A stretch of DNA of 64,000 nt, from contig QZKU01000026.1 of the NCBI GenBank assembly GCA_003598085.1, positions 7,335 to 71,334 of the forward strand, in the 5' to 3' direction. The stretch is from Candidatus Abyssobacteria bacterium SURF_5. Its GTDB lineage: Bacteria > Abyssobacteria > SURF-5. Shown here piece after piece: positions 1-64,000 of this stretch. The notes under the pieces are model-generated. The model had not been told where the DNA came from and searched no databases. It saw only the letters and a list, made by a program, of their open reading frames with translations. Numbering within the stretch: position 1 is the stretch's first letter; the number at the start of each line of letters is the position of its first letter. The position numbers and the translations under genes were made by a program.

Positions 1-948
1 ACGCCCGAAGACGCAGAGCTGACGCTGAACCTACGACAAACTCCGGAAACTCCTGCAGAAATCTCCAAGCGAACCGGGATTCCCGAAAAGAAACTCGCCG
101 AAAAGCTTGAGGATATGGCCCTCAGGGGGCTTATCTTCCGCGTACGCGAAGGCGACCAAAGGAAATATCAGGCCGTCCAGTTCATTGTCGGCATCTACGA
201 ATTTCAACTGGCCACGATCGACCGCGAGTTCTGCGAGTATGTCGAAGAATATTTCCCCTACCTCGGCATGTCCTTCATGCCGCTCGAAACAAAACAACTG
301 CGCGTGGCGCCGATCGACGCCGCAATCGACGCGATGCCTGAAGTCGCCACTTACAACAAGATTCGAGACCTGGTGAAACAGCAGAAACTGATTGCGATGG
401 TCCCATGCATCTGTCGCAAAGAGCAGGGAATCATGGGGAAACCATGTGACCGGCCGAAAGAACTCTGTTTTTCATTCGGGGAATTCGCGCAGTACACTCT
501 CGACAACAAGGTCGGCCGCCAGTTGACAGTGGAAGAGGCGTTGAAGATGCTTGATCTGGCCGAGGAATCCGCGCTTGTGCTGCAACCGAGCAACACACAG
601 GAGCTTTCCTGGATCTGCAGTTGCTGCGGGTGTTGCTGCGGAGGACTCCGACGGATGAAGATGATGGAGAATCCGGCCGATTACGTTCGCTCATATTATA
701 CGGCCACAATCGACGCCGATCTTTGTACTGCCTGCGGGACCTGTCTTGACCGCTGCCAGATCGATGCAATCAAGGAGAACGGAGAGGTCATGGAAGTGGA
801 TCCGGCCCGGTGCATCGGATGCGGGCTCTGCGTGCCCACCTGCCCCGTCGAAGCCGTTTCGCTATTCGAGAAAGCCGGCGTCGTGACTCCACCGAAAGAC
901 TTGAACGAAATGATGGACCGCTTATCAAAGGAACGCGGCCTGGCCTGA
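1..948 (+). CDS. Fe-S cluster-binding protein with an N-terminal winged-helix-like region and two C-terminal 4Fe-4S ferredoxin motifs (5' partial; the frame is open to the window start)
   Basis: Frame 1 is open from nt 1 and the track ORF 115..948 continues it. Motifs include CICRKEQGIMGKPCDRPKELC, an unusual Cys run WICSCCGCCCGG, and two canonical CxxCxxCxxxC(P) motifs (CTACGTCLDRC; CIGCGLCVPTCP). Confidence 0.7.
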   Translation, partial: TPEDAELTLNLRQTPETPAEISKRTGIPEKKLAEKLEDMALRGLIFRVREGDQRKYQAVQFIVGIYEFQLATIDREFCEYVEEYFPYLGMSFMPLETKQLRVAPIDAAIDAMPEVATYNKIRDLVKQQKLIAMVPCICRKEQGIMGKPCDRPKELCFSFGEFAQYTLDNKVGRQLTVEEALKMLDLAEESALVLQPSNTQELSWICSCCGCCCGGLRRMKMMENPADYVRSYYTATIDADLCTACGTCLDRCQIDAIKENGEVMEVDPARCIGCGLCVPTCPVEAVSLFEKAGVVTPPKDLNEMMDRLSKERGLA

Positions 949-965
949 CGAATCCGACCTGTTCA

Positions 966-999
966 GGGGACACACTGATCAGTGTGTCCCCCTTTTTTT
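966..999 (+). terminator. Rho-independent terminator (GC-rich hairpin plus T-tract) after the Fe-S protein gene
   Basis: Perfect inverted repeat ggggacacact-gatc-agtgtgtcccc followed by tttttttg, directly after the stop at 946-948. Confidence 0.8.
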
Positions 1000-3091
1000 G
1001 ATTTTTGCCAAACACGAATGCTATCATGAAAGAAATCTGAATGAGAAGGAAAATCTCTTGCCGCAGCTTGATCTCCATGAAACACATGCCGAATATTCCG
1101 CCGAACCTGAAGTAAGAGCCCCACTCTCGCGCCGGCTGATCATATCGTTTCTTTCGATAGCCGCTATCTCGATCCTCTCTTTCCTGTGGTGTCTTCATCT
1201 GGTTCAGCAGGCGCGAAGCCAGGGATTTGTCCTGCAAGAGATCAAGCCGCTGATGGACACGCTCATCGGCTGGGGAAAGTCTCTTTATTGGCTTGGGGGC
1301 CGGCCGCTTTTCGTTCCGGCGATATTAGGTGTTGCCGCGGCGCTCGCAGTGGCAGCATATGCGGCATTTCGGAAGGACTGCGCCGCTCTTGCCTCCAATC
1401 GGCGGCTGCTGATTCTGGCGCTCGCCTTTGCGCTTATGTACATTATCGGCGGCACGTCAAGCTTCGCACTTTATATTGCCGGCATTATCGCCGTCATCCT
1501 CTTGGGCTGGTTCAGCGAGTTTCGAAGGGAAAGCGTCGCTGAGCCGGCGCCCATCGAAAGAAAAGAAAAGGCTCTTCTCGGTATGATTCTTCTGCTGGGT
1601 CTGCTGCTGCGCATGTATCAGGTGGATGTTTTTCCAAGACTCTACACGGCGGATGAGCAACTGCTCGCGCAGGTGGTGCTTGAACTGGGTGAGCGGCCCT
1701 TCGAGTTCTTTTCCGAGCCCCACATCATGAAGCCTCACCTGCTCAGAATTGCAGGGATTCGGCTGGCTTTTATGACACTGGGCACAGGCTTGTTTCAGCA
1801 GCGAGCCGTATCAGTTTTCGAGGGGACCACCACAATTCTGCTTGTGTACCTGTTGGGCCGAAGCCTCTGGGGGAACCGGGCCGGCATGTTCTCGGCGTTC
1901 CTGCTGGCGATTGATCCCTGGCATATCGGCCACAGCAAAGCCGGTGTGCACAATATCGAGGGCCCTCTGTTTCTTGCGCTGTTGCTGCTGTTGATCATGA
2001 GAACCGTACGGCAAGGCAGCATTCGGAATCTCATCTTTCTTGGGGCCGTCGCCGGCGCAACGGTTTACCTCTACCTGTCCTGTGTGATCCTGGCGCCATT
2101 CGCTGTAATTGCCGCCATTGCAGGGCGGTATCGCCAGAACAAACTGAAATCGGTCCTCTTGAAAGAAGCCGTCATCATGGTCGCTGCCGCAGTAGTCGTT
2201 GCCCTGCCATACTTCACAGTCGGCCGCGAAAATATCCGGGAACTGGAATCGTTCTACACAGCGGGCGGAAATTTTCTGACCGCGGCGAAAGAACACGGGT
2301 GGAACCCCCTCTTCGTCCTCTTTGTCAACTCGTGGAATGGCATCGAGCACATAATCAACTGGACGGATCGAAGCATTCACCCTGCGAAAACATTCTATCC
2401 GAATCCGGTGGCGGTCGGCCTGGCTCTTTTAGGTGTAGGTACGCTGATTGGCCTGCGAAAGAAGTTTGAACATGTCCTCGTGCTCCTCGTGATTCCAATT
2501 GCCTGGCTCCCAATGAGCCTGTCATACGGGTTTGCCGAGCGCCGGCTTTTTTCGGGACTGCTGCCTGTTCCAGCGTTGCTGGGGGGCCTTATCCTGGCGA
2601 GGCTGTGGGAGCAGAAGTTCTCAGGATATGCAGCCCGTCGCCTGAGTCGCGCGCTGTTCGTTTCGATTCTCATTGCCGCTGTCCCGCTGACTGCGTTTAT
2701 TGTGTATTCGGATGCCGATCCGATGTCGGGCGGCCGAGTTCACCCGCGGAAGACGGCAGAGTATATCGGCTCGCTCCCGCCGGAATATTCTGTCTTCGTT
2801 TCCAACCCGGTCAAAGACATCCCTTTCCTGGTCTGTCTTGCCAGCTACGATAGATTGAAAGGAAAGGCCGATAATAATGCCTTCAGCTTCGTCTCATTCG
2901 AGATGCTCGATGCGATGGCGGAAAAAATAGCGCTGACGCCCAATGTGGCGGTTGTTATGGGTGTCGGCGCGGGAGAGAGAGAATTTCTGCGGAAGGTAAA
3001 AGCCCTCAATCCCGATTCGGAGATTGTCGAGGCAGACGAGTTCCTTGCTTGTCTGATTCACAAAAACACACCGGACAGGCGAGAGGATTAG
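998..3091 (+). CDS. Polytopic membrane glycosyltransferase, GT-C fold (PMT/ArnT-like). The true start is probably downstream of 998, e.g. TTG 1058 after gagaaggaaaa
   Basis: 697 aa track ORF with more than 10 hydrophobic helices. The first periplasmic loop carries an acidic DE-type motif (FPRLYTADEQ) typical of PMT/ArnT GT-C enzymes. The start overlaps the upstream terminator, so 998 is unlikely to be the real start. Confidence 0.6.
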   Translation: MIFAKHECYHERNLNEKENLLPQLDLHETHAEYSAEPEVRAPLSRRLIISFLSIAAISILSFLWCLHLVQQARSQGFVLQEIKPLMDTLIGWGKSLYWLGGRPLFVPAILGVAAALAVAAYAAFRKDCAALASNRRLLILALAFALMYIIGGTSSFALYIAGIIAVILLGWFSEFRRESVAEPAPIERKEKALLGMILLLGLLLRMYQVDVFPRLYTADEQLLAQVVLELGERPFEFFSEPHIMKPHLLRIAGIRLAFMTLGTGLFQQRAVSVFEGTTTILLVYLLGRSLWGNRAGMFSAFLLAIDPWHIGHSKAGVHNIEGPLFLALLLLLIMRTVRQGSIRNLIFLGAVAGATVYLYLSCVILAPFAVIAAIAGRYRQNKLKSVLLKEAVIMVAAAVVVALPYFTVGRENIRELESFYTAGGNFLTAAKEHGWNPLFVLFVNSWNGIEHIINWTDRSIHPAKTFYPNPVAVGLALLGVGTLIGLRKKFEHVLVLLVIPIAWLPMSLSYGFAERRLFSGLLPVPALLGGLILARLWEQKFSGYAARRLSRALFVSILIAAVPLTAFIVYSDADPMSGGRVHPRKTAEYIGSLPPEYSVFVSNPVKDIPFLVCLASYDRLKGKADNNAFSFVSFEMLDAMAEKIALTPNVAVVMGVGAGEREFLRKVKALNPDSEIVEADEFLACLIHKNTPDRRED

Positions 3092-4797
3092 TACAGCTTC
3101 AGTACCGCCAGGATATTATCGGCGGACTGATCGATGTCATGGTAGATGACATACCTGAACCCCAACGCCCTCAGCCGCTCCCCCTCCTCAAGTGAAAGCT
3201 TTCCCGCTTTCGAGCTCTTGGGAATCAGCTCCCGCCCGTATTCAACCACCTGCGGATCGGTTCGGGAAAGCAGCCCCGCCGGTATCGGCTTCTCATGCAG
3301 TGTCTGATAGTACATATACTTCGCCAGCGCCGGATAGCTATCTGAAGGCAAATCCATCACCGCGAATTCCTGTTCGTCTCGTCCAATGTCCATATAAATC
3401 TTCGGAACCGCCGGCATCTCCTGCATGAATGGAATATTCCACAACTCGATCAGCAGAAGGACGCTGAAAGCCGCTGCAACCATCGTCCCGGAACGAGCAT
3501 TGCGTGAACACGCTTGAATTTTGTCAATGAAATGCTTCAGCCCATAGCATGCTAAAACGAATATCCCGATTTGCGCCGGAACAACGAACCGGTAAGGCGT
3601 CCTCATCACTCCAAAAAACGGCAAGTACTTGTACAGCGCAAGGTACGGCATCGGGATAGCGAATGACCATTTCCCGAAATGCAGGCGCGTCCCGAGCGAA
3701 AGCACCAGGAAGACCAGCAGCATCGCCAGCCAGAATCCGTTTCTGCGCATTGGAGCCTTGACCAGCGCGACAACAGCAAGACCGATAATCGTGAACGTCA
3801 GAAATGTGGCATGGCCGGGAACACCGGAAAGATAATAAATGGACTGCGGCATCAGCCGGAAGAGGAACCGGTAGAAAACGTGCTTGTCCGCCGGCAGAAT
3901 ATATCCGAGTGCGTTCGCGGAAAACAGATCGAGCATCTGCTCCGGCTGTGGTTCAGCCGCGCCTGACCTCATCACCGCGATCAAGAACGGCAGGAGCAAG
4001 AGCCCGCTTCCGGCAAAAAGAATCGAGAACCTGATGAGACTCTCCCGCCCGAACAACTCGTCCCTCCAGAACAGCGCCGAATAAACGAGGAAAAGCGCAG
4101 TCAACAGAGCGAGAAAGTAAACGTACATGTTACAGGTTAGAAAGGTGGCGCCTGCCAGCATCGCGCCGATCAGCGGGTTTCTCCATCTCTTCTCGCGCAA
4201 CGTCTTGAGCAGAAACATCACGTACAAGGGGATAAACCCGGTGCTTAACAGTGCGATGTGCACGATGTGCATGCTGCGGTAGGGAGCGAACGCGAAGGCC
4301 GCTCCCCCGAAAAAAGCAACCAGATTATCCTTTATCAGATATTTCACCAGCGCGAACATCCCCAATCCCGCAATAACAAACGAGAGAAGCGATGCAATAT
4401 TACATCCCAGAATGATTCCGTGTGGCTTGCTCATGAGGAGTTGGAACGGAATGGTCAACAGGCTGTTCAACAGAGTCAATTCGTGCAGGACCAGACTCGC
4501 GCCGTTGGGATAAAAGAGATAGGTTGTACGGAATGGATTCGTCCTCAGGTCGATAAGCGCCTTCTTAACCCACCACGCATCCCACATGACGATGTTATAA
4601 TCGGAGCTGCTCCCGATAGGACTTACAATGACGCCTGCACTGAGATCGGTAACCTGGGGATAAGTGTAAAGAAGCGTGATCGCCGCATAGAGAAGAGCCG
4701 CCGTAAGGTGCGGCGTCCAGCGAAAAGGAGCTCCGGATCGCGAATCTTCCAAAACCTTATCCTGCACTTCTAAACTTGGCTCTTGAGCGCTCTGCAC
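3088..4797 (-). CDS. Large polytopic integral membrane protein, possibly a GT-C-type glycosyltransferase (family uncertain)
   Basis: 569 aa with many TM helices; ends 4 nt inside the upstream GT-C gene; no recognisable soluble catalytic domain. Confidence 0.5.
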   Translation of the reverse strand: MQSAQEPSLEVQDKVLEDSRSGAPFRWTPHLTAALLYAAITLLYTYPQVTDLSAGVIVSPIGSSSDYNIVMWDAWWVKKALIDLRTNPFRTTYLFYPNGASLVLHELTLLNSLLTIPFQLLMSKPHGIILGCNIASLLSFVIAGLGMFALVKYLIKDNLVAFFGGAAFAFAPYRSMHIVHIALLSTGFIPLYVMFLLKTLREKRWRNPLIGAMLAGATFLTCNMYVYFLALLTALFLVYSALFWRDELFGRESLIRFSILFAGSGLLLLPFLIAVMRSGAAEPQPEQMLDLFSANALGYILPADKHVFYRFLFRLMPQSIYYLSGVPGHATFLTFTIIGLAVVALVKAPMRRNGFWLAMLLVFLVLSLGTRLHFGKWSFAIPMPYLALYKYLPFFGVMRTPYRFVVPAQIGIFVLACYGLKHFIDKIQACSRNARSGTMVAAAFSVLLLIELWNIPFMQEMPAVPKIYMDIGRDEQEFAVMDLPSDSYPALAKYMYYQTLHEKPIPAGLLSRTDPQVVEYGRELIPKSSKAGKLSLEEGERLRALGFRYVIYHDIDQSADNILAVLKLY

Positions 4798-4828
4798 AAT
4801 CCGGTTTTTCCTCAGATATCCTCAAATC

Positions 4829-4856
4829 TTGACAGGAAACGCAAGGCTATTATACC
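4829..4856 (+). promoter_or_regulatory. Possible sigma-70-like promoter for the GNAT gene in the divergent intergenic region
   Basis: cTTGACAggaaacgcaaggctaTTATACc: a perfect -35 with an imperfect -10 at 16-17 nt spacing. Confidence 0.3.
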
Positions 4857-5009
4857 ATTTTCGTAACATTTGATTGCCATGTTCAGACCGGGCTCCGACG
4901 TACGCCTTCGGTCCGTCATATTTCAATAGAACCACCGTCAGCGATTCCCGTCTCTAGCGCAGAACCCGCGTTTGCCAATGGTGAAAGAGAAGCGGCAGGG
5001 TCAGGATCA

Positions 5010-5636
5010 ATGGAATTTGTCCCGATAACAGAAAAAGATTACGGCCGGATAGCAGATCTGCACCAAACCTGTTATCCCGGCGACTTTCTGCCCAGCTTCG
5101 GGTATCGTTTCCTTGTCGCGCTATACGATGCAATGTTCAAAGCAGACGCTGTCTTCGGATTCGTCGGCAAAGAGGACGGCGAGATAGTAGGCTTCAGCCT
5201 GTGTACGGCCGATGCGGATCGATTGTTTCCCGCCACCTTGCGAAAAGGGCTCCTCAAGCTCGCATGGCTTGCCGGACTGAGACTGCTGCAAAAGCCCTCA
5301 ATCCTGAAAAAACTTTTCGAAACGTTCCTCTACAAGTCGCGCGCAAGCCTTGAAGAGGTAAACGCAGAGATGATGCTCTGGGCGATTGATCCGAAGTGCC
5401 GCGGGCGCGGCCTCGGGACGGAACTGTGGGAGGCATGCGAGAGGGAATTATTGAAGAAACGCATAGAACGGTACAAAGTTACCGTCTACGCCGATAACAA
5501 ACCTGCAAACAGCTTCTATAGAAAAAAGGGCTTCAGGCTGGTGCGCGAATTTGTACTTTACGGCAAGAAGTGGAACCTGTACGTGGGCAGGATTGCGCCC
5601 GATAGCTTTCTTCGTCTCACCAAACAAACCAGCTAG
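5010..5636 (+). CDS. GNAT family N-acetyltransferase
   Basis: Acetyl-CoA binding motif RGRGLGTELWEACE...YRKKGFR, GNAT motif A; 208 aa. Confidence 0.8.
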   Translation: MEFVPITEKDYGRIADLHQTCYPGDFLPSFGYRFLVALYDAMFKADAVFGFVGKEDGEIVGFSLCTADADRLFPATLRKGLLKLAWLAGLRLLQKPSILKKLFETFLYKSRASLEEVNAEMMLWAIDPKCRGRGLGTELWEACERELLKKRIERYKVTVYADNKPANSFYRKKGFRLVREFVLYGKKWNLYVGRIAPDSFLRLTKQTS

Positions 5637-5674
5637 TCGAGCCGCCTGCACGAGCTTTCCTGCGGCGCCCTGAT

Positions 5675-6778
5675 TTATCTCCTCGATCTGCGAATCATTT
5701 CACAGATGTAATCGATATCGTCTTCAATCAGCGTCGGCGACGACGGCAGGCTGAGTCCGCTCGAAGAAAGCATGTCGGAGACGGGGAACTTTCTGCGCGT
5801 GCCGTACATCGGCAGCAAATGCATGGGAATGAAAACCGGCCTCGTATCGATGCCGCCTGCTCTCAGATGCGCCGCGAGGTCGCCAGGGCCGGGCCCGAAC
5901 GTCTTCTCGATCAGGATCGTGTATAACCAGAATATGCTGCGAGCCCACGGCCGCTCCGGAGGAAGAACGATCCCCTCGATGCCGCCCAGACGCTCCGAAT
6001 ACAGCTTTGCCACGCGCCGCTTCGCCGCCAGAATACCGCCGATCCTCTTCATCTGCGCGCGGCCGACGGCAGCTTGCATGTTTGTCATTCGATAATTATA
6101 GCCGATCTCCGGATGAAAATATCTTCTCTTGCCATCCATCGAATGGTCGCGCAGGAAACGAATGCGAGCATCCACTTCCGGATCATTGGTTACAACCATT
6201 CCGCCTTCGCCCGTCGTAATAACCTTGTTCCCATAAAAGCTGAAACAACCGATATCGGCAAGCGGGCCGACGCGCTTTCCCTTATACAGCGAGCCGTGCG
6301 CCTCGGCGGCGTCCTCGATTACTTTCAGGTCGTGTTCGCGCGCAATCTCCACCACCCGCTCGATATCGAACGGGTGGCCGTACAGATGAACGCCGACGAT
6401 CGCCTTCGTTCGCCGCGTAATAGCCTTCTTTATCAGTTCCGGATCAATCGTCCAGGTTTCCTTCTCGACATCCACCAGAATCACTTTCGCGCCGGTGTAG
6501 GCCACGCTGTTTGCCGTGGCGACAAAGGTGAGATCGGGGACGATTACTTCATCGCCTCTTCCAATTCCCAACGCAACCAGCGCAAGGTGCAGCGCCGCGG
6601 TCCCACTCGATGTCGCCGCCGCACATTGACAGCGGCAGAACTTTGCAAACGTACGCTCAAACAGGTCGATGTGTCTTCCCAGCGATGAAATCCAGCACGT
6701 GCGGATGCATTCCTCCAGCAGGTCCAGTTCTTCCTGCCCCAGCAATGGCTCATAAACCGGATAATGCTTTTTCTTCAT
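5675..6778 (-). CDS. DegT/DnrJ/EryC1/StrS family PLP-dependent sugar aminotransferase (ArnB-like)
   Basis: N-terminal GxEExxxxxExI region, AATSSGTAALHLAL, DEVIVPDLTFVATAN, IEDAAEAHGS and SFYGNKVITTGEGGMV (PLP lysine region); 367 aa. Confidence 0.85.
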   Translation of the reverse strand: MKKKHYPVYEPLLGQEELDLLEECIRTCWISSLGRHIDLFERTFAKFCRCQCAAATSSGTAALHLALVALGIGRGDEVIVPDLTFVATANSVAYTGAKVILVDVEKETWTIDPELIKKAITRRTKAIVGVHLYGHPFDIERVVEIAREHDLKVIEDAAEAHGSLYKGKRVGPLADIGCFSFYGNKVITTGEGGMVVTNDPEVDARIRFLRDHSMDGKRRYFHPEIGYNYRMTNMQAAVGRAQMKRIGGILAAKRRVAKLYSERLGGIEGIVLPPERPWARSIFWLYTILIEKTFGPGPGDLAAHLRAGGIDTRPVFIPMHLLPMYGTRRKFPVSDMLSSSGLSLPSSPTLIEDDIDYICEMIRRSRR

Positions 6779-8418
6779 AGCGGTTTCTGCAGTTCTCCCG
6801 GCGCGATGGGATCAAGGATGCGTGTACGATAGATACTGACGGAATCGTTCTTGTATATCGACTCCAGGTACGGCGCTTGGTCGGGATCGAAATCGCCCAT
6901 GGCGCGTTCTTCGCGGCCGTAAAAGATAAAGCCGATGCCGCCGGCCCGGAGGAAATTCTCTCTGTCGCTGTCCGACGTGGTTCCAGTAAAGACCCGATGC
7001 GCCGAACGGTACCGCGCATCATGGGTGGGATGGTCATACTGCCCCAGCCACGCAGGTTTTCCGGTCATGCCGGGGATATAGTTGCCAACGACGTCCCCCG
7101 AAAGAACCACCCCTTCCCCCGTCTCGCCCTTCAAAAAACGGAGCGCCTCATACTCATCCTCGGTCAGCGAAAATGCTTCCGGATGCGTCTTCAGGCGTGA
7201 TATCCGATCAATTATATTACAGAACGTACTGGGGAAAGTAAAGGTAACCAACAGCCCGGCCAAAAGAAACGCGGCCGCTTTCCTCTTCTTCTCCGAATCC
7301 GTCCACTCGAACCCGAGCGCCGGCAAAACAGCCTGAAAAATGCCGCGTGTCGCCAGAACCGCCAGCGGCAGTTGCAGCCCAAGAACCGCCCGCGCCTCCT
7401 GCTGCAGGAGGGGATACGAGTAAAGCAGAACAAAATTTGTCGCCGTCCAGCAAATAAGCATCAGGTCTCCGCTTCTCAGGAGCCGACTCTTCAGGAGGAA
7501 GATTATGTAAGCCAAACTCAAAATCAGGAGCGGCGCAAATCCAACAAGATACGTCGCCACACCGGGAGAGCGGACAGGCACTTGCGGCAAGAGAGCCGGA
7601 TAAAGCAGCGAAAGGCGAAGATAGTATATGACCGGCCATATGGCGACCGCGCCGAAAACGATGGAAACCCGCAGCGGCCGGCTATGCTTCCCCCCAACAA
7701 ACGAAATTCCCGCATACACCGCAAGCGCCGCCATCACCACAACCAGGTTCACGACGTGAATGAAACCGAGCACCAGTCCGCAGACACCCGCGCCGAAGGC
7801 CGGCGCCAGCTTATCGCCTGAGACAGCCTTCTCAATAAGAGCGAAGCATGCCGCGATCAGGATAAGCGCAAGCGCGAGGTGCGGAAACGACATGTGGGTA
7901 AAGAACGAGGTCGCTTCGGGCGTCGCGATGTCCGCCGGAGCGAATGGCATGCTTCCGGTGCGGTAGTACGTAATCATCTGGATCCAGCCGGCCCCCGCCC
8001 CGAAACAAATCATAAGCAGACCCGCGATTCGCTCGCGCGTCGATTCGACAAAACGGCCAATAAAATACCACGCAACCGGCACGAAAAGAAAAATCGCGGC
8101 CGCCCTGGCCGCATGAAAAGCCGCCACATGGCTGAGCCCGAAAACATGTGCAGCTCGTCCGAGCAGCGCCCAGAAGAAACCGTGGTAAATCCTGTCAAGC
8201 TCTCCGCCGGCGAATTTATTCTGCAGCAGCAGCTTCCAATCATCGGCCTGCTCCATCATCATGAAATAGAAATTCGAGTCGCGGACGCCGGCCGCGATGC
8301 CCATGAACCTGCGGCCGGGCACGTGGTGGAGCCAGCCGTACAGCAGGGGGACGTTGGACAGCGCCAGGAGTGCGGCGGCTACGGCCACGAGCAGGATTGC
8401 TTGTTTTCTGGAAGACAC
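6775..8418 (-). CDS. Polytopic integral membrane protein, candidate GT-C-type glycosyl/aminosugar transferase (family uncertain). Its stop overlaps the DegT start by 4 nt
   Basis: 547 aa with more than 12 TM helices and a 4-nt overlap with the DegT gene, suggesting translational coupling of an aminosugar pathway. Confidence 0.5.
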   Translation of the reverse strand: MSSRKQAILLVAVAAALLALSNVPLLYGWLHHVPGRRFMGIAAGVRDSNFYFMMMEQADDWKLLLQNKFAGGELDRIYHGFFWALLGRAAHVFGLSHVAAFHAARAAAIFLFVPVAWYFIGRFVESTRERIAGLLMICFGAGAGWIQMITYYRTGSMPFAPADIATPEATSFFTHMSFPHLALALILIAACFALIEKAVSGDKLAPAFGAGVCGLVLGFIHVVNLVVVMAALAVYAGISFVGGKHSRPLRVSIVFGAVAIWPVIYYLRLSLLYPALLPQVPVRSPGVATYLVGFAPLLILSLAYIIFLLKSRLLRSGDLMLICWTATNFVLLYSYPLLQQEARAVLGLQLPLAVLATRGIFQAVLPALGFEWTDSEKKRKAAAFLLAGLLVTFTFPSTFCNIIDRISRLKTHPEAFSLTEDEYEALRFLKGETGEGVVLSGDVVGNYIPGMTGKPAWLGQYDHPTHDARYRSAHRVFTGTTSDSDRENFLRAGGIGFIFYGREERAMGDFDPDQAPYLESIYKNDSVSIYRTRILDPIAPGELQKPL

Positions 8419-8468
8419 GAGGGTTACGTCAGTTTCTCTTTAATAGACACTTTTCTCATTCGGAAAGT

Positions 8469-9815
8469 TCATTTCCCGCTGACGACTACATCGGTGACGA
8501 GAAACGAGGGCGAGCCGTATCGGCTGTAGAATTTCAGGTTTCGCGCGACCGCCTCGATATTCATCAGGACATCCCTTACGTTGCCCGCAATGGTCGTCTC
8601 TCGCACGGGGAATGCAGGTTTTCCGTTCTCGATCCACAGCCCGCTTGCGCCGACTGAGAAATCGCCTGAGACCATGTCTATCGTGTGCATGCCCATCGCA
8701 TCGGTCACTAAAAAACCGCGCGAGCAGTTATCGCACAGATTGTCAGGATCGGTGTCGCCCGGAACAAGATAAAAATTCGTCGCGCCGACTTCGGGCGTCG
8801 ATGCATATGAGGAGCGGACGCCGTTGCCGGTTGATTCGGTGCCGCCTTTTGCCGCCGTATACGTGTCGTAGAGGAAGCCCTGCAGGACACCCGCCTCAAC
8901 CAGAACCGTCCGCTTCGAAGCTACTCCCTCTCCATCGGCCGGCGCGGGATACAGCCCGCGTTCAAACATGCCGTCATCTATAATCGTGACGTTCCGGTTT
9001 GCCATTTGCCTGCCGACTTTATCGGCGAACAGCGACTTGCCTTTCTGCACCTGGTCCGCCATGAGCGCGTGCCCGATTGCCGCAACGAACTCGGCCGCGA
9101 CCGGAGCATCAAGGATAATCGGAACCTTCGCCGTCTCGATTTGCCGCGCCCCGAGCAGACTGAGCGCGCGCCTGCTTGCATTCCTGCCGACAGGCGCGAC
9201 ATCGAGCGCGCTGAAATAGAAGGAGTGATCGAAATCCCACCCCATTTGGGCGTCTCCTCCTTCTTCAGCGACCACCATCACGCTCGCGGCGCATGAGGTG
9301 CCCCGACTCCACAGCGATATCCCCTTGCTGTTCGCCAGGTGCGCCTCATAGCTTGCATCTGAAGCGGTCGCCTGCCGGACCTTCGTTATCCGCTTGTCGA
9401 CTGCCCGCGCGGCGCCTTCGAGATTGAGCGCGCGCTCGATCCGGTCATCAAGTCCCACGTCTTTAAGCTGCTCGTCAAACTTCTCTATTTCTATATACCG
9501 CGGAGATGGCCTCGGAAGCACGTTGAATTCATCCGGAGAACTCGATTCCGCATTCGCCAGGGCTTGCCTGGCCGCCGATTCTATAGCGGAATTACCCAGA
9601 TCGGACGTATACGCAAACCCCAGCCGATTCGCGACAAGCACGCGCACTCCAATGCCCGAGCCTTCGCGCACCTTCTGGCTTTCAACCTTGCCGCCGCTCA
9701 CTTCGACCGAGACCGAGCTTGTCCGGTTGAAGAATCCTTCGGCCTCCGTGGCGCCGGCCGAAAGCGCCGCTTCAATGGCCAGCTTTACCTTTCGCTCATC
9801 CGATTTTCTCGTCAT
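8469..9815 (-). CDS. TldD/PmbA family metalloprotease
   Basis: 448 aa with typical PmbA/TldD N-terminal (KLAIEAALSAGATEAEGFF...SVSVEVSGGKVESQ) and C-terminal (GDFSVGASGLWIENGK) signatures. Confidence 0.8.
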   Translation of the reverse strand: MTRKSDERKVKLAIEAALSAGATEAEGFFNRTSSVSVEVSGGKVESQKVREGSGIGVRVLVANRLGFAYTSDLGNSAIESAARQALANAESSSPDEFNVLPRPSPRYIEIEKFDEQLKDVGLDDRIERALNLEGAARAVDKRITKVRQATASDASYEAHLANSKGISLWSRGTSCAASVMVVAEEGGDAQMGWDFDHSFYFSALDVAPVGRNASRRALSLLGARQIETAKVPIILDAPVAAEFVAAIGHALMADQVQKGKSLFADKVGRQMANRNVTIIDDGMFERGLYPAPADGEGVASKRTVLVEAGVLQGFLYDTYTAAKGGTESTGNGVRSSYASTPEVGATNFYLVPGDTDPDNLCDNCSRGFLVTDAMGMHTIDMVSGDFSVGASGLWIENGKPAFPVRETTIAGNVRDVLMNIEAVARNLKFYSRYGSPSFLVTDVVVSGK

Positions 9816-10612
9816 TGTTTCACCGCCTTCACGAGCTGCGAAACGAAGTGGGAAACCCGCTCGATAAGATCAGGGGCGGCCGCGTTCTCTTCGATTTTCT
9901 TCACTATCGCAGAGCCGACGACAACCGCATCGGCATACCCGGCAACCTCCGCCGCCAGCGCCGGATTCGAAATGCCGAACCCGACGGCGACGGGCATTCC
10001 CGAGCGGGTGCGAATTCTTTCGACCATCGAGGAAATGCCGCCGGCCATTTTCTCTTGAAAGCCGGTGACGCCCTCGCGCGAAACGTAATAGATGAATCCG
10101 CTGCTGAAGCGCGAGATCAGATCGATTCGCTCATCGGTGCTGGTCGGCGCGAGCAGATACACGGTGCTCAAGTCCTTCATATCCATGAGCGCCTTGTAAT
10201 CCTTCGATTCCTCCGGCGGCAGGTCAAGCACCAGCGCGCCGTCAACTCCCGCATCCGCCGCCTGCGCCACAAATGTCTCGATCCCGAGATGGTGAATCGG
10301 ATTGAAGTAGCTGAAGAAGATGATCGGTATCTGCGACTCCGCGCGGATCTGCTTGACCGTCTCCAGCACCTTTTTCAGCGTTGTCCCGCGATGGAGCGCT
10401 CGCTCGGCCGCCCGCTGATTAACCGCTCCATCGGCGAGCGGATCGGAAAACGGTATCCCCAACTCGACCAAATCCACTCCGATACGATCGAACTCGATAA
10501 CCAGCCTGCGCGTCGCCTCGAGCGTCGGGTCACCCGCAGTAATATACGCGATAAAGCCGCTCCGCCCGCTTCGCTTCAAAGCTTCAAATGTTTGCGCAAC
10601 GCGATTCTGCAT
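9812..10612 (-). CDS. trpA: Tryptophan synthase alpha chain
   Basis: FIAYITAGDP, VDLVELGIPFSDPLADG and GFGISNP motifs; 266 aa. Confidence 0.9.
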   Translation of the reverse strand: MQNRVAQTFEALKRSGRSGFIAYITAGDPTLEATRRLVIEFDRIGVDLVELGIPFSDPLADGAVNQRAAERALHRGTTLKKVLETVKQIRAESQIPIIFFSYFNPIHHLGIETFVAQAADAGVDGALVLDLPPEESKDYKALMDMKDLSTVYLLAPTSTDERIDLISRFSSGFIYYVSREGVTGFQEKMAGGISSMVERIRTRSGMPVAVGFGISNPALAAEVAGYADAVVVGSAIVKKIEENAAAPDLIERVSHFVSQLVKAVKQ

Positions 10613-11829
10613 TACCTGTCCTTGTTCGCGAGGATTTCAGAAACCACCTGCACGTCCTTATCGCCGCGGCCGCTGAGGTTTATGATGACGCTGTCCGCAC
10701 GGTTCATTTGCTGCGCGATTTTAACGGCATGTGCGACTGCATGCGAGCTTTCGAGCGCAGGAATAATGCCCTCGACCCTGCCCAGCAACTGAAAGGCGGC
10801 AAGCGCCTCTTCATCCGTGACCGCCGTATAGTCGATCCGTTTCCGGTCGCGCAGATAACTGTGTTCGGGTCCGACACTGGCATAGTCCAGGCCCGCAGAG
10901 ACTGAATGTGTCAACCCGATCTGGCCGTCGGCGGTCTGCAAAACGTAGCTCATGCAGCCTTGCAGAACCCCCAACTCGCCGCTCGCAAAACGAGCGGCAT
11001 GCTTTCCCGTGTCGATGCCGAGGCCGCCCGCCTCGACGCCGATCATCTTTACCTGTTCATCCTGCAGGAAATCGTAAAACAGACCGATCGAGTTGCTGCC
11101 ACCCCCAACGCACGCGATCAGCAGGGCCGGCAGCCTTCCTTCTTTCTCGAGAATCTGCCGGCGCGCCTCTTGCCCGATTACGCGCTGAAAATCGCGCACC
11201 ATCATCGGATACGGGTGCGCACCGAGAACTGAGCCGAGTATGTAATGAGTGGTGCGTACGTTCGTCACCCAGTCGCGCATGGCCTCGTTGATGGCATCCT
11301 TCAACGTCTTGCTGCCCGAATCGACCGGTGTCACTTTCGATCCGAGAAGACGCATGCGAAATACATTGAGCGCCTGGCGGCGCATATCTTCTTCGCCCAT
11401 GTAGATCTCGCATTCGAATCCGAAGAGGGCGGCAACCGTCGCCGTCGCGACTCCGTGCTGCCCGGCCCCCGTCTCCGCAATAATACGCGTCTTACCCATG
11501 CGCTTCGCCAGGAGCGCCTGCCCTACGGTGTTGTTGATCTTGTGAGCCCCCGTGTGACACAGGTCTTCGCGCTTCAAATATATTTTTGCGCCGCCGAGCC
11601 GTTCCGTCAAGCGGCGGGCGAAAAACAGAGGAGTGGGCCGACCGGCATACTCCGTTAGGTAGTACGAAAGTTCGCGCTGAAAATCCGGGTCTTCCTTGTG
11701 CGCTCGATACGCGTCTTCCAGTTCTTTGAGCGGCGACATCAGGGTCTCCGGAACATATTTGCCGCCATAGGGACCGAAGTGACCGCCGCTGTCAGGCAAC
11801 ATAGGATTTTGCCCTCCGAATGAAATCAT
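10612..11829 (-). CDS. trpB: Tryptophan synthase beta chain
   Basis: [25 protein letters not shown] (PLP lysine) and [10 protein letters not shown] motifs; 405 aa. Confidence 0.92.
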
Positions 11830-12418
11830 GCACTTTCTGGGGATCTTTCCAACCGGGTGAAGCCTCGATGCCGCTGGAGACGTCGACGGCGTCCGGCGAA
11901 GCGACTTTAATGGCTTCGGCCACGTTTTCCGGAGTCAGACCCCCCGAAAGAATGATCGGGCGCCCAAGCGTCTTCGCTTTCGTTGCGAGGGTCCAGTCAA
12001 AAACTTTCCCGGTGCCACCCGCCATTCCCGGCACTTTCGTATCAAGCAAAATATAAGCTGCCGAGGAGCGCTCAATGAGCTCCAAGTCCGCCTCCTTCGC
12101 CACCGAAACAACCCGGATGAATTGCGCCGGATGGAATCCGGCATACCAGATGCGCTCTTCGTCATCTCCATGATACTGAATGTAGTCGAGGCCGACCAGG
12201 TCGAATATGTCGCGGGCATAAGAAGGATCGGGCTCGACAAATACCCCCACCACCGATACGAACGGCGGCAGACGCCGCCGAATGGCTACTGCAGTCTCCG
12301 GCGCTACCTGTCGCGGGCTTGGGGCGAAGATAAGACCAACGGCGTCCGCTCCGTTTGCAGCGGCCCACAGAGCGTCCTCAAGATGGGTAACGCCGCAAAT
12401 CTTTACCCTAACCATCAA
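11792..12418 (-). CDS. trpF: Phosphoribosylanthranilate isomerase
   Basis: VKICGVT...GADAVGLIF (PRAI TIM-barrel signature); 208 aa; overlaps trpB and trpC. Confidence 0.85.
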
Positions 12419-13181
12419 GCAGCTCCCGCATTTTTCGCTGAATATCCGGACTGGTCACCAGCGCCTCTCCCACGAGAATGGCGTCGACGCCGGCGTCCCG
12501 CAACATCCTCACGTCGCCTGCCGTACTTATCCCGCTTTCACTCACTAAAATTATGCCGTCGGGAACTCGCGGCGCGAGTTCGAGCGTTGTGGCAAGCCTT
12601 GTTTCGAAGGTGCGAAGATCCCTGTTGTTGATTCCGATAATGCCGGCCTTCGCTTCGAGCGCCGCATCGAGTTGCTCCGCGTCGTGAGCTTCAACCAGCG
12701 CGTCCAGTCCCAACTCCGAAGAGAGCGCCACAAAGTTGCGCAACGACTTCCGGTCAAGGGCCGCGACAATCAGCAAAACCGCGTCGCCCCCAATCACCAG
12801 GCTCTCCCACAACTGGTATTCATCGATCACAAAATCTTTTCTAAGCACCGGCAGCCGGGATACCCGCTTTGCAATGCGCAAATAGGAGGGATCGCCCTGG
12901 AAATATTTCCGATCGGTCAGAACCGATAACGCGGACGCTCCCCCGCAGGCATAGACATCTGCAAGACGCGCCGGATCGAAATCCGCGCTCAACAGCCCTT
13001 TCGAAGGCGACGCCTTCTTTATCTCCGCGATCAGCTTGATGCCGTCTACGGAACGAATCGCGCCGGCAAAAAAACCGCCTGGCCCTCTCTCGGCTTTTTT
13101 CTTCAGTTCAGGCAGGGGCGTCCGCTCTTTGGCCTCGGCGACTTCTCGGCGTTTATGCGCAAGGATGTCATCGAGTATCAC
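12408..13181 (-). CDS. trpC: Indole-3-glycerol phosphate synthase
   Basis: ILDDILAHKRREV...IAEIKKASPSKG...LSVLTD...IGINNRDL signature; 257 aa. Confidence 0.9.
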   Translation of the reverse strand: MILDDILAHKRREVAEAKERTPLPELKKKAERGPGGFFAGAIRSVDGIKLIAEIKKASPSKGLLSADFDPARLADVYACGGASALSVLTDRKYFQGDPSYLRIAKRVSRLPVLRKDFVIDEYQLWESLVIGGDAVLLIVAALDRKSLRNFVALSSELGLDALVEAHDAEQLDAALEAKAGIIGINNRDLRTFETRLATTLELAPRVPDGIILVSESGISTAGDVRMLRDAGVDAILVGEALVTSPDIQRKMRELLDG

Positions 13182-14197
13182 CGCGCCGATACCTCGCGCA
13201 GCCGCCGCAGTTTTTCCAATGCGGCGCCGGAATCAATTGAGCTTGCGGCCGCTTCGATACCGTCGGCCACAGATTCGACTTTCCCGGCGGCAATAAGAGC
13301 GAAGGCAACGTTCAGGAGGACGATGTCGCGGCGGGCGCCTTCTTCGCCTTTCAATATAGCTTCGATGATTCTCGCGTTGGCGGCCGGATCTCCTCCGGAC
13401 AGCGCCTCCCTCCGCGATCGCTTGATTCCCAATTCGGCGGGATCGAATTCATAGGTCGTCACCTTTCCATCTCTGACTTCCGCTATGAACGAGGTGGAAG
13501 TGACGGTTATCTCATCAAGCCCGTCGGCCCCGCAAACCACAAACGCATGACGGGTGCCCAGATTTCTGAGTACATGAGCCAACGGCTCAAGAAAGCTGCG
13601 ATCGCACACCCCGATTACCTGCGCATCGGCAAACGCGGGATTGGAGATGGGTCCGAGAATGTTGAAAACGGTTCGAATGCCGATCTCGCGCCTCGGCCCG
13701 ACGGCATATTTCATGGCGCCGTGGTATAGAGGTGCAAACATGAACCCAAAACCCACTTCGTCAATCGACTGCTCGACTGCAGAGGGTTCGGCCTCGATTC
13801 GGATGCCCAGTTGCTCAAGGACGTCGGCGCTCCCGCAGAGGCTGGACATGCCGCGATTGCCATGCTTCGCAACCGCCACCCCCGCTCCCGCCGCAACAAA
13901 TGCGGCAGCTGTCGAAACATTGAAGGTGCCCGCCCCGTCTCCGCCGGTACCGCAAGTATCCACCAGCGGTCGGCGCTTCGGGTTCAAGCGGATGACTTTG
14001 TCGCGCATCACCTGCGCGCAGCCGGTGATTTCCTCAACCGTCTCGCCCTTCATCCGCAGCGACACGAGAAAAGCCGCGATTTGTGCGGGAGTCGCTCTGC
14101 CACTCATGATTTCGTCCATTGCAGCGGCAGCCTCGCCGGTTGATAGATTCTTCCTGTCGCACGTTTTCTTGAGGAATTCCTTGAACATGACGATCAC
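13178..14197 (-). CDS. trpD: Anthranilate phosphoribosyltransferase
   Basis: DTCGTGGDGAGTFNVSTAAAFVAAGAGVAVAKHGNR signature; 339 aa; its start overlaps the purE stop by 4 nt. Confidence 0.9.
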   Translation of the reverse strand: MIVMFKEFLKKTCDRKNLSTGEAAAAMDEIMSGRATPAQIAAFLVSLRMKGETVEEITGCAQVMRDKVIRLNPKRRPLVDTCGTGGDGAGTFNVSTAAAFVAAGAGVAVAKHGNRGMSSLCGSADVLEQLGIRIEAEPSAVEQSIDEVGFGFMFAPLYHGAMKYAVGPRREIGIRTVFNILGPISNPAFADAQVIGVCDRSFLEPLAHVLRNLGTRHAFVVCGADGLDEITVTSTSFIAEVRDGKVTTYEFDPAELGIKRSRREALSGGDPAANARIIEAILKGEEGARRDIVLLNVAFALIAAGKVESVADGIEAAASSIDSGAALEKLRRLREVSAR

Positions 14198-14718
14198 CCG
14201 GCGTGTTTGGAAATTTCCCGCTGCAGCGCTTTCTCTTTCTGTTCGACGGATCCAGCGAGATGAGCTTTATAAGCGGTGAGTTTCTTGCGGAGACGACCAT
14301 CGCCAAGCGCCAGTATCTGGACAGCCAACAATCCTGCGTTGCGCGCACCGGCCTTGCCAACCGCCATAGTCGCTACCGGCACTCCGGCAGGCATTTGTAT
14401 TGTTGAGAGGAGAGCGTCGAGCCCTTTCAATGGGGAAGAATCTATCGGCACCCCGATAACGGGAAGCGTCGTATGAGCGGCTATCATGCCGGCAAGATGC
14501 GCAGCGGCGCCCGCCCCGGCAATTATCACCTTTATCCCGTTTTCGGCCGCGCCTTCAGTGAGCGCAATGGTTCGTTTCGGCGAACGGTGCGCCGAAGACA
14601 CCTTCATGTCGTAGCCGACACCGAATTCATCAAGTATGTCGGCCGTTTCGCGCATGATCGCATGGTCGCTTTCGCTTCCCATGAAGATGTAAACCATCTT
14701 TTTTACCGCCTTCGGCAT
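14194..14718 (-). CDS. purE: N5-carboxyaminoimidazole ribonucleotide mutase
   Basis: VYIFMGSESD...SAHRSP...IIAGAGAAAHLAGM (PurE class I); 174 aa. Confidence 0.9.
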   Translation of the reverse strand: MPKAVKKMVYIFMGSESDHAIMRETADILDEFGVGYDMKVSSAHRSPKRTIALTEGAAENGIKVIIAGAGAAAHLAGMIAAHTTLPVIGVPIDSSPLKGLDALLSTIQMPAGVPVATMAVGKAGARNAGLLAVQILALGDGRLRKKLTAYKAHLAGSVEQKEKALQREISKHAG

Positions 14719-16005
14719 TTATGAATCCCTTTCGAGACGCGCCAGAGCTTTCTTGCCGATGTCGGAGCGGAAATATCTGCCCTCGAATCGGATTGTTTCG
14801 GCGCACTGGTATGCGCGCTCGATGGCGGAGGGGATGTCCTCGCCAAGGGCCGTAGCTCCGATCACGCGCCCACCGTCGGTGACAACCTGGCCGTCTTTCA
14901 ATTCCGTGCCGGCATGAAAAACAATGGCGCCGGCCACTTTTCGCGCGTTTTCCAATCCTGTGATTCGCATCCCCTTCTTGTATTTTCCCGGATATCCGCC
15001 GGATGCCAGGACAACACAAACTGCGGCATCGTCTGTCCATTCGGCCTGCATGTCGCTCAGCGTGCCGTCCGCACATGCGAGCATGAGAGGAACGAGATCG
15101 CTCTTGAGACGCGGAATGACGACCTGCGCTTCAGGATCGCCGAAGCGAACGTTATATTCAAGCACTTTCGGACCGGCTTCGGTCATCATGATTCCACAAT
15201 AAATCACGCCACGATATTCGCAACCCTCGTGCCGGAGAGCATCGATGGTAGGTCGAATTATCTGATTCTCAATATGTTCGAGAAGCGTCGGACTGACGAC
15301 GGGGGCCGGCGAATACGCGCCCATTCCGCCCGTGTTCGGCCCTTTGTCGCCGTCGTAGATGGCCTTGTGGTCCTGCGACGCGGGCATTGTCAGAATGTTC
15401 CTGCCGTCGGTAAAAGCGAGCACCGACGCCTCTTCGCCCTGCAGAAACTCCTCGATCACGATCCTGCTGCCGGCGCGCCCGAAAGCCCCCTCAACCAGGC
15501 ACTGATTGACCGCCGAAAGGGCGACTTTCTCATCAAAGGCAACAATGACTCCTTTTCCGGCGGCCAAACCGTCTGCCTTTATCACAACCGGCGTTCCGAT
15601 CTCATGCACGAATTCGGCCGCCTCTTCGGCCTCGCAGAACGTGTGAAAAGTCCCGGTGGGGATGTTGTATTTCGCCATCAGCTTCTTCGCGAAAATCTTG
15701 CTCCCCTCCAGCAGCGCAGCCTCTGCCCGCGGCCCAAAAGCCCTTAGGCCGCGCTCGCTCAGCTTATCAACCACTCCCTCGACAAGCGGCGCCTCGGGAC
15801 CAACCACCGTGAGGTCTATCTTCTCCTTTTCCGCAAAGGCGACGAGCTTCTCCGTATCGGTCGCCTTGACATTCACGCATTCCCCAAGCTCGGCTATTCC
15901 TGCATTTCCGGGAGCACAAAATATCTTTTTCACAAGAGGGCTCTGGCTTATCTTCCAGACGAGGGCGTGCTCTCTTCCGCCCCCTCCGATAACCAATATT
16001 TTCAT
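14719..16005 (-). CDS. purD: Phosphoribosylamine--glycine ligase
   Basis: MKILVIGGGGREHAL..., ATP-grasp core; 428 aa. Confidence 0.92.
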   Translation of the reverse strand: MKILVIGGGGREHALVWKISQSPLVKKIFCAPGNAGIAELGECVNVKATDTEKLVAFAEKEKIDLTVVGPEAPLVEGVVDKLSERGLRAFGPRAEAALLEGSKIFAKKLMAKYNIPTGTFHTFCEAEEAAEFVHEIGTPVVIKADGLAAGKGVIVAFDEKVALSAVNQCLVEGAFGRAGSRIVIEEFLQGEEASVLAFTDGRNILTMPASQDHKAIYDGDKGPNTGGMGAYSPAPVVSPTLLEHIENQIIRPTIDALRHEGCEYRGVIYCGIMMTEAGPKVLEYNVRFGDPEAQVVIPRLKSDLVPLMLACADGTLSDMQAEWTDDAAVCVVLASGGYPGKYKKGMRITGLENARKVAGAIVFHAGTELKDGQVVTDGGRVIGATALGEDIPSAIERAYQCAETIRFEGRYFRSDIGKKALARLERDS

Positions 16006-16025
16006 GGCGAGCCTCCTTGCTATTC

Positions 16026-17603
16026 CTAATGCTTGAAATGCCGCATGCCGGTGATGATCATCGCAATATCATGTTCATTGGCGGCGGCAATGACCTCATC
16101 GTCTTTTTTTGAGCCGCCGGTCTGGATGATCGCCCTGATGCCGGCCTCGGCGGCCGCATCAACGCCGTCACGGAACGGGAAGAACGCATCGGAAGCAAGC
16201 ACTCCGCCCTTGGCGCGCCCGGCGGACTTGTGAGCGGCAATCATACTGGAATCAACGCGGCTCATCTGGCCGGCGCCGACCCCGAAGACCGTGAAATCCT
16301 TTGCATACACAATCGCGTTCGATTTCACGTGCTTGCAAATGACCCACGCGAAAAGCAGGTCCTTCATTTCCTTTTCCGTCGGCTTGCGCTTCGTGACGAG
16401 CTTGAACTGCGACTGGTCGTACGTCGCCCGATCGAAATCCTGCAGCAGCATACCGCCGACTACGCGCCGCATGTTCGGCGCGCTGTCACGAGCGCCGCCC
16501 AACTCGCCGACGGCAAGAACCCTGAGGCTCTCGCCCCACCATTGCCGCGTTTTCAGCACCTCGAGCGCCTCCTTGGCAAACGAGGGAGCGATGATCGCTT
16601 CAATAAACGTGTTCGGCTTCGCCATCAACTCCGCCGCCTTGAGATCGATGTGGCGGTTCGCGCCGACGATGCTGCCGAACGCTGACACCGGATCCCCAAG
16701 CAGCGCGCGCGAATACGCCTCATGGATGTCATTGCCGACGCCGGCGCCGCATGGATTCGTATGCTTGATAATCACCGCAGTCGGCTCCTGGAAATCCTTA
16801 ACGATTTCCAGAGCGGCGTCCAGATCAAGAATATTATTGTAGGAGAGCGTCTTGCCATGCAGCATCTCGGCCGTGGACACGCTCGGCTCCTTCGCATTCG
16901 GATCGACATAGAAAGCGGCCGACTGGTGCGGGTTCTCACCATACCGCAGGTCCGCCTGTTTCCGGAATTGGATGTTGAGCATTGCAGGATATTTGCCGCC
17001 CTTCTTGTCCACAGCGGCAAGATAATCGGCAATCGCGCGATCATATGTGGCCGTATGTTCGAAGACCTCGCACGCCAGATCAAATTTCAGCTTCTCCGGA
17101 ACTTTGCCGCCTCCCCTTTTCATCTCCTCGATGATCTGCCCATATCGCGCCGGATTCACCACCACCACCACATCGCGATAATTTTTTGCCGCCGCTCGCA
17201 GCATCGTGGGCCCGCCGATGTCAATCTGCTCGATCGCGTCTTCCAGTTCGACGTTCGGCTTCGAAATCGTCTCCTGGAATGGATACAGGTTGACGACTAC
17301 CATGTCGATCAGCTCGATACCGTGCCGGTCAACCTGCTGCATGTGCTCGAGGTTGTCCCTGAGCGCAAGCAGCCCGGCGTGAATCTTGGGGTGCAGCGTT
17401 TTCACGCGCCCATCCATCATCTCGGGGAATCCCGTGTAATCGGAAACCGAACGAACCGGCACTCCGGCCTGGTCAAGAGTCCGCTGAGTACCGCCGGTTG
17501 AAAGAATTTCAACCCCCACTCCGGCCAGGAATCTGGCAAACTCGACAATCCCGGCTTTGTTGGAAACGCTCAAAAGCGCGCGTTGTATCTTATTGGCAGG
17601 CAT
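16026..17603 (-). CDS. purH: Bifunctional AICAR transformylase / IMP cyclohydrolase
   Basis: [15 protein letters not shown]...STGGT (MGS-like IMPCH domain) plus the AICARFT domain; 525 aa. Confidence 0.92.
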
Positions 17604-17621
17604 ATATTCACCTCGCTGAGA

Positions 17622-18443
17622 TCAGCTTGAACGAGAAAAATCCGGTAACGAGCATCCGTTCTTGATGTAATTCACCGCATTCCGAAATACCGCCACGCCC
17701 ATTCCCTCGCGCGGGGTTTTTTCGCGGGTCCAGCGTGGATGATTGGTCTGAAAAAGGTACGCCTCCGGATGAGGCATCAGGCCGAAAATCCGGCCCGTCA
17801 AATCGCAGATGCCCGCAATGCCGTCTTGCGAGCCGTTGGGATTGTACGGGTATCCGTCTGCTTTCCCCTCTTCATCCACATATTGAAGCACGACGTGTCC
17901 GCCCGCGTGCAGCCGTTCGAGCACGGTTTCACTCGAAGTAACGAGCTTGCCCTCGCCATGACGGACGGGCAGGTACATTCTATCAATCCCTTTTGTGAAA
18001 ATGCAACGCGAATTCGGGTTCGCCGCCAGATAGACCCAGCGGTCTTCAAACTTGCTCGAATCGTTAAACGTCAGCGTCACCTGCTGATCGCCGTATTTCC
18101 GGTCGAGCGCCGGCAAGAATCCCATCTTGACAAGAACCTGGAAACCGTTGCAGATGCCGATGATCAATTTTCCGTCTTCAATAAAACGGAGCAACTGATC
18201 CCGCAGATGCTGTATCAGCTTGTTGGCGAGCACCTTGCCCGCGGCGATATCATCTCCGTATGAGAATCCGCCGGGAATCGCGAGAATGTCATAATCGCTT
18301 AATGATTTCCCGCCCGGCTCGATCAGGTCGTTCACGTGCACCCGCTCGGCGCGACCGCCGACCCGACGCATGTTAAAGGCATACTCGGTCTCATAATCGC
18401 AGTTGATGCCGTAGCCGGTAAGCACTAATACGCTTGGTTTCAT
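17622..18443 (-). CDS. purQ: Phosphoribosylformylglycinamidine synthase, glutaminase subunit
   Basis: Class-I glutamine amidotransferase with GICNGFQ (catalytic Cys) and HPE near the C-terminus; 273 aa. Confidence 0.85.
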   Translation of the reverse strand: MKPSVLVLTGYGINCDYETEYAFNMRRVGGRAERVHVNDLIEPGGKSLSDYDILAIPGGFSYGDDIAAGKVLANKLIQHLRDQLLRFIEDGKLIIGICNGFQVLVKMGFLPALDRKYGDQQVTLTFNDSSKFEDRWVYLAANPNSRCIFTKGIDRMYLPVRHGEGKLVTSSETVLERLHAGGHVVLQYVDEEGKADGYPYNPNGSQDGIAGICDLTGRIFGLMPHPEAYLFQTNHPRWTREKTPREGMGVAVFRNAVNYIKNGCSLPDFSRSS

Positions 18444-18478
18444 AATTCTAATTCAAAGATTTGATATAACCTTGAAAG

Positions 18479-20215
18479 CTAACTCTTAATAAATCTTTTG
18501 TAAAAGACCCAAGTGTTGTGAAAACCTCTCCGTTTATTACGATTTGCGCCTCTGAAAATGACAACATTGATTCCAATTTTTCGGCAGATAGGGCAATTAC
18601 ATCTTTCCCAAGGCTTCTCAGATAGAAGTTTTTCATATTTTTCAGCAAAATGATTGTCTTCACTTTGACGTTCTAACAAAGGTCCGTATCTATTTAATGC
18701 AATAAGAGTTTCTTCTGCTCCTTTTGGATTGTCTCCAAAAACACCCAAGGAGCGAAGACAATTTTCTTCAAGTATACGAGCTTTCTCTTTGGAAAGTTTC
18801 TTATCTGCTACGGCTTCCTGTATCGCTTTGGAATCACTAAACGGTACCCGAACGGCCGCATACCATGTTCCGTCAACCGCCAAATAATTTTGATCCGATC
18901 TTAGCCAAGCCTTCCGAAAATATGAGGCAGAATCAAAGCTAGATACTCCCAATGTGCGAAAAAATGGTTGTAGCTTGGGCCGAAGGATCCCAAATAGATG
19001 CAGCCATAAGTTTTCTTCGTGCCCTCTTGTTCGCTCTTGCAGAGCTTTCCTGACTGCGCCCACAATCTCGATTATTTCTGAATCAGAGCGTGGTACTAAT
19101 CCACCCAAAGCTATATGCCGATATCCCATATCTATGTACTGATGCAAGCAGGATATATAGGAGCGGACACCAACGCCCTGAATGACGCCCATAGGTATAA
19201 AAGAATAGTTCTTTTTCTTCCATAGTCCAATGAATTCAGCAGCGTTTTCTGTTGTCAGTTTTACTCTTTCGTACCTGGCAGATAGACTCAATATGCGCTT
19301 ACGTGAACTTCCATCTTTATGTTTTTTTACTATTTCTTGCAATGGTATATGGTCTACTGACGCGCCTATATCAAAGCCGTATTTGTGGTACATATCTAAA
19401 GCTTCCATTGTGGAAAAAGGAGGTTTACTCTCCGCTGTATATGAAAATGCCCCACAATCTCCAAACAGAAGCATGTTATCCGGGAGTTGTAGCACCTCTC
19501 TGAGGTTTCCAGATGAGCACCTCCCCTTGGCCATTCTATAAATTGCACCTTTACCCATATTCATGTGAGATAAACTTAAAAGCACGCCATCATAAGGGGC
19601 ATCTTTGCCGTATATTTCATGGGCGTATGCTTTACGAGACTCACCAGCCTTTATGGGTTCTTTGCCTTCGTCTGGAATAAATGGCTCATCAACGTAATCG
19701 TCCCAATCAGGAAAAAAATAAATATATGAGCGGATGCTTTTACCTTTTTTTTCGATAGATGCTGTCTTAGATGGCAGTTTTTCAAGCCATGATTTCATGG
19801 CTTTCATTTTCATGCCGATGGGTCCTTTTGCGTAAGTAAACTTCGCTTTTGGGAAGATTTTCTCAATCCCCCTGACCGCATTAAGATAATCTGCACCTAA
19901 ATTCAGGAATATACCCTCCGGCTGTGATAGCTTTTGAAGCGCTGATAGGACCCTTTTGTTAAATGATGTGGCAGAATGCGAGTCAAAACGCTGGTCGTAT
20001 TGACTTATTATAGTTGTAGCATCGATCAATCCATATTTGGCTGAGAGAATCTTAATCTGTAATCCCGGAGGCCAGCCTTTAACGAGAAGCATTTTTCTTA
20101 GAACTCGAAAGTTAACTCCATCATACAAGCACATGGCCGGAGCTTTTATTACCTGCGGTAATTTAGTTTTTGAACAGGCCACTATCAATAAGTGACCTTC
20201 GAGGTGAGTTGTCAT
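18479..20215 (-). CDS. TGT-family (queuine/archaeosine tRNA-ribosyltransferase-like, DpdA-like) base-exchange enzyme with a roughly 230 aa N-terminal domain of unknown function
   Basis: The C-terminal approx. 350 aa carry the TGT hallmarks. LFGDCGAFSY aligns to the TGT Asp-nucleophile loop (DSGGFQ). GVSSFDSASYF aligns to the second catalytic Asp loop (GxDMFDCV). The C-terminal zinc site CNCPICx22H matches TGT CxCxxC...H. The protein is Lys-rich, AT-rich codon usage; 578 aa. Confidence 0.72.
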   Translation of the reverse strand: MTTHLEGHLLIVACSKTKLPQVIKAPAMCLYDGVNFRVLRKMLLVKGWPPGLQIKILSAKYGLIDATTIISQYDQRFDSHSATSFNKRVLSALQKLSQPEGIFLNLGADYLNAVRGIEKIFPKAKFTYAKGPIGMKMKAMKSWLEKLPSKTASIEKKGKSIRSYIYFFPDWDDYVDEPFIPDEGKEPIKAGESRKAYAHEIYGKDAPYDGVLLSLSHMNMGKGAIYRMAKGRCSSGNLREVLQLPDNMLLFGDCGAFSYTAESKPPFSTMEALDMYHKYGFDIGASVDHIPLQEIVKKHKDGSSRKRILSLSARYERVKLTTENAAEFIGLWKKKNYSFIPMGVIQGVGVRSYISCLHQYIDMGYRHIALGGLVPRSDSEIIEIVGAVRKALQERTRGHEENLWLHLFGILRPKLQPFFRTLGVSSFDSASYFRKAWLRSDQNYLAVDGTWYAAVRVPFSDSKAIQEAVADKKLSKEKARILEENCLRSLGVFGDNPKGAEETLIALNRYGPLLERQSEDNHFAEKYEKLLSEKPWERCNCPICRKIGINVVIFRGANRNKRRGFHNTWVFYKRFIKS

Positions 20216-21033
20216 TTTTTGTAAATGAATTTGCGCTTGTAATTGTTGGTTAAGTTAAATTGATTATTCGCTAAAATTAAATGTGGAAGTTCCTCAAAGG
20301 ATGATATTGTAAAATGTGGACAAATATCCCTTACCGCCGGCATCCAAAATGGCTGAAAGCCACCAGCGAAATAGATAGTGTAGAATCCAGCTTCCTTAGC
20401 AGGCGCTATATCTCGATCAAGCTGGTCTCCGACCATGTAATTTGACTGAGATGCAACATCAAATTCTGCAAGGATCTCTTGATATATCCTCACTTCTTTC
20501 CTTGCAACTAGGATTTTGTGGATGTAATTAGAAAGCTCATACTTATTCAGTAATAATTTGCACTTATCCCGGTTACCTTCCGTTAGGATAACCAGAAGCC
20601 CACCTCGCTGGTGTAATTTCTTTACGCCCTGACGCACCCCAATCCGTAATGGCGGAATTTCCGATTTCAGTTTTTTAATGAACAGCATCTCCATTTCGTT
20701 AATAAAATCTCGGCCCAGCACATCTGTTCCTGTTCTTACTGCTTCTCTCACCGACACGAGGGGAGAATGTCCCGTCAGAGCTAGGGCTAGGGCATTTATT
20801 AGCAATCGCGCAGGATATTCCAAATTATAATTATGCAGTCGCGCTAAATTTTGATCCATCCTTCTCAGAAACGAAAGCTTATCATCCGAGGGAGCAGTAA
20901 CCTTCAAATGCTTTTCGATCTCGGAAAGCAAAATCAATTGGCTTTTCGCATACACCAAATCAGTATCCCATAATGTATTATCTGCATCCAAGACCACTAG
21001 CACTTCTCGGTTCCTTTTAGATTTTGCCTTCAT
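20212..21033 (-). CDS. HAD-superfamily hydrolase/phosphatase. The track ORF extends to 21129; the start is placed at Met MKAKSKRN to avoid overlap with the upstream gene
   Basis: HAD motif I VVLDADNTLWDTD (DxDxT), motif II ILTEGN, conserved Lys, and motif IV GDQLDRD; 4-nt overlap with the TGT-like gene. Confidence 0.72.
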   Translation of the reverse strand: MKAKSKRNREVLVVLDADNTLWDTDLVYAKSQLILLSEIEKHLKVTAPSDDKLSFLRRMDQNLARLHNYNLEYPARLLINALALALTGHSPLVSVREAVRTGTDVLGRDFINEMEMLFIKKLKSEIPPLRIGVRQGVKKLHQRGGLLVILTEGNRDKCKLLLNKYELSNYIHKILVARKEVRIYQEILAEFDVASQSNYMVGDQLDRDIAPAKEAGFYTIYFAGGFQPFWMPAVRDICPHFTISSFEELPHLILANNQFNLTNNYKRKFIYKK

Positions 21034-21053
21034 ATGAACCCTACTTGAAAAAG

Positions 21054-21746
21054 CTACAATGTCTCTGGGAAAACAAACATCAATCCACAAATGACTATCC
21101 ACAAAACAAAAACGATTGTACTTAGCCACAACATAAAAACCCCCAGTTGAAGGGTTTGCAGCTTAATTCGAATTTTATAAGCTATTAAATAAGCCTCATG
21201 AATGTAATGCTTTATATACAGCAATTGAAGTTGATTACTGCAATTGTCGCAAAATGCTGCTGCCCAACCTCTGGGGGTAGCCTCAATTATCTTTGGAAAG
21301 AACAGGAAGGAGGCTGGATTTTTCAAGTCTGCACTTTTCGGAGGTGAACCTTTCGACCAATCATGAGGTACGTTAAATCGTGGTCTAACTGACCAAATTA
21401 TGAAAGAAGCTCCTGAAACTACCAACAGACAGAAGAGACCGAATACGGAATAGAAAAGCCACAATGTCCAACTCCACATTTGATAATTCATCAATGACCC
21501 ATTGTCGTCTTTGGGAAGAAGAGCCACAAAAATTGCTCCTGCGAGAGCGCTTAAGAACGCGGTTGCTGTCAATATCCGGTTGGCCTTTTCGTCTTCATAT
21601 TCCGTAAGGTGCTTTACCTCCTCGAAAGAGGTTTTCGCAAAACTTAGCAGAGCACCAAGGTCTTCTCTTGCAGGATCAAGATTCTTCAGTTCTGAAAATA
21701 TGGGCTCTGAAATCTTCCGGCTTTCAGAAGGGCTAGCCTTAGCCAT
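21054..21746 (-). CDS. Small integral membrane protein (about 60 aa cytoplasmic N-terminus plus 3 predicted TM helices), a candidate membrane effector of the island
   Basis: Hydrophobic segments ILTATAFLSALAGAIFVALL, WTLWLFYSVFGLFCLLVVSGASFIIW and LGVFMLWLSTIVFVLWIVICGLMFVF; no enzymatic motif; AT-rich. Confidence 0.5.
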   Translation of the reverse strand: MAKASPSESRKISEPIFSELKNLDPAREDLGALLSFAKTSFEEVKHLTEYEDEKANRILTATAFLSALAGAIFVALLPKDDNGSLMNYQMWSWTLWLFYSVFGLFCLLVVSGASFIIWSVRPRFNVPHDWSKGSPPKSADLKNPASFLFFPKIIEATPRGWAAAFCDNCSNQLQLLYIKHYIHEAYLIAYKIRIKLQTLQLGVFMLWLSTIVFVLWIVICGLMFVFPETL

Positions 21747-21791
21747 TGATCTCTTTGTCCCTCCCTTGTCTTCCGTTATTCCTTCTCATTA

Positions 21792-22976
21792 TTATGGGAC
21801 TGTTGGCTTGGATTGCTTTTGAGCAGGACAAAAATTCTTGAAATCACATGCTGTGCAGGTTCTAATATTCTGATTAGTCTTCCAGCATTTTCTGATAGCT
21901 ACTCCAGCAATTTCTGCAAGCACGGAAGCCTCAATTTCTTCAACAGTTTGATCAAATCTGGATAAACTAGCTCCTATCGCACTTTTATTCACGGGAATAA
22001 TTCTTATTGAGCGATTTTCTTTGAACGTCCTAGAAAGACTAGGTAAATTGCTGCGTCGGTTCCAGCGTTGGATATTTTCTAGGTCCTTGCCTGTTGCCAT
22101 TATATCAGTTTGGCCTTGGTTGATATCGTTCTTAAGTGCTAGCATATCTTCAATTGATAAAGCTAATTCATTTATATATATGAGTATACCCGCTATTATT
22201 TGCTTTGCGCCCACCTGTTGTGATCGTAGCCAGGAATAGGTGAGAATCTGCCATTCGTGATGTTTCCACGTTTCGTCAACAAAAGAAGGGCGGCGCATGC
22301 CTTTGTAATCGACAATGATTTCATATTCATCAAGGGAAGAAACTTTGAAGTAATGCTGAACATCTGAATGCTGATTCAAATAATGCAGAAGCAGACTTCC
22401 AGATGGAGCATTTACAATGCTAACAGAGCTTATGACATCAATAACGCCCTTCATTCCATAATAATTTGATCTGCTAAGATTGGGATGATAACTTGGCATG
22501 TCTCGACTGCACTTCAATTTCACTTCTGCCTCGGCAATTATTGGAAACAGATGCATTCCCCATGTGTTTATGGCCATTTCTGCTCGCTGGCTAGCAATAA
22601 GTTTATGTGGATGATTGGCGTCGGGACAAAACCCTGGTGTCGTTGCAGAAGAATCAAATGGACAAAAAAGATTTGGCGGAGGTGGAAGACCTCTCGCGAT
22701 CAATCTATCATTAATTTGCGCTTCGACATTACGGATGTCTGATTCCCATAGCCACGGAAATCTTCTCTTTTTTGGCTCGTCACGCCATTCACGATACGCC
22801 TCTTCCATCAATCCATGGATAAATTCACCAAACCACAACTGAACCGGAGTCGATGGTGGGAGGGACCCTTTATTGTAATATCTATACTGAAGGCCGCATG
22901 TTAAGAATGCCAACAAGTCACCCGTCAAGCTGTATTCAGGAATACTATACGGTTTTGGTCGTACAGAAAGAAACAT
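21792..22976 (-). CDS. Cas4/RecB-like PD-(D/E)xK nuclease with a 4Fe-4S cluster cysteine set
   Basis: N-terminal C...YRYY motif (LTCGLQYRYY) typical of the Cas4/AddB nuclease domain. Core MKGVIDVI (Asp) plus IVDYKG (D-x-K). C-terminal Cys triad CTACDFKNFC. 394 aa. Confidence 0.68.
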   Translation of the reverse strand: MFLSVRPKPYSIPEYSLTGDLLAFLTCGLQYRYYNKGSLPPSTPVQLWFGEFIHGLMEEAYREWRDEPKKRRFPWLWESDIRNVEAQINDRLIARGLPPPPNLFCPFDSSATTPGFCPDANHPHKLIASQRAEMAINTWGMHLFPIIAEAEVKLKCSRDMPSYHPNLSRSNYYGMKGVIDVISSVSIVNAPSGSLLLHYLNQHSDVQHYFKVSSLDEYEIIVDYKGMRRPSFVDETWKHHEWQILTYSWLRSQQVGAKQIIAGILIYINELALSIEDMLALKNDINQGQTDIMATGKDLENIQRWNRRSNLPSLSRTFKENRSIRIIPVNKSAIGASLSRFDQTVEEIEASVLAEIAGVAIRKCWKTNQNIRTCTACDFKNFCPAQKQSKPTVP

Positions 22977-22982
22977 TTGCTC

Positions 22983-25331
22983 CTACCTCAAATGTGTCAG
23001 GTTTTGTAGTCCCCTGCCCCAATGCCAGGTATTACCTCTATCCCATCCGGTGCCGATATTGCGGATTCTATTTTTGACGGCATTCAGCCCAACTAGCAAG
23101 AGGACATCCTGAGCTCTACTGAAGGCAACAAAGTAATGTCTAATAAGATCGTCAAATGCTCTATCAAGGGATGAACGTGTTGACGTTCCCAAGGGAGAAA
23201 ACTGCCTCAATTCATCTTCAATCTTACATGTTTTGCCGCCATCTCTTGGGAATCTCTTAAAAGCCTGTCGCCAGTGATTTATCCTAAAATCACTTCCTAC
23301 ATCTACAATTACAAATGGGAATTCCAGTCCTTTTGCCTGATGAATTGACATGATATTAACTCTGTCGCTAGGAAGCGTATCAAGTAGGTCCTCATTGACT
23401 TCTATGGCTCCGCTGGCTAATGGAACAAAGATGTTCCAAAGCGCCTCTTTAACAAAAGCGTGCTCTAGACGGATATCGGCCTTATTTGGGTCGAATAGGA
23501 TTTCTGCTCCGAAGCTTCCAAACAAACCACTCTGATTGATGGATCTAGTTATAGCTTCAAGATAAACCAATCCTTCTATGTCGTCTTGCATGCTAGGTAT
23601 CCAAGTCACAAGCTTATAAACTAGATCATTCAGTGGGACTCTCTCCTTTTTCTGAATTCTTCTCCCCAGAGGAATTCGAGATTGCCAAGATTGAACGAAC
23701 TGTTGAAGATGTTCCTTGTTTGCGAGGTGGTTATTATTGACATAACCCATGGCATGGTCACGCCACGAGTTGAATGTGTTGGCCGCTGTCGTCGGCAGAT
23801 TTGTTAAACTCTTTTGAACGGAACTCCATGGATCAACACATTCCAGAATTAGACCACAAAGCACTTGCACTTCTGGAATTTGTTGAAGGGGACATCCGCG
23901 TGGATTAAAAACTTCAATTCGGGGCGATGCTTCATGTAGTTCAGTTCGTAGGAGAAAGGGAAGTCGCGGTCTATCAGAGTAATCAAATTCTTGCGGAGAA
24001 GAACATAACAAGGCAATATCACCGAGAGAGCCATCTTTGTTCAGCTTAATCGTAGCTGCCTGTCCTTTTTGGGGGATCCGCAGACCTTGTCCTCTCGACA
24101 CTTCTTCAATGAGTACAGCCAAATCATGAGCTAACGATCCGACGTCGTCTCTAAACATACCTAGAATTGGACATTCTTGTGGTTCTGGAATTTGCCGTAC
24201 GTGTTTAATTTTAGGTTTAGAGTTTACGCGAGCTTTCTGAAATTGCTGATCCAAGCCAATGAAGTTATTTATAAATTCTACGATAGTCGGAGTCGACCGA
24301 TAATTTAAAGAAAGATATTTTGGAACTGGTTTGAGATTTAAACATTTGGCCATTCTCTTTTCGAACGACCGAAATAATTCTACTGTTGCACCGCGAAAGC
24401 GGTAAAGCGATTGATCGTCATCTCCGACAACAGTAATGCTTCCCTTGTTAATTAAGGCAGCACGTGTCAATTCAAAGTATATCTTCTCTTGAAGTAGGTT
24501 TGTGTCCTGATATTCATCTATTAGGACGAACTTTATATTTTGAAGAAAGGAGTTTAACTTTTGGGAAAGAATTTGTTGAAAAAACTCTGCTTCTAATTTT
24601 GCAAAATCGTACAAAAGCTTCTTCTGTAATTCTTGATTATATGCAGTGATGGCATCACACGCAATTTGTGCTCCCAAATGCTGAGCCTTCCGTTGGAATG
24701 CAGAAATATCTATTTGGTCATGAAAGAAACGGTCTTTAATTTCTCTTAAAGTAGAACTTAACTCAGGAACATTTAACCCGAAGGTTCCACCTCTTAAAGA
24801 AGCAACATAATTCAGCAGATTTGGGTCCTTGTATCTGCCATTGGAAAAAAGGCCAGTCCGCATCATCAAGGCATTTGAAACAAAATCTTGGACTACGATT
24901 GGCGCAGGAGCACCAGGAGCGCGATAATTTCCTAAAGTCTCTTCAGCTATGCTGTCCAGAGTTCCTGTAATAATCCTGTTGAAATCTAGTGACTTCAACC
25001 TTGATCTTAACTTCTCGTATGATGAATCCTTTAGGAAAGCAGCACGAAGTTGGTCTCCCCATCCTAGAATCCTTGACCTAAGTTCAGCGGCAGCTTTACG
25101 GGTAAAGGTGGTAACCAATACATTCGAGGGGTCCATTTCATCAAGATATATTAACTTCAGCACTCTAAGTGTAATGACAGTTGTCTTACCACTGCCCGGT
25201 CCCGCGATAAGATAAAGCGAGGAACCTTGAGCAGCCTTAATCGCTTCATATTGGCTAAGATTTTTTTCTTTTCGTATGTCTCTCTGAATGAAGGTCAATA
25301 CGGCTTTTTCAAAATCGGGCCAACTAATCAT
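22983..25331 (-). CDS. UvrD/Rep/PcrA-like superfamily-1 DNA helicase
   Basis: Walker A AGPGSGKT, Ia VTTFTRKAAAEL, motif II VLIDEYQDTN, III VVGDDDQSLYRFRGA, IV LSLNYRSTPTIVEF and VI IHQAKGLEFPFVIV; 782 aa; 6-nt gap to the nuclease gene. Confidence 0.88.
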   Translation of the reverse strand: MISWPDFEKAVLTFIQRDIRKEKNLSQYEAIKAAQGSSLYLIAGPGSGKTTVITLRVLKLIYLDEMDPSNVLVTTFTRKAAAELRSRILGWGDQLRAAFLKDSSYEKLRSRLKSLDFNRIITGTLDSIAEETLGNYRAPGAPAPIVVQDFVSNALMMRTGLFSNGRYKDPNLLNYVASLRGGTFGLNVPELSSTLREIKDRFFHDQIDISAFQRKAQHLGAQIACDAITAYNQELQKKLLYDFAKLEAEFFQQILSQKLNSFLQNIKFVLIDEYQDTNLLQEKIYFELTRAALINKGSITVVGDDDQSLYRFRGATVELFRSFEKRMAKCLNLKPVPKYLSLNYRSTPTIVEFINNFIGLDQQFQKARVNSKPKIKHVRQIPEPQECPILGMFRDDVGSLAHDLAVLIEEVSRGQGLRIPQKGQAATIKLNKDGSLGDIALLCSSPQEFDYSDRPRLPFLLRTELHEASPRIEVFNPRGCPLQQIPEVQVLCGLILECVDPWSSVQKSLTNLPTTAANTFNSWRDHAMGYVNNNHLANKEHLQQFVQSWQSRIPLGRRIQKKERVPLNDLVYKLVTWIPSMQDDIEGLVYLEAITRSINQSGLFGSFGAEILFDPNKADIRLEHAFVKEALWNIFVPLASGAIEVNEDLLDTLPSDRVNIMSIHQAKGLEFPFVIVDVGSDFRINHWRQAFKRFPRDGGKTCKIEDELRQFSPLGTSTRSSLDRAFDDLIRHYFVAFSRAQDVLLLVGLNAVKNRIRNIGTGWDRGNTWHWGRGLQNLTHLR

Positions 25332-25350
25332 AGATGCACTTTTTACAACC

Positions 25351-28300
25351 TCACCAGTTCAGCGGCTGCTGCCATGCCCGCTTCAATTGGAATATATCGG
25401 CTGAAAGGATCTTTTGTCTGCCATTTTTCAAGACCAGGAGTGGAGATCGTGTTACTTTTCCCGCTCTGGCAAATGGGACTCCATCCATCATTTGTTCAAA
25501 CTCTTTCGCTTTTCGAGGAGGAACAGTTATCACGAACCGGCTCTGGGACTCGGAGAATAGCAGGTAATCGGCGCGCAGAGGTTCAGGCTGCGGAACGGCG
25601 GACAGATCGGCCGTGATGCCGAATCCGCCGGCAAAGGCGCTTTCCGCAAGCGCGACTCCGAGACCGCCGTCGGAGCAGTCGTGGCACGAGGCGATCAGGC
25701 GGCGATCGATCGCATCCGATACTCTTGAATAAATCTGTCTTGCAAGCTGAGAATTCACCCGCGGTACTGAATTCCCGATGAACCCGTGGTGCGCGAAGTA
25801 TTCGCTGCCGCCCAGTTCATTCTTCGTCACGCCGACCACGTATACGAGGTGGCTTGGCCGCTTCACGTCCATCGAAACGACTTTGCGCACGTCCTCGATC
25901 CGCCCGAGCACCGAGAACAGGAGCGTGGGCGGCACCGATATCTTGATGTCGCCGATCATGTAATCGTTCTTCATGCTGTCCTTGCCCGAGATGCAGGGAA
26001 CATCGTACGCCGTACAATAGTCGTAAAGCGCCATGTTCGAACGGACAAGCTGCGCGAGTTTGTAGTACCCGTCGGGCGTCTTCTCCGATTGCACAGGATC
26101 GGGCCAGCAGAAGTTGTCGAGTCCGGCCAGATACCCAAGCCGGCCGCCGACAGAAATCGCATTTCTCACCGCCTCGTCGATAGCGCAGGCGGTCATGTGA
26201 TATGTGTCGAGGTCGCTGTAGCGCGGGCAGATGCCGCTCGCAACGACCACGCCTTCATATGAATCATACAGAGGCTTCAGGACGGCTGCATCGCCGGGCC
26301 CGTCATTGGAGCTGCCGATAAACGGCTTGAGCGCGCTCAAGCCCTGGACCTCATGATCGTATTGCCGTACAAACGACTCTTTGCTGCACACGTTCAGCCG
26401 CGCCAGCATCTGCTCCAGCAAACGGTTGTAGTCCTGCGGCTCGGGAAGGTCCGGCTCTTCGTGCTTCGGCGCCTTCCAGCGCGCCTGCAAATTCATTCTC
26501 GGCACGCCCTCATGCAGGAAATCCATGTCGAGGTGAGCAACCACCTTACTTTCGTACAGAACCTCAAATTTGCCGGAATCGGCAAATGTTCCAAGCACCG
26601 TCGCTTCGACGTCGCGCCTCCTGGCCAGTTCGAGAAAGCGATCGATCTTTTCGGGATCAACCGCGAGCGTCATTCGCTCCTGCGCTTCCGATAGCAGGAT
26701 TTCCCACGGCTGCAGGCCCTTATATTTCAAGGGCGCCTTCTCAAGTTCGATCCGGCATCCGTTGGAGAAGCGCGCCATTTCGCCGACCGACGACGAAAGG
26801 CCGCCGGCGCCGTTGTCCGTGATCGCGCGGTACAATCCCAGATCGCGGGCCTCAAGCAGGAAATCGGTCATCTTCTTCTGCGTGATCGCGTCGCCGATCT
26901 GAACCGCCGACGTCGGCGACTCGCTGTGAAGTTCTTCGGATGAAAAGGTGGCGCCGTGAATGCCGTCCTTGCCGATCCGACCGCCGGTCATCACGATCAG
27001 GTCGCCCGGCAAAGCGGTCTTTTCATGCGCCGGCTCGCCGAGTATCTCCTTCGGCATGAGCCCGCCTGTCCCGCAGAACACGAGCGGCTTGCCCGCGTAA
27101 CGGTCGTCAAAGAGGATGCTGCCGTTGACATCCGGAATCCCGCTCTGGTTTGCGCCGTCGCGCACGCCACGGTGCACGCCCTTGAAGATGCGCTTCGGAT
27201 GGAGCAGGCGGGGCGGGAGAGGCTTGTCATAATCCGGTGGAGCGAAACAGAACGTGTCCACATTGAAAATCAGACGACACCCCTTGCCGGTGCCGAAAGG
27301 ATCACGGTTGACGCCGACGATGCCGGTTACCGCGCCGCCGTATGGATCGAGAGCTGACGGGCTGTTGTGCGTTTCCACCTTCATGACCAGGTTCCACCTG
27401 TCATTGAAGCGGATGACTCCGGCATTGTCGTGGAAAACCGATACCAGCCACGGAACCCGCTTGGAAATCTCGTCGGTCGAACGTCTGATATACGTCTTGA
27501 ACAGGCCGTTGATTTGGCGCCGGCCCTGTTCGTCCTCATAATCGATGAAGGCGTTGAATATCTTGTGCTTGCAATGTTCCGACCACGTCTGCGCAATGCA
27601 TTCCAGTTCGACGTCTGTCGGCTGATTCGAAAGTCCGTACCTGCTGCGATCGCGAATCGCGTTTTCGCTGCGAAAATAATTGCGGATCACCCGCATCTCA
27701 TCGAGACTGAGCGAAAGGATCCCCTCGCGGCTGATGCGTATCAGCTCCTGGTCGGACACAGCAAGATCGAAAGCCTTGACATGGACTGGCTGCGGTGTCC
27801 CTGCCAACGGAAGCGGGAGTGAGATGCCGCCGGAACGGCGGAATTCATCGGCGTCGGCGATGCGCCACTGTTCGATCAGGCCGTTGGCCAGCAGCCCGCC
27901 GGCGATTCTCTCAACCTGAGCCCGCTCCAGGCGGCCCCGCAAAACATATTGTTTGGCGGTGAAGACGGTGCTCCCGTCCGCGCGCTCTCCAAAGATATCG
28001 ATCATCGCCTCGCGCGAAGTCTTGCCTACATTATCGGTGACTCCGGGTTTGAAGCCGATTTCGATGACCCACGAGAAATCAGAGGCCAGAGGCTGGTCGA
28101 GCGTGGACACATCGATGACGGGATCGGCGAACAGGTGCGTGCGAAGCATGTCGGCGTCGTCGCATCTCAGGCTGGTCAACAGCGTGTATACCCGTATTAG
28201 CCGCGCGTCGTCGACGGCGATATGCAGGTCTTCCACGATATTTTTTCGAATGGCGTCGCCCGCGGCATCGAATTGATCGCGCCGCAGCCCGACTTCTATT

Positions 28301-28380
28301 CTGTAGGTATTAAGATCAATCACGGTTACCGCCGGTACTTTACCTTCCCTGTCCCCGAAACTATTCGCCCGATAGTCCAA
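25351..28380 (-). CDS. purL: Phosphoribosylformylglycinamidine synthase subunit PurL with N-terminal PurS-like domain(s) fused. The annotated start is TTG; an alternative GTG at 28323 sits 2 nt after the purM stop
   Basis: AIR-synthase-related domains (SFGDREG..., PurM-like repeats) with an N-terminus resembling PurS (KPGVTDNVGKTSREAMIDI); 1009 aa. Confidence 0.85.
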   Translation of the reverse strand: MDYRANSFGDREGKVPAVTVIDLNTYRIEVGLRRDQFDAAGDAIRKNIVEDLHIAVDDARLIRVYTLLTSLRCDDADMLRTHLFADPVIDVSTLDQPLASDFSWVIEIGFKPGVTDNVGKTSREAMIDIFGERADGSTVFTAKQYVLRGRLERAQVERIAGGLLANGLIEQWRIADADEFRRSGGISLPLPLAGTPQPVHVKAFDLAVSDQELIRISREGILSLSLDEMRVIRNYFRSENAIRDRSRYGLSNQPTDVELECIAQTWSEHCKHKIFNAFIDYEDEQGRRQINGLFKTYIRRSTDEISKRVPWLVSVFHDNAGVIRFNDRWNLVMKVETHNSPSALDPYGGAVTGIVGVNRDPFGTGKGCRLIFNVDTFCFAPPDYDKPLPPRLLHPKRIFKGVHRGVRDGANQSGIPDVNGSILFDDRYAGKPLVFCGTGGLMPKEILGEPAHEKTALPGDLIVMTGGRIGKDGIHGATFSSEELHSESPTSAVQIGDAITQKKMTDFLLEARDLGLYRAITDNGAGGLSSSVGEMARFSNGCRIELEKAPLKYKGLQPWEILLSEAQERMTLAVDPEKIDRFLELARRRDVEATVLGTFADSGKFEVLYESKVVAHLDMDFLHEGVPRMNLQARWKAPKHEEPDLPEPQDYNRLLEQMLARLNVCSKESFVRQYDHEVQGLSALKPFIGSSNDGPGDAAVLKPLYDSYEGVVVASGICPRYSDLDTYHMTACAIDEAVRNAISVGGRLGYLAGLDNFCWPDPVQSEKTPDGYYKLAQLVRSNMALYDYCTAYDVPCISGKDSMKNDYMIGDIKISVPPTLLFSVLGRIEDVRKVVSMDVKRPSHLVYVVGVTKNELGGSEYFAHHGFIGNSVPRVNSQLARQIYSRVSDAIDRRLIASCHDCSDGGLGVALAESAFAGGFGITADLSAVPQPEPLRADYLLFSESQSRFVITVPPRKAKEFEQMMDGVPFARAGKVTRSPLLVLKNGRQKILSADIFQLKRAWQQPLNW

Positions 28381-29366
28381 ACGGTCTCGCCTTGTGCGTC
28401 CAGATATGAAAGCGTTTCTTCCTCGTCGGCGGGCGATACAATAACGACCATGCCGACGCCCATGTTGAACGTGCGCAGCATTTCGCCCTCATCGATATCG
28501 CCTTCCTGCTGGATGAATTGAAATATCGAGAGCGGCCTCAACGATGCCATATTTATTTCCGCATCGACCGCCTTCGGCAGCACCCGAGGCACATTATCGG
28601 TCAATCCGCCGCCGGTGATATGCGCCATCCCTCGAATCAGATTCTTATCGAGAAGCCCGCGCACCGCCCGCGCATAACAGCGGTGGGGCTCGAGCAACTC
28701 GTCCGCCAGCGTCTTCCCGAGCGCATCCACTCTTTGATCCAGTCGATACCTTCCCGAATCCACCAGCAGCTTGCGCACCAGCGAATATCCGTTGGTATGG
28801 AGGCCCGAAGACTGCACTGCAACTATCACGTCGTCCTTTCGGATGGCTGAGCCGTCAATGATCTTATGCTTATCGACAACCCCAATGATCGTTCCGGCCA
28901 GGTCATACTCGCCCGGCTGGTAAAAATCGGGCATCTCGGCTGTCTCGCCGCCGATCAGCGAACATCCCGCCGCCCGGCAGCCTTCCGCCAACCCTGAGAT
29001 CACCTGCTCGGCAATATCGACATCGAGCTTGCCCATCGCGAGGTAATCCAGGAAAAATAAGGCCTCCGCCCCCTGCATCAAAATGTCGTTCACGCAATGA
29101 GAAACCAGATCGATTCCGACAGTATTATGCCGGCCGGTCACAAATGCGATCTTCAGCTTTGTGCCGACTCCGTCAACACTCGAAACAAGAATGGGCTCCC
29201 GATAGCGCGCGCTGTCAAACCGGAACAGGCCGCCGAACAATCCGATATCCTGCACCACGTTCGCGGAAAACGTCGAGCGCGCAAGCGGAACGATACGCCG
29301 CTTCAGCGAGCTTGCGGCTTCGATGTCGACTCCGGCTTGCTTATAGGTGAACGGTTCTTGTGTCAT
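28326..29366 (-). CDS. purM: Phosphoribosylformylglycinamidine cyclo-ligase (AIR synthetase)
   Basis: YKQAGVDIEA...VSSVDGVGTKLKIA...AHITGGGL signature; 346 aa. Confidence 0.92.
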   Translation of the reverse strand: MTQEPFTYKQAGVDIEAASSLKRRIVPLARSTFSANVVQDIGLFGGLFRFDSARYREPILVSSVDGVGTKLKIAFVTGRHNTVGIDLVSHCVNDILMQGAEALFFLDYLAMGKLDVDIAEQVISGLAEGCRAAGCSLIGGETAEMPDFYQPGEYDLAGTIIGVVDKHKIIDGSAIRKDDVIVAVQSSGLHTNGYSLVRKLLVDSGRYRLDQRVDALGKTLADELLEPHRCYARAVRGLLDKNLIRGMAHITGGGLTDNVPRVLPKAVDAEINMASLRPLSIFQFIQQEGDIDEGEMLRTFNMGVGMVVIVSPADEEETLSYLDAQGETVWTIGRIVSGTGKVKYRR

Positions 29367-30832
29367 GTCAGGTTGATGGTTACCGGATTCCGCTTGCGGT
29401 CGAGATAATATTTGTCAAAGTCCACCTTCAGGCTGATCGGATATCGGCCGGAAAAGCAGGCGATGCAGTATTTGTTCCAGTCGCCGCCCGCAGCCTCTAT
29501 CAGGCCTTCCTTGCTGAGGTAGTGAAGCGAGTCCACACGGAGATACTTCCGAATTTCTTCAAGGTTGTGGCTGGAAGCTATCAGTTCCTTCCGGGTAGGC
29601 GTATCGATCCCGTAAAAGCAGGGATGCGTAATCGGGGGCGAGCTGATACGCATATGAATCTCTTTTGCGCCCGCATTGCGGATCATCTTGACGATCTTTC
29701 GACTGGTGGTCCCGCGCACGATGGAATCGTCCACGACGACCACGCGCTTTCCTCTCAGCGCCCCTTTGAGCGCATTATATTTGATCTTGGCGCCGAAATC
29801 GCGGATCGTCTGCGACGGCTCGATAAAGGTGCGCCCGATATAATGATTCCGTATCAAACCCATGACAAACGGGATACCCGATTCATGCGAGTAGCCGATG
29901 GCGGCGGCATTGGAAGAGTCAGGCACCGGCAGAACCAGGTCGGCCTCGATCGGGTTTTCCCGATACAATGTTGCGCCAAGAGCGTGGCGTACGCGTTCAA
30001 CGTCGTATCCGAATATGACGCTGTCGGGACGAGAAAAATAAATCAGCTCAAAGATGCATAGACCGGTCCGAGCGGGTTTCGTTCCACCGATACTCATCGA
30101 ATGAACACCCGAACGATTGATCAGAAGCATCTCTCCCGGCTCGATATCGCGGATATATTTGGCGTCGACAATATCGAATGCGCAGCTCTCCGAGGCAACC
30201 ACATGGGCGCCCTTTAGAATGCCGAGACACAGAGGCCTGAACCCATAGGCATCGCGCGCAGCTATCAGGTTTTCCGTGTCCATCGCAAGAATCGAATAGG
30301 CCCCTTTGACCCGCCGCAATGCCTCCGCAAAAGCCGATGGTAAATCATGCTTTCTCGAGCGCGCCACCAGATGTACAATCACTTCACTGTCGCTCGTGGA
30401 TTGAAAGATCGAGCCCTTCCCTTCAAGTTCCGAACGCAAAACGCGCGCATTCACAAGATTGCCATTATGCGCAACCGCTAGCGGGCCTTTCGCGTAATCC
30501 ACCAGTATCGGTTGCGCATTTTTCAGAAGGCTTGAGCCGGCAGTGGAATAACGTACGTGGCCGATGGCTGTGTCGCCGGGAAGGCTGTCCAGGGTGTCTT
30601 TCTTGAAAACATCATAAACCATTCCCATTGCGCGGTGACTGTGGAGGCGATGTTCATGCGCCGAAACGATGCCGGCGCTTTCCTGACCGCGATGCTGCAG
30701 CGCGTACAGCCCGAGATAAGCAATTCTCGCGGCTTCCGGATGGCCGAAAACGCCGAAGATGCCGCACTCATGCTTCAAAAACTCGGCTTCCGACGCCGCA
30801 TCAAAGTCACGGGAATCGCGAGAATGTTTCAT
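29363..30832 (-). CDS. purF: Amidophosphoribosyltransferase
   Basis: N-terminal nucleophile CGIFGVFGH, PRTase motif VVVDDSIVRGTT, C-terminal Fe-S cysteines; 489 aa. Confidence 0.92.
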   Translation of the reverse strand: MKHSRDSRDFDAASEAEFLKHECGIFGVFGHPEAARIAYLGLYALQHRGQESAGIVSAHEHRLHSHRAMGMVYDVFKKDTLDSLPGDTAIGHVRYSTAGSSLLKNAQPILVDYAKGPLAVAHNGNLVNARVLRSELEGKGSIFQSTSDSEVIVHLVARSRKHDLPSAFAEALRRVKGAYSILAMDTENLIAARDAYGFRPLCLGILKGAHVVASESCAFDIVDAKYIRDIEPGEMLLINRSGVHSMSIGGTKPARTGLCIFELIYFSRPDSVIFGYDVERVRHALGATLYRENPIEADLVLPVPDSSNAAAIGYSHESGIPFVMGLIRNHYIGRTFIEPSQTIRDFGAKIKYNALKGALRGKRVVVVDDSIVRGTTSRKIVKMIRNAGAKEIHMRISSPPITHPCFYGIDTPTRKELIASSHNLEEIRKYLRVDSLHYLSKEGLIEAAGGDWNKYCIACFSGRYPISLKVDFDKYYLDRKRNPVTINLT

Positions 30833-30835
30833 GTG

Positions 30836-31738
30836 CTACACGTTCCTTCCCGTCAGCAGCTTAAATGCCTGTTTGTATTTTTCTTCCGTTCGCGCCACAA
30901 CGTCCGGCGGCAACTCCGGCGCCGGCGGAGTCTTGTCCCAATCGAGTGTCTCAAGATAATCACGCACGTATTGCTTGTCGAAATTCATCTGCGGTTTCCC
31001 CACCTCGTAGCTCTCCGCGAGCCAATACCGGGAGGAATCCGGCGTCAGCAGCTCATCGATCAGCAAAACGGCGCCGTCATACTCGCCGAACTCGAATTTT
31101 GTGTCCGACAGGATTAATCCTCGAGACGCGGCGAACTCGCTTGCCTTCTTGTAAATCAGCACGCTCTTCTCAGCAAGCAAATTTGCCTTTTCCGGCCCGA
31201 TTATCTTCTTGGTCTCCGCAAATGAAATGTTGACATCATGACCGCTTTCCGCTTTCGTTGCGGGCGTGAAAATCGGCTCGGGCAGCTTCTCCGATTCCCG
31301 CAATCCGGCGGGGAGCGTGATGCCGCACACGCACTTGCTTTGCTGGTACTCTTTCACCGCCGAACCCGCCAAATAGCCCCGCACCACGCATTCTATGGGA
31401 AAAGGTTTGCTCTTCTTGACGAGCATCGATCGGCCCCGAAGAACATCTGCGTATGGCCGCGTGGCACGCGGATATTCATCCACATCGACTGAAAGAACCT
31501 GGTTCGGAATGATGTCCTGCACAAAGTCAAACCAGAACTTGGATAACGCGGTCAGCACCTTCCCTTTATTTGGAATCCCATTGGGAAGAATACAGTCAAA
31601 CGCCGAAATGCGGTCGGTTGCAACCAGCAGCAGGTGGCCGTCCACCTCGTAGACGTCGCGCACCTTCCCGCGCCGGTGCAGTTTAAGACCGCTGAAGTCC
31701 GTCCGAAGCACAACGGATGAATTCGATTTCTTACGCAC
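30836..31738 (-). CDS. purC: Phosphoribosylaminoimidazole-succinocarboxamide synthase
   Basis: GKVRDVYEVD...LLVATDRISAFD signature; 300 aa. Confidence 0.9.
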   Translation of the reverse strand: MRKKSNSSVVLRTDFSGLKLHRRGKVRDVYEVDGHLLLVATDRISAFDCILPNGIPNKGKVLTALSKFWFDFVQDIIPNQVLSVDVDEYPRATRPYADVLRGRSMLVKKSKPFPIECVVRGYLAGSAVKEYQQSKCVCGITLPAGLRESEKLPEPIFTPATKAESGHDVNISFAETKKIIGPEKANLLAEKSVLIYKKASEFAASRGLILSDTKFEFGEYDGAVLLIDELLTPDSSRYWLAESYEVGKPQMNFDKQYVRDYLETLDWDKTPPAPELPPDVVARTEEKYKQAFKLLTGRNV

Positions 31739-33032
31739 TGTTCAAGCCCGCCCTTTGAAAGATTTGATCAACGAACCGAAGGTGATGCTGCAAATCAAAG
31801 CACTCGTCCAATTCTTGCTCCGAAAGGCGCGACATGATATCGCGGTCCGCAAGGAGCGCCCGGCGGAAATCCATGCCCTCCGCCCATACCTTCATCGCGT
31901 TCCGCTGGACCAATCCGTACGCCTCTTCCCGCGTCAGCCCCTTCCCCACCAGTTCCAGAAGGATGCGTTCGGAAAAAAACATTCCCTTGGTCTTCTCAAG
32001 ATTCGCGCGCATGTTGTCGGGATAAACCAGCAGCTTTTTTATGATGCCTGTGAACCGCGCAAGCAGATAGTCAATCAGGATGCAGCTGTCCGGAATGATG
32101 ACGCGCTCGACCGAAGAATGCGAGATGTCGCGCTCGTGCCAGAGCGCTATGTTTTCAAGCGCCGCCATCGCATTGGCGCGGACGACGCGAGCCAGCCCCG
32201 AAATCTGCTCGCACCGGATCGGGTTGCGCTTGTGCGGCATCGCAGATGACCCTTTCTGGCCCTTCTCGAAATACTCTTCCGCCTCCAGAATCTCCGTACG
32301 CTGAAGACTCCTGACCTCGGTGGCGAATTTATCGAGAGAACTTGCAATCAAAGCGAGAGCCGTCATGAAGTCCGCATGCCGGTCGCGTTGAATGATCTGC
32401 GTGCTCACCTGCGCCGCTTTCAATCCCAGCTTGTCGCAGACATATTGCTCGACGCGCGGGTCCGAATGAGCGAACGTGCCGACCGCGCCGGATACCTTCC
32501 CGACGCTAATGACCTGCTTCGCCCGCTCCATCCGCTCGAGATTCCGCTGAGTCTCGGTGTACCAGAGCGCCATCTTGAGGCCGAACGTGATCGGCTCCGC
32601 GTGCACGCCATGCGATCGCCCGATCATAACCGTATTCTTGTGCTCGAGCGCTCGTTCCTTCAGTACGCCGAGCAGATCGTTCAAATCGCGGATGACGAGG
32701 TCGCTCGCCTCGCGCAGGTTCACCGCGAGCGCCGTATCCAGCATGTCGGAGGACGTGAGCCCGAAGTGCATGAACCTTGAATCCGGCCCGACATGCTCTC
32801 CAACAGCGGTGAGAAACGCAATGACGTCATGCTTCGTTACATCCTCAATCTCGGCCACTCGCTCAGCCGAAAAATTCGCTTTCTCTTTTATGGTCGCCAG
32901 CGCCTGGGCCGGTATCTTGCCAAGCTGCGCCCACGCCTCGCACGCCAGAAGCTCCACCCGGAGCCACGTGCGCAGCTTGTGCTCTTCAGTCCAAATGCCG
33001 GCCATCTCCGGCCGGGAATACCGTGGTATCAT
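31731..33032 (-). CDS. purB: Adenylosuccinate lyase
   Basis: RYSRPEM..IW and the fumarate-lyase signature GSSAMPHKRNP; 433 aa. Confidence 0.92.
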   Translation of the reverse strand: MIPRYSRPEMAGIWTEEHKLRTWLRVELLACEAWAQLGKIPAQALATIKEKANFSAERVAEIEDVTKHDVIAFLTAVGEHVGPDSRFMHFGLTSSDMLDTALAVNLREASDLVIRDLNDLLGVLKERALEHKNTVMIGRSHGVHAEPITFGLKMALWYTETQRNLERMERAKQVISVGKVSGAVGTFAHSDPRVEQYVCDKLGLKAAQVSTQIIQRDRHADFMTALALIASSLDKFATEVRSLQRTEILEAEEYFEKGQKGSSAMPHKRNPIRCEQISGLARVVRANAMAALENIALWHERDISHSSVERVIIPDSCILIDYLLARFTGIIKKLLVYPDNMRANLEKTKGMFFSERILLELVGKGLTREEAYGLVQRNAMKVWAEGMDFRRALLADRDIMSRLSEQELDECFDLQHHLRFVDQIFQRAGLNSA

Positions 33033-33143
33033 CGGTTCAAAAACCTCATCCGTTCACGGATTGCAACTTGCTGGGATTGGTAGGTTTGCATACGGCCTGA
33101 ACGGGAATGACATCTGTATGATAACAGGTTCGTTCTTCCTGAG

Positions 33144-33947
33144 TCAAGCTTCTTTCAGGGGCGGGTTCCCCTTGGCTTCCTTCATCTCCAGCATCGCGCG
33201 GCGAACCCGTTCCATCAATTCATTTCTGCTCTCATACGTGTATTGTGACGCGTCAATCGGTTCGCCAAAGATCACCCTCACGCGCCCCGGACGAATGCGC
33301 CACGTCGTCTTCGGCAGTACATGGTACGTCCCCTCGATGACAACCGGAATCACCGAGACCCCCGCTTTCACTGCAAGCACGAACCCGCCTTTCTTGTATG
33401 AACCGAGGCTGCCGTCTGGGCTGCGGGTGCCTTCCGGAAAAATGAGGAGCGGCATTCCCGCCCGTACCATTTCTGCTGCGCGATCAAGGCTGCTGAACGC
33501 CTGGGCCCGGTCGCCGCGGTCAATGCTGACATACCCGGCCGCACTCATAATCCAGCCGAAGATCGGGATTTTAAACAGGCTTTTTTTGGCGACGATCCGG
33601 AATTGCTGCCGGACTTCCTTTATCAGGACGGGAATATCAAAGTGGCTGTTATGGGTGGACATGATGATAAAGGAGCCGCCGGGCGGGATGTTCTCGCCCC
33701 CCCTTGTGTCTACTTTGACGCCGCATGTCCATAACAATAGCCGCGCCCACGTCGCGATGAACCAGTAGCTGGCGTTGCCTTTCGGGTTGATTAGAGCGAA
33801 AAGCAGGCAAGGAATTCCGAGTATTGTTGTATACAGGCCGATGAGGAAGACATACATCGCGGCCTGCGCGATTCCGGTGCGCATACCCCGATCCACATCT
33901 GCGGCAGCGCCTGCGGAATGACTCAATAGACCTCCTTCTTCCTCCAT
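33144..33947 (-). CDS. plsC: 1-acyl-sn-glycerol-3-phosphate acyltransferase (lysophospholipid acyltransferase)
   Basis: Acyltransferase motifs HNSHFD (HxxxxD) and FPEGTRS; N-terminal TM helix. Confidence 0.8.
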   Translation of the reverse strand: MEEEGGLLSHSAGAAADVDRGMRTGIAQAAMYVFLIGLYTTILGIPCLLFALINPKGNASYWFIATWARLLLWTCGVKVDTRGGENIPPGGSFIIMSTHNSHFDIPVLIKEVRQQFRIVAKKSLFKIPIFGWIMSAAGYVSIDRGDRAQAFSSLDRAAEMVRAGMPLLIFPEGTRSPDGSLGSYKKGGFVLAVKAGVSVIPVVIEGTYHVLPKTTWRIRPGRVRVIFGEPIDASQYTYESRNELMERVRRAMLEMKEAKGNPPLKEA

Positions 33948-34408
33948 GATCCTCCGGCGAAAGCGTAAACGATCTCGCGTTTTGATGAATCCGAGAGAAG
34001 GAAATGGCTGTCCTTCCTGCAGTCTTCCCTCGTCGCGCTCTTTCGGGTCAGGTAAATGTTCTCTTTGAAACTGACGGTCGCAATATACGGCGTATCGACC
34101 GAGTTCGTCCGGCGCATGTTGACCGTCGGCTCCTCGCGCTCATGATACACCCGATAATATCTGCCGCCGCTCTCATACACTTTTACTTTGATCTCGCGCT
34201 GATGATACTTGTTGAATTGATTGATTTCCTCGCGGAGCACCTGATCCAATGCTCGTTTGGCGCGGTCCTCCTCGCTGCACGCGGAAAAGGAAAGCAGGAA
34301 ATGAATCGCAAGAAGCGAAGGAACAACGACAAAAAACCGTCTTCGCAATTTTTGAAGGGCGTGCTCCAGCATGCCTGCTTTAACTTCGCTACTGTCTTTC
34401 CGCCTCAT
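33923..34408 (-). CDS. Hypothetical lipoprotein
   Basis: Signal peptide with a lipobox-like LSFSAC; no other motif. Confidence 0.4.
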   Translation of the reverse strand: MRRKDSSEVKAGMLEHALQKLRRRFFVVVPSLLAIHFLLSFSACSEEDRAKRALDQVLREEINQFNKYHQREIKVKVYESGGRYYRVYHEREEPTVNMRRTNSVDTPYIATVSFKENIYLTRKSATREDCRKDSHFLLSDSSKREIVYAFAGGSWRKKEVY

Positions 34409-35106
34409 TTCCCCTCGTCTCCACTCACCAGAATTTCAATCCGCTCATAGAACCGGGTCTTCTTCAATTGGAAAGTGCTGGTCTTCTGGGGGTCCGCGCC
34501 ATAATGTTCCCCGAGATATCCGAGCCGCGCCGTGCCAAAATCTATCTGCTCATCAAACGGGTCCCATGCCTTGAAATCCACCCGCACGTTTCCATTCCAA
34601 TCACGGGAAAATACCGTGAAAAAGAGCTGGTCGTCTTTGACATACACATCTTTAAAAGTGAGCATCTGGCTCGAACTGCGCATGATGATCTTCGGCTGGG
34701 GAGCGGTTATCGCAGTGGCCTTGTCATACACGTAATACAACACGATGATTGCGAGAACGGCGATAATTATTCCAAACCCGATGTTTTCCCGGCGCCTCCG
34801 CTTCTTTACCTTCGCGATAACATCCGCCCGCCGCCACTCGTCCTCCTCCGCCGCCTCCTCAGTCGCCGGCTCGGATACCTCGATGAGGCCGTCAACCATC
34901 TTCTGGACGTAGTCGTCTCCCAGCTTGCCCGGCGAAGATCCCGAGCTTTCCGCGGAAACAGGTTCCGTACCGCCTTCGCGAATGTTGATCTTGCTGAATC
35001 CGAATTTCTGCAGTTGCGCCTTTACTTCCGCTGCGCTTTCAGCCGACGTCGTCCCGCTTACAGATCGGCCTTTCCGGTCGACTCCCTCATAAGAAAACTC
35101 TTTCAC
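34405..35106 (-). CDS. Hypothetical single-pass membrane protein
   Basis: Soluble N-terminus, one TM helix (IGFGIIIAVLAIIVLYYVY), C-terminal beta-rich domain. Confidence 0.4.
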   Translation of the reverse strand: MKEFSYEGVDRKGRSVSGTTSAESAAEVKAQLQKFGFSKINIREGGTEPVSAESSGSSPGKLGDDYVQKMVDGLIEVSEPATEEAAEEDEWRRADVIAKVKKRRRRENIGFGIIIAVLAIIVLYYVYDKATAITAPQPKIIMRSSSQMLTFKDVYVKDDQLFFTVFSRDWNGNVRVDFKAWDPFDEQIDFGTARLGYLGEHYGADPQKTSTFQLKKTRFYERIEILVSGDEGK

Positions 35107-35249
35107 AATCGCACTCCGGGACTGCTGGCACGGTCATCATTCGGGCTGGCTTGCTGGATGATACCACAACGCTGGAAGGCTGTCAACGAAAGGACGATTT
35201 GCCGCGAGATCATGTGCAATTGATTGATATCGCCCGCATTACGGCTCGG

Positions 35250-36197
35250 TCACTGCGTCGTAGAAACGGCGAGCATCGGAACAATCCGCGCCTCGTCTAC
35301 CGGCTTGCCATCCGCAGTATAAGCCAGGGAGCGGCACGAGTTGGCCGAGAATTCCAACACGAGAACGACATTGTCCTGATCGTTTCCTCCGGCTAGCATA
35401 GGATCGTTCTTCTTCAGATCGCCTTTGTTCAGTTTTCCGCCGCTGCCAGCGGTGAGATAGGTAATGCCTTTAACCGGATGAAGCCGCTCGTAGATATGAT
35501 TATGCCCGGATATGACCATGGTTACACCCTGTTCGAGCAGGATGGGTTCGAGCAACGCGGTCAACACGGGATCGGCCGGATGGTGCTTCGCGGCCGTGTA
35601 AAGTGGATGATGCATCGCAACGACTTTCCACCGCGCGTTGCTTTGGCCGAGCGCCTGCTCGAGCCACTGGATCTGTGGGGCATCGTTTTCAATTCCATTG
35701 GAATTCAGGAAGAATACTTCTACAAGATTCTCGCCGAACACCTTCGAGTAATACGGGCGGCCGTTCATATTGTACTGAGGAAAATACAGCTGATGCTCCT
35801 TCATCCCGCGACGCAGGTCATGGTTCCCGAGAATTGCGAAAAATTGCGCGCCTCGCCCGATCAGGGAAGCGTACGGTATGGTGAATGTCTTCCGGAGGGA
35901 GCGGGAAGGCGACCCCCACAGTGGAGTGTTGTCGCCAAGCAAAATGATTCCCTCAAGCGATACCGCCTGATGTACGCGGTCGAGAAGATGCGCGATTTTC
36001 GCCTGGCGCCCGACGCCCGAGCGTACATCTCCCAGCGCCGCTAAATGGATTACTGATTCTCCGGCCGGCGCCAATTCTTCAATCTCAAATTCTGCAACCG
36101 ATGACTCCGCGGAGAATCGATCCGATTCGATGACCCCAAAAACAAAGCCAACAACTATCATGAAAAACACGAGACACCTCAGAAAACGCTTTTTCAT
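35250..36197 (-). CDS. Secreted calcineurin-like metallophosphoesterase. The start is placed at MKKRF, whereas the track ORF extends to 36353
   Basis: Signal peptide plus the metallophosphoesterase motifs GD...GDN...GNHD...GHNH (LGDNTPL, AILGNHD, VISGHNHIYE). Confidence 0.75.
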   Translation of the reverse strand: MKKRFLRCLVFFMIVVGFVFGVIESDRFSAESSVAEFEIEELAPAGESVIHLAALGDVRSGVGRQAKIAHLLDRVHQAVSLEGIILLGDNTPLWGSPSRSLRKTFTIPYASLIGRGAQFFAILGNHDLRRGMKEHQLYFPQYNMNGRPYYSKVFGENLVEVFFLNSNGIENDAPQIQWLEQALGQSNARWKVVAMHHPLYTAAKHHPADPVLTALLEPILLEQGVTMVISGHNHIYERLHPVKGITYLTAGSGGKLNKGDLKKNDPMLAGGNDQDNVVLVLEFSANSCRSLAYTADGKPVDEARIVPMLAVSTTQ

Positions 36198-36389
36198 CAG
36201 AAACTCTTTTCCTTCTGGCGCTGTAAGTGCTTGAACGCGAGAATGAGCGACGGGGAATCTGGATGCGCCGGATAACCTTTGCGAATGGCTTCGCACCTGA
36301 CATATGCTGAATGGCGTGCAGCAGATATGGCTACATAGTCTCCATGTTATCACAGTTCACGGAATGATGACAATGGGGTGTCGCCGAAT

Positions 36390-38093
36390 TCATCCGGCGT
36401 GGTGGACGAGAACACAAACCAGGTCGCGGCTGCCGACCTGCCCGCGCGCGATCTGGTCGAGGATGAGAAAATCACCGGCCTCAAGCAACTGCAGGCGCTT
36501 GTGTTCGAGCACCACGTAAATATTCTCGTCCTTCCCGAGCGCCTGCATGACTTCCTCATTCGAATTGAGCCTCGTCATATTTCGGCCCATGTAATAATTG
36601 ATGTTCGGCCGATACGTCTGATAGAAGTAAAGAGAATCCCCTTCCTCTATTGCGCCCCTGACAGCGGTGCAAAATGAACGGGCCGAAAGATATTTATCGG
36701 CGGCCGGAGCTACATACCCGAAAAGGGCCGCCGATATCAGGATGGTCGCCACAGCGACGCCCAGCAAAGCGGATAGAGGGGGGATATTCATCAGGCGGCG
36801 CGCTACAAGAAACAGACCCGTTTCTCCCACAATCGCCGCTGCCAGCGCAAACCAGAAAATCTCGCGCAGGTAGACGTACGAGATTATCGTAAACACCGGC
36901 AACGCGACCGCAGAGGCGAGCGCGAGACCTGCGCATGGAACCCAATATTCGTTGCGCTCTCTGAGCCGACCTTCGAAAGGATTCCGCTTGATCAAGGCCC
37001 AGCTCATAAGCAGGCTCGCCGCCGGGAATAGCGGCAAAATGTATTGGCTGCGCTTGCCGGAGATCAAAGTGAAAAAGACGATGATAGCGGCGAACCAGAC
37101 GAACAGAAAACGAAGCCCCTGATGCGCTCGCAGGTTGGCTTCTCTTTTCAGCGTTCGCACGGTCAGCGGAATAAAAAACGTCCAGGGCAACAACTGCCAC
37201 GGGATGTTGTACAAATAGTAGAAAAACGGCCGTCGATGCGAATACGAGTCAAACATACGCCCGCCGGTTTGCTTCGCCAAAACCGAAATCGAGCCGTATA
37301 CCCCCTCGCTTTGCACATAGGCCGCCCGCCACCACGGCGCTACAACAAGAGCAACCAACGCAAGCCCCGCGACAAGGCAGAGCGTAAAGCGCAGAGATTC
37401 CCGCCAGGCCCCCTCCCGCCGCAAGACAATCTCCGAGCCGATAAAAACGAACATTACAGCCACCGGCACGACCAACCCCACCGGCCCCTTCGCCAGCGCT
37501 GCCGGCGCCAGACTCGCAAACCCCGCAAGATAGAAGGCGACAGCGCGCCGTGCATAAGCAGCGCAAAACAGACAGAGGGCCGCGCTGATGCTGAGCGCAA
37601 GCAGCATGTCGATGACGCCGATACGCCCGATCCCTACGAATTGTGCGCTCGTCGCCATGATCAATGTCCCCAAGAGCGCCTCGCGCCGCCCAAGAAGCCA
37701 ACTACCGAAGAAATACGTCAAGAGCATCAGGAGCAATGAGGCCGTCGCCGACGGAAATCGCGCGGTCAGTTCGTTTACGTCACCGAGAGGCTTTGAGAGA
37801 GCGGCCACAAGCCAAAAATACAAGGGGGGCTTCTCTGTATAAATTTGGCCGTTCAGATGCGGGACGATCCAATCGCCCGAGCGAAGCATTTCACGCGCCA
37901 CCTGCGCGTAGCGAGGCTCGTCAGGGCTCCACAAGTCATACGAACTCATCCGAAAGAAAAACAGGAAGTATGCGCTCAATAAAATTATGAGCAGGTGCTT
38001 CAGCGGAATGCGCCACCAAGGTCCGCCCTCTTCCACCGTTGCAGAAAACCCGTTGACAGGCCAATTGGCTCGCCATTTTGATTCAGTTGTCAC
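36390..38093 (-). CDS. ArnT/PMT-like GT-C glycosyltransferase (GT83/GT39-like; 4-amino-4-deoxy-L-arabinose transferase family)
   Basis: Classic first-loop motif SPDEPRYAQVAREMLRSGDWIVP...YTEKPPLYFW followed by more than 10 TM helices; 567 aa. Confidence 0.8.
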   Translation of the reverse strand: MTTESKWRANWPVNGFSATVEEGGPWWRIPLKHLLIILLSAYFLFFFRMSSYDLWSPDEPRYAQVAREMLRSGDWIVPHLNGQIYTEKPPLYFWLVAALSKPLGDVNELTARFPSATASLLLMLLTYFFGSWLLGRREALLGTLIMATSAQFVGIGRIGVIDMLLALSISAALCLFCAAYARRAVAFYLAGFASLAPAALAKGPVGLVVPVAVMFVFIGSEIVLRREGAWRESLRFTLCLVAGLALVALVVAPWWRAAYVQSEGVYGSISVLAKQTGGRMFDSYSHRRPFFYYLYNIPWQLLPWTFFIPLTVRTLKREANLRAHQGLRFLFVWFAAIIVFFTLISGKRSQYILPLFPAASLLMSWALIKRNPFEGRLRERNEYWVPCAGLALASAVALPVFTIISYVYLREIFWFALAAAIVGETGLFLVARRLMNIPPLSALLGVAVATILISAALFGYVAPAADKYLSARSFCTAVRGAIEEGDSLYFYQTYRPNINYYMGRNMTRLNSNEEVMQALGKDENIYVVLEHKRLQLLEAGDFLILDQIARGQVGSRDLVCVLVHHAG

Positions 38094-38191
38094 CCTTTAT
38101 CTCACCCAGGCGAGCCCCTTCGCACGATCATTCCGCACCGTGAGAACGACCCGGTGGGTCGCCCGCTTATAAATTCTTCGCAGATTTGGCC

Positions 38192-38656
38192 TCATTTGAT
38201 CTTGTATATGCTGTACTTGACTTTGTTTTCTCCTGAAGAGCCCACCCCCACCGCAAATGTTCCATTGAGCCATGAATACTTCGGAGAAGAGGTGCGGAAG
38301 GTGGGATTCGTGAGGATTCTGAACTCACCGCCTTGCGGTAGACCACCCTGCGCCAGCTCCTTCTTCACGTCTTCCGGAAAATCGATCAGGCCCTTGTAAT
38401 AGACATAAATAGCTGCGCCGTCGTCCGTTTCCAGCGTCGCCCGCACATCGAGCTGGCCGATGCCATCCGGCCGGATAACAAACCAATCCGCTCCCACAGG
38501 TTTCAGGGTCCCCCTCAGCTTCGGCCCCTCAAATTTGCCTCCCTGGATGTAGAAATGAATCCGCAGGCCCTCCGGCACCTGCCCTATCAATTCGGGCAAG
38601 CTCAACTCCGCTTCAATGTCAAATAAGTATTCGGTATCAAATTGGTACGCAGGCAT
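38192..38656 (-). CDS. Hypothetical soluble protein (beta-rich; the start is set at the internal Met MPAYQFD)
   Basis: The ORF is AT-poor and the same strand as the ArnT-like gene; no motif recognised. Confidence 0.35.
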   Translation of the reverse strand: MPAYQFDTEYLFDIEAELSLPELIGQVPEGLRIHFYIQGGKFEGPKLRGTLKPVGADWFVIRPDGIGQLDVRATLETDDGAAIYVYYKGLIDFPEDVKKELAQGGLPQGGEFRILTNPTFRTSSPKYSWLNGTFAVGVGSSGENKVKYSIYKIK

Positions 38657-38880
38657 GTGTTTCCTCCCTGTTTCGAGGCGCTCCCTTCGATTCGTTTCCT
38701 GCGAGGCAGGCGTTACCTGAGCCAAGTATATAGCACTGTCCAAACCATTATCAACGGCAAATCCCGACGGTAAAGGCAAAATTCCAGACTTGCGCTCGCT
38801 ATCGGCTAGTCGCAGTTGAATTTTGGGACTATAATTTGATCTAATATAAGTGGAGAAAGTGTCAATCAAGGAGGAAGCGC

Positions 38881-40995
38881 ATGCGAACAAAATATATTCT
38901 TATCGCCGCAGGAGCGCTGATCTTGATTGTGGCGATTGTGATCAGCGTGGTCCTGATCCGGTTTGACTACAATACGCTCAAGCCCAGAGCGGAGCGCGCG
39001 GTTTATCAGGCGACCGGCCGCGAACTGAATCTTGAGGGCGATGTCAAACTCCATCTGGGTCTTTCGCCCATACTTGCCGTTGAAAGTGTCACCTTCGAGA
39101 ACGCCGAGTGGGGTTCTCAACCCAATATGGCGACGATGGAACGCCTCGAAGTGCAGGTCGCCCTTATCCCGCTCCTTCGCAGAGACATCCAGGTCAAGAA
39201 TCTGGTGCTCGTCGGGCCCGATATCCTTGTCGAAACCAGCAAAACCGGCGAATCAAATATATCCTTTGGTCAAAAACCGAAAAAGGAGGAGCAGCCTCCT
39301 GAGCCCAAACCCGGCGAGGATGGGGATGGACTGAAGTCATTCACTTTCGAGGAGGTACGAATAGAAAACGGGCGGCTGACTTACAAGGATCAGAGAAAGG
39401 ATACTACCCACACTGCCACTCTCCTGAGCTTTCAAGCCACTGAAAAAAGCGGTGGTTTAATTCAAATGGAGGCCGAAGGCGCTTATAACGAGAATCCGTT
39501 TGAAATGGAAGGTACAGTGGGCTCCCTTGCGGCAATCACCGATCCGCAGGATCCGTGGCCGGTGAAATTGAGGGCCAAGACGCTGGGAACCGATGTACAT
39601 TTGAATGGAGCCGTTCAGGATGTGCTTGGGGCAAAGGGTATTGATTTGAATCTTATAGCAGAAGGGCAGTCCCTGACTGAAGTTGCGACATTGGCGGGTG
39701 TGAAAGAGGTTCCGGATCTTGGGAAGTTTGACTTGTCAGCCAGATTGACCGATCCCGCAGAAAACACCTATAAGTTGTCTGATATCAAAGCGCACCTGTC
39801 TAATAGCGATATCTCCGGTACAGCGGAGTTTTCAATGGAGGGTGAACGACCTCGGTTTTCAGCGGCTTTTGAGTCGCAAGTCCTTGACCTTCGCTCAATC
39901 ATGGCGGAGGAGAAGAACAATTCAAAGAAAACCGAGCCCGCCGGTCAGACCCAATCCACGAAACAGAAGGTTTTCTCAGAAAATGAATTGCCCCTGGATA
40001 TCGTTAAAAAGGTGGATGGAGAGGCCAACCTGCAGGCTAAACACATCCTCTTGCCACGGCTCGCACTCACCGATTTGGCAACCAAGATCACCCTGAACAA
40101 TGGAACACTTGCGATACAGCCGATACAGGCTTCAGCCGGCGGCGGGTCCTTCGCCGGCCAATTGAATCTGTCAGCAAAAGCCGAGACAGCCGATCTGAAT
40201 GTTAATCTGAAAATCGATCAACTCGACCTCGAGCGCATGCTGAGCGAGTTGGGAATTGTGGACCGCATCTACGGTAAGCTCGATGCCGATATCGAATTGA
40301 CGGGAAACGGTGATTCAGTTGCCGAATTGATGGCCGGGTTGGACGGGAAGACCGTGATGAGCATGGGCGGCGGGCGAATCAATAACAAATATCTATCACT
40401 GCTTGAAGGAGATTTTGGATCGGGACTCTTCCGCCTGCTGTACTCGCCGTCGGAAGGAATGGATTATACCGAACTGCAGTGCTTTGTCAGCCGGTTCGAC
40501 ATCAAGAACGGGCTCGCAAAGAGCACCGTCCTCCTCATCGCCACCGAAAGCATAACCGTGGCCGGCGAGGGAATCATTGATTTGCGAACCGAGGAACTCG
40601 ATCTCGCAATTGTGCCTGCCGCTAAAGAAGGAGTGCTCGCCGAAGCCGGCGCCAGGACGGGAGTTGATATCGGCGAATTGAGCAAATCCTTCAGACTCGG
40701 AGGCACTCTGGCGAATCCAAGGCTGGCGATCGATCCCCGGCAACCGGTGACGATCATCAGTCAGCTTTTGGGCGGTAAACAGGAGCCTTCCGGCATCGCC
40801 GCAGTTCTCGCCGGCGAATCGGAGGGCGACGATCCCTGCTCAATTGCTATGAACATTGCAGAAACAGGTGAGGTGCCACAGGCAGCCCCCAAAAAAGAAG
40901 AAGGGACAATCACGGAGCAACTGCCTGCCGATATGCCGGGCAAAGATGTTCTGGGCGAGGCGGAACAGCAGTTGAGGAAACTATTCGGGAAATGA
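38881..40995 (+). CDS. AsmA-family outer-membrane/lipid-transport protein
   Basis: N-terminal TM anchor, then a long AsmA-like beta-rich region; preceded by the RBS aaggagg; 704 aa. Confidence 0.7.
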   Translation: MRTKYILIAAGALILIVAIVISVVLIRFDYNTLKPRAERAVYQATGRELNLEGDVKLHLGLSPILAVESVTFENAEWGSQPNMATMERLEVQVALIPLLRRDIQVKNLVLVGPDILVETSKTGESNISFGQKPKKEEQPPEPKPGEDGDGLKSFTFEEVRIENGRLTYKDQRKDTTHTATLLSFQATEKSGGLIQMEAEGAYNENPFEMEGTVGSLAAITDPQDPWPVKLRAKTLGTDVHLNGAVQDVLGAKGIDLNLIAEGQSLTEVATLAGVKEVPDLGKFDLSARLTDPAENTYKLSDIKAHLSNSDISGTAEFSMEGERPRFSAAFESQVLDLRSIMAEEKNNSKKTEPAGQTQSTKQKVFSENELPLDIVKKVDGEANLQAKHILLPRLALTDLATKITLNNGTLAIQPIQASAGGGSFAGQLNLSAKAETADLNVNLKIDQLDLERMLSELGIVDRIYGKLDADIELTGNGDSVAELMAGLDGKTVMSMGGGRINNKYLSLLEGDFGSGLFRLLYSPSEGMDYTELQCFVSRFDIKNGLAKSTVLLIATESITVAGEGIIDLRTEELDLAIVPAAKEGVLAEAGARTGVDIGELSKSFRLGGTLANPRLAIDPRQPVTIISQLLGGKQEPSGIAAVLAGESEGDDPCSIAMNIAETGEVPQAAPKKEEGTITEQLPADMPGKDVLGEAEQQLRKLFGK

Positions 40996-42186
40996 TAACG
41001 CTGAGGTCGGCGCGAGAAGGCTTTGTTCTGCAGGCAAACTTATCCTGACAGTCGTCCCTCTATTCTTCTTGCTTCTGATGATCATGCTTCCCTTGTGCGC
41101 CCGCACAATCTTTCTCGAAATACTGAGCCCAAGCCCTACGCCACCCGGTTTCGTACTGAAAAAGGGCTCGATGACGCGTGGAAGGTTCTCCGGAGAAATT
41201 CCGCATCCGCGGTCGGCGATTCTCAGTATCACCCGCTTCGGGTTTTGATATGGAAAATTTCGCGACCGGATCGCGAGTAAGCCACCACGGGGCATTGCTT
41301 CAATAGAGTTGGTGATGATATTGGAAAGACCTTGCGCAAGTTTTTCCTTGTCTCCCATCACTCTTACCGAATCGACATCCAGCTCTTTTCTCACTTTGGT
41401 ATTCTTGAGCTTGTAGCTTACCTTGTCCAGGGCCTCGTCTACCACCTCGCTGACGGTTAACGATGAAATCTGTAGATGCAAAGGAAGTGCATAATCCACC
41501 AGATAATTGATGACTTCGGCCAGAGCATTGACTCCGTAATGAAGCTCCCCCAGTATTTCGATCGTATTCCGCTGCCCTTTCACTTCCTTTGCCAACATCT
41601 CGATTCCCATTTCAATCACCTGCAGCGGATTTCGCACTTCATGAGCCACAAAAGCCACTGCACGCTCCAGGGCCGCCAGCCTCTCCGCGCGACTGAACAA
41701 TTCATGTTTACTTCTTAACAAAGTGATGTCACTGGCAACCCCCGCAAATTTCACCACCTTCCCGTCCTTGTCGGTAATGGGAAAACCCCGGTCTCGAATC
41801 CAGCGGATGGAAGCATCCGGCCGCACAATCCTGTATTCCATTTCTTCCTGATATCCACCCTTCATCCAATTAAAAACCCGCGGACGGTCGCGCGGATGAA
41901 TGGCTTCCAGGAAAGAATAAGGCTCCTTGTGCAGGCTTTCGCGGGAGCGCCCCCAGATCGTCTCATACGCCGGACTCACATAAATCATCTTCTTCGGATA
42001 TGGCGTGCTCATCCAGAAAACATCCTGAATCGTCTCCGTCACCAATCGAAACTTCTCCTCGCTCTCTTTCAACTCCTTGACGGCTAGCTCGCATTTGGTT
42101 GAGATTTTTTGCAGTTTATCCAGTTCCGCTTCGAGGTGAGCAACACTTTCCAGCAGTTGCTCCTTTGTTTTCGCCGTGCGCACCAT
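40981..42186 (-). CDS. PAS-domain sensor histidine kinase
   Basis: H-box FVAHEVRNPL; N, G1, F and G2 boxes (NSIEA, DRGCGI, FFSTK, GVGLGLS); PAS region N-terminal; 401 aa. Confidence 0.85.
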   Translation of the reverse strand: MVRTAKTKEQLLESVAHLEAELDKLQKISTKCELAVKELKESEEKFRLVTETIQDVFWMSTPYPKKMIYVSPAYETIWGRSRESLHKEPYSFLEAIHPRDRPRVFNWMKGGYQEEMEYRIVRPDASIRWIRDRGFPITDKDGKVVKFAGVASDITLLRSKHELFSRAERLAALERAVAFVAHEVRNPLQVIEMGIEMLAKEVKGQRNTIEILGELHYGVNALAEVINYLVDYALPLHLQISSLTVSEVVDEALDKVSYKLKNTKVRKELDVDSVRVMGDKEKLAQGLSNIITNSIEAMPRGGLLAIRSRNFPYQNPKRVILRIADRGCGISPENLPRVIEPFFSTKPGGVGLGLSISRKIVRAHKGSMIIRSKKNRGTTVRISLPAEQSLLAPTSALSFPE

Positions 42187-42337
42187 CGCGTTCTCAACAA
42201 ATGCGTCTCTCGCTGGGAGAGCACGCAGGTCGTTACGTAAAATATCCTGTCCCTATTTTTGCACGAATGAGCCATTATTGCCACCGAAGCAAAGATCAAT
42301 ATGCCGATTTACTGAACCGCCCGCATTGCTTCTCGTA

Positions 42338-42346
42338 TGCTATAAT
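42338..42346 (+). promoter_or_regulatory. Extended -10 element (TGcTATAAT) upstream of the MFS transporter gene
   Basis: Sequence tgctataat lies 33 nt upstream of ATG 42379; no good -35. Confidence 0.35.
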
Positions 42347-42378
42347 GACAAAAATCTCACGGTCCCGGCCCGGCAGAT

Positions 42379-43647
42379 ATGAAAAATTCTTCGAGAGCAC
42401 CTCAAAACTGGCTGTATCTCGCTCAACTCAGCGTCAATTACCTCGGCTGGGTGTTCTGCTGGAACGTCGCCACTACCTACATGTCCCCAAACATCTTGCT
42501 CGGACTCGTAGACGATTCAGTAAAAAACACCCGTCTCGGACTGATGAGCGGCGCAGGGAATATCATGGTGATCATCCTGATTCCGCTCATTGGCGCCCTC
42601 AGCGACCGAACAACCAGCGAGATGGGCCGCAGAAGACCCTATTACATCGCTGCCGCATCCATGATGGCCGTCTTCATCATGCTGATGGTCTACTCGGGAA
42701 ACTATCTGTTCCTGCTCGCCCTGATAGTGCTCATGCATGCCGCGGCCGCGCTGTGGTTTCCCAACCGCGCGCTCGTCCGCGACATCGTCCCCATCGAGCG
42801 CCGCGGCCGTGTCTCCGGCTTGATCCAGATAGCCAATCTGATCGGGATGATGTCTGCCCATGTTCTCGCACCACGGCTGGTGGAGGCCGGACGGCTGCTG
42901 CTTCTTGCCATTATCGCGGGCGCTGTCAACGTTGTCTCCAATCTCTGGGTCGCACTCGCCATAAGAGAGCCTGCTCCGGCCTTTCGGTCGGCGCGGCCGG
43001 CGGATTCATGGAAGGAAATCTATTTCCCGAAACTCGAAAGCGGCGACGGCCTGAAGAGACTGGCCGCCTTTAACCTCCTGACGCAGATGGGAATGGTGGC
43101 TATGGTATGTTTCCTGCTCTACTTCATCAAGGACCAGGTCGACCCGGTCCACTTCAACAAGACTTTCGGTACCGTCGTCCTCATCGCGATGACTGCGGCC
43201 ATCCCGTCTTCGTTTGGCTCGGGTGTCATCGCCGACCGATTGGGACGCAAACGAGTGTTGCTTATCGGTTGCTTGCTCCAACTGGCTTGTATCCTCAACT
43301 TCCTCATTTCTCCGCGTCTGCACTCCACACTCTATATCAGCGGACTCCTTTACGGCCTGGGCAATGGCGCATACCTGAGCATGTATTGGACGCTTGTTTC
43401 AGATCTGGTTCCCGAGGCCGATGCGGGAAAGTATATGGGATTGATGCAGTACACGTTCCTCATTCCGTGGGCCATTGTTCCCCCTGCTCTGGGTCCGATG
43501 GTCGACAGATTCGGCGCCTCGTCAGGACCTGGATACAACATTCTGTTCGTCGTGATCGTTTTCTTGCTGGCAGGAGGACTGATCATGATCCGAAAAATCC
43601 CGGAAACATTTAAAACCGCACCAGCCCCTGTCGCTGATTTTTCTTGA
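42379..43647 (+). CDS. MFS transporter
   Basis: 12 predicted TM helices; MFS loop motif LSDRTTSEMGRRRP between TM2 and TM3; 422 aa. Confidence 0.8.
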   Translation: MKNSSRAPQNWLYLAQLSVNYLGWVFCWNVATTYMSPNILLGLVDDSVKNTRLGLMSGAGNIMVIILIPLIGALSDRTTSEMGRRRPYYIAAASMMAVFIMLMVYSGNYLFLLALIVLMHAAAALWFPNRALVRDIVPIERRGRVSGLIQIANLIGMMSAHVLAPRLVEAGRLLLLAIIAGAVNVVSNLWVALAIREPAPAFRSARPADSWKEIYFPKLESGDGLKRLAAFNLLTQMGMVAMVCFLLYFIKDQVDPVHFNKTFGTVVLIAMTAAIPSSFGSGVIADRLGRKRVLLIGCLLQLACILNFLISPRLHSTLYISGLLYGLGNGAYLSMYWTLVSDLVPEADAGKYMGLMQYTFLIPWAIVPPALGPMVDRFGASSGPGYNILFVVIVFLLAGGLIMIRKIPETFKTAPAPVADFS

Positions 43648-43679
43648 TTCCCGCCGATCTTCTGTGAAAGTTTGACTTC

Positions 43680-44447
43680 TTACCGCGAGCGGCTTCTACC
43701 CAGCTCAAAAGACATCCCGTCTTCAGCTACGACCACTTCACCGTGATACGCCCTTCGGCACTGGCCGGCCAAATCGTAACCGGCGGCAACCGGATATATA
43801 TGCGTCAGCGCCAATTTCCTGCAAGCTGCGCGCTCCGCCATCTCGCCCGCTTTCTCCGGAGTTAAATGGCCGGGAACCGCTATCTCATTTGGATAAGAGC
43901 ATTCCAGTATGAGCAAATCGCTTCCGTCCGCCAATCGAATTATGTTTTCACTGTAATCAGTGTCTCCTGAATACACCAGAGCGGCGCCGTCAGCCTCAAG
44001 ACGATACGAATATGCCGGCTGCGTATGCTCGGCCTTTGTCAGATCCAGCCGCCATGTCGCCCCCTCGAGCGGCTCTCCATGCAGCTCCTCGATGAAGAGT
44101 TCGTATCGTTTCGGAGTAAGCCAGTCTCCGTAAGCTGTCACAAGATTCTCATAAAGCCTCTGAATGCCGGGCGGCCCAAAGAGCGCCAATGAATTCGTGC
44201 GGTTGACATCCGGAATGTTCAGCGCAAACAGAAGCGCCGCCAGATCGCCCACGTGGTCGGTGTGAAAATGGGTGAAAAACAGCATGTCCAATGCCGCCCA
44301 ATGAATCCCGGCATGCGCCATTGCCCTTACGGCGCCAGGACCGCAGTCGAAAACCAGCAATTCTTTCCCCACATTCACCGCAATACAGGGCGAACCGCGG
44401 TCTGGATTCGGTATCCCGCAGCCTGACCCCACGATGGTTACTTTCAC
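43680..44447 (-). CDS. MBL-fold metallo-hydrolase (RNase Z / beta-lactamase-like)
   Basis: HFHTDHVGD motif (HxHxDH); 255 aa. Confidence 0.75.
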   Translation of the reverse strand: MKVTIVGSGCGIPNPDRGSPCIAVNVGKELLVFDCGPGAVRAMAHAGIHWAALDMLFFTHFHTDHVGDLAALLFALNIPDVNRTNSLALFGPPGIQRLYENLVTAYGDWLTPKRYELFIEELHGEPLEGATWRLDLTKAEHTQPAYSYRLEADGAALVYSGDTDYSENIIRLADGSDLLILECSYPNEIAVPGHLTPEKAGEMAERAACRKLALTHIYPVAAGYDLAGQCRRAYHGEVVVAEDGMSFELGRSRSR

Positions 44448-44681
44448 AATGGCTCCTCCATCTCTCCTTCTATCACCCTATTCAGAATTTATCAAGATAT
44501 TATAGCTCTCCCAGCCTCTTGCGATTCCGATTTCCTGCCATTAATTTGTCATTTTCCCACATTTATCATGTTTCAATACGAAACAACAAGCGGCCTCACT
44601 CTCGACGATCTTACCATTCAGCGCCCCCATGAACAGATATAACCACCTGACAAGCAAAGAGTTACAAATAAATAATATAGT

Positions 44682-44697
44682 TGGCACACCGGTTGCA
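44682..44697 (+). promoter_or_regulatory. Sigma-54 (RpoN) -24/-12 promoter element upstream of dnaK
   Basis: tTGGCACaccggTTGCAat matches the consensus TGGCAC-N5-TTGCW exactly. It lies about 60 nt upstream of the dnaK ATG in a 300-nt AT-rich intergenic region. Confidence 0.6.
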
Positions 44698-44757
44698 ATC
44701 AATACAGTCGAGAAAATAACTCTGAACATGGACTCTTAAACTAAGGAGATGATTTTA

Positions 44758-46686
44758 ATGGCAAAAGTTATCGGCATAGATTTGGGTACCACGAACTCGT
44801 GTGTTGCAGTGCTCGAAGGCGGGGAATCCGTGGTCATCCCGAACAGTGAGGGCGGCAGGACAACGCCGTCTGTAGTCGCTTTCACAAAGACCGGCGAACG
44901 ACTGGTCGGCACAGTGGCAAAGCGACAGGCAATCACCAATCCCGAAAACACGGTTTTCTCGATAAAACGCTTCATGGGCCGCAAATACGGGGAAGTAAGC
45001 AGCGAGATCAAGCTGGTGCCTTATAAAGTGAGCGCCGCGCCAAATGGCGATTGTCAGGTGGCGGCAGGCGGAAAGACTTACCGGCCGCCGGAGATCTCGG
45101 CGATGATTCTGCAGAAAATGAAACAGAGCGCCGAGGATTATCTCGGGCAGAAAGTGACTCAGGCTGTCATTACCGTTCCGGCCTATTTCAACGACTCTCA
45201 GCGCCAGGCCACAAAGGATGCGGGAAGGATTGCCGGTCTGGAGGTTCTTCGGATCATCAATGAACCCACGGCGGCATCGCTGGCGTATGGTTTGGACAAA
45301 AAGAAGGACGAGAAAATCGCCGTTTATGACCTTGGCGGCGGCACATTCGATATCTCCATCCTCCAATTGGGTGAGGGCGTTTTCGAAGTGCTTTCGACCA
45401 ACGGTGACACTCATCTAGGCGGCGACGATTTCGACCAAAGGGTCATCGACTGGCTGGCCGACGAGTTCAAGAAGGAACAGGGAATCGACCTGCGGAAAGA
45501 CCGGATGGCCCTGCAACGGCTGAAGGAAGCTGCGGAGAAGGCAAAGATCGAGCTTTCGAGCTCGCAGACAACCGATATCAATCTCCCATTCATTACAGCC
45601 GATGCGGCAGGCCCGAAGCACCTGAATATCACGCTGACTCGTTCGAAACTCGAGCAACTCGTTGACGATCTGGTCGAGCGAACGCGCGGACCTGTCATGC
45701 GGGCCCTCCAGGACGCCGGATTGAACCCCGAACAGGTCGATGAGGTTGTCCTTGTCGGCGGGCAAACCCGCATGCCGAAGGTGCAGGACCTGGTAAAGGG
45801 CATCTTCAAGAAGGACCCGCACAAGGGAGTGAACCCCGACGAGGTTGTCGCCATAGGGGCGGCGATCCAGGCGGGTGTTCTCGCCGGCGAGGTCAAGGAC
45901 GTGTTGCTGCTCGACGTGACTCCGCTCTCGCTCGGCATCGAGACCAAAGGCGGCGTCTTCACGAAACTGATCGAGCGCAATACTACCATCCCGACCCGCA
46001 AGAGCGAGATATTCACCACCGCGGAAGACAACCAGACCAGTGTCGAGATTCACGTGCTGCAGGGTGAGCGCGAAATGGCCTCCAACAACAAGACCATCGG
46101 CCGGTTCCACCTGACAGGACTGCCGCCGGCGCCGCGCGGCCTGCCGCAGATCGAGGTGACCTTCGATATCGACGCAAACGGGATCTTGCACGTGTCTGCG
46201 AAGGACCTTGCGACCAGCCGCGAGCAGAAAATCCGCATCGAGGCGTCCAGCGGCTTGAACGAACAGGAGATAGACCGCATGGTAAAAGACGCTCAGGTGC
46301 ATGCGGGCGAAGACCGTCAGCGTCGCGAAAAAGCCGATGCCACCAACCGGGCGGAATCGTTGGTCTACGAGACCGAGAAAAACCTCAGGGAGCTCGGAGA
46401 CAAGTTGTCTCCTGATGCCAGAAGCAGCATCGAGACTGCCGTCGGGCGCGTTAACGAGGCAATCAAGTCCGGCGAAGTCGGCGAGATTAAATCTTCGACC
46501 GATGCCCTGCAACAAACCTGGCAACAGGTGTCGAGTGAAATCTATCAGAAAGCCGGCGCACAGGCCGGGCCTCAGTCCGGCGCGGCGGGCGGACCGAGCG
46601 GAAACGGCTCGCGCAAGGAGGAAAGAGGCGGCGGCGAAGACGTAATCGACGCCGATTATGAAGTGGTAGATGAGGACAAAAAGTAG
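44758..46686 (+). CDS. dnaK: Molecular chaperone DnaK (Hsp70)
   Basis: [18 protein letters not shown]..., DLGGGTFD and [10 protein letters not shown] signatures; RBS aaggag 9 nt upstream; 643 aa. Confidence 0.95.
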
Positions 46687-46708
46687 AAAATGAAAGGAGG
46701 AAACGAAT

Positions 46709-47176
46709 ATGGCCATCATGAGATGGAGACCAAGAGCTGAAATGGATCCCTTCAGAGACCTGATGGGGATCCAGGATGAAATTAACCGCCTGTTCGACTG
46801 GACTCTGAGCAGACGGCCGTCCGAGGGCGCCGGCCTGCTCCAGGGCGAATGGGCGCCGGCTATCGATGTGGCCGAAAATGAGAACTCGGTCTTTGTGAAG
46901 GCGGAACTTCCGGGAATGAGCGAGAAGGACATTGACGTCAACATTTTGGGCAACACCTTGACGATCAAAGGCGAGAAAAAGAAGGAAGAGGAGAAAAAGG
47001 AACACAGCTACTACCGGCTCGAACGCTCGTACGGCTCATTCCAGCGCTCAATCACGCTCCCGACCGTGGTGGATTCCGCCAAATGCAAGGCCTCTTTCAA
47101 GAATGGCGTTCTCGAAATCGAGATGCCCAAGAAAGAAGAGGCCAAGCCGAAACAGATCAAGGTGAACATCGACTGA
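46709..47176 (+). CDS. Hsp20/alpha-crystallin family small heat-shock protein
   Basis: Alpha-crystallin domain (AIDVAENENSVFVKAELPGM...GVLEIEMPK); RBS aaaggagg; 155 aa. Confidence 0.85.
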   Translation: MAIMRWRPRAEMDPFRDLMGIQDEINRLFDWTLSRRPSEGAGLLQGEWAPAIDVAENENSVFVKAELPGMSEKDIDVNILGNTLTIKGEKKKEEEKKEHSYYRLERSYGSFQRSITLPTVVDSAKCKASFKNGVLEIEMPKKEEAKPKQIKVNID

Positions 47177-47374
47177 TTTCCGAATGGCCACGGAGACTGT
47201 CCGACAAGGTGCGACGGAGAATGTCCAGGCGAAGGGGACGGGCTCCATGTAGGGAAATGGCGCCTGTCCCCGAAGCAAGAATCAATCGATCATCGAACTG
47301 TCTCATAGATCCAGTGCAAAAAACCGGCGTAAACAAAGCCGCGATAACCATACCTGATAAAGGAGGAAAAATAG

Positions 47375-47728
47375 ATGAATATCCCGAGGCCGGAAAAACA
47401 ACGCTTTCGCATCCCTGCCGTCGAAATACGGGAGACGCCGACAGCCGTTATTCTCCAGGCCGAGATGCCGGGAGTCGACAAGGAAGATTTCGACATCCAA
47501 ATCGACGGCGATGAATTGACCGTAAAGGGAAAACGCAAGCAACTGAAATCCGATCTGAGAGTGATCCACCAGGAAAGCGATTCCGCCGAATACCTGCGAA
47601 GCTTTATCCTGGGCGATGAACTCGATACCTCAGCGGTCGACGCAAAGACGGAAAACGGTATCCTCACGCTGACACTCCATAAGAAGAAAGAAGCGGCGCC
47701 CCAAAAAATCGCCATAAAAAGTGCATGA
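47375..47728 (+). CDS. Hsp20/alpha-crystallin family small heat-shock protein (second paralog)
   Basis: Alpha-crystallin domain (VEIRETPTAVILQAEMPGV...GILTLTLHK); RBS aaaggagg; 117 aa. Confidence 0.8.
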   Translation: MNIPRPEKQRFRIPAVEIRETPTAVILQAEMPGVDKEDFDIQIDGDELTVKGKRKQLKSDLRVIHQESDSAEYLRSFILGDELDTSAVDAKTENGILTLTLHKKKEAAPQKIAIKSA

Positions 47729-47804
47729 GAGGACAGATACCCCGCCGGCATCGCGCCCACACCTGTTCGCGAGTGTCTGCGGGGTTTGCTCTGTGTCAAA
47801 CCGT

Positions 47805-47833
47805 TTGATGTGAATGAAGATATGTGGTAAAAT
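47805..47833 (+). promoter_or_regulatory. Sigma-70-like promoter upstream of htpX
   Basis: TTGATG-17 nt-TAAAAT, about 56 nt upstream of the htpX start. Confidence 0.4.
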
Positions 47834-47889
47834 ATTGATGAGTCTGATGATAAAGCCGGGCTTCCCCAAAGGCCCAAGGAGGAATATTA

Positions 47890-48738
47890 TTGATGAATAC
47901 TCTTCGGACAGCGTTCCTGCTGACAGCGCTCACGCTCCTGCTCATATTCGTCGGGCAGGCCGTCGGCGGCAGGGACGGCGCAATGATCGCGTTCTTTTTC
48001 GCGCTGATCATGAATGTCGGCTCTTACTGGTTCAGCGATAAACTCGTTTTGAAAATGTACCGCGCGCAGCCGGTCTCGCCGAACGAGGCGCCAAGACTCT
48101 ATTCGATGGTGCAGGAGTTGGCGCTCAGTGCGGGATTGCCGATGCCGCGCGTGTATATTATCCCGAGCCAATCGCCGAATGCCTTCGCGACCGGCAGAAA
48201 CAAGAACCACGCCGTCGTGGCCGTGACACAGGGCATACTGAGTCTGCTTGACGAAAACGAGCTTCGCGGTGTGCTCGCTCACGAACTCGCGCATGTGCGA
48301 AACCGCGACATGCTGGTCGGCTCGATAGCGGCCACGCTCGCCGGCGCCATCTCGATGCTGGGAATCATGATCCGCTGGGGCGCGATGTTCGGCGGCTTCG
48401 GCGGCAGAGACGACCGAGACAACGGCGGCGTATTCGGCCTGCTCGCCGCTGCAATATTGGCCCCAATCGCGGCAACGATCATCCAACTCGCCGTTTCGCG
48501 CTCGCGCGAATATGGCGCTGATGATTCAGGCGCTCGAATCGCCGGAAGCCCGTACGGACTCGCCGATGCATTGGCAAAGCTCGAGCGCGGCGCGCAGGCA
48601 AGACCGCTTCAGGCCAACCCGGCCTCGGCTCACCTGTTCATCGTCAATCCGCTGCGCGGTAAAAGCATCTGGAACCTGTTGAGCACGCACCCGCCAATCG
48701 AGGAACGCATCCGCCGATTGCGCGCGATGAGGCCGTAA
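47890..48738 (+). CDS. htpX: Zinc metalloprotease HtpX (M48 family)
   Basis: [10 protein letters not shown] (HExxH), N-terminal TM helices; 282 aa. Confidence 0.88.
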
Positions 48739-48756
48739 CGTAAAGGAGAAATTCTT

Positions 48757-48797
48757 ACGGGGTCGTGTCATCACATGACCCCGTTTCTTGTGTTTTC
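48757..48797 (+). terminator. Rho-independent terminator after htpX
   Basis: Hairpin acggggtcgtg-tcatca-catgaccccgt followed by ttcttgtgttttctt. Confidence 0.65.
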
Positions 48798-48838
48798 TTG
48801 CCACGACTCGATATTGGAGCGGCTGTTTCTTCTTGTTC

Positions 48839-48867
48839 TTGACAAAGTTCCGAGTGGTCCATATAAT
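48839..48867 (+). promoter_or_regulatory. Consensus sigma-70 promoter (TTGACA-17-TATAAT) for the dGTPase-like gene
   Basis: cTTGACAaagttccgagtggtccaTATAATacc: both hexamers perfect, with a 17-nt spacer. Confidence 0.6.
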
Positions 48868-48872
48868 ACCGC

Positions 48873-50000
48873 GTGAAACCTCCATCTTTGCCGCGAACTA
48901 TCGAGAAATCAAACATTAACCCGCGACGGGTGAAATCTTTTTCCATGAAATCAGAAAACGACTTCTGCGTACGAGGAATGATTATCCGCAAGATGCTTGA
49001 GAAGCGCGAGCACGAATATCTCTCGCAGCGGGCTTCGTTCAGCGACGAGAGCAGAGGGAGAGCCAGGCCGATCGACGAGTGCCCGTACCGGACCAGCTAT
49101 CAGCGCGACCGGGACCGCATTATCCACTCAAAATCGTTCCGCCGCTTGAAGCATAAAACGCAGGTTTTCCTCTCGCCGACCGGCGACCATTTTCGCACGC
49201 GCCTCACTCATACCCTCGAGGTCGCCCAGATAGCCCGCACAATCTCGCGCGCCCTCTGCCTCAATGAAGACCTGACCGAGGCAATCGCCCTCGGGCACGA
49301 CCTCGGACATACTCCGTTCGGACATGCGGGTGAAACGGTCCTCAATGAGCTTCATAGCGGCGGGTTCTCTCACAACGAGCAGAGCCTGAGGATCGTGGAG
49401 AAACTGGAGAACGGCAAGGGCTTGAACCTCACCTTCGAGGTGCGCGACGGAATTCTCAACCATTCAAAGGGGCCGATTGACATATTTGAGGGCGCCAACG
49501 GCGAAGGCCCAACAACGCTTGAAGGGCAGGTCGTGCGAATTTCGGACGGGATCGCCTATATTAACCACGACATAGACGACGCCATCCGGAGCGGATTGAT
49601 CGGCAACCACGATCTTCCCCCGGAATGTGTGAGAGTCCTCGGAAACACTTCTTCTTCCCGGATCGACCGAATGGTGGCCGACGTTATTCTCAACAGCCAG
49701 GAGGCCTGCATCCAGATGAGCCCGGACATATTGCGGGCGACAAATCGCTTGCGTGCTTATCTGTTCCAAAACTTGTATCCGCGCCCGGAAATCCAGGACC
49801 CAATCAACAGGACCAAGAGAATTTTGAAAGAGATCTTCTACCTGCTCATCGAAAATCCGAATATCTTTCTGAATGAAATAAAAATCGCCGAGCCCGAAGA
49901 GCCGCTCGAGCGCCTGGCAGTGGATTTCATAGCGGGCATGACCGACCGCTACGCTCTCGATTTCTATAGGTCTCATTTCCTGCCTCAATTTGGAGTCTGA
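48873..50000 (+). CDS. dGTP triphosphohydrolase-like HD-domain phosphohydrolase. The start is uncertain because the promoter -10 ends at 48867; an internal Met at 48945 or 48978 is more likely
   Basis: HD-domain motifs RTRLTHTLEVAQIAR...LGHDLGHTPFGHAGE...DID; 375 aa in the track. Confidence 0.8.
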   Translation: MKPPSLPRTIEKSNINPRRVKSFSMKSENDFCVRGMIIRKMLEKREHEYLSQRASFSDESRGRARPIDECPYRTSYQRDRDRIIHSKSFRRLKHKTQVFLSPTGDHFRTRLTHTLEVAQIARTISRALCLNEDLTEAIALGHDLGHTPFGHAGETVLNELHSGGFSHNEQSLRIVEKLENGKGLNLTFEVRDGILNHSKGPIDIFEGANGEGPTTLEGQVVRISDGIAYINHDIDDAIRSGLIGNHDLPPECVRVLGNTSSSRIDRMVADVILNSQEACIQMSPDILRATNRLRAYLFQNLYPRPEIQDPINRTKRILKEIFYLLIENPNIFLNEIKIAEPEEPLERLAVDFIAGMTDRYALDFYRSHFLPQFGV

Positions 50001-50053
50001 AAATTTTTTCTTGAATTGCGTCTGACTTCAACAAGTGGGGATCACATCGAGCC

Positions 50054-51364
50054 ATGGGCCTTTTAGAAGAAAAAAACGCCGCTGCTGCTCACGCTCCCGC
50101 CGACCGCGAAAAAACCTCGCATCGAGGAACGCTCAAAATAACCGCTGTAAAAGGAATGACCATAGGCAAGCCCGCTGTCAAAATTGCGGCCATTATTTTT
50201 CTCCTTTACCTGTTTCTGGTGAGTATCGGCCTGATGGAAAGCGCGTTCAGGTTCTTTGGGCAGGACTCGGCCGAAAAGCTGTTCGCTCTGGCGAGCAACC
50301 GGTTTGTCGGCCTCTTCATCGGGATACTGACGACCGCGCTTGTTCAAAGTTCTTCGTTCACCACCTCGCTCACCGTCGGCCTCGTCGGCAGCGGAGTCCT
50401 CACGATCAATGTCGCGATTCCCATTATTATGGGGGCCAATATCGGCACCAGCGTCACCAATACGCTGGTGGCCCACGGCCACGTCGGACGCCGCGACGAG
50501 TTCAAACGCGCCATACAGGCGGGGATCGTTCATGATTTCTTCAATCTGATCGCGGTCGTCATCCTGTTTCCGCTCGAAATGATGTTCGGTCTGCTGGAAA
50601 GAGCGGCTCTATTTGCGACAAGTCTGTTCGGAAGCGCCAGCGGGGCAACATTTGACAGCCCGGTAAAAGAGGCCATTAAGCCGGTAGTGGGCGCGATTAC
50701 CGATTCCATTGCAACCTTTCAGCTTTCCCAGATTGTCATGGGCATCGGCTTGCTCGTTATCTCGCTGCTCCTCTTGTTCTTCTCGCTCTTTCTTATTGTG
50801 AAAGTACTCAAGAGCCTCGTCCTCTCTCGAATCGAATCCTTCTTCAGCACGTACATGTTCCGAAATGCGGCGCTCGGCTTTCTCATGGGCCTCATCTTTA
50901 CGGCGGTAGTGCAGAGCAGTTCCGTCACCACATCCTTGATCGTCCCGATGGCCGCAGCCGGAATCCTTACGCTCGAACAGATATTTCCATACACTCTCGG
51001 AGCAAACATGGGGACTACGGTCACTGCTCTTTTGGCGTCGCTGGCCACTATTTCGGCGGGCAATCTGGGAGGCGTAACCGTGGCCTTCACGCATTTGCTG
51101 TTCAACGCTTTCGGCATTCTGATCATTTACCCGCTTCGTTTCATTCCCATTGGACTGGCGCGGGAAATGGGCAACAGATCAGCCGAAAACCGTCTGGTCC
51201 CGTTTCTGTATGTCATTGTCGTGTTTTTCTACGTACCCGGCTTGTGTATTTATCTGAGCGAGTATGGCTTGACAGTTGTTGGAATGCTGCTCCTGGCCGC
51301 GCTTCCAAGTTTGATACTTCTCTTTTCGATGCTTTCAAAGAGGATTCAAAAACGCGCGCGGTAA
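50054..51364 (+). CDS. Na/Pi-cotransporter family protein (NptA/YjbB-like)
   Basis: Duplicated Na/Pi-cotransporter repeats (QSSSFTTSL...GANIGTSVTNTLVA and QSSSVTTSLIVPM...GANMGTTVTALLAS); 436 aa. Confidence 0.8.
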   Translation: MGLLEEKNAAAAHAPADREKTSHRGTLKITAVKGMTIGKPAVKIAAIIFLLYLFLVSIGLMESAFRFFGQDSAEKLFALASNRFVGLFIGILTTALVQSSSFTTSLTVGLVGSGVLTINVAIPIIMGANIGTSVTNTLVAHGHVGRRDEFKRAIQAGIVHDFFNLIAVVILFPLEMMFGLLERAALFATSLFGSASGATFDSPVKEAIKPVVGAITDSIATFQLSQIVMGIGLLVISLLLLFFSLFLIVKVLKSLVLSRIESFFSTYMFRNAALGFLMGLIFTAVVQSSSVTTSLIVPMAAAGILTLEQIFPYTLGANMGTTVTALLASLATISAGNLGGVTVAFTHLLFNAFGILIIYPLRFIPIGLAREMGNRSAENRLVPFLYVIVVFFYVPGLCIYLSEYGLTVVGMLLLAALPSLILLFSMLSKRIQKRAR

Positions 51365-51443
51365 AGTTGCCGAATTGGAGAAATCGGGCGGGTCGGATAT
51401 AATAATACTGGAGCCAGGCGGACCAGCCGCAAGGAGATGCTTC

Positions 51444-52106
51444 ATGCTCAAAGAGCTCTTGGACATGTTGCGGGCGAAATCGCCCCTGAACGACATGCTC
51501 AATGAATTCACGCAAATGATTGAAAAGACCGAATGGATGTTCGATACTGCCGTTCAGGTGCTCATGGCAAAAAAGGGAAGCGCCGAAGTCGCCAAAGACC
51601 TCTACGCAAAAGATAAGGAGGTAAATGAGCATCAAAGGAGCATCCGGCGAAAGATCATCAGCCACCTTACACTCCACCCGCACGCCGACGTGCCCGCCTG
51701 CCTGGTGCTCATGAGCGTCGTCAAGGACGCCGAGCGAGTCGGCGACTATTGCAAGAATATCTACGAACTCTCAACCATGTTCGATGTCGCCTTCGATAAG
51801 GGCCGCTACAAGACCCCCCTGAAGGAACTGGCGGAGCAGTTGGAGAATCTGTTCGGAAAAACGCGCAAAGCGTTCATGTGGTCGGATGAGGAGGCGGCTC
51901 ATGCCATCATCGCAAAGGGCGACATGATCACCGCACAATGCGACATGCTCATCAAGCAGCTCATTGTCGATAATCTTCCCACCAACAAAGCGGTTGCGTA
52001 TACGCTCCTTGCACGCTACTTCAAGCGCGTCTCCAGCCATCTGGTGAATATCGCCACCAGCGTTGTGACCTCGGTTGATAATCTGGACCATTTTGATGAG
52101 GCTTAG
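51444..52106 (+). CDS. PhoU-domain protein, probably a regulator partner of the Na/Pi cotransporter. The start is set at MLKELLD, which has the RBS aaggag
   Basis: Two PhoU-like helical repeats; adjacent to the Na/Pi transporter as in NptA-PhoU pairs. Confidence 0.6.
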   Translation: MLKELLDMLRAKSPLNDMLNEFTQMIEKTEWMFDTAVQVLMAKKGSAEVAKDLYAKDKEVNEHQRSIRRKIISHLTLHPHADVPACLVLMSVVKDAERVGDYCKNIYELSTMFDVAFDKGRYKTPLKELAEQLENLFGKTRKAFMWSDEEAAHAIIAKGDMITAQCDMLIKQLIVDNLPTNKAVAYTLLARYFKRVSSHLVNIATSVVTSVDNLDHFDEA

Positions 52107-52115
52107 TGCTCGATC

Positions 52116-52724
52116 ATGTCCACTCAGCAGGAACAGTCGCACGACGCCCTCGGCCGCGTCCACATCTTGACAGGAGAAGGCAAGGGCAAGACAACCGCCG
52201 CGCTCGGTCTGGCGATGCGCGCCGCCGGTGGAGGCTTGAAAGTCATCATGATCCAGTTCTTGAAAAGATCGAACAGATATGGCGAGTTGAAAGCGGCTCT
52301 AAAGCTGGCGCCGGAGTTCGAGATCGTGCAGATGGGACCCGAATGCGTCCGCCTGCTTGAGGATCCTTCCGCTGATGCAACGTGCACGGGCTGTATGAAG
52401 TGTCACGTCGACCCGCAGAATCTCCGGATCGCGGACCTGGACGCCGCGCGAAAGGGGATGGATTTGGCTGAACGCGCGCTTACCGAAGATGAATACGACC
52501 TCGTCATTCTCGATGAAATTAACTACGCAATCGGATTTAATCTGGTTGCGCCCGAGGAAGTACAAGCGCTGCTGAAGCGCAAGCGGCGGGATGTCGAAGT
52601 TGTGCTTACGGGCAGAAATGCGCATCCACTCCTGCTCGAGGCTGCCGATTACGTGACCGAGATGCATGAAGTCAAGCATCCGTGGCGCCGGGGGGAGCAA
52701 GCCCGGAGGGGAATCGAATATTAG
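52116..52724 (+). CDS. cobO: Cob(I)yrinic acid a,c-diamide (corrinoid) adenosyltransferase, CobA/CobO/BtuR family
   Basis: P-loop GEGKGKTTAALG and the family signature ...IMIQFLK...DEINYA; 202 aa. Confidence 0.8.
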   Translation: MSTQQEQSHDALGRVHILTGEGKGKTTAALGLAMRAAGGGLKVIMIQFLKRSNRYGELKAALKLAPEFEIVQMGPECVRLLEDPSADATCTGCMKCHVDPQNLRIADLDAARKGMDLAERALTEDEYDLVILDEINYAIGFNLVAPEEVQALLKRKRRDVEVVLTGRNAHPLLLEAADYVTEMHEVKHPWRRGEQARRGIEY

Positions 52725-52737
52725 TTAGAACGACAGC

Positions 52738-53298
52738 ATGCCCAGCACGCGCGATCAGATAAAAAACTTCTTCCGTAATTTTTCACTCAAGCAAGTCTTC
52801 GTGCTTTTCCTCGAGGAATATGTCGCGTGGATTTTCCGCTACATCCCCGGGTTCGAGGGCTTCTTGCTCCGTTATCTTTTCCTCAAGGTGATCTGCAAGA
52901 AAATGGATGCGCTCCCGTTCATTTTTCCGGGCGCCTTTTTTCAACATAGCTATGGAATTGAGGTGGGCAAAAACCTGAACGTCAACAGGGGCGTCCATAT
53001 TTACGGCCGGGGTGGAATTACTTTCGGCGATTATGTCCTCATCGGGCCAAACGTAGTGATCACCTCCTCCCAGCATCGCTATAACGTCAAGGGGATACCC
53101 ATCCTCTTCCAAGGACACGAGCGAAAGCGGATTATTGTCGGCAGCGACGTGTGGATCGGCGCAAACGCGGTCATCCTTCCGGGTGTCACAATCGGCGACG
53201 GCGCGATCATCGGCGCGGGCGCGGTCGTCACTTCCGATGTCGGACCATATTCCATCGTCGGCGGCGTTCCCGCCAGGAAGATCGGCCAGCGCGATTGA
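52738..53298 (+). CDS. Hexapeptide-repeat (LbH) sugar O-acetyltransferase
   Basis: Hexapeptide repeats [31 protein letters not shown]...GGVPARKIG; 186 aa. Confidence 0.8.
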
Positions 53299-53308
53299 CT
53301 TCACAAAA

Positions 53309-54871
53309 ATGCATCAACAAACTTATGAACATCCGCCCGTGCGTTCAGGAACTCAACTTCGTTTTGCTGAACGCTCCTCGCTTCTCTCTCGCATCTGGCT
53401 CGGCGGCATTATCATTATCTGGGTCCTCTTCGTCGGCCTGAACCTGAGACACCTCTTCGAGCCGTTCCGAGATTACGGAAAACCGCTGGCGGGAGAACCG
53501 TTTTATGCGATTCGCTCGCTGAATTACCTGCGGCATGGGTATGCCACCCACTGGTTCGGGGTCTGCGACAACCTCAATCCGAACCCTGATGACCTCCGGT
53601 TCAAGTTCACCGAAATGCCGGCTTTTTTTGTAATCAATTCGATTGTGTTCCGGCTGAGCGGCGTCAGCTCTTCTCATTTCCGGCTGGTCGAGCTGGCGTA
53701 TGCGCTCGCGCTCTTTATCACATTTTCTCTGGCATTGCGAAAATTGTACGGGCCGACAACCGCCCTGCTCGCGAGCCTGATTTTCCTCGCGCTCCCCGTA
53801 AATATGTTTTTGCTTTACATCTCGTGGACGTTCCTTTTCTCGCTTGGCGCTCTAATATCCTACGGCTTGTGGACGCGCACACCTTCCAAAATGCTTCTCT
53901 TCCTCACCGTCGTCAGCACAGTCGTTGCATGCCTGCATCATGTCTCCGGCTTTTTTGTCGCACCCTCAGTTATTCTCGCCAATCTGCTTCTGCGCTCATC
54001 CAAAAAGAATTCGGCGGCTATTACCGGGGTACTGAGCGCTTCCCTGCTTGTGGGCCTGGTTTACCTCGGACAACTTCTTCTGCTGAGGCACGACATGGAG
54101 ATGGTGACGGCAAAAGCGATGAACGAAAGCGTGCTCAGCCTAAAATATCTCCTGAACTTTTTTGGGATCAATGCAGGCAAGTATGCGCGCAACGTTTATG
54201 AATTAGTCACCCTTCCAATGATAGCGCTGGGGGTGTGGCGGCTGCGAAAGGCCCTTCTTCTCAAGCGGGAACCGACGCCCGACAACCATCTGATGATCTC
54301 ACTCCTCCTCTTTCCCGTCTTGTTTCACGTGGCGTTCCTCTCGATGGTGGTCAGTCACCTGCACTTTCTTACCATGGCGGCTCCTTACCTCTCGTTGGCC
54401 GCTTCACAAATCATCCTGGATGTCAGGAGAAAGAAGATTGCCGGCGCAGGAGCAATTCTGCTGATCCTGTACCTGGTTGTTATGTCCTATCACGTGCAGG
54501 TGAAATACGACAAGATGATTTGGAATGAAGAGAACCAAAGGGGATATGCGCTGGCTCAGACGCTGCACGAAGTAACAAAGCCGTCGGACCTGATCGCCGG
54601 AGCCCCCGGCTTCGGGTACAATTTTGACGCGCTTTCGCCGGCCTTCTTCTTCTACCTCGACCGCAATTACATCGGGCAAATTGATACTCTGAAAGAATTT
54701 GTCAATCTGAGGGAGTCAGAAGAGCCCGCACTCTTCCTTTTCTCCACCCTGGAGGAAGAACAGCCTGCCGATTCGAGACTGGGCGAATATCTCTTCCGCC
54801 AGTACCCATATATTGTCGAGCCGGGCAGGCGCGATATAATCATTTTCCAACTGCGCTCCCTTCAAAAGTAG
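53309..54871 (+). CDS. Polytopic integral membrane protein, candidate GT-C-type glycosyltransferase. The start is set at MHQQTYE, whereas the track ORF begins at 53135 inside the acetyltransferase gene
   Basis: More than 10 TM helices with a soluble C-terminal domain; it sits between acetyltransferase and sulfatase-like genes. Confidence 0.5.
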   Translation: MHQQTYEHPPVRSGTQLRFAERSSLLSRIWLGGIIIIWVLFVGLNLRHLFEPFRDYGKPLAGEPFYAIRSLNYLRHGYATHWFGVCDNLNPNPDDLRFKFTEMPAFFVINSIVFRLSGVSSSHFRLVELAYALALFITFSLALRKLYGPTTALLASLIFLALPVNMFLLYISWTFLFSLGALISYGLWTRTPSKMLLFLTVVSTVVACLHHVSGFFVAPSVILANLLLRSSKKNSAAITGVLSASLLVGLVYLGQLLLLRHDMEMVTAKAMNESVLSLKYLLNFFGINAGKYARNVYELVTLPMIALGVWRLRKALLLKREPTPDNHLMISLLLFPVLFHVAFLSMVVSHLHFLTMAAPYLSLAASQIILDVRRKKIAGAGAILLILYLVVMSYHVQVKYDKMIWNEENQRGYALAQTLHEVTKPSDLIAGAPGFGYNFDALSPAFFFYLDRNYIGQIDTLKEFVNLRESEEPALFLFSTLEEEQPADSRLGEYLFRQYPYIVEPGRRDIIIFQLRSLQK

Positions 54872-54918
54872 AATCAACGGCGACGGCGTCGAAGCATCAA
54901 TCGATGTCGGAGAGCGCA

Positions 54919-56331
54919 TCACTTCAAATAGCCGAGACTCTTCAGCTTCTCCTCCGTATCTGAATCCATCTCTTGTACGGTCTGCTTTGGAGCGCCTGTC
55001 GGACCATACTTTCTCGTCAGATTGATCATCTGGTCCATTAAAAGATTGTACGTCTCCCGATTGTCGCCCATTACATCGAACAGTTCCAGCGGGTCCCTGC
55101 CAACGTGATAAAGTTGCCCCACGTATTCCTTGCCCGTCTCCTTCTCCATCATGACATATACCAACTTCCATTCGCGCGTTCGCAGTCCGCTGAGTTTGAC
55201 CGGGATATCGTTCAGATCGTCGCTCTCATAATACGGCAGCAAGGTTTCCAGCAGGATCGGCTCCTCAATTTCCGCCCCCTTGAGCAGCGGCAACAGGCTG
55301 ACCCCCTGCATCTCGGAAGAGCCTTCAGTGATACGAAGGATAGAGAGGATCGTGGGCATGATATCGAGTGTCTTCGCCATTTCGCCGATCCGCCGCCCCT
55401 TCGGCAGACTTTCATGAGACAGAATGAGAGGAACCAGCATGGTCGTATCGAAAAGGAATTGGCCGTGCGTGAGCTCCTTATGGGCGCCCAATCCCTCACC
55501 ATGATCGCCCGCCAGCACTACGAGCGTTTTCTCCTTCAGCCCCAACGATTCAAGTTTCTTAAGTAACCTGCCTACCTGTTCATCCGTATAAGCCACTTCC
55601 CCATTGTAAGGACTATCGAAGAGCGCGTCGTACGGCGGCGGCGGCTCGTACGGCCAGTGTGGATCGAAGTAATGCACCATCAGGAAGAACTTCTCGTTCT
55701 TCTTCTCTTCCAGCCAGCGGAATACCCGCTCATTTACCTCGGCCGCCGTCCTCTCAAATCCCTCGACCTCGTGTCCGATCCATGACCTTTCCTTTTTCTT
55801 GACGGAAACAGAAAAATCATCATCGAACAGCTCGAACCCCTGATCTGTCTTGAACCGCGAGTCCAGCGGAAATCCGCCGATAAAAGCGGCGGTCGCATAC
55901 CCCTTCTCCTGTAATACCTCCGCCAGAGTTATGCTGGAATCGTGTAGAAAAAACTTGCCGTTGTATCTGACATTATGATAATGGGGATACGTAGACGTTA
56001 GAATCGTGGAAACCGAAGGCAAGGTGACCGGAGCACACGTGACTGCCTTTTCAAACAGCACCCCCTCGCGGGCGAGCTTGTCGATGTGCGGGCTTGTCCC
56101 CAGAGAGAATCCATAACAGCCAAGCCGATCCGGCCGGATCGTATCGATGACGATCAAAACCACATTATCCTGCCGCTCTCTGTGAACAAGCGAACATGCC
56201 GTCGCAATGGCAATGAACAGCAGGACCCCCGCTCGGGCAATATTCCGCTTCAGCGGCATCTTCATCTTAATTTCATCTCCAGCGCCGACAGTTTCTGCGT
56301 CACCGATGCACCTCATAGAGAATTGTTCCAT
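54919..56331 (-). CDS. Sulfatase-like hydrolase/transferase of the alkaline-phosphatase superfamily
   Basis: N-terminal TM anchor; VVLIVIDTIRPDRLGCYG metal-binding start; GDHGE motif; no canonical CxPxR, so a transferase role (LtaS/EptA-like) is possible. Confidence 0.7.
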   Translation of the reverse strand: MEQFSMRCIGDAETVGAGDEIKMKMPLKRNIARAGVLLFIAIATACSLVHRERQDNVVLIVIDTIRPDRLGCYGFSLGTSPHIDKLAREGVLFEKAVTCAPVTLPSVSTILTSTYPHYHNVRYNGKFFLHDSSITLAEVLQEKGYATAAFIGGFPLDSRFKTDQGFELFDDDFSVSVKKKERSWIGHEVEGFERTAAEVNERVFRWLEEKKNEKFFLMVHYFDPHWPYEPPPPYDALFDSPYNGEVAYTDEQVGRLLKKLESLGLKEKTLVVLAGDHGEGLGAHKELTHGQFLFDTTMLVPLILSHESLPKGRRIGEMAKTLDIMPTILSILRITEGSSEMQGVSLLPLLKGAEIEEPILLETLLPYYESDDLNDIPVKLSGLRTREWKLVYVMMEKETGKEYVGQLYHVGRDPLELFDVMGDNRETYNLLMDQMINLTRKYGPTGAPKQTVQEMDSDTEEKLKSLGYLK

Positions 56332-58504
56332 CGGATGTGTAAAATGGCAGACAGTATCCCTTCAGGAACTCCCTGAACACCATGCAGTCCTCATCCAGCC
56401 GCGACTTGTCCTCCGCCGAAAGAGCGAACGGCGGAAACTTCGTGAAATAGAACTCATTAAAGAGAACAAAACCAATCCCCATTGACTTCAGTTTCTGATA
56501 AAAAGCTTCGGCAGTCCCAGCCTCGCTCACCAGCTCCAGCATGCTCGGAGCCTCAAAAACACTGTCTCCAATCTGCTCTCTCTCACAGAAAAAGCCCCGG
56601 TTGTCCCAGAAAAACGCGATCCGGGCGTCGAGAGGCAGGTTCTTGTTTATGTACTGGAAAGTCTCATACCCGGGAACTGTCTCCTTGAGAAACTCGTCGC
56701 CCGTCTGTTCACCCCAGACAACCGGCCCGAATTGCGCCGGAACCCTCAGCGGATAGGTGAAGGAAAAAGAAAACCAGACTATCCCGCATGCGGCCGCAAT
56801 TACCGCAAAACTGATCCTTCCGAATAATGGAGAAACGGCAGCGCCCTTCTCTTTTAGAACCACAATCACATACGCGGCTAACAGACTGAGAAGAGGAAAG
56901 ATGGGCATGAGATATCGCGTGATGTGTGTGGAGAGCAACCAGCTCGCGAAGTAAACCGTGCAAACAAAAAGCAGCCATTTCACAACAGGCGCAGTCCGCC
57001 GGATCACAAACAAAACCGGCAGAAAAATCAACCACAGCGGCGTAATGACCGCGTCGAAATATTCATACCCGGGCTTTCCCCATATCGTCAGGTTCCATGG
57101 AAGCAGCACCAGATGCTTCCAATCATGCCCCATCCCGTGCGAATCGACGTACGCCAGCATCCGCTCTACTTGCAACGGCGTTAGCCATTTCCCGCCAAAT
57201 ATCCCGTACATCAGAGGATATACCGGATTCCCGCTTATCAGATAATTCTTGACAAGGTACGGCAGCACCGCCGCGAGCACGATGCCCGCAAATATAAAGA
57301 ACCTTTTCGAGAGCCGACGGAAATCTCTCTTTGCCGCGACGGTTTCAGCGGCTAAAACCGCCGCGCCGGCAGCTATCAGCCCGTGGAGCGAGGTGTATTT
57401 GATGCCCGCAAAAATACCGGAATACATACAGAACAAAAAGAACCAGCGGTTGTCCCCCTCCGTTTTCCATTTCCACAGCGCCGCCATCATGAGCAGGAAA
57501 TAGAACATCATCCCCAAATCCACGTACGCGATCGAGACCTCGTTCAGCACCAGCGGATTGAAAAAAAGAATGAGGACCGCCGCGCGCGCAACGGCGGCTC
57601 CGAATAGAGGACGAGCCCACGCATACAGAGTTGCCAGTGCGGCCAATCCTAAACCAAAATGCAAAAGGTTCGCCAGAACAAAATCATCGATCAACAACGC
57701 CAGCGCATACAGCATCTCCATATTGAGGACGGTATTAGAAAACAGGTTGTATGGGATCGGGACTATCTTATGCTCGGTCGCGTAATTGTGCGGCACGTTG
57801 AGATGATATACCATCGCATCATGCGTTATGCTCGGGGCAAGAGCGATGATCAGAAGCGAAATAGTAATGATCCAAAGCCCTGCAATAGCGAGGCCGGACA
57901 AACTGAACGTCGCAGGTTTCGAGCGATCCTTTTTAAAAAGTTCTCGTATCTCATTTGACAGCCTTCGCAAATCTGGAAAAGCTGCAACGAGAATCACCAG
58001 CATCAACAGCCATATCGCTTGCGCATACAACAATCCCAGCACCCCAAATGCGAGAGCGGTGTACATCAGGAAGCCCAGCCCCAGCCCAAGCGCAAGCATG
58101 AGGCGTTGAACGATCTCCCACTTGTCAAGCGAGCCTGCCGGCGGTTGAATACCCATAAACTTCAGCAGTTGTCGTCCGGCAAGAACGGCAGTGCTCAATA
58201 CCAGAATTGCAAGCGCCAGATGCCGAGCGGCCAGGAGAAGCTTTGCAAGATCAAATTCGAAAGGAATGCGAAAATTGATGAGCAGGCGCAGCACCAATGG
58301 AAGACTCAAAGGGTGCTCCTCGAAAAATCGAAACAGCACGACGCCGCCCCATAGGCCCAAAAGAACAAATCCAAATATAACCGGGCCCCGCGCGCCCCTT
58401 TCCGGCGGCTGCTCCAGTTCAACGACGGCGCTCTTTCCCTCAGAATACATCAACCCGTCATCCTGTCGCCGAAGCCCGGAGAGGTTCGGCCGGCGGCAAA
58501 ACAA
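56300..58504 (-). CDS. Very large polytopic membrane protein (about 16 or more TM helices), candidate GT-C glycosyltransferase; the true start is probably an internal Met
   Basis: 734 aa in the track and almost entirely hydrophobic; overlaps both flanking genes. Confidence 0.45.
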   Translation of the reverse strand: MFCRRPNLSGLRRQDDGLMYSEGKSAVVELEQPPERGARGPVIFGFVLLGLWGGVVLFRFFEEHPLSLPLVLRLLINFRIPFEFDLAKLLLAARHLALAILVLSTAVLAGRQLLKFMGIQPPAGSLDKWEIVQRLMLALGLGLGFLMYTALAFGVLGLLYAQAIWLLMLVILVAAFPDLRRLSNEIRELFKKDRSKPATFSLSGLAIAGLWIITISLLIIALAPSITHDAMVYHLNVPHNYATEHKIVPIPYNLFSNTVLNMEMLYALALLIDDFVLANLLHFGLGLAALATLYAWARPLFGAAVARAAVLILFFNPLVLNEVSIAYVDLGMMFYFLLMMAALWKWKTEGDNRWFFLFCMYSGIFAGIKYTSLHGLIAAGAAVLAAETVAAKRDFRRLSKRFFIFAGIVLAAVLPYLVKNYLISGNPVYPLMYGIFGGKWLTPLQVERMLAYVDSHGMGHDWKHLVLLPWNLTIWGKPGYEYFDAVITPLWLIFLPVLFVIRRTAPVVKWLLFVCTVYFASWLLSTHITRYLMPIFPLLSLLAAYVIVVLKEKGAAVSPLFGRISFAVIAAACGIVWFSFSFTYPLRVPAQFGPVVWGEQTGDEFLKETVPGYETFQYINKNLPLDARIAFFWDNRGFFCEREQIGDSVFEAPSMLELVSEAGTAEAFYQKLKSMGIGFVLFNEFYFTKFPPFALSAEDKSRLDEDCMVFREFLKGYCLPFYTSDGTILYEVHR

Positions 58505-64000: not shown

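Follow-up and report, generated by a model that had tools for sequence, protein, structure and literature searches.

Gene content of the island

The window analysed here, a stretch of 64,000 nucleotides (64 kb) from Candidatus Abyssobacteria bacterium SURF_5, contains a 6.9-kb block of low GC content (positions 18479–25331), which comprises five genes and is wedged within a pur operon (Table 1). The GC content of all five genes is 41–42%, compared with about 54.5–58% in the flanking genes. The island has been acquired horizontally; the only direct repeat found at its flanks is a 9-bp chance match, and neither an integrase nor a tRNA gene came to notice at its ends.

Table 1. Genes and protein domains of the island (window coordinates).
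Feature	Position	Strand	Characteristics
DUF6884(DpdC-like)::DpdA fusion gene, 578 aa	18479..20215	-	ATG at 20215 overlaps HAD stop codon (ATGA)
DpdA TIM-barrel transglycosylase domain, aa 166–578	18479..19720	-	D253, F257, D288, Q346, G371-G372, D428; Zn C539/C541/C544/H566
Linker, aa 147–165	19721..19777	-	predicted disordered, pLDDT about 45–68
N-terminal DUF6884 / YaaA-fold domain, aa 8–146	19778..20194	-	C14-x3-K18, L57-S58-A59-x2-G62
HAD-family phosphatase, likely start MKAKS...	20212..21033	-	DADNT (motif I), K179, GDQxxRD
Three-helix membrane protein, distantly PycTM/2TM-effector-like	21054..21746	-	usual partner of HAD gene
Cas4/RecB-like PD-(D/E)XK nuclease, 4-Cys cluster	21792..22976	-	C27, C374, C377, C383; D180, D223-x-K225, Q243-x3-Y247
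UvrD-like SF1 helicase, 782 aa	22983..25331	-	Walker A G44-T50, DExQD 272-276, motif III 303-314

The fusion gene is a real open reading frame. Its public gene model (P0001, 537 residues) starts at Met42, so that the CxxxK motif of the N-terminal domain is lost. None of the other four island genes matches dpdD–dpdK in PADLOC or NCBIfam. Catalytic motifs are conserved in both the helicase and the nuclease. The latter is detected by Pfam PDDEXK_1 with 40.1 bits (cut-off 22), and the motif residues and four cysteines listed in Table 1 are at least 93% conserved (n = 50 sequences). Identity with CRISPR Cas4 can be dismissed (TIGR00372 scores 23 against 65), and a PDB sequence search with the nuclease gave no match. 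PDB sequence matches of the HAD protein are confined to uncharacterised or distant HADs. The membrane protein is recognized by the PADLOC PycTM HMM (7e-10), but scores 19.1 bits with Pfam PycTM (PF18967), below the gathering score of 27.2, and is thus referred to as a resemblance only.

The first-pass annotation had reported that queC, queD and queE are absent and had implied the same for DpdB, and tblastn searches of the window are in agreement with this. QueC, QueD and YhhQ were not found with locus-derived queries (E>0.01), nor were QueC, QueD, QueE and VUT with queries derived from plasmid clusters and from the related locus L013 (E>0.3), and DpdB gave no match. No Rfam family, including preQ1 riboswitches, reached threshold in the window.

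The transglycosylase and its N-terminal extension

The predominant part of the fusion protein is a DpdA-type transglycosylase, as had been proposed at first. The DpdA equivalog NF041059 (cut-off 200 bits) matches residues 166–575 with 362.6 bits, covering profile positions 3–403 of 406, and the PADLOC DpdA profile matches with 2.3e-102. The closest solved relative is Salmonella DpdA (PDB-ID: 7UI4), which matches the C-terminal part with an E-value of 1.5e-68, shares about 33% identity with the catalytic domain and is also the best Foldseek match. The length of this part had been given as roughly 350 residues, but it extends over about 410.

Both catalytic aspartate loops and the C-terminal zinc site, which had been recognized correctly, are retained. 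Asp253 (in GDCGAFS) and Asp428 (in SFDSAS) correspond to Asp95 and Asp256 of Salmonella DpdA, where Asp95, Asp130 and Asp256 serve as general acid/base, base-binding residue and nucleophile, respectively, and are accompanied by a stacking phenylalanine. Further equivalences are Phe257/Phe99, Asp288/Asp130 and Gly371-Gly372-Leu373/Gly206-Gly207-Met208. The structural zinc site follows the pattern CxCxxC...H (Table 1) and, like the active site, is invariant in 36 homologues. Gln346 replaces His181 of Salmonella DpdA, and a glutamine is also found in bacterial and archaeal tRNA TGTs. An arcTGT or bTGT can be rejected: the arcTGT equivalog TIGR00432 (cut-off 350) reaches 31 bits, Pfam TGT scores 21.9 bits (below 26.3) and a PUA domain is not matched. 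The PHROG phage TGT family matches weakly. Judged by its sequence, the region from residue 166 to 575 is a full-length DpdA with all catalytic residues and the zinc site intact. The full-length AF2 model (pLDDT 77.6, pTM 0.73) leaves the zinc region poorly modelled and the packing of the domains unsettled.

The presence of an additional N-terminal domain had likewise been noted, though as a segment of some 230 residues resembling nothing that could be placed. Instead, it consists of about 146 residues (domain at residues 8–146), followed by the disordered linker, and is matched by Pfam DUF6884 (PF21818) with 40.6 bits (gathering cut-off 30). It is also matched by phrog_5935, with weak DpdC and YaaA matches besides, and displays a YaaA-like α/β fold. 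The CxxxK and LSAxxG motifs, common to DpdC-like proteins and the DUF6884 domain of the fusion, are invariant in homologues. A profile alignment with DpdC (hhalign) yields a probability of 96.5% over 106 columns with 21% identity and leaves DpdC residues after about 165 unmatched; the PADLOC DpdC HMMs reach E-values of 0.005–0.02 only. The domain belongs, on sequence grounds, to DUF6884, a YaaA-fold family that also includes DpdC.

Whether the chemistry of DpdC, i.e. conversion of dPreQ0 to dADG in DNA, can be transferred to this domain is not assured, since it is only about 21% identical to the approximately 320-residue DpdC-like proteins, lacks their C-terminal half and is nearer to short stand-alone DUF6884 proteins. 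These nearest relatives (140–190 residues, 35–43% identity) have no assigned function, and some are encoded by phages without annotated deazaguanine genes nearby. More distant members of the fold are E. coli YaaA (PDB-ID: 5CAJ) and B. subtilis YfjM (DUF328/DUF6884), with 14% identity to the domain; YaaA is a stand-alone protein of 258 residues with a role in oxidative stress and no transglycosylase partner. A search for AF0587 (2Q07) gave nothing useful. DUF6884 and YaaA have been described as DNA-binding, and YfjM has been recovered on abasic and RNA-base lesions. However, invariance of the Cys/Lys pair and of LSAxxG suggests catalysis and not binding alone.

Gene linkage in related loci

Linkage was surveyed in 80 species-level genomes with fused DpdA loci; the genome scan used peptide patterns drawn from the fused family, and the frequency of the fusion among all DpdAs is therefore not estimable from it. 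The fused DpdA domains of all 80 loci fall into a single clade, which is spread across many phyla in a patchy distribution. A UvrD-like helicase is encoded in 68 of the 80 loci, usually directly after the fusion gene, and is joined by the Cas4-like PDDEXK nuclease in 66. A HerA–NurA pair is present in 19 loci, and two loci contain neither pair. Other defence genes, e.g. SAVED, GmrSD and HsdR, are found in the neighbourhood of homologous loci.

DpdB is encoded in a single fused locus (1/80), in contrast to about 27 of 28 loci with an unfused DpdA, and a separate DpdC in none (0/80). This strong anticorrelation with DpdB lends support to the earlier suggestion that the N-terminal fusion may replace this protein. 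QueC, QueD or the preQ0 transporter YhhQ is encoded in or beside the operon in 24 of the 80 loci, implying a need to supply the base; in L013, the gene order is queD-queE-queC-TM-HAD-fusion-UvrD-PDDEXK. This linkage lends indirect support to the predicted exchange of guanine in DNA for preQ0 by the DpdA domain, and the possibility raised at first, that a base other than preQ0 is inserted, appears unlikely.

The HAD gene had also been considered as a stand-in for DpdB. This could be ruled out by a survey of 44 HAD-centred loci of at least 8 kb, since DpdB occurs together with this HAD subfamily in 27 of them and both the HAD and its PycTM-like partner recur in clusters that have dpdB. DpdA is found in 28 of these loci and a separate DpdC in 27, and the membrane-protein gene adjoins the HAD gene in 35. 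The pair recurs in ordinary dpdC-dpdB-dpdA-queEDC clusters. However, 16 of the 44 loci lack a DpdA within 10 kb of the HAD gene, suggesting that membrane protein and HAD phosphatase may constitute an independent module. As a best guess, the two proteins act on 7-deazapurine nucleotides or provide a second layer of effectors. With this pair, the dpd gene repertoire gains two unnamed recurrent components.

Homologues of the island partners also surround DpdA in dpd clusters of alphaproteobacterial plasmids (Bradyrhizobium pB41S5 and Agrobacterium vitis pUnnamed2), with identities on pB41S5 of 39% for the helicase, 38.5% for the nuclease, 38% for the membrane protein and 36% for the HAD phosphatase. 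In contrast to the island, DpdA of these clusters is unfused, flanked by two DpdB genes and accompanied by a separate DpdC-like gene and by queE-queD-queC.

A candidate compact Dpd-type system

Dpd systems mark the DNA of their own cell with 7-deazaguanine and destroy unmarked DNA. Domain content and gene linkage indicate that the horizontally acquired island probably encodes a compact restriction-modification or defence system of this type. It looks like a stripped-down and apparently undescribed variant; in the literature open to searching, no description was found of a DUF6884::DpdA fusion combined with UvrD and PDDEXK proteins. The HerA/FtsK-TGT system of a 2025 BREX paper represents a different TGT context, and type III Druantia is unrelated to the island.

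The closest reference is the Dpd system of Salmonella Montevideo (dpdA–K). The island shares with it the Asp/Asp/Asp active site, the zinc site and a DpdC-family domain, queC/D/E and yhhQ occur in linkage with its relatives, and self-marking by 7-deazaguanine as well as a restriction arm are likely to be common to both. The island differs in the lack of DpdB, in the reduction of DpdC to a 146-residue domain fused to DpdA, in the replacement of dpdD–K by the UvrD-like helicase and the Cas4-like nuclease, in the addition of the membrane protein and HAD phosphatase, and in the exchange of His181 for Gln. In vitro, DpdA needs the ATPase DpdB for reasons that are not understood, and the mechanism by which the canonical system of 11 genes restricts DNA has so far been unexplored.

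In the proposed mechanism, the fusion protein would act as the modification enzyme, with the TIM barrel of DpdA inserting preQ0 in place of guanine in host DNA. As the island is devoid of que genes, preQ0 would have to be supplied by the queuosine pathway of the host or by salvage. The tethered DUF6884 domain could represent a minimal DpdC-like module, which would most probably bind the flipped 7-deazaguanine and turn dPreQ0 into dADG via the invariant Cys14 and Lys18 and the LSAxxG pocket. The final mark may be dADG or dPreQ0. Tethering of the domain may render the ParB-like ATPase DpdB unnecessary. For restriction, the UvrD-like helicase would team up with the Fe-S PD-(D/E)XK nuclease of Cas4 type. 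Acting as a translocating nuclease in the manner of AddAB, the two are predicted to degrade incoming DNA that lacks the mark, in place of the eight-gene dpdD–K set. Membrane protein and HAD phosphatase would be an accessory pair travelling with dpd modification modules.

It is possible, if somewhat unlikely, that the system is the same but DUF6884 acts as a DNA-binding, base-flipping or lesion-recognising adaptor which replaces DpdB, with dPreQ0 or another base instead of dADG as the mark. Such a role would be in line with the binding properties described for DUF6884, YaaA and YfjM, with the proximity of the domain to short stand-alone proteins and the missing C-terminal half of DpdC, and with the absence of DpdB from 79 of the 80 fused loci. 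However, a separate DpdC is missing from all 80 as well, although 27 of the 44 long HAD loci encode one (DpdA is found in 28), and the invariant motifs shared with DpdC-like proteins argue for catalysis.

A type IV-like or base-excision defence, in which DpdA and DUF6884 attack 7-deazaguanine or other modified guanines of phage DNA, helicase and nuclease finish the degradation and self-marking does not occur, appears very improbable. Defence glycosylases against deazaguanine phages do exist, binding to lesions has been associated with DUF6884 and the window is free of preQ0 genes; on the other hand, base supply is implied by the preQ0 synthesis or import genes of 24 relatives, and both the nucleophile and the base-binding pocket are fully DpdA-like. 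A function in DNA repair, housekeeping or tRNA modification instead of defence, as could be surmised from the NCBI family name 'tRNA-guanine transglycosylase DpdA', the occurrence of UvrD and RecB-like nucleases in repair and the location within the pur operon, is hardly credible in view of the low arcTGT score, the missing PUA domain, a DNA preQ0 insertase as closest solved relative, and a low-GC block that is patchy across phyla and found in defence-island neighbourhoods.

The Dpd-type reading can be carried further, to a minimal three-gene system in which a single DpdB-independent enzyme writes the 7-deazaguanine by new Cys/Lys chemistry of DUF6884, possibly with a product other than dADG, a two-protein UvrD/Cas4-like machine reads the mark, and an 'effector + HAD' pair (with the membrane protein or a 317-residue 'cl15' protein as effector) adds a second, nucleotide-sensing abortive-infection layer. 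In this full form, the proposal is rather doubtful.

A widespread natural variant that has a single DpdC-like::DpdA fusion, no DpdB and only two restriction genes would offer a much more tractable model for the access of a transglycosylase to guanine within duplex DNA, and would also help to address the chemistry of the DUF6884/YaaA fold and the reading of 7-deazaguanine marks. Independence from DpdB is familiar from phage DpdA (e.g. of phages 9g and iggy), a DNA transglycosylase active without this partner. The phage enzymes protect phage DNA and, unlike the island protein, have neither a DUF6884 fusion nor a helicase or nuclease partner. An independent DpdC::DpdA fusion is found on Paenibacillus pART37, next to dpdJ/dpdK and without an annotated DpdB.

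The transglycosylase and its N-terminal domain

Judged by its sequence, the fusion gene belongs to the DpdA family of DNA-guanine transglycosylases. Residues 166–575 match the NCBIfam DpdA equivalog NF041059 with 362.6 bits (cut-off 200 bits; profile positions 3–403 of 406), far above chance level, the PADLOC DpdA profile at 2.3e-102, and 7UI4, the solved Salmonella 'DNA-guanine transglycosylase', at E 1.5e-68. 7UI4 is also the first match of the predicted full-length AlphaFold2 model (E 7.7e-24), followed by bacterial TGTs. Using the numbering of Salmonella DpdA by Gedara et al. 2023 (PMC10164549) and a tag offset of +20 for the PDB chain, the active site was mapped by alignment: D253 corresponds to the general acid/base D95, D428 to the nucleophile D256, F257 to F99, D288 to D130, G371-G372-L373 to G206-G207-M208, and F408 to L236. 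The two aspartate loops and the Zn site (C539, C541, C544, H566) described in the first-pass annotation are real, and the mapped residues and Zn ligands are invariant among 36 full-length homologues. The one notable substitution is Q346, which replaces H181 of Salmonella DpdA and is the residue of tRNA TGTs at this position. An arcTGT identity is ruled out by a TIGR00432 score of 31 bits (cut-off 350) and the absence of a PUA domain.

In front of the transglycosylase, a compact α/β domain is predicted for residues 8–146 (AlphaFold2 model built from 62 sequences, pLDDT 87, pTM 0.82), followed by a predicted disordered linker (residues 147–165). This is shorter than the roughly 230 residues initially assumed, residues 166–230 being already covered by the DpdA profile. 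Nor does the domain match nothing, as had been thought: it is recognized by Pfam DUF6884 (40.6 bits, gathering threshold 30), phrog_5935 (3.4e-12) and the PADLOC candidate PDC-M57A (9e-7), and weakly by DpdC HMMs and YaaA. According to the Pfam 2024 paper (PMC11701544), DUF6884 is distantly related to YaaA, carries CxxxK and LSAxxG motifs and has a DNA-binding cleft. Both motifs are conserved in the fusion, as C14-SKT-K18 and L57-S58-A59-KY-G62. DpdC has been classified as DUF328/PF03883, and as DUF6884 in current Pfam scans; genes at the DpdC position of the Enterobacter, Agrobacterium and Caulobacter dpd clusters match DUF6884 weakly. Profile-profile alignment of the fused domains with up to 34 stand-alone DpdC-like proteins gives 96.5% probability (E 7.8e-10, 106 columns, identity about 21%), with the motifs Cys-x3-Lys, PA.LY.G and LSAxxGL in register. 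However, nothing in the fused domain corresponds to the C-terminal half of DpdC.

Among 1.84 billion representatives searched, 1144 matched the N-terminal domain (371 at E ≤1e-10), the nearest being stand-alone proteins of 140–190 residues with 35–43% identity. Some stand-alone relatives are encoded by phages, with no deazaguanine genes annotated beside them. Examples from temperate phages are gp8 of the P2-like Burkholderia phage KS14 (L176 4001–4582), close to a recombinase and a repressor, and a protein of Caulobacter phage W2 (L175 3992–4558). The PADLOC candidate system PDC-M57 includes a stand-alone DUF6884-type protein as well. The giant multidomain protein P0130 (3221 aa) has DUF6884-like copies at two places, inside the protein and close to its C-terminus; the domain is thus a mobile module in further architectures as well.

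A five-gene island in a purine operon

The fusion is the last of five same-strand genes, transcribed in the order helicase, nuclease, membrane protein, HAD, fusion. All five have a GC content of 41–42%, and the flanking purQ-like and purL genes reach 54.5% and 58%, respectively. The island sits in a pur operon, with trpD, purE, purD, purH and purQ on one side and purL, purM and purF on the other. The gaps at its borders measure just 35 and 19 nt. Direct repeats flanking the island were not found, and it is probably co-transcribed with the purine biosynthesis genes.

The ATG of the fusion overlaps the HAD stop codon (ATGA). P0001, the public gene model for Candidatus Abyssobacteria SURF_5 (537 aa), has M42 as its start and therefore loses the CxxxK strand, lacking 41 conserved residues including strand β1 and the motif itself. 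The 578-residue frame with its ATGA overlap is the gene model backed by homologues.

Coordinates of the island genes and adjoining features in the window
Feature	Positions	Strand	Length
Bordering gene, purQ-like side	17622–18443		
Fusion ORF	18479–20215	-	578 aa
Segment missing from P0001	20093–20215		41 aa
HAD phosphatase	20212–21033	-	
Membrane protein	21054–21746	-	
PD-(D/E)XK nuclease	21792–22976	-	
UvrD-like helicase	22983–25331	-	
Bordering gene, purL side	25351–28380		

Relatives of the fusion and their neighbours

More than 120 full-length fusions at 53–61% identity occur in metagenomes and MAGs, and scanning a single genome for each species brought up relatives in 319 genomes. Neighbours were counted around the best 80 of these 319 (79 of them full-length fusions) by tblastn and unbiased ORF clustering with Pfam checks; as the scan patterns derive from the fused family, the counts say nothing on the frequency of fusion among all DpdAs. 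These 80 cover Planctomycetota, Poribacteria, Acidobacteriota, Chloroflexota, Latescibacterota, Bacillota, Proteobacteria and other phyla, and include isolates such as Pelotomaculum terephthalicicum, Ammonifex thiophilus and Desulfothermobacter acidiphilus.

Among these best 80 loci, 68 carry a UvrD-like helicase, in 66 cases together with the PD-(D/E)XK nuclease and mostly directly downstream of the fusion; a HerA+NurA pair is found at 19, by itself or as an addition, and two have no nuclease module of either kind. DpdB is present at a single fused locus and a separate DpdC-like gene at none of the 80. QueC and QueD each occur at 12 loci and YhhQ/Vut_1 at seven (at least one of the three at 24). 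Five independent look-ups gave an identical three-gene core of fusion, UvrD and PD-(D/E)XK, often amid other defence genes, and one relative (L013) displays the order queD-queE-queC-TM-HAD-fusion-UvrD-PDDEXK. Across the family, conservation is at least 93% for the motifs of the helicase (Walker A, DExQD, motif III) and for those of the nuclease (D180, D223-x-K225, QxxxY, four Cys).

Next to the fused DpdA of Poribacteria and Latescibacteria-type genomes lie a HerA-like ATPase and a NurA-like nuclease (L017–L027, L035, L037, L043, L051, L057, L060, L063, L077, L088). Here they replace or supplement the UvrD/PD-(D/E)XK pair, which argues for a modular nuclease arm. In one Acidobacteriota and one Chitinophagaceae genome (L001 8937–9614, L030 9279–9842), QueD and the fusion gene have directly upstream of them a gene for a protein of 190–225 residues without Pfam match.

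The 80 fused proteins all fall into a single clade of a neighbour-joining tree built from 113 DpdA domains. Since the DpdA of Paenibacillus sp. 37 plasmid pART37 (L093 11161–13230; 689 aa, DUF6884+TGT) lies outside this clade, it represents an independent DpdC::DpdA fusion. Its N-terminal DUF6884/YaaA-like region is longer, and dpdJ, dpdK, queC/D/E and VUT stand beside it, DpdB not being among the annotated genes.

Proposed function and the HAD/membrane-protein pair

In Dpd systems, preQ0 is inserted into DNA by DpdA together with the DpdB ATPase, DpdC independently converts dPreQ0-DNA to dADG-DNA, and dpdD-K confer restriction. The island lacks DpdB and DpdD-K and is therefore no canonical Dpd system. 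The most economical reading is a four-step scheme of marking and restriction. As originally claimed, no preQ0 genes are encoded in the 64-kb window, so the base would have to come from host pools. The fusion would then mark host DNA, as suggested by the que/yhhQ linkage seen among relatives and by an intact pocket of the preQ0 type. The tethered DpdC-family domain could perform the second step and/or provide the DNA engagement otherwise contributed by DpdB, given that DpdB and DpdC are reciprocally absent from fused loci; a rival explanation makes this domain an adaptor only. Finally, the UvrD/Cas4-like pair (HerA/NurA in some lineages) would degrade unmarked DNA, a role suggested by how tightly the genes are linked in operons and by the interchange of nuclease modules; in another rival reading, modified phage DNA would be attacked in the manner of type IV systems. 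A further rival is a role in repair or tRNA modification. The fusion system may offer a minimal, DpdB-free model of 7-deazaguanine-based self/non-self discrimination. In the searchable literature, DpdA is not linked with UvrD, the DUF6884::DpdA fusion is not described as a family and the HAD/membrane pair is not named; an earlier mention elsewhere is possible.

The HAD protein retains all catalytic motifs, and no characterised close relative of it was found; the resemblance of the membrane protein to membrane effectors of Pycsar and CBASS is weak. With the HAD subfamily as seed, a scan of metagenomes yielded 80 loci, and neighbours were counted on the 44 of at least 8 kb. HAD adjoins the membrane-protein family at 35 of the 44 and the unrelated protein cl15 at eight. 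DpdB and a DpdC-like gene were found at 27 loci each, QueC at 30 and the helicase at nine. The suggestion that the HAD enzyme stands in for DpdB was not borne out and is rejected, since the pair co-occurs with DpdB. Membrane protein and HAD repeatedly accompany dpd modification clusters as accessory genes; DpdA lies within 10 kb of HAD at 28 loci, and as the other 16 lack it nearby, the pair may also function alone. Bradyrhizobium plasmid pB41S5 has an unfused DpdA accompanied by two DpdB genes, a DpdC-like gene and queE-queD-queC; around them stand homologues of the window helicase (39% identity), nuclease (38.5%), membrane protein (38%) and HAD (36%). Agrobacterium vitis shows the order ...queC-VUT-(TM family)-HAD.

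A constant HAD with a changing partner recalls, by analogy, sensor/effector swapping in defence systems. The alternative partner cl15, a soluble 317-residue protein without Pfam match, stands in for the PycTM-like membrane protein beside HAD at L039, L075, L079, L126, L128, L134, L142, L160, L164, L165, L172 and L173.

Follow-up and report, generated by a model that had tools for sequence, protein, structure and literature searches.

Within the 64-kb stretch of DNA that we analyzed (the window), a five-gene island of 6.9 kb (18444..25350) is wedged between purL (25351-28380) and purQ (17622-18443), as assigned from translations of the open reading frames. The island is marked off in the composition profile and at its junctions by its low GC content, approximately 41% compared with 58%, and its genes all lie on the minus strand, in the order UvrD-like helicase, Cas4-like PD-(D/E)XK nuclease, PycTM-like membrane protein, HAD phosphatase and a fusion of a DUF6884 domain to DpdA (DUF6884::DpdA). 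The helicase (22983..25331, minus strand, 782 aa) is an SF1 enzyme resembling UvrD, PcrA and AddA (Pfam UvrD-helicase, 2e-45), with matches to PADLOC GajB/RTasHel (~3e-34) and to NCBIfam PcrA/AddA (~1e-39), far under their cut-offs. The nuclease (21792..22976, minus strand, 394 aa) is Cas4/AddB-like (Pfam PDDEXK_1, 5e-10; PADLOC Cas4 models, 7e-7), and a UvrD-like helicase and a PD-(D/E)XK nuclease both adjoin Dpd genes in 20 loci. The two genes stand in the place of DpdD-K (SNF2/DEAD helicases, PLD nuclease and others), all of them missing from the window; no ORF like that of the ParB/DndB-like ATPase DpdB is present in the whole 64 kb, and the window's own island contains neither QueD nor any other preQ0 gene. 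No integrase was found in the island and no terminator-like site at its ends; inside it, promoter-like sites show no excess over shuffles. We note that terminator-like sites within the island number 18, an excess over the 7.4 seen in shuffles. The same five-gene set recurs at loci L016, L087, L088 and L089 with a membrane protein next to the HAD, and at L029, L041 and L054 with a soluble protein in that position. The five-gene system is compact and horizontally acquired, and recurs in several phyla.

The HAD gene, placed correctly at 20212-21033 by the first-pass annotation, lies on the minus strand and encodes 273 aa, beginning with the ATG at 21033 and ending with the TGA at 20214..20212. 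We assign this start because all homologues in our alignment begin 8-15 residues ahead of the DADNT motif; a longer ORF that opens with GTG and reaches up to 21129 was rejected, as it would run into the upstream gene and the alignment favors the ATG. The Pfam models HAD_2 (2.7e-10), Hydrolase (5e-9) and Hydrolase_like (4e-7) all match past their cut-offs, and motifs I-IV are intact (D16-x-D18-x-T20, T151-E152, K179 and G202-D203-x3-D208). Motif I, D16-A-D18-N-T20, is unchanged in 24 and in 17 aligned sequences, K179 is invariant, T151 of motif II is Ser in a distant clade and motif IV reads G202-D203-Q-L-D-R-D208; the catalytic residues of the family do not vary over 25-100% identity. The second Asp of DxDxT is a mark of phosphotransferases and not of dehalogenases, and we rule out haloacid dehalogenase activity because motif I keeps this Asp at +2.

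In the AF2 model (pLDDT 90.7) the protein consists of a Rossmannoid core with a helical cap set in right after motif I, and the cap, inspection of which had been proposed as a check, is of class C1, with five helices over the active site. The second Asp of DxDxT, this cap and the fold matches bear out the original designation of the gene product as a HAD phosphatase, as far as predicted activity goes. The homologue alignment also reveals invariant cap residues of the family's own (R57, D60, Q61, H67, Y73 and P74), and the signature of the subfamily can be written as DADNTLWDTD ... R..DQ ... (R/E)Y(P) ... (T/S)EG ... K ... GD(Q/S)L.RDI ... YFPGGF.P.W. The best NCBIfam match is to the uncharacterised CTE7 subfamily TIGR02253 (1.7e-13; 50.9 bits, cut-off 169.75) and the next best to TIGR02254, the YjjG/YfnB non-canonical pyrimidine nucleotidase (5e-9; 35.9 bits, below the equivalog cut-off of 159.9), and no family of characterised HADs is matched at anything near its cut-off. 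The top fold matches include YfnB, and the nearest structures are of proteins without known function. The C1-capped HAD-IA relatives YjjG/YfnB, PH1655 (2hoq), 2pke, 3ddh and NANP/HDHD4 are 15-22% identical to the HAD, and we know of none of them from a DNA-modification island. No PADLOC model, those of the Dpd gene set included, matches the HAD.

Downstream of the HAD gene, a DUF6884 (DpdC/YaaA-related) domain is fused to a DpdA DNA-guanine transglycosylase (18479..20215, minus strand, 578 aa), as judged with NCBIfam, PADLOC and Pfam. The gene had been described simply as TGT-like and proves to encode a true DpdA, since its residues 166-575 reach 362.6 bits with NF041059, the equivalog model of DpdA in NCBIfam (cut-off 200), and the PADLOC DpdA model matches at 2e-102; a zinc motif, CxCxxC...H, lies near the C-terminus. 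The N-terminal DUF6884 domain (residues 10-141) is above the Pfam cut-off at 3.5e-10 and its translation contains CxxxK and LSAxxG motifs. With 160 aa, this domain is half the length of DpdC, a protein of the DUF328/YaaA type, and its matches to YaaA (0.0036) and DpdC (0.0054) are weak.

The stop codon TGA of the HAD gene and the start codon ATG (20215) of DUF6884::DpdA share an ATGA at 20212..20215 on the minus strand (the plus strand reads tcat), and the 4-nt overlap noted earlier is therefore present in the sequence. Junctions of this kind are frequent in operons, and the overlap by itself tells us little. At L016 and L087 the HAD and fusion genes are parted by ~416 nt, and at L029, L041, L054, L088 and L089 their order or strand is different. 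The translational coupling of HAD to DpdA that had been proposed from this overlap is peculiar to the window and is not kept in relatives; the conserved coupling is that of the upstream partner to the HAD.

In the window this partner is a PycTM-like (PF18967/DUF5706) membrane protein (21054..21746, minus strand) with three hydrophobic segments at residues 57-79, 91-122 and 196-230. It matches the PADLOC PycTM model at 7e-10 over nearly the whole model and the CBASS 2TM effector model at 3e-4. In our own Pfam search PF18967 scored 0.0018 (19.1 bits, under the gathering cut-off of 27.2), while the precomputed annotation does list PF18967 and the UniRef name of the protein begins "Pycsa". Each of 85 homologues has PF18967 as its sole domain, and the three membrane-protein homologues whose neighborhoods we looked up all adjoin a HAD gene and a DUF6884::TGT gene. 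Immediately 5' of the HAD gene lies either a PycTM-like gene (37 of 50 loci) or a gene for a soluble protein, which we call Y (13 of 50), of ~330 aa and with no assignable fold; the two are mutually exclusive. The stop codon of the partner falls no more than 45 nt ahead of the D16 codon in 52 of 73 loci, and in a single case (L023) the two are fused in frame, with the HAD attached to the C-terminus of the membrane domain. The HAD gene always pairs with a gene upstream of it, for a PycTM-like or a soluble protein, in a two-gene cassette. The HAD's partner resembles the Pycsar effector PycTM in that it matches PycTM models almost entire and carries PF18967 in public records; it differs in its Pfam score below the cut-off and in that its subfamily is tied to HAD and Dpd genes, and the pyrimidine cyclase PycC was found neither among the five island genes nor in the related loci.

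We find that the association of this HAD with DpdA extends well beyond the window. Among 50 loci with full flanks, DpdA lies within 10 kb of a close HAD homologue in 45, a tally in which DpdB, DpdC and QueC each score 41 and QueD scores 39, and the link is still present for HADs that are just 27-30% identical (L060, L061 and L067). The co-occurrence with TGT-like genes in other genomes, to which the first-pass annotation had pointed as a check, thus bears out a functional link to DpdA. That annotation had also held that its reading would be undone if the HAD gene stood at this position in relatives without the other four genes. For the most part it does not: the HAD occurs with a membrane partner and without Dpd genes in only 5 of the 50 loci, and the four of these that have annotated neighbors (L006, L031, L040 and L053) lie beside genes for an integrase, a transposase, a resolvase or a T4SS. 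We considered the clade of most distant HADs as a clue to ancestral function and set it aside, most of its loci being unrelated housekeeping contexts (TonB receptor, GGDEF-EAL, LigA, ABC permease).

In long-form relatives the HAD gene is found inside islands with DpdA, two DpdB, DpdC, QueC/D/E and a VUT/YhhQ-like transporter, and the neighbors of HAD homologues reach PADLOC scores of 6e-82 for DpdC and of 5e-122 and 3e-109 for DpdB. On the Agrobacterium vitis plasmid CP146243.1, genes annotated by PGAP as dpdA, dpdB, dpdD, dpdJ, dpdK and dpdH surround the HAD gene, and the metagenomic loci L083 and P0006 likewise place it in Dpd islands. Of the 51 loci that combine a HAD with DpdA, 20 have UvrD plus PDDEXK as the restriction module, 18 have DpdD/K/J/I and 7 have SNF2/DEAD helicases, three of the loci falling in two of these classes. 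That the restriction module changes while the HAD stays suggests that the HAD is tied to 7-deazaguanine chemistry and not to one nuclease machinery. It had been supposed that the HAD was another difference from Dpd clusters, a view we abandon, as the same HAD family sits within bona fide Dpd islands, the 18 loci with DpdD/K/J/I among them.

The HAD is missing from 13 of 17 plasmid-borne bacterial Dpd islands, and so is present in roughly a quarter of them; a canonical Enterobacter Dpd island also does without it. A tblastn search of 50,697 phage records gave no match to the HAD, and phage 7-deazaguanine clusters, which produce preQ0 and put it into DNA in bulk, do without it, which argues that the making and insertion of preQ0 do not in themselves require it. 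We accordingly rejected the HAD as part of the core pathway for these steps. The cassette may make or trim a substrate of its own, as the first-pass annotation proposed. The family is found in Pseudomonadota, Acidobacteriota, Planctomycetota, Bacteroidota, Chloroflexota, Verrucomicrobiota and Candidatus Abyssobacteria. Our literature search found no paper describing this pair of HAD and small membrane protein, or DpdA together with HAD-specific terms. We conclude that the HAD very probably represents a distinct subfamily of predicted C1-capped HAD-IA phosphomonoesterases and a recurrent accessory of Dpd islands, one that accompanies about a quarter of Dpd clusters and has apparently not been described.

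In Salmonella Montevideo, which encodes dpdA-K, DpdA and DpdB put preQ0 into DNA and DpdC converts it to dADG, and DpdA in vitro requires DpdB (PMC10164549). The island in the window resembles this system in having a gene that passes the NCBIfam DpdA equivalog and a DpdC-related DUF6884 domain, but it differs in that DpdB, a full-length DpdC and DpdD-K are absent and in its additional PycTM-like protein and HAD. By analogy with the family, DpdA would replace guanine in the DNA of the host with preQ0, which in the window's system must be of host origin, and the fused DpdC-related domain would probably turn preQ0 into the 7-amido form, although we count both the half-length of DUF6884 relative to DpdC and its weak match against this end product. 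The helicase and nuclease, again judging from what is known of their families, would take over from DpdD-K as the attacker of unmodified DNA.

Our best guess for the HAD, which we put forward tentatively, is that it is a nucleotidase-type small-molecule phosphatase acting on 7-deazaguanine (deoxy)nucleoside monophosphates and tied to its membrane partner. It would dephosphorylate such monophosphates when they are freed by turnover of modified DNA, and might in this way keep 7-deazaguanine nucleotides out of the dNTP pool, so that modification stays site-specific; the resulting nucleoside or base could then be recycled or expelled. The HAD of the toyocamycin pathway dephosphorylates a 7-deazapurine nucleoside monophosphate. 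In toyocamycin and tubercidin clusters a HAD enzyme lies beside preQ0/CDG biosynthesis genes (bioRxiv 10.64898/2026.04.15.718813). The likeness to the HAD in the window is one of gene context; in those clusters a phosphoribosyltransferase makes the nucleotide and there is no DpdA, whereas the island in the window has no phosphoribosyltransferase and the base would go straight into DNA. We note that our leaning toward a nucleotidase comes from the match to the YjjG/YfnB model, the YfnB fold match and these HADs of the toyocamycin and tubercidin clusters. We also note that the absence of DpdB from the window stands against our reading of the system, given the dependence of the Salmonella enzyme in vitro. 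Any sanitising role would be dispensable, as the 13 plasmid-borne islands and all the phage clusters that do without a HAD indicate, and one would hardly expect a house-cleaning enzyme to be paired with a homologue of a pore-forming effector.

We regard a different explanation as possible though hardly probable: the PycTM-like protein or Y may be a cell-killing effector, of the kind of the membrane effectors of Pycsar or CBASS, controlled by the HAD, which would hydrolyze a phosphorylated ligand, or sense it through its phospho-aspartyl state, in a putative abortive-infection layer attached to Dpd islands. The nearly full-length PycTM and the CBASS 2TM effector matches, and PF18967 as the only domain in 85 of 85 homologues, favor this idea, as does the swapping of membrane for soluble partner around a constant HAD, which recalls effectors in signalling defence systems. 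The single polypeptide of L023, the occurrence of the cassette by itself in mobile islands (L006, L031, L040 and L053) and its absence from phages point the same way. However, no cyclase or other signal-making enzyme is annotated in the islands, the invariance of the catalytic residues implies that the HAD works as an enzyme rather than as a mere binding domain, and the cassette tracks the modification and preQ0-supply genes whatever the restriction module. A bolder version, which strikes us as rather unlikely, is that the partner and HAD form a self-contained, undescribed immunity module in which the HAD gates the membrane or soluble effector according to a phosphorylated metabolite related to 7-deazaguanine. 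Dpd islands would thereby gain a further layer of defense, an abortive one, that could for instance act on phages escaping restriction through 7-deazaguanine DNA of their own, and the five-gene island would be a new DpdB-independent type of Dpd with an AddAB/Cas4-like restriction module.

When QueD forms 6-carboxytetrahydropterin from dihydroneopterin triphosphate, inorganic triphosphate or pyrophosphate is set free, and the HAD might conceivably help in precursor supply by splitting it, or by dephosphorylating a pterin phosphate, and so pull or tune flux to preQ0. QueD is indeed the preQ0 gene most persistently beside the cassette and the sole one kept in the compact loci L088 and L089, two Entotheonella loci have a QueD-like PTPS gene that runs into the start of a distant HAD, and long islands place the cassette after queE-queD-queC(-VUT) or folE2. 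We nevertheless consider such a role improbable, as the island in the window lacks QueD and every other preQ0 gene, phage clusters equipped with FolE/QueD/E/C yield much more preQ0 and yet do not have this HAD, and the membrane partner would be left unexplained. That the HAD strips 3'-phosphates from nicks or abasic-site products left when DpdA transglycosylation aborts or when the nuclease cuts is very improbable indeed: its neighbors all act on DNA and DNA 3'-phosphatases, such as the HAD domain of polynucleotide kinase-phosphatase, are among the DxDxT phosphatases, but a large five-helix C1 cap covers the active site in the model, C1 caps in the HAD superfamily go with small-molecule substrates while macromolecule phosphatases are capless, and every one of the best fold matches is to a small-molecule HAD.

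Dpd systems are among the largest and least understood of restriction-modification systems. To our knowledge, the published Dpd parts list (DpdA-K and the preQ0 genes) includes no phosphatase and no membrane protein. A HAD and a PycTM-like protein that accompany the modification genes with any restriction module point to a missing step in 7-deazaguanine DNA biology, which could be nucleotide-pool hygiene, control of the precursor or an effector held in reserve. At 6.9 kb, the five-gene form is compact enough for direct cloning and testing, and it raises the question of how DpdA can work without the DpdB ATPase.

We have found that the HAD gene of the window belongs to a family that shows genetic coupling with a partner protein, either membrane-bound or soluble, and with a 7-deazaguanine DNA-modification module, whatever the restriction module beside it. 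Scanning one genome per species, we retrieved 80 loci encoding HAD relatives (an L prefix marks the numbers of these and other loci), typed their neighbours by iterated profile searches of the six-frame ORFs, and counted neighbours in the 50 loci that have a close HAD homologue with 8 kb or more of sequence on each side. DpdA lies within 10 kb of HAD in 45 of these, DpdB, DpdC and QueC in 41 each, and QueD in 39. The functional link to DpdA is thus real and strong, and the first-pass annotation was mistaken in treating the HAD as a difference from Dpd clusters, since its relatives sit inside islands with DpdA, DpdB, DpdC and QueC/D. The typical long form reads dpdC-dpdB-dpdA-dpdB-queE-queD-queC-(VUT/YhhQ-like transporter)-membrane protein-HAD, with support from Pfam and PADLOC (DpdC, 6e-82; DpdB, 5e-122 and 3e-109) and from Agrobacterium vitis plasmid CP146243.1, whose PGAP annotation places dpdD, dpdK, dpdJ and dpdH a few kb beyond. 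The metagenomic relatives closest to the window HAD show the same pattern, one example being HTH-queC-queD-queE-folE2-PycTM-HAD-dpdC-dpdB-dpdA-dpdB-SNF2-DEAD. Two DpdB paralogues with strong PADLOC matches flank dpdA in the long form (L039, 4023-5117 and 6397-7434, and likewise about 40 loci), whereas the Salmonella/Enterobacter type has only one. A VUT-family gene (YhhQ-like, the preQ0 transporter family) stands between queC and the HAD-partner cassette at L082 (12507-13070, on CP146243.1) and at about 18 other long-form loci, and such islands therefore encode both precursor synthesis and uptake.

HAD and DpdA occur together in 51 loci. Queried with Dpd restriction proteins, these show UvrD plus PD-(D/E)XK in 20, DpdD/K/J/I in 18, SNF2/DEAD helicases in seven and no restriction module within reach in nine, three loci being counted in two classes; HAD is therefore the constant element and the restriction module is swapped. 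The UvrD-like helicase and Cas4-like PD-(D/E)XK pair adjoins full dpdC-dpdB-dpdA-dpdB-queEDC operons in 20 loci (including L009, L021, L022, L024, L026, L027, L032, L037, L039, L045, L047 and L069). The pair seems to stand in for the DpdD-K restriction genes; both occur in L009.

In the window, GC content is about 58% but only about 41% in the stretch from 18.4 to 25.4 kb, the sole such drop within 64 kb. This island (18444-25350) is seated between purL and purQ of the purine operon with spacers of 19 and 35 nt and carries five genes, every one on the minus strand: a UvrD/PcrA/AddA-like helicase (782 aa), a PD-(D/E)XK Cas4-like nuclease (394 aa), a three-segment membrane protein (230 aa; PycTM models, PADLOC 7e-10), the HAD (273 aa) and a DUF6884::DpdA fusion (578 aa, 20215..18479). 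Because the pur genes share this orientation, the spacers are short, the island contains no integrase and no terminator-like site flanks it, the five genes are probably co-transcribed with the pur genes. DpdB, QueC, QueD and QueE were found nowhere within the 64-kb window. The same compact set, in some cases joined by QueD or QueC/D/E, is found again at L016/L087 (Deltaproteobacteria), at L088 and at L089 (Korobacteraceae), and with the alternative partner at L029, L041 and L054. A lone QueD (PTPS), unaccompanied by QueC or QueE, occurs in L088 (3252-3614) and L089 (4895-5260), which thus duplicate a single step of preQ0 synthesis. Residues 166-575 of the fusion pass the NCBIfam DpdA equivalog (362.6 versus 200 bits), and residues 10-141 form the DUF6884 domain, whose motifs CxxxK and LSAxxG are both found in the translation; DpdC belongs to the YaaA family (DUF328), of which DUF6884 is a distant relative (PMC11701544; PMC11888242; PMC5699537). 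Another compact Dpd-like layout pairs DUF6884::DpdA with a second, short TGT-like gene between two DEAD-box helicases (L085, Picosynechococcus plasmid NZ_CP014001.1, 1074-9403; L067, 10026-15738); L067 has a HAD and the cyanobacterial plasmid does not.

The HAD gene comprises 273 codons on the minus strand, from an ATG at 21033 to a TGA at 20214..20212. A longer GTG-initiated frame reaching 21129 was rejected: it would extend 76 nt into the upstream gene and disagrees with homologue starts, which in the alignment all fall 8-15 residues N-terminal to the DADNT motif and so indicate 21033. The first-pass annotation had placed the gene correctly, leaving its strand unstated, and had reported a 4-nt coupling to the TGT-like gene that the ORF list and sequence bear out: tcat on the plus strand at 20212-20215 is ATGA on the minus strand, so that the HAD stop shares four bases with the ATG of the fusion gene. 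Overlaps of this kind are very common between operon genes and alone prove little; present in the window, this one is seen in no other related locus.

The HAD protein is predicted to be an intact, C1-capped small-molecule phosphatase, on the strength of Pfam, motifs, structural model and NCBIfam matches. HAD_2, Hydrolase and Hydrolase_like all score above cut-off, placing it in the HAD superfamily, and a database search, which traced the window to Candidatus Abyssobacteria bacterium SURF_5, returned 358 relatives, the closest other than itself at 47% identity. Across 24 aligned relatives the catalytic residues D16, D18, T20, E152, K179, G202, D203 and D208 never vary, T151 is nearly constant, and a set of cap-region residues peculiar to the family (W22, D25, R57, D60, Q61, H67, Y73 and P74) is conserved likewise. 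An Asp two residues past the nucleophile marks phosphoryl-transfer HADs, not dehalogenases. In the AlphaFold2 model, which is confident (pLDDT 90.7, pTM 0.86), an insertion of five helices spanning residues 24-124 immediately follows motif I and forms the C1 cap. Among NCBIfam models the uncharacterised CTE7 subfamily scores best (TIGR02253, 1.7e-13), followed by the non-canonical nucleotidase family YjjG/YfnB (5e-9); each match falls far short of its cut-off, and the protein is not a member of the YjjG family. Polymerases readily use 7-deaza-dGTP, and recycled modified nucleotides would therefore blur a site-specific self mark. Together with the YjjG/YfnB resemblance and the HAD enzymes of 7-deazapurine antibiotic clusters (bioRxiv 10.64898/2026.04.15.718813), this leads us to prefer, tentatively, a nucleotidase acting on 7-deazaguanine (deoxy)nucleoside monophosphates.

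Unlike the overlap with DpdA, the coupling of HAD to its upstream partner is truly conserved. The gene directly upstream encodes a PycTM-like membrane protein in 37 of the 50 loci and a soluble protein of about 330 aa, Y, in the other 13, the two being mutually exclusive, and in 52 of 73 loci the partner stop lies at most 45 nt ahead of the D16 codon, so that the partner gene abuts or overlaps the HAD start. PF18967 is the sole domain in all 85 membrane-protein homologues, and the three looked up all adjoin HAD and a DUF6884::TGT gene. In a Tepidisphaerales MAG (L023, 9173-10756) membrane protein and HAD form a single 527-aa frame, a Rosetta-stone hint that the two might act as one unit; the frame may instead be the product of an assembly frameshift. 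As a slightly less likely rival to the nucleotidase reading, HAD may gate its partner, PycTM-like or Y, as an effector that provides abortive back-up.

The association has limits. Five of the 50 loci carry the cassette without Dpd genes, and in the four with annotated neighbours (L006, L007, L031 and L040, leaving out L053) these are a transposase with a T4SS coupling protein, an integrase, a large helicase or a resolvase. Among plasmid records, 26 carry DpdA-like genes (17 of these records being bacterial) and five carry HAD, four of the five together with DpdA. No HAD was found in a canonical Enterobacter dpd island, in the cyanobacterial DUF6884::DpdA island with DEAD helicases or among the phage records searched; phages are rich in DpdA/preQ0 clusters, according to two papers (PMC6884629; PMC10516641), and HAD is dispensable there for preQ0 synthesis and insertion. 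Distant HADs (24-29% identity) keep the Dpd link in part: DpdA is present beside L060, L061 and L067, a QueD-like gene overlaps the HAD start in Entotheonella L071 and L077, and others lie in unrelated housekeeping contexts. The Candidatus Entotheonella operon (L077, 7568-10798; L071, 7568-10804) encodes a RibD_C-reductase, an unknown protein, a QueD-like PTPS and HAD, with no DpdA, and may serve a pterin- or deazapurine-related small-molecule pathway. A role for HAD in the service of QueD, hydrolysing triphosphate, pyrophosphate or a pterin phosphate, is improbable, and a DNA 3'-phosphatase, made unlikely by the cap, is very improbable indeed.

Judged from its genes, the window island is predicted to work like a Dpd system: DpdA would replace guanine in DNA with preQ0, a DpdC-like domain would hydrate the inserted preQ0 to the amide (chemistry applied here from PMC10164549), and helicase and nuclease would target unmodified DNA. 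It differs from Dpd in the absence of DpdB and DpdD-K and matches DpdC ambiguously; lacking the cyclase of Pycsar, it is not a Pycsar system. No PADLOC model matches HAD, and no paper in the literature searched mentions HAD with DpdA; a figure or supplement may nevertheless have shown it before (Thiaville 2016). Two things therefore appear new: an accessory cassette of Dpd islands, as yet undescribed, and a compact Dpd-like system that lacks DpdB and carries an AddAB/Cas4-like restriction module.

Follow-up and report, generated by a model that had tools for sequence, protein, structure and literature searches.

What does a small membrane protein do between a nuclease gene and a phosphatase gene, in a cassette that also encodes a 7-deazaguanine DNA transglycosylase (DpdA)? 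This question is raised by the window analysed here, i.e. the whole stretch of 64,000 nucleotides taken from a contig (QZKU01000026.1) of Candidatus Abyssobacteria bacterium SURF_5. The original prediction, made from the DNA letters alone, regarded the protein, hereafter 3TM (for its three transmembrane helices), as a possible abortive-infection (Abi) effector or a membrane anchor, perhaps SLATT-like.

A five-gene cassette in the purL-purQ operon

The cassette is inserted into the purL-purQ operon, and purL and purQ flank its five genes, which occur in the following order:

22983..25331, minus strand: UvrD/AddA/GajB-like SF1 helicase, 782 aa, first gene of the cassette (Pfam UvrD-helicase, 2e-45; PADLOC GajB, 3e-34)
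21792..22976, minus strand: PD-(D/E)XK Cas4-like nuclease, 394 aa, presumed restriction component (Pfam PDDEXK_1, 5e-10; PADLOC Cas4, 7e-7)
21054..21746, minus strand: 3TM membrane protein, 230 aa, assigned to the PycTM / pJV1-SpdB3-like superfamily (ORF with an ATG start)
20212..21033, minus strand: HAD-superfamily phosphatase, 273 aa, obligate partner of 3TM (Pfam HAD_2, 4e-10, and Hydrolase, 6.5e-9; ATG at 21033)
18479..20215, minus strand: DUF6884 (DpdC/YaaA-like)-DpdA fusion, 578 aa, 7-deazaguanine DNA transglycosylase (NCBIfam NF041059; Pfam DUF6884)

These ORF positions agree with the location proposed originally, between the HAD and nuclease genes. The 3TM gene lies 45 nt downstream of the nuclease gene, and a gap of 20 nt separates it from the likely start of HAD; a HAD ORF of 305 aa, which begins at an upstream GTG and overlaps 3TM, is probably too long. 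The HAD stop overlaps by 4 nt the DUF6884-DpdA gene, which is the second gene downstream of 3TM, and where the DpdA model NF041059 is matched above its cutoff (E=2e-108) and DUF6884 with E=3.5e-10. Our data support the view that the cassette was horizontally acquired and is of the conflict type, and the absence of a housekeeping signature in its small multi-TM protein, as anticipated, was confirmed with Pfam and NCBIfam. No direct repeat longer than 9 nt was found at the island junctions, and tblastn searches of the window for preQ0 genes, using QueC, QueD, QueE, YhhQ and DndB from related loci, returned none.

3TM is a genuine gene with three transmembrane helices

A chance ORF is excluded, because the identical protein is recorded in the Candidatus Abyssobacteria SURF_5 MAG and 85 homologs were found (E from 1e-62 to 1e-12). 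In an exhaustive profile search, 636 cluster representatives were retrieved, and E was 1e-30 or lower for 183. A 19-residue Kyte-Doolittle scan revealed a hydrophilic N-terminus of 57 residues (about 60 had been expected) followed by three hydrophobic segments, which coincide with the long helices of the AlphaFold2 (AF2) model (pLDDT 89.6, pTM 0.81, 71 homologs in the alignment):

21516..21575, minus strand: TM1, residues 58-77 (hydropathy; inside AF2 helix 30-75)
21390..21470, minus strand: TM2, residues 93-119 (hydropathy; AF2 helix 93-120)
21072..21149, minus strand: TM3, residues 200-225 (hydropathy maximum 2.6; AF2 helix 170-225)

Hence 3TM has the architecture described for EcPucTM: a soluble helical region ahead of TM1, another one separating TM2 from TM3, and three TM helices in all. 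Only five residues follow TM3 in the window protein.

As for structural relatives, a sequence-profile search of the PDB gave noise only, and Foldseek searches of the AF2 model against PDB and BFVD retrieved generic long-helix proteins only, with no match at E<0.1 in a PDB set that is without the PucTM structure. The IMG/VR viral contigs contain no relative of 3TM, and a phage origin was rejected on this ground.

3TM is a divergent member of the PycTM family

Several lines of evidence bear on the family of 3TM. First, the PADLOC PycTM model PDLC02364 matches residues 36-221 over model positions 8-153 of 160 (E=7e-10), and the models PDLC02363 (E=5e-7) and PDLC02365 (E=3e-5) are also matched, together with weak hits to the CBASS '2TM effector'. 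Second, the Pfam family PF18967 scores 19.1 bits on the window protein, below its cutoff of 27.2, whereas P0156, a protein of the same branch, scores 34.4 bits, above the cutoff, and most 3TM homologs carry a precomputed PF18967 annotation. Third, the UniRef name of the protein is taken from the Pycsar effector domain. On the basis of these profile matches we assign 3TM to the PycTM, or 'pJV1-SpdB3-like 3TM', family as a divergent member.

By contrast, the SLATT identity that had been suggested is rejected, since no SLATT family was matched in Pfam at E ≤ 1 and 3TM has three TM helices, not two. A clear homology to a transporter subunit or a housekeeping membrane protein, which had been named as contrary to the original prediction, was also sought and rejected, as nothing relevant appeared in Pfam (E ≤ 1) or NCBIfam. 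Similarly, 3TM matches none of the queuosine-precursor transporter families (YhhQ/COG1738, QueT/QrtT, UPS and MFS) in these two databases, no DNA-binding domain detectable by Pfam, and no Dpd profile of PADLOC, though the neighbouring gene matches DpdA at 2e-102. Finally, there is no cyclase in the window cassette, and the cyclase domain PF00211 is absent from all 18 loci with precomputed gene tables; because no cyclase stands beside 3TM, the window system is not a Pycsar system.

An obligate pairing with a hydrolase gene, and gene fusions

In every one of the 19 independent lineages compared, the next gene on the same strand as 3TM encodes a hydrolase, either the same HAD phosphatase (14 lineages) or a Qng1-like N-glycosidase (five lineages; PF10343 Q_salvage, E of about 1e-49 to 1e-50), and it often overlaps the 3TM stop. 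The lineages were defined by less than 80% identity and by readable downstream DNA, after a quick MAFFT/UPGMA dereplication, and most of the loci counted are metagenomic. 3TM is also found fused to other proteins. Seven 3TM-HAD fusions were identified, comprising a clade of six and the independent P0245, and two of the seven were confirmed on contigs, inside the same type of cassette. A single YhhQ-3TM fusion (P0244) is encoded between nuclease and HAD genes, like 3TM in the window. Among 72,556 plasmids, four carry 3TM, and the intact HAD subfamily is confined to these four, the fifth match being a truncated orphan.

3TM tracks DpdA and the downstream enzyme gene, not the helicase-nuclease pair. 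This finding divides the first proposal for 3TM. The Abi character is consistent with its only detectable relatives, which are Abi membrane effectors (PADLOC PycTM and, weakly, CBASS 2TM), but a link to the helicase-nuclease pair did not hold, and the anchor option agrees better with the gene context than does an independent effector serving the nuclease.

The window HAD retains all the catalytic motifs (D16-x-D18, T151, K179 and D203/D208) and is weakly similar to the YjjG/YfnB nucleotidase group. The PDB neighbours of its AF2 model (pLDDT 89.6) are C1-capped HADs, including YfnB and NANP; the closest entries are mostly uncharacterised, and no substrate was assigned from structure. In the Qng1-like partner, the residues of StQng1 for catalysis and for 7-deazaguanine binding are retained, but the 7-substituent pocket is altered (the roles of the residues are those of the solved StQng1, PMC9881137). 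Knowing that Qng1 prefers the 5'-monophosphate form, and that HAD phosphatases of toyocamycin clusters act on preQ0-derived nucleotides, we predict that the HAD or Qng1-like partner hydrolyses a 7-deazaguanine nucleoside 5'-monophosphate.

Linkage to DpdA and preQ0 islands

DpdA, DpdB, DUF6884 or preQ0 genes (QueC/D/E, YhhQ) occur near 3TM in nearly every locus with enough flanking DNA, whatever the type of the restriction module. All four 3TM plasmids carry DpdA, while full-length DpdA is found on only 17 of the 72,556 plasmids. In rhizobial plasmids, the pair terminates the operon dpdB-dpdA-dpdB-queE-queD-queC-(VUT)-3TM-HAD, in which YhhQ (VUT) is directly upstream of 3TM, and the annotation of S. 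americanum shows no restriction gene closer than 12 kb to the 3TM-HAD pair. Other neighbours are typical of defence islands, such as TIR, SIR2, RES and HEPN genes.

The 3TM proteins of cultured rhizobia are annotated 'hypothetical protein'. Cultured carriers include S. americanum CCGM7 (plasmid B; 3TM ortholog WP_156877989.1), Bradyrhizobium sp. 41S5 (pB41S5) and Rhizobium sp. Root483D2. Our literature searches gave no hits for DUF5706 and none linking PycTM or a HAD to dpdA clusters, and PF18967 does not figure in the accessible part of the candidate tables of a survey of queuosine transporters (Quaiyum et al. 2024, PMC11130926). We found no paper describing the pairing of 3TM with a hydrolase in Dpd islands, and this recurrent Dpd component is unnamed in annotation.

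A conserved, presumably cytoplasmic face

Two soluble segments concentrate the conservation of the family:

21576..21629, minus strand: residues 40-57, juxtamembrane helix just before TM1, predicted cytoplasmic, the most conserved stretch (conservation)
21150..21389, minus strand: residues 120-199, loop/helical region linking TM2 to TM3, conserved and predicted to be cytoplasmic (16 columns at least 90% conserved; K/R-rich flanks)

The first segment has the motif S-x3-V-x-H-L-T-E-Y-E-D-E-K-A-N-R, with 11 of its 18 columns at least 90% conserved, and its residues S40, V44, T48, Y50, D52, K54 and R57 are invariant in every branch. The second segment harbours the motifs RPRF, P-x-SFLFF, W-x2-AF and E-x-YL-x3-K-x3-K. 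Altogether, 27 of the 38 positions conserved at 90% or more fall in these two segments, and none in the periplasmic loop.

The N-in/C-out topology implied here is predicted from the K/R bias (8.9 versus 3.2 in family-wide K/R counts) and from the YhhQ-3TM fusion. It conflicts with the 3TM-HAD fusions, because a HAD fused to the C-terminus of an N-in/C-out 3TM would end up outside the cell, whereas the standalone HAD and Qng1-like partners possess neither a signal peptide nor a TM segment. The K/R counts, the signal-peptide checks and the fusion junctions sharpened this conflict.

A possible membrane module for 7-deazaguanine nucleotides

From this pairing and the DpdA linkage, we tentatively propose, as the best of several readings and as a possible rather than a probable one, that 3TM serves the Dpd system as a channel or scaffold, being one subunit of a membrane module dealing with 7-deazaguanine nucleotides. 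What we infer here comprises the oligomeric channel, its ligand, the substrates of the enzymes and the direction and purpose of transport. 3TM would be the membrane subunit, and the hydrolase gene the second half, of a two-gene module accessory to DpdA-based modification and restriction islands. By analogy with EcPucTM, which forms in cryo-EM a hexamer whose TM2 lines the central channel (bioRxiv 10.64898/2026.08.12.744502), 3TM may assemble as a channel-like oligomer with TM2 as the putative pore-lining helix. The conserved cytoplasmic face (residues 40-57 and 120-199) would dock the enzyme and/or bind a 7-deazaguanine nucleotide or nucleoside. Either next to the preQ0 importer YhhQ or joined to it in one protein, the complex could couple the passage of 7-deazapurine compounds across the membrane to their hydrolysis, thereby supplying the free preQ0 base to DpdA and excluding 7-deazaguanine nucleotides from the general nucleotide pool. 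Simple import of preQ0 would be redundant, since loci with complete preQ0 synthesis and YhhQ still carry the module.

Every characterised relative of 3TM is toxic or permeabilising and none is a transporter; this observation counts against a channel or scaffold.

The main alternative, unlikely but deserving attention, is that 3TM is a suicide pore of abortive infection, opened by a 7-deazaguanine (deoxy)nucleoside monophosphate instead of a cyclic NMP. The trigger would be freed by the degradation of modified host DNA during infection, or by a disturbed 7-deazapurine metabolism, and the co-translated HAD or Qng1-like enzyme would destroy the basal ligand, thereby setting the threshold like an antitoxin. 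This alternative accounts for several of our observations. First, every relative characterised so far is either an Abi effector or a membrane protein with toxic action. Second, the conserved polar and aromatic residues lie on the cytoplasmic face, as expected of a ligand site. Third, HAD and Qng1-like proteins are unrelated and alternate at one position, and the trait that they have in common is the destruction of nucleoside monophosphates, so that the removal of a ligand fits better than the making of a particular product. Fourth, the order of the genes (membrane gene first, overlapping enzyme gene, some fusions) resembles the designs of toxin-antitoxin pairs and self-limiting effectors, and the TIR, SIR2, RES and HEPN neighbours are those of a defence island. 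Other observations disagree with a suicide pore. No signal generator is encoded; on rhizobial plasmids, queE-queD-queC-yhhQ are co-transcribed with the pair, which closes an operon for modification and supply; S. americanum lacks an annotated restriction gene within the 12 kb considered; and a fusion to the nutrient importer YhhQ would be odd. Furthermore, as it is inserted in the purL-purQ operon, the cassette is probably expressed constitutively, and if the N-in/C-out topology is right, the membrane would separate the fused HAD from the cytoplasmic ligand that it is supposed to clear.

A narrower variant of this alternative, which we rank just after it and also think unlikely, gives the alarm a molecular identity. 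In this variant, dPreQ0-MP or dADG-MP, generated from host DNA chewed by phage nucleases or by failed restriction, would outrun the clearing enzyme, bind the cytoplasmic face and open a PycTM-like hexamer.

Alternatively, 3TM could be a passive anchor, one of the two options of the original prediction, that holds the soluble HAD or Qng1-like partner at the inner membrane, for instance near YhhQ, with no role as a channel or in ligand binding. The obligate pairing and the fusions do show a physical association, but we regard so simple a role as improbable. A mere tether would need neither the 38 positions at least 90% conserved between branches that are only about 30% identical, 27 of them polar or aromatic and in soluble segments, nor the three-helix architecture common to the channel-forming PycTM proteins; besides, under the predicted topology, a fused HAD would be opposite the conserved face.

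It is very improbable that 3TM is a Spd-like membrane pore for DNA, with DpdA and the nuclease inspecting the DNA in transit. The family is indeed named for SpdB3, which is needed for intramycelial plasmid spreading in the TraB/Spd DNA-translocation complex, but the constant partner of 3TM is a small-molecule hydrolase and not a DNA translocase, the genes that the module accompanies are those of preQ0 supply and YhhQ and not the helicase-nuclease pair, and Pfam detected no DNA-binding domain.

Lastly, an orphan Pycsar/Pucsar effector that hitch-hikes in the cassette and answers cCMP, cUMP or cGMP made by a cyclase elsewhere in the genome is hardly credible: the best database matches and the UniRef name do point to PycTM, but the Pfam score of the window protein does not reach the family cutoff, no cyclase gene occurs in its cassette or in the 18 tabulated loci, and the linkage to HAD/Qng1-like enzymes and DpdA in all lineages contradicts hitch-hiking.

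Significance

Here the PycTM channel fold is used outside cyclase signalling, in connection with enzymes predicted to act on 7-deazaguanine nucleotides, which widens what this family can sense or carry. The 3TM and HAD/Qng1-like pair, with or without YhhQ, is a recurrent unnamed Dpd component, and 4 of the 17 Dpd loci on plasmids contain it. It raises the questions of how cells whose DNA is hypermodified prevent modified nucleotides from entering the dNTP pools and recover the base, and whether preQ0 or ADG nucleotides are the substrates of a Qng1 homolog found in bacteria, in which the 7-substituent pocket is remodelled. Transporters of Q precursors are still missing in the queuosine field, and 3TM is a candidate membrane component that is unlisted in the accessible tables of earlier neighbourhood screens. 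Were the suicide-pore reading true, the product of DNA modification would itself be the alarm signal of a defence system; were its narrower variant true, the modification would serve both as a self-mark and as a damage-associated Abi signal, in a cyclase-free relative of Pycsar. As the module is present in cultured rhizobia, these proposals are directly testable.

Comparison with known systems

Similarly to the PycTM/PucTM proteins (PF18967, formerly DUF5706), 3TM has three TM helices preceded by a cytoplasmic helix in the N-terminal part, its TM2 and TM3 are separated by a helical region that is conserved, and it occurs in defence islands. The 3TM branch differs from them by its length (230-330 aa, as compared to about 155-165 for the models), the absence of an adjacent cNMP cyclase, its own invariant motif V-x3-T-x-Y-x-D-x-K-A-x-R, and its pairing or fusion with HAD or Qng1-like proteins, and sometimes YhhQ, in DpdA islands. 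SpdB3 of the conjugative plasmids pSVH1/pJV1 of Streptomyces, the expression of which is highly toxic to E. coli, has been assigned by Aravind and co-workers to the same 3TM superfamily. The likeness of 3TM to this small membrane protein of mobile elements comes through that assignment, and SpdB3, in contrast to 3TM, acts with TraB and other Spd proteins, with no nucleotide hydrolase and no 7-deazaguanine genes. The SLATT effectors are, like 3TM, small membrane proteins of nucleotide-centric conflict systems, but they have two TM helices instead of three.

In the queuosine field, a transporter of Acidobacteriota adjoining qng1 carries preQ0/preQ1 (Quaiyum et al. 2024, PMC11130926). Such precursor transporters adjacent to Qng1 and YhhQ/COG1738 (Vut_1) resemble 3TM as membrane proteins encoded in dpd or queuosine-salvage clusters, but YhhQ has six TM helices and belongs to another family, with no relation in sequence or fold, and 3TM is found together with YhhQ, not in its place.

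The module is also reminiscent, in its presumed pathway role, of the biosynthesis of toyocamycin and sangivamycin, which employs a HAD phosphatase on a route via a preQ0-derived nucleoside 5'-monophosphate. Work by McCarty and Bandarian in 2008 reportedly attributed to ToyH and ToyI the PRPP transferase and HAD phosphatase steps of these pathways. Unlike the module, they belong to secondary metabolism, with neither a membrane partner nor DpdA.

Finally, the 3TM loci share DpdA and preQ0 genes with the canonical Dpd systems (DpdA-DpdK, of the Salmonella Montevideo type), and some of them also share DpdB, DpdC-like, DpdD, DpdG, PLD and helicase genes. What distinguishes them is 3TM with its enzyme partner, which are outside the DpdA-K set and which both lack matches to Dpd profiles. 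As compared to a canonical Dpd system, the window cassette is devoid of DpdB and compact, being built around a DUF6884-DpdA fusion, a UvrD helicase and a Cas4-like nuclease.

The 3TM gene and its cassette

The reading frame at 21054..21746 (-) starts with ATG and, as the original prediction held, encodes 230 amino acids, and the three hydrophobic helices that it placed after an N-terminus of about 60 residues were recovered by a Kyte-Doolittle scan (19 residues) as segments ~58-77, 93-119 and 200-225, behind a hydrophilic N-terminus of 57 residues. This frame is a real gene, the product of which is hereafter designated 3TM (three transmembrane, TM, helices). An identical protein has already been recorded from a Candidatus Abyssobacteria SURF_5 MAG; there are 85 homologs (identity 34-50%), and an exhaustive profile search yielded 636 cluster representatives. 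The gene belongs to a tightly packed, single-strand cassette of five genes (18448-25350):

22983-25331, (-), UvrD-like helicase, first gene
21792-22976, (-), PD-(D/E)XK Cas4-like nuclease, second gene
21054..21746, (-), 3TM protein, third gene
20212-21033, (-), HAD hydrolase, fourth gene
18479-20215, (-), DUF6884+DpdA fusion (DpdA by NCBIfam, DUF6884 N-terminal), last gene

The gaps are, in order, 6, 45 (nuclease to 3TM), 20 (3TM to the likely HAD start at 21033) and -4 nt, the longer HAD frame that overlaps 3TM being the product of an upstream GTG start. The DpdA (7-deazaguanine DNA transglycosylase) fusion exceeds the NCBIfam DpdA equivalog cutoff (E=2e-108), and its DUF6884 domain falls within the YaaA/DpdC-like fold group; in PADLOC, the candidate model PDC-M57A alone matches this domain. 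Combinations of DUF6884-DpdA, UvrD helicase and Cas4-like nuclease recur as a compact Dpd-like system in many metagenome loci. The cassette (GC 41%, GC3 0.36-0.41) is inserted on the same strand between purL and purQ (GC3 0.66-0.72) of the purine-biosynthesis operon, with gaps of 19 and 35 nt. No integrase accompanies it, no repeats longer than 9 nt occur at its borders, DpdB is missing from it, and the window holds neither preQ0 synthesis genes nor YhhQ (VUT), the preQ0 transporter. A 71-aa frame (18448-18663, (-)), which overlaps the DpdA 3' end in a different frame and has a very weak Pfam match (E=0.12), is probably spurious.

3TM resembles the PycTM proteins

Pfam PF18967 (PycTM) matched 3TM below threshold (19.1 bits for a cutoff of 27.2); three PADLOC PycTM models matched it almost end to end (E=7e-10, 5e-7 and 3e-5), and the CBASS '2TM effector' models did so weakly. 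PF18967 is precomputed on most 3TM homologs, one branch member being above the Pfam cutoff. By sequence and architecture, we assign 3TM to the PycTM superfamily. The SLATT relationship suggested earlier was not borne out, the Pfam scan yielding no SLATT match, and 3TM belongs neither to the DpdA-K components nor to the known Q-precursor transporter families.

PycTM/PucTM are 'pJV1-SpdB3 family 3TM' proteins, and cryo-EM revealed EcPucTM as a cylindrical hexamer, each protomer contributing three TM helices, of which TM2 lines a channel of ~15 A; the cytosolic region is mostly helical (2026 preprint, bioRxiv 10.64898/2026.08.12.744502). SpdB3, the namesake of the family, is highly toxic on expression in E. 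coli. Judging from the PycTM matches, the EcPucTM structure and the SpdB3 toxicity, 3TM is a divergent member of this oligomeric, membrane-permeabilising protein family. The AlphaFold2 model from 71 homologs is confident (pLDDT 89.6, pTM 0.81) and predicts long helices at 30-75, 93-120 and 170-225, so that both TM1 and TM3 would be extended by a soluble helix on the same membrane side. No solved structure related by sequence or fold was found in a PDB copy that predates the PucTM entry. Four cluster representatives of 413-429 aa (P0163, P0251, P0261 and P0263; Sphingopyxis sp. JAI108 and metagenomes) form a sub-branch with an extra soluble N-terminal domain of ~180 aa, which has no Pfam match, and the motif variant AQTEYQDQKATRLLT.

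3TM is invariably followed by one of two enzymes

Contexts of 3TM homologs were drawn from metagenome, genome and plasmid collections, a marker protein panel was mapped onto all loci, and the 3TM sequences were dereplicated at 80% identity, giving 22 lineages. Downstream DNA was readable for 19, and in each of these the following same-strand gene encodes either the window-type HAD subfamily (14 lineages) or a PF10343 Q_salvage (Qng1/DUF2419) protein (5 lineages; E ~1e-49 to 1e-50), frequently with an overlap of the 3TM stop codon. The 3TMs with a Q_salvage partner make up a single clade nested within the HAD-partnered ones. Nearly every well-flanked locus contains DpdA with DUF6884/DpdC-like, DpdB, DpdD, DpdG or preQ0 genes (QueC/D/E, YhhQ), and this DpdA linkage is the same whether the restriction module is UvrD + PD-(D/E)XK or the canonical Dpd set. 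Cyclase domains were found in 0/18 loci with gene tables, and the IMG/VR viral contigs contained no 3TM relative.

In many cassettes, QueD (PTPS), the first committed preQ0 enzyme, is encoded without QueC/QueE, usually directly adjoining the 3TM-enzyme pair (loci L006, L010, L012-L014, L017, L027, L029, L030, L036 and L037). Several related cassettes are adjoined by TIR, TIR-SIR2, RES/Xre toxin-antitoxin and HEPN-like HepT genes (L005 16683-16831; L013 12542-14029; L015 7507-8789; L001 15400-15717), which confirms that these loci are defence islands.

All catalytic motifs (D16-x-D18, T151, K179, D203/D208) are present in the window HAD and do not vary across its subfamily; its predicted fold is that of a C1-capped small-molecule phosphatase. 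Among its nearest structural neighbours, most of which are uncharacterised, are B. subtilis YfnB (YjjG/YfnB nucleotidase group) and NANP. The Qng1-like partner (E=2e-46 against the solved S. thermophilus Qng1) retains, in our reading of the alignment, K199, D231, Y232, D298, W302, F75 and the C-terminal Tyr, which have catalytic, ribose-binding and 7-deazaguanine-recognition roles (PMC9881137). The pocket for the queuosine 7-substituent is altered (Y93 to A, W94 to F, W299 to Y) in these bacterial proteins of Dpd islands (L015:10887-11906; homologs in L016, L020-L025 and L032). A changed pocket together with conserved catalytic and deazaguanine-binding residues hints that these proteins are specific for nucleotides of preQ0 or ADG and not for queuosine. 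Qng1 favours a nucleoside 5'-monophosphate as substrate, and toyocamycin-type clusters, the pathway of which runs via preQ0-derived nucleotides, have HAD phosphatases among their signature enzymes. The simplest common denominator of both partners would be the hydrolysis of a 7-deazaguanine (deoxy)nucleoside 5'-monophosphate.

Plasmids of cultured rhizobia

Among the 72,556 plasmids of PLSDB, four carry 3TM, and the intact HAD subfamily is confined to the same four; a fifth HAD match is an orphan with a truncated N-terminus and unrelated surroundings. Full-length DpdA occurs on only 17 PLSDB plasmids, including 4/4 of the 3TM plasmids. The rhizobial operon order is (dpdC-like)-dpdB-dpdA-dpdB-queE-queD-queC-(VUT/YhhQ)-3TM-HAD, and RefSeq labels the 3TM orthologs 'hypothetical protein'. 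Two dpdB copies flank dpdA on S. americanum CCGM7 plasmid B (L039) and Bradyrhizobium sp. 41S5 pB41S5 (L040).

Natural fusions and topology

Six cluster representatives (P0095, P0098, P0100, P0150, P0156 and P0215) form a 3TM-HAD fusion clade, with HAD motif I beginning 10-28 residues past TM3; two of the six were verified on contigs, in the same cassette type and each with QueD next. P0245 is an independent 3TM-HAD fusion with a joining tail of ~55 residues, and P0244 is a YhhQ(6TM)-linker-3TM fusion with the nuclease gene on one side and the HAD gene on the other, precisely the position that 3TM has in the window. These natural fusions are strong evidence that 3TM works physically with both the hydrolase and the preQ0 transporter. 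P0086 (509 aa) comprises two complete 3TM units in tandem, joined by a hydrophilic linker of ~70 aa, and may be a real fusion or the read-through of two adjacent paralogs.

The K/R counts across the family (8.9 for the N-terminus/loop2 side, 3.2 for the opposite one) and the YhhQ-3TM fusion agree in indicating an N-in/C-out topology. This topology would make a C-terminally fused HAD extracytoplasmic, and the odd TM number would invert the second unit of P0086. No signal peptide or TM segment occurs in any standalone HAD or Qng1-like partner. To account for this conflict, one 3TM helix might not fully span the membrane in vivo, the fusion clade might act on the far membrane side, or the 3TM topology might be dynamic.

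Proposed role of 3TM

As the best-supported reading, we tentatively propose that 3TM is a channel or scaffold subunit of a Dpd membrane module that handles 7-deazaguanine nucleotides/nucleosides. 3TM would act beside YhhQ and dock the hydrolase, the module would recycle the free preQ0 base to DpdA, and modified nucleotides would be excluded from the general pool. Four lines of evidence favour this proposal. First, 3TM occurs fused to YhhQ. Second, it is placed at the end of the que-yhhQ operon. Third, its alternative partner belongs to a genuine salvage-enzyme family. Fourth, the module occurs whichever restriction module is present.

The main rival, which we regard as rather doubtful, is that 3TM forms a pore that opens on binding a 7-deazaguanine nucleotide, which would accumulate upon degradation of modified host DNA, the enzyme clearing the basal ligand. 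It retains the known activity of the family and accounts for both the interchangeability of two unrelated NMP-destroying enzymes and the toxin-antitoxin-like look of the gene pair, but it agrees badly with both the YhhQ-3TM fusion and the operon of S. americanum, a locus (L039) whose annotation shows no restriction genes within 12 kb and which may thus be modification-only.

A passive membrane anchor, the other role foreseen in the original prediction, is improbable. In an alignment of the HAD-partnered, Q_salvage-partnered and rhizobial branches, 38 positions are at least 90% conserved; 27 fall within residues 40-57 and 120-199, and the short TM1-TM2 loop contains none. T48, Y50, D52, K54, R57, S146, W161, E184, K191 and K195 are among the invariant residues; a bare anchor would not be expected to show such a mix of polar and aromatic residues, but a binding surface would. 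A Spd-like DNA pore is very improbable, and an orphan Pycsar effector hardly credible.

Comparison with known systems

Our literature search found no paper mentioning a PycTM-like or HAD component in dpd clusters. The compact DUF6884-DpdA/UvrD/Cas4-like arrangement found here and in metagenomes differs from the canonical DpdA-K layout. Pycsar and Pucsar are defined by an adjacent cyclase, and none was found in the window cassette or in the 18 loci with gene tables. From this, the silent literature and the RefSeq label, we regard 3TM as a known membrane-effector fold in a tightly conserved new partnership and pathway context. The comparative evidence behind this finding is strong, and cultured rhizobia offer a direct way to test it.

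Follow-up and report, generated by a model that had tools for sequence, protein, structure and literature searches.

A UvrD-like helicase and Cas4/AddB-type nuclease pair as a putative arm of a compact Dpd-like 7-deazaguanine system in Candidatus Abyssobacteria

What might a UvrD-like helicase and a Cas4/AddB-type nuclease do when they are encoded side by side between purL and purQ in a metagenome-assembled genome of Candidatus Abyssobacteria? In the window, i.e. the whole stretch of 64,000 nucleotides that was analysed, the pair lies inside a 6.9-kb low-GC island (18444..25350), which fills the purL-purQ gap exactly, as ascertained from the junction sequences (purL stop at 25351; purQ start at 18443). 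The GC content is 0.35-0.46 within the island and 0.53-0.60 outside it, and the five island genes, all on the minus strand, run in the same direction as the pur operon. The island borders showed neither notable direct or inverted repeats nor a tRNA gene, and there was no integrase among the ORFs. A promoter/terminator scan returned 14 promoter-like sites (15 expected) and terminator-like sites scattered over both strands.

The helicase gene (22983..25331, minus strand) encodes a 782-aa protein, hereafter HEL, which matches the Pfam models UvrD-helicase (E=2e-45; 156 bits for a cut-off of 23) and UvrD_C, and whose nearest solved structures by sequence are UvrD1, PcrA, UvrD and AddA. The Q motif, Walker A (I), Ia, DExx (II), III, IV, V and VI are all there and at least 95% conserved in an alignment of 77 family helicases. 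They comprise Q27, AGPGSGKTTV (43-52, with the Walker A K49), TTFTrKAA (74-81), DEYQD (272-276), VGDDDQSLYRFRGAT (302-316), NYRS (343-346), HQxKGLEFP (664-672) and SR (738-739). HEL is predicted to be an SF1A helicase of the UvrD/Rep/PcrA type, with intact catalytic motifs.

The nuclease gene (21792..22976, minus strand) encodes a 394-aa protein, NUC, matching Pfam PDDEXK_1 (E=5e-10; 40 bits for a cut-off of 22). C27, D180, D223-Y-K225, Q243...Y247 and C374/C377/C383 are invariant in 26 homologues that share 54-65% identity. NUC also carries a further invariant set, C105/C117/H122/H124, and a conserved PTVP tail. From its PD-(D/E)xK core followed by QxxxY, NUC is assigned to the RecB family (PDDEXK_1, Cas4-AddB type), and its cysteines C27 and C374/C377/C383 (one N-terminal and three C-terminal, CX2CX5C) are putative Fe-S ligands. 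Nothing in the PDB resembled NUC by sequence at E<=1, so that fold comparison alone was informative. The AlphaFold2 model (mean pLDDT 77.9; below 50 in the C-terminal segment) best matched, in Foldseek, the AddB subunit of AddAB (4ceh_B; E=5e-5, probability 1.0), next the Cas4-family ACE1 and the type I-C Cas4, and also RecE, MGME1 and Dna2. The original prediction had listed intact SF1 motifs in the helicase and, in the 394-aa protein, the elements C-x4-YRY, VIDVI...DYK and CxxCx5C; all of these stood, and no catalytic residue was lost on careful alignment, the motifs of both proteins being invariant or nearly so across homologues.

Several known systems combine similar enzymes. Like AddAB, AdnAB and RecBCD, the pair couples a motor of the UvrD family to a nuclease of the RecB family with a 1+3 cysteine Fe-S motif (here predicted), whereas those machines have two motors and two nucleases instead of one of each. 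Furthermore, HEL is devoid of the C-terminal RecB nuclease domain of AddA-type proteins (Pfam), NUC has no inactivated-helicase scaffold, and no Chi-recognition region was identifiable in either. We rejected membership in AddAB since the scores are far too low (addA_Gpos 135 bits for a cut-off of 708; recB 97 for 696) and the defining domains are absent; the early description of the pair as an AddAB/RecB-like machine in miniature is apt as an analogy but not as an identity. Nor is NUC a CRISPR Cas4 proper (TIGR00372, 23.4 bits for a cut-off of 65), and the window holds no CRISPR-like array, the surroundings being pur and island genes. As to Gabija, HEL matches GajB models at about 1e-34, but this similarity does not extend beyond the generic UvrD core and no GajA OLD-family ATPase-nuclease occurs among the island proteins.

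The two genes both start with ATG, and the HEL stop and the NUC start are 6 nt apart, in the same frame. NUC belongs to a discrete family (332 cluster representatives at E<=1e-3 among 1.84 billion), and 84 of the 89 loci with a full-length nuclease have a homologous helicase immediately upstream of it, a pairing far beyond chance that bears out the tight linkage initially noted. From this gene order, HEL and NUC presumably work as a complex. In a neighbor-joining tree of the 89 nucleases, the window nuclease falls in a taxonomically mixed clade, where DpdA and/or DUF6884 adjoins HEL-NUC in all members whose flanking DNA is long enough. The nearest metagenomic relatives have, without exception, the order DUF6884-HEL-NUC-TGT, with gene junctions that overlap or span 3-12 nt, and the relatives have as neighbours toxin-antitoxin pairs, AbiEii, HEPN/MNT, GmrSD, BREX and DISARM-like genes and HerA. 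Such neighbours are typical of defence islands. A phage origin or an anti-restriction role was ruled out by the near-absence of the pair from viruses: a single nuclease match among the 2.9 million IMG/VR contigs, and no match to the nuclease family at E<=1e-3 in 50,697 GenBank phages. The module is cellular and horizontally mobile, and the cassette, in three or more architectures, is spread over many phyla of bacteria and archaea.

The link to DpdA is also found in the window itself. The last island gene (18479..20215, minus strand) encodes a 578-aa DUF6884::DpdA fusion, which matches the DpdA models of NCBIfam (NF041059; 362.6 bits for a cut-off of 200) and PADLOC (2.3e-102), as well as the structure of the S. 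Montevideo DpdA (7UI4; E=1.5e-68), and which had no match in IMG/VR. In the alignment to 7UI4, D95/D130/D256 correspond to D253/D288/D428 and H181 to Q346, while the Zn site (C539/C541/C544/H566) is kept. The island DpdA is predicted to be a DNA-guanine transglycosylase with an intact catalytic Asp triad and Zn site. Its N-terminal domain matches Pfam DUF6884 (40.6 bits for a cut-off of 30; motifs C14xxxK18 and L57SAxxG62) and, in PADLOC, PDC-M57A (1e-7) and weakly DpdC (E=6.6e-4), the hydrolase that turns preQ0-DNA into ADG-DNA; DpdC is assigned to DUF6884 in one paper and to DUF328 in others. Among the island proteins, PADLOC and NCBIfam returned no DpdB ParB-like ATPase and there was no match to the DpdD-K restriction genes, the PADLOC Dpd matches being DpdA and the weak DpdC; tblastn found no queC/D/E, YhhQ or DpdB gene in the window (two query sequences were used for DpdB). 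DpdB does occur in the related loci L100 and L101.

Homologous HEL-NUC pairs are tied to DpdA in three independent gene architectures, often together with queC/D/E or a YhhQ-type transporter. The first is the split DUF6884-HEL-NUC-DpdA cassette. The second is DUF6884::DpdA fusion-HEL-NUC, sometimes with queDEC, PycTM and HAD genes. At L092-L094, L096 and L097 (four sampled fusion homologues) the fusion is followed in each case by a UvrD helicase and a PDDEXK_1 nuclease, and in some fusion-type loci queD or queD-queE-queC, PycTM and HAD are located upstream; the sequence of a sixth fusion locus (L095) breaks off within the next gene, before any nuclease, and the product of that gene matches HEL with 43% identity over 481 aa. 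The third is a canonical queCDE-dpdB-dpdA-dpdB cluster adjoining HEL-NUC, as on the Bradyrhizobium plasmid pB41S5, the helicase of which is 39% identical to HEL over its full length, and on a Rhizobium replicon; by analogy, HEL-NUC would there occupy the place of a restriction operon. The window pair is 56-64% identical to those of the split-type cassettes (56-63% for HEL in the DUF6884-HEL-NUC-DpdA cassettes), and the window PycTM, HAD and fusion genes share 39-62% identity with those of the fusion-type cassettes. Judged from these sequence identities, the window is a chimera, with HEL-NUC from the split lineage and the modification genes from the fusion lineage, so that the same functional combination has been re-assembled by module exchange. 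The view of the pair as a free-standing effector has to be abandoned, since the island also encodes DpdA and the relatives are DpdA-linked in three architectures; most likely, the pair is one arm of a Dpd-like modification and nuclease system.

From these data we propose, with a little better than even confidence, that a compact Dpd-like 7-deazaguanine system relies on HEL-NUC as its ATP-driven restriction/degradation module. In this proposal, the DUF6884::DpdA fusion would replace guanines of self DNA by preQ0, and the DUF6884 domain may process this base further; DNA without the mark would be unwound and degraded by the UvrD-like motor with its partner Fe-S nuclease; and HEL-NUC would stand in for the dpdD-K restriction operon of the Salmonella Dpd island. 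The DNA of cassette-bearing cells would presumably be modified, and the nuclease would have to tell modified from unmodified DNA; no feature that could read 7-deazaguanine was evident in HEL or NUC. To our knowledge, no restriction-modification system is larger or less well understood than Dpd, and the way in which its eight restriction proteins recognise 7-deazaguanine has yet to be worked out. A compact Dpd-like version, with a minimal set of one DpdA-containing protein, one SF1 helicase and one putative Fe-S nuclease, would be a far more tractable route to this question.

The Dpd system of S. enterica Montevideo (dpdA-K) was reportedly described by Thiaville in 2016. With this system, also described by Gedara 2023, the window shares a bacterial-type DpdA transglycosylase, a partner domain tentatively classed as YaaA/DpdC-like, related loci tied to preQ0 genes, and the combination, on a mobile island, of helicase and nuclease genes with a modification module. 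The differences are as follows: DpdB and DpdD-K are lacking in the window; the SF2/YprA helicases and PLD nuclease of Dpd are replaced by one SF1 helicase of the UvrD type and one Cas4/AddB-type nuclease; and the island has five genes in about 7 kb, including the additional PycTM-like and HAD genes, instead of about 20 kb.

Several observations argue against our proposal. A simple restriction-modification model leaves the PycTM-like and HAD genes unexplained; neither HEL nor NUC has an evident 7-deazaguanine-reading feature; the resemblance of the DUF6884 domain to bona fide DpdC is weak; sister clades, described below, work without DpdA; and the window DpdA is of the bacterial type, which depends on DpdB in Salmonella, whereas the window has no DpdB, queC/D/E or YhhQ. 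An alternative, which we consider unlikely, is that the cassette writes 7-deazaguanine without restricting DNA, the helicase giving DpdA the ATP-driven DNA opening or translocation for which DpdB serves in Salmonella, and the nuclease processing or proofreading the substrate. It is worth noting that the S. Montevideo DpdA needs the DpdB ATPase, for which the authors of that work raised a helicase-like role, that neither the window nor the split-type and fusion-type cassettes contain DpdB, and that a different NTPase has been proposed in place of DpdB for other TGT-containing systems. Four lines of evidence speak against such a helper role. First, the Rhizobium and Bradyrhizobium loci keep HEL-NUC despite their two DpdB genes, indicating that the helicase is no mere stand-in for DpdB. 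Second, the catalytic residues of NUC, needless for pure unwinding, are invariant. Third, sister clades function without DpdA. Fourth, phage DpdA is common, yet viruses almost never carry the pair.

These sister clades occur in methanogens and are just a little more distant, the helicases and nucleases of L001, L004 and L018 being 53-56% identical to those of the window. They have the look of repair genes; having no DpdA, they indicate that the pair is not intrinsically dependent on modification. Their neighbours are GmrSD-family genes, a YprA-like helicase or genes resembling Mre11/Rad50. In Methanobacterium and Methanomicrobiales, Mre11-like (Metallophos) and Rad50-like (SMC) genes immediately precede the pair, and in Methanobrevibacter the pair occurs in conserved synteny, adjoining an MrfA/YprA-like helicase. 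Together with the predicted NUC fold, closest to AddB, and with the view that unfused UvrD and Cas4-like operons may serve repair (Hudaiberdiev et al. 2017, PMC5704561), these neighbourhoods are what one would expect if HEL-NUC were an AddAB-like end-resection machine that travels with DpdA just to mend nicks, abasic sites or breaks left by base exchange, or to serve general maintenance of the mobile island. For the window we regard this as improbable: the DpdA linkage holds strictly in three architectures and persists through module exchange; the window copy is foreign and set among non-repair genes, and the neighbours are defence and toxin-antitoxin genes; and canonical Dpd modification needs only DpdA/B/C in vitro. 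The original prediction of a DNA-degrading effector in a foreign cassette, as opposed to housekeeping repair, is supported as to the foreign origin, given the GC contrast, and its direction fits the window clade; the exclusion of housekeeping does not extend to the whole family, in view of the Methanobacterium and Methanobrevibacter sisters. The family connects a putative defence module with these sister clades, which suggests an exaptation from repair to immunity, and the methanogen pairs are candidate end-resection enzymes for those archaea.

The Mre11/Rad50 linkage of the sister pairs suggests that HEL-NUC may load on DNA ends, and we put forward, as a speculation of low probability, that 7-deazaguanine marks act as a chemical "Chi" in a base-modification-gated immunity of the RecBCD/AddAB kind. 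Broken or incoming linear DNA would be degraded until DpdA-written dPreQ0/dADG arrests or attenuates HEL-NUC; self DNA would be spared and repaired, and unmarked DNA destroyed. If true, this would explain that the HEL-NUC and DpdA modules swap between lineages.

Parts of this picture have precedents. UvrD-Cas4 fusions, which adjoin DNA-modification enzymes (Type III Mod/Res, Dcm/Vsr), have been proposed to act in defence (Hudaiberdiev et al. 2017, PMC5704561). These fusions and operons share with our pair the coupling of a pfam12705 Cas4-like nuclease to a UvrD-like helicase, whereas in our case the genes are split and the modification partner is DpdA; that paper makes no mention of a DpdA or TGT link. 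Tsai et al. 2017 (PMC5567051) remarked that Cas4-like nuclease and helicase genes beside tgt may restrict unmodified DNA, the tgt neighbourhood in M. aeolicus and D. thermolithotrophum being given as "data not shown"; the family was neither defined nor surveyed there, and no experiment was reported. This neighbourhood is probably the same as HEL-NUC-DpdA. The phage 9g nuclease, which they grouped with it, has no detectable similarity to the NUC family at E<=1e-3. Apart from this passing remark, we found no description of the cassette in the literature searched.

The two remaining island genes lie between NUC and the fusion. The first (21054..21746, minus strand) encodes a 230-aa PycTM-like (DUF5706) multi-pass membrane protein, detected by PADLOC PycTM (7e-10), and the second (20212..21129, minus strand; listed ORF of 305 aa) a HAD-superfamily hydrolase (Pfam HAD_2, 3.9e-10; Hydrolase, 6.5e-9), whose nearest NCBIfam models are nucleotidase-like and below cut-off. 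This is not a Pycsar system, since the PycTM-like protein stands alone, with no PycC pyrimidine cyclase in the island or in L096, L097 or L101. An abortive infection pathway could be imagined, in which HEL-NUC senses or processes invading or unmodified DNA, the PycTM-like protein kills the cell and the HAD protein tunes a nucleotide-derived signal. The PycTM-like family matches both Pycsar and 2TM effector models, and the two genes recur in the window and, within the corresponding cassette, in L096, L097 and L101. We nevertheless hold this pathway to be very unlikely: a cyclase or other signal-generating enzyme is missing, HEL-NUC-DpdA persists in the split-type cassettes, which have neither PycTM nor HAD, and the window PycTM match (19 bits) is under the Pfam cut-off of 27. 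As regards the HAD gene, the listed ORF begins at a GTG overlapping the upstream gene, and the true start is probably the ATG at 21033 (M33), giving a protein of about 273 aa, to be compared with the 249-259 aa of its homologues, which come after the PycTM-like gene in L096, L097 and L101.

The HEL and NUC genes span positions 21792-25331 in the same frame of the minus strand and are separated by 6 nt, the spacing given in the original prediction. HEL (22983-25331, minus strand; 782 aa; Pfam UvrD-helicase, E=2e-45, plus UvrD_C) has UvrD1, PcrA, UvrD and AddA as its closest solved sequences. Across 77 aligned members of the family, its Q motif, Walker A (AGPGSGK49TT), motif Ia, DEYQD, GDDDQSLYRFRGA, NYRS, HQxKGLEFP and the motif VI arginine are all at least 95% conserved, which bears out the expectation that every SF1 helicase motif would be intact; by these sequence features HEL is an SF1A UvrD-like helicase. 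As to NUC (21792-22976, minus strand; 394 aa; Pfam PDDEXK_1, E=5e-10), the residues C27, D180, D223-Y-K225, Q243...Y247 and C374/C377/C383 are invariant across 26 homologues (54-65% identity). The Cys, PD-(D/E)xK and C-terminal Cys residues proposed earlier are thus confirmed, and no catalytic residue is lost upon alignment. A search of the PDB with the NUC sequence alone returned no relatives, and the best fold match of its AlphaFold2 model (pLDDT 77.9) was AddB, the Fe-S nuclease subunit (E=5e-5), followed by ACE1 and Cas4 (Cas4-family), then by RecE, MGME1 and Dna2. By motifs and predicted fold, NUC belongs to the PDDEXK_1/RecB-family Fe-S-type nucleases, with a predicted Fe-S site.

Three known identities were rejected: NUC as Cas4 proper (a score of 23 bits where the cut-off is 65, with no CRISPR array in the window), HEL-NUC as AddAB (different domain architectures, and scores far under the cut-offs) and HEL-NUC as Gabija (GajA being absent). 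Besides its four cluster cysteines, NUC possesses a C105...C117...H122-P-H124 set that is invariant in its family, located inside a poorly modelled insert (residues 95-126), which may be a second metal site, as well as a conserved P-T-V-P tail at its C-terminus (residues 391-394). We know of no Cas4/AddB description that includes either this set or this tail.

HEL and NUC are part of a 6.9-kb island (18444-25350) of low GC content (0.35-0.46 vs 0.53-0.60 in the surrounding genome), in agreement with the foreign cassette previously proposed. The island fills exactly the gap between the stop of purL (25351-28380) and the start of purQ (17622-18443), in the order purM-purL-[island]-purQ-purH-purD, and its genes start 19 nt past the purL stop and end 35 nt short of the purQ start. 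Since all of them are co-oriented with the operon in which they lie, they are probably transcribed by read-through with the pur genes, and purQ can now be expressed only if transcription crosses these 6.9 kb of foreign sequence. The insertion is not explained by repeats, a tRNA gene or an integrase, none of which marks the island borders.

The three further genes, located 3' of HEL-NUC, encode a PycTM-like membrane protein (PADLOC, 7e-10; under the Pfam cut-off), a HAD hydrolase and a 578-aa protein comprising an N-terminal DUF6884 domain fused to a C-terminal DpdA domain. The HAD ORF listed at 20212-21129 begins at a GTG and shares 76 nt with the PycTM-like gene 5' of it; an alternative ATG start at 21033 (Met33) would yield about 273 aa, which better matches the 249-259-aa homologues of the fusion-type loci L096 and L097. 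DpdA is a DNA-guanine transglycosylase that puts preQ0 into DNA. The DpdA part of the fusion scores 362.6 bits with the NCBIfam model (cut-off 200) and can be aligned over its whole length with the S. Montevideo structure 7UI4 (E=1.5e-68): it keeps the catalytic residues of that structure, D95/D130/D256, as well as its zinc site, and has Gln in place of H181. The DUF6884 part harbours the family motifs CxxxK and LSAxxG and bears a weak likeness to DpdC. As compared to the 7-deazaguanine restriction-modification (Dpd) system, the island possesses DpdA but neither DpdB nor DpdD-K, and both DpdB and the preQ0 genes are absent from the 64-kb window.

The NUC family is discrete (at E<=1e-3 the matches amount to only 332 cluster representatives out of 1.84 billion), counts more than 2,000 members in a larger sequence collection and is represented in the genomes of at least 255 GTDB species, with a homologous helicase directly upstream of the nuclease in 84 of 89 loci. 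The neighbour-joining tree of the nuclease comprises three clades, the first of which includes the window together with Dehalococcoidia, Methanotrichaceae, Methanoperedens, Nitrosotalea, Altiarchaeota, Theionarchaea and Methanoregula. All clade 1 members with enough flanking DNA have DpdA and/or DUF6884 beside HEL-NUC, typically as separate genes in the order DUF6884-HEL-NUC-DpdA (split-type cassette), the junctions of which overlap or measure 3-12 nt. In two Dehalococcoidia the cassette is followed by a YhhQ/Vut_1 transporter (preQ0-transporter family), and in one split-cassette lineage (L086-L088) a HerA-like ATPase, matching the PADLOC HerA 'Type III coevolved' model (2e-94), and an unannotated 611-621-aa protein lie between DUF6884 and the helicase. 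Two cassettes may be degenerate or divergent: L022 (Theionarchaea), with DpdA after HEL-NUC and no DUF6884 detected upstream, and L098, the sole match in the viral collection, with the order DUF6884-HEL-NUC and a following 1.1 kb in which no DpdA was detected.

A search with the window fusion protein revealed that DUF6884::DpdA fusions form a large family in bacteria. In three sampled members a UvrD helicase and a PDDEXK_1 nuclease come next, and in a fourth (5.3-kb contig) the next gene, which reaches the contig end, is 43% identical to HEL. Homologues of the PycTM-like protein led to L096 (QueD-PycTM-HAD-fusion-HEL-NUC) and L097 (QueD-QueE-QueC-PycTM-HAD-fusion-HEL-NUC). The Bradyrhizobium plasmid pB41S5 carries, in divergent orientation to a queC-queD-queE-dpdB-dpdA-dpdB operon, a HEL-NUC pair, the helicase of which is 39% identical to HEL over its full length, and a replicon of Rhizobium sp. 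WYJ-E13 has the order HEL-NUC-x-DpdB-DpdA-DpdB-QueE-QueD-QueC-PycTM-HAD. That DpdB occurs beside HEL-NUC in these rhizobial loci argues against HEL as a mere replacement of DpdB, and we regard a role of HEL-NUC as a modification helper as improbable. In both loci the two DpdB paralogues flanking dpdA are diverged (about 30% identical), and the gene between dpdB and HEL-NUC encodes a conserved 243-aa protein that matches no Pfam family. On a Picosynechococcus sp. PCC 73109 plasmid (NZ_CP014001.1), a HEL-NUC pair with an unannotated 384-aa protein encoded after it has PIN and AbiEii toxin genes on its flanks. At a distance of about 3 kb lies a short TGT-family gene with a DEAD/DEAH (YprA-like) helicase on either side, which may represent another TGT-based system on this small plasmid.

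It is worth noting that the window HEL and NUC share 56-64% identity with their counterparts in split-type cassettes, the DpdA of which is only about 40% identical, whereas the window PycTM, HAD and fusion proteins are 39-62% identical to those of fusion-type cassettes, the HEL and NUC of which are only 35-43% identical. Judged by these identities, the island is a chimera of a split-type HEL-NUC and a fusion-type PycTM/HAD/fusion set, so that the same functional combination was rebuilt by module exchange. In our judgement, this exchange is the strongest comparative argument for placing HEL-NUC and DpdA in one pathway.

On balance, we lean towards the proposal that DpdA would mark self DNA and that HEL-NUC would degrade DNA lacking the mark, taking the place of the restriction operon in the loci compared, some of which also have PycTM and HAD. 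First, the neighbours of HEL-NUC are typical of defence islands, as had been looked for (toxin-antitoxin pairs, AbiEii, HEPN/MNT, GmrSD, BREX and DISARM-like genes). Second, HEL-NUC is nearly absent from viral sequence. Against this proposal stand the lack of DpdB and preQ0 genes in the window and the fact that no modification-reading element is evident in HEL or NUC. It seems unlikely that 7-deazaguanine would be a stop signal, similar to Chi, to a helicase-nuclease that loads at DNA ends, and we deem it very unlikely that HEL-NUC is the sensor for a PycTM-type abortive effector. The literature search found no paper defining or testing the cassette. Tsai et al. 2017 (PMC5567051) mentioned that tgt is often adjoined by a Cas4-like nuclease and a DNA helicase (data not shown) and guessed that unmodified DNA is restricted, and Hudaiberdiev et al. 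2017 (PMC5704561) described UvrD-Cas4 fusions adjoining other DNA-modification enzymes, as well as unfused UvrD and Cas4-like operons, and did not report the DpdA link. From our comparisons, HEL-NUC is best described as the putative nuclease arm of a compact, modular, widespread and so far uncharacterised Dpd-like system; the original prediction of a DNA-degrading effector, not a housekeeping one, pointed in the right direction but missed this DpdA-containing context.

The DpdA-less sister clades resemble repair genes, which argues against the proposed marking and degradation of DNA and favours a repair role for HEL-NUC, a role we nevertheless find unlikely. In clade 2 (Methanobacterium and relatives), HEL-NUC is preceded by Mre11-like and Rad50-like genes at five loci and by a GmrSD-family gene at three, while in clade 3 (Methanobrevibacter) it occupies a conserved chromosomal synteny beside an MrfA/YprA-like helicase. 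In the Methanobacterium and Methanomicrobiales loci L015, L018, L020, L024 and L026 (with L001 nearby), HEL-NUC lies directly 3' of the Mre11-like/Rad50-like genes, a position held by HerA-NurA in many archaeal mre11-rad50 operons; the pair is possibly an end-resection machine that has gone unrecognised in methanogens. Several DpdA-less archaeal loci (L004, L013 and L021; see also L003/L010) have a GmrSD-family (DUF262) gene immediately 5' of HEL-NUC; L004 adjoins BREX genes, and the DUF6884-HEL-NUC-DpdA cassette of L003 comes after a protein that has the GmrSD N-terminal domain alone.
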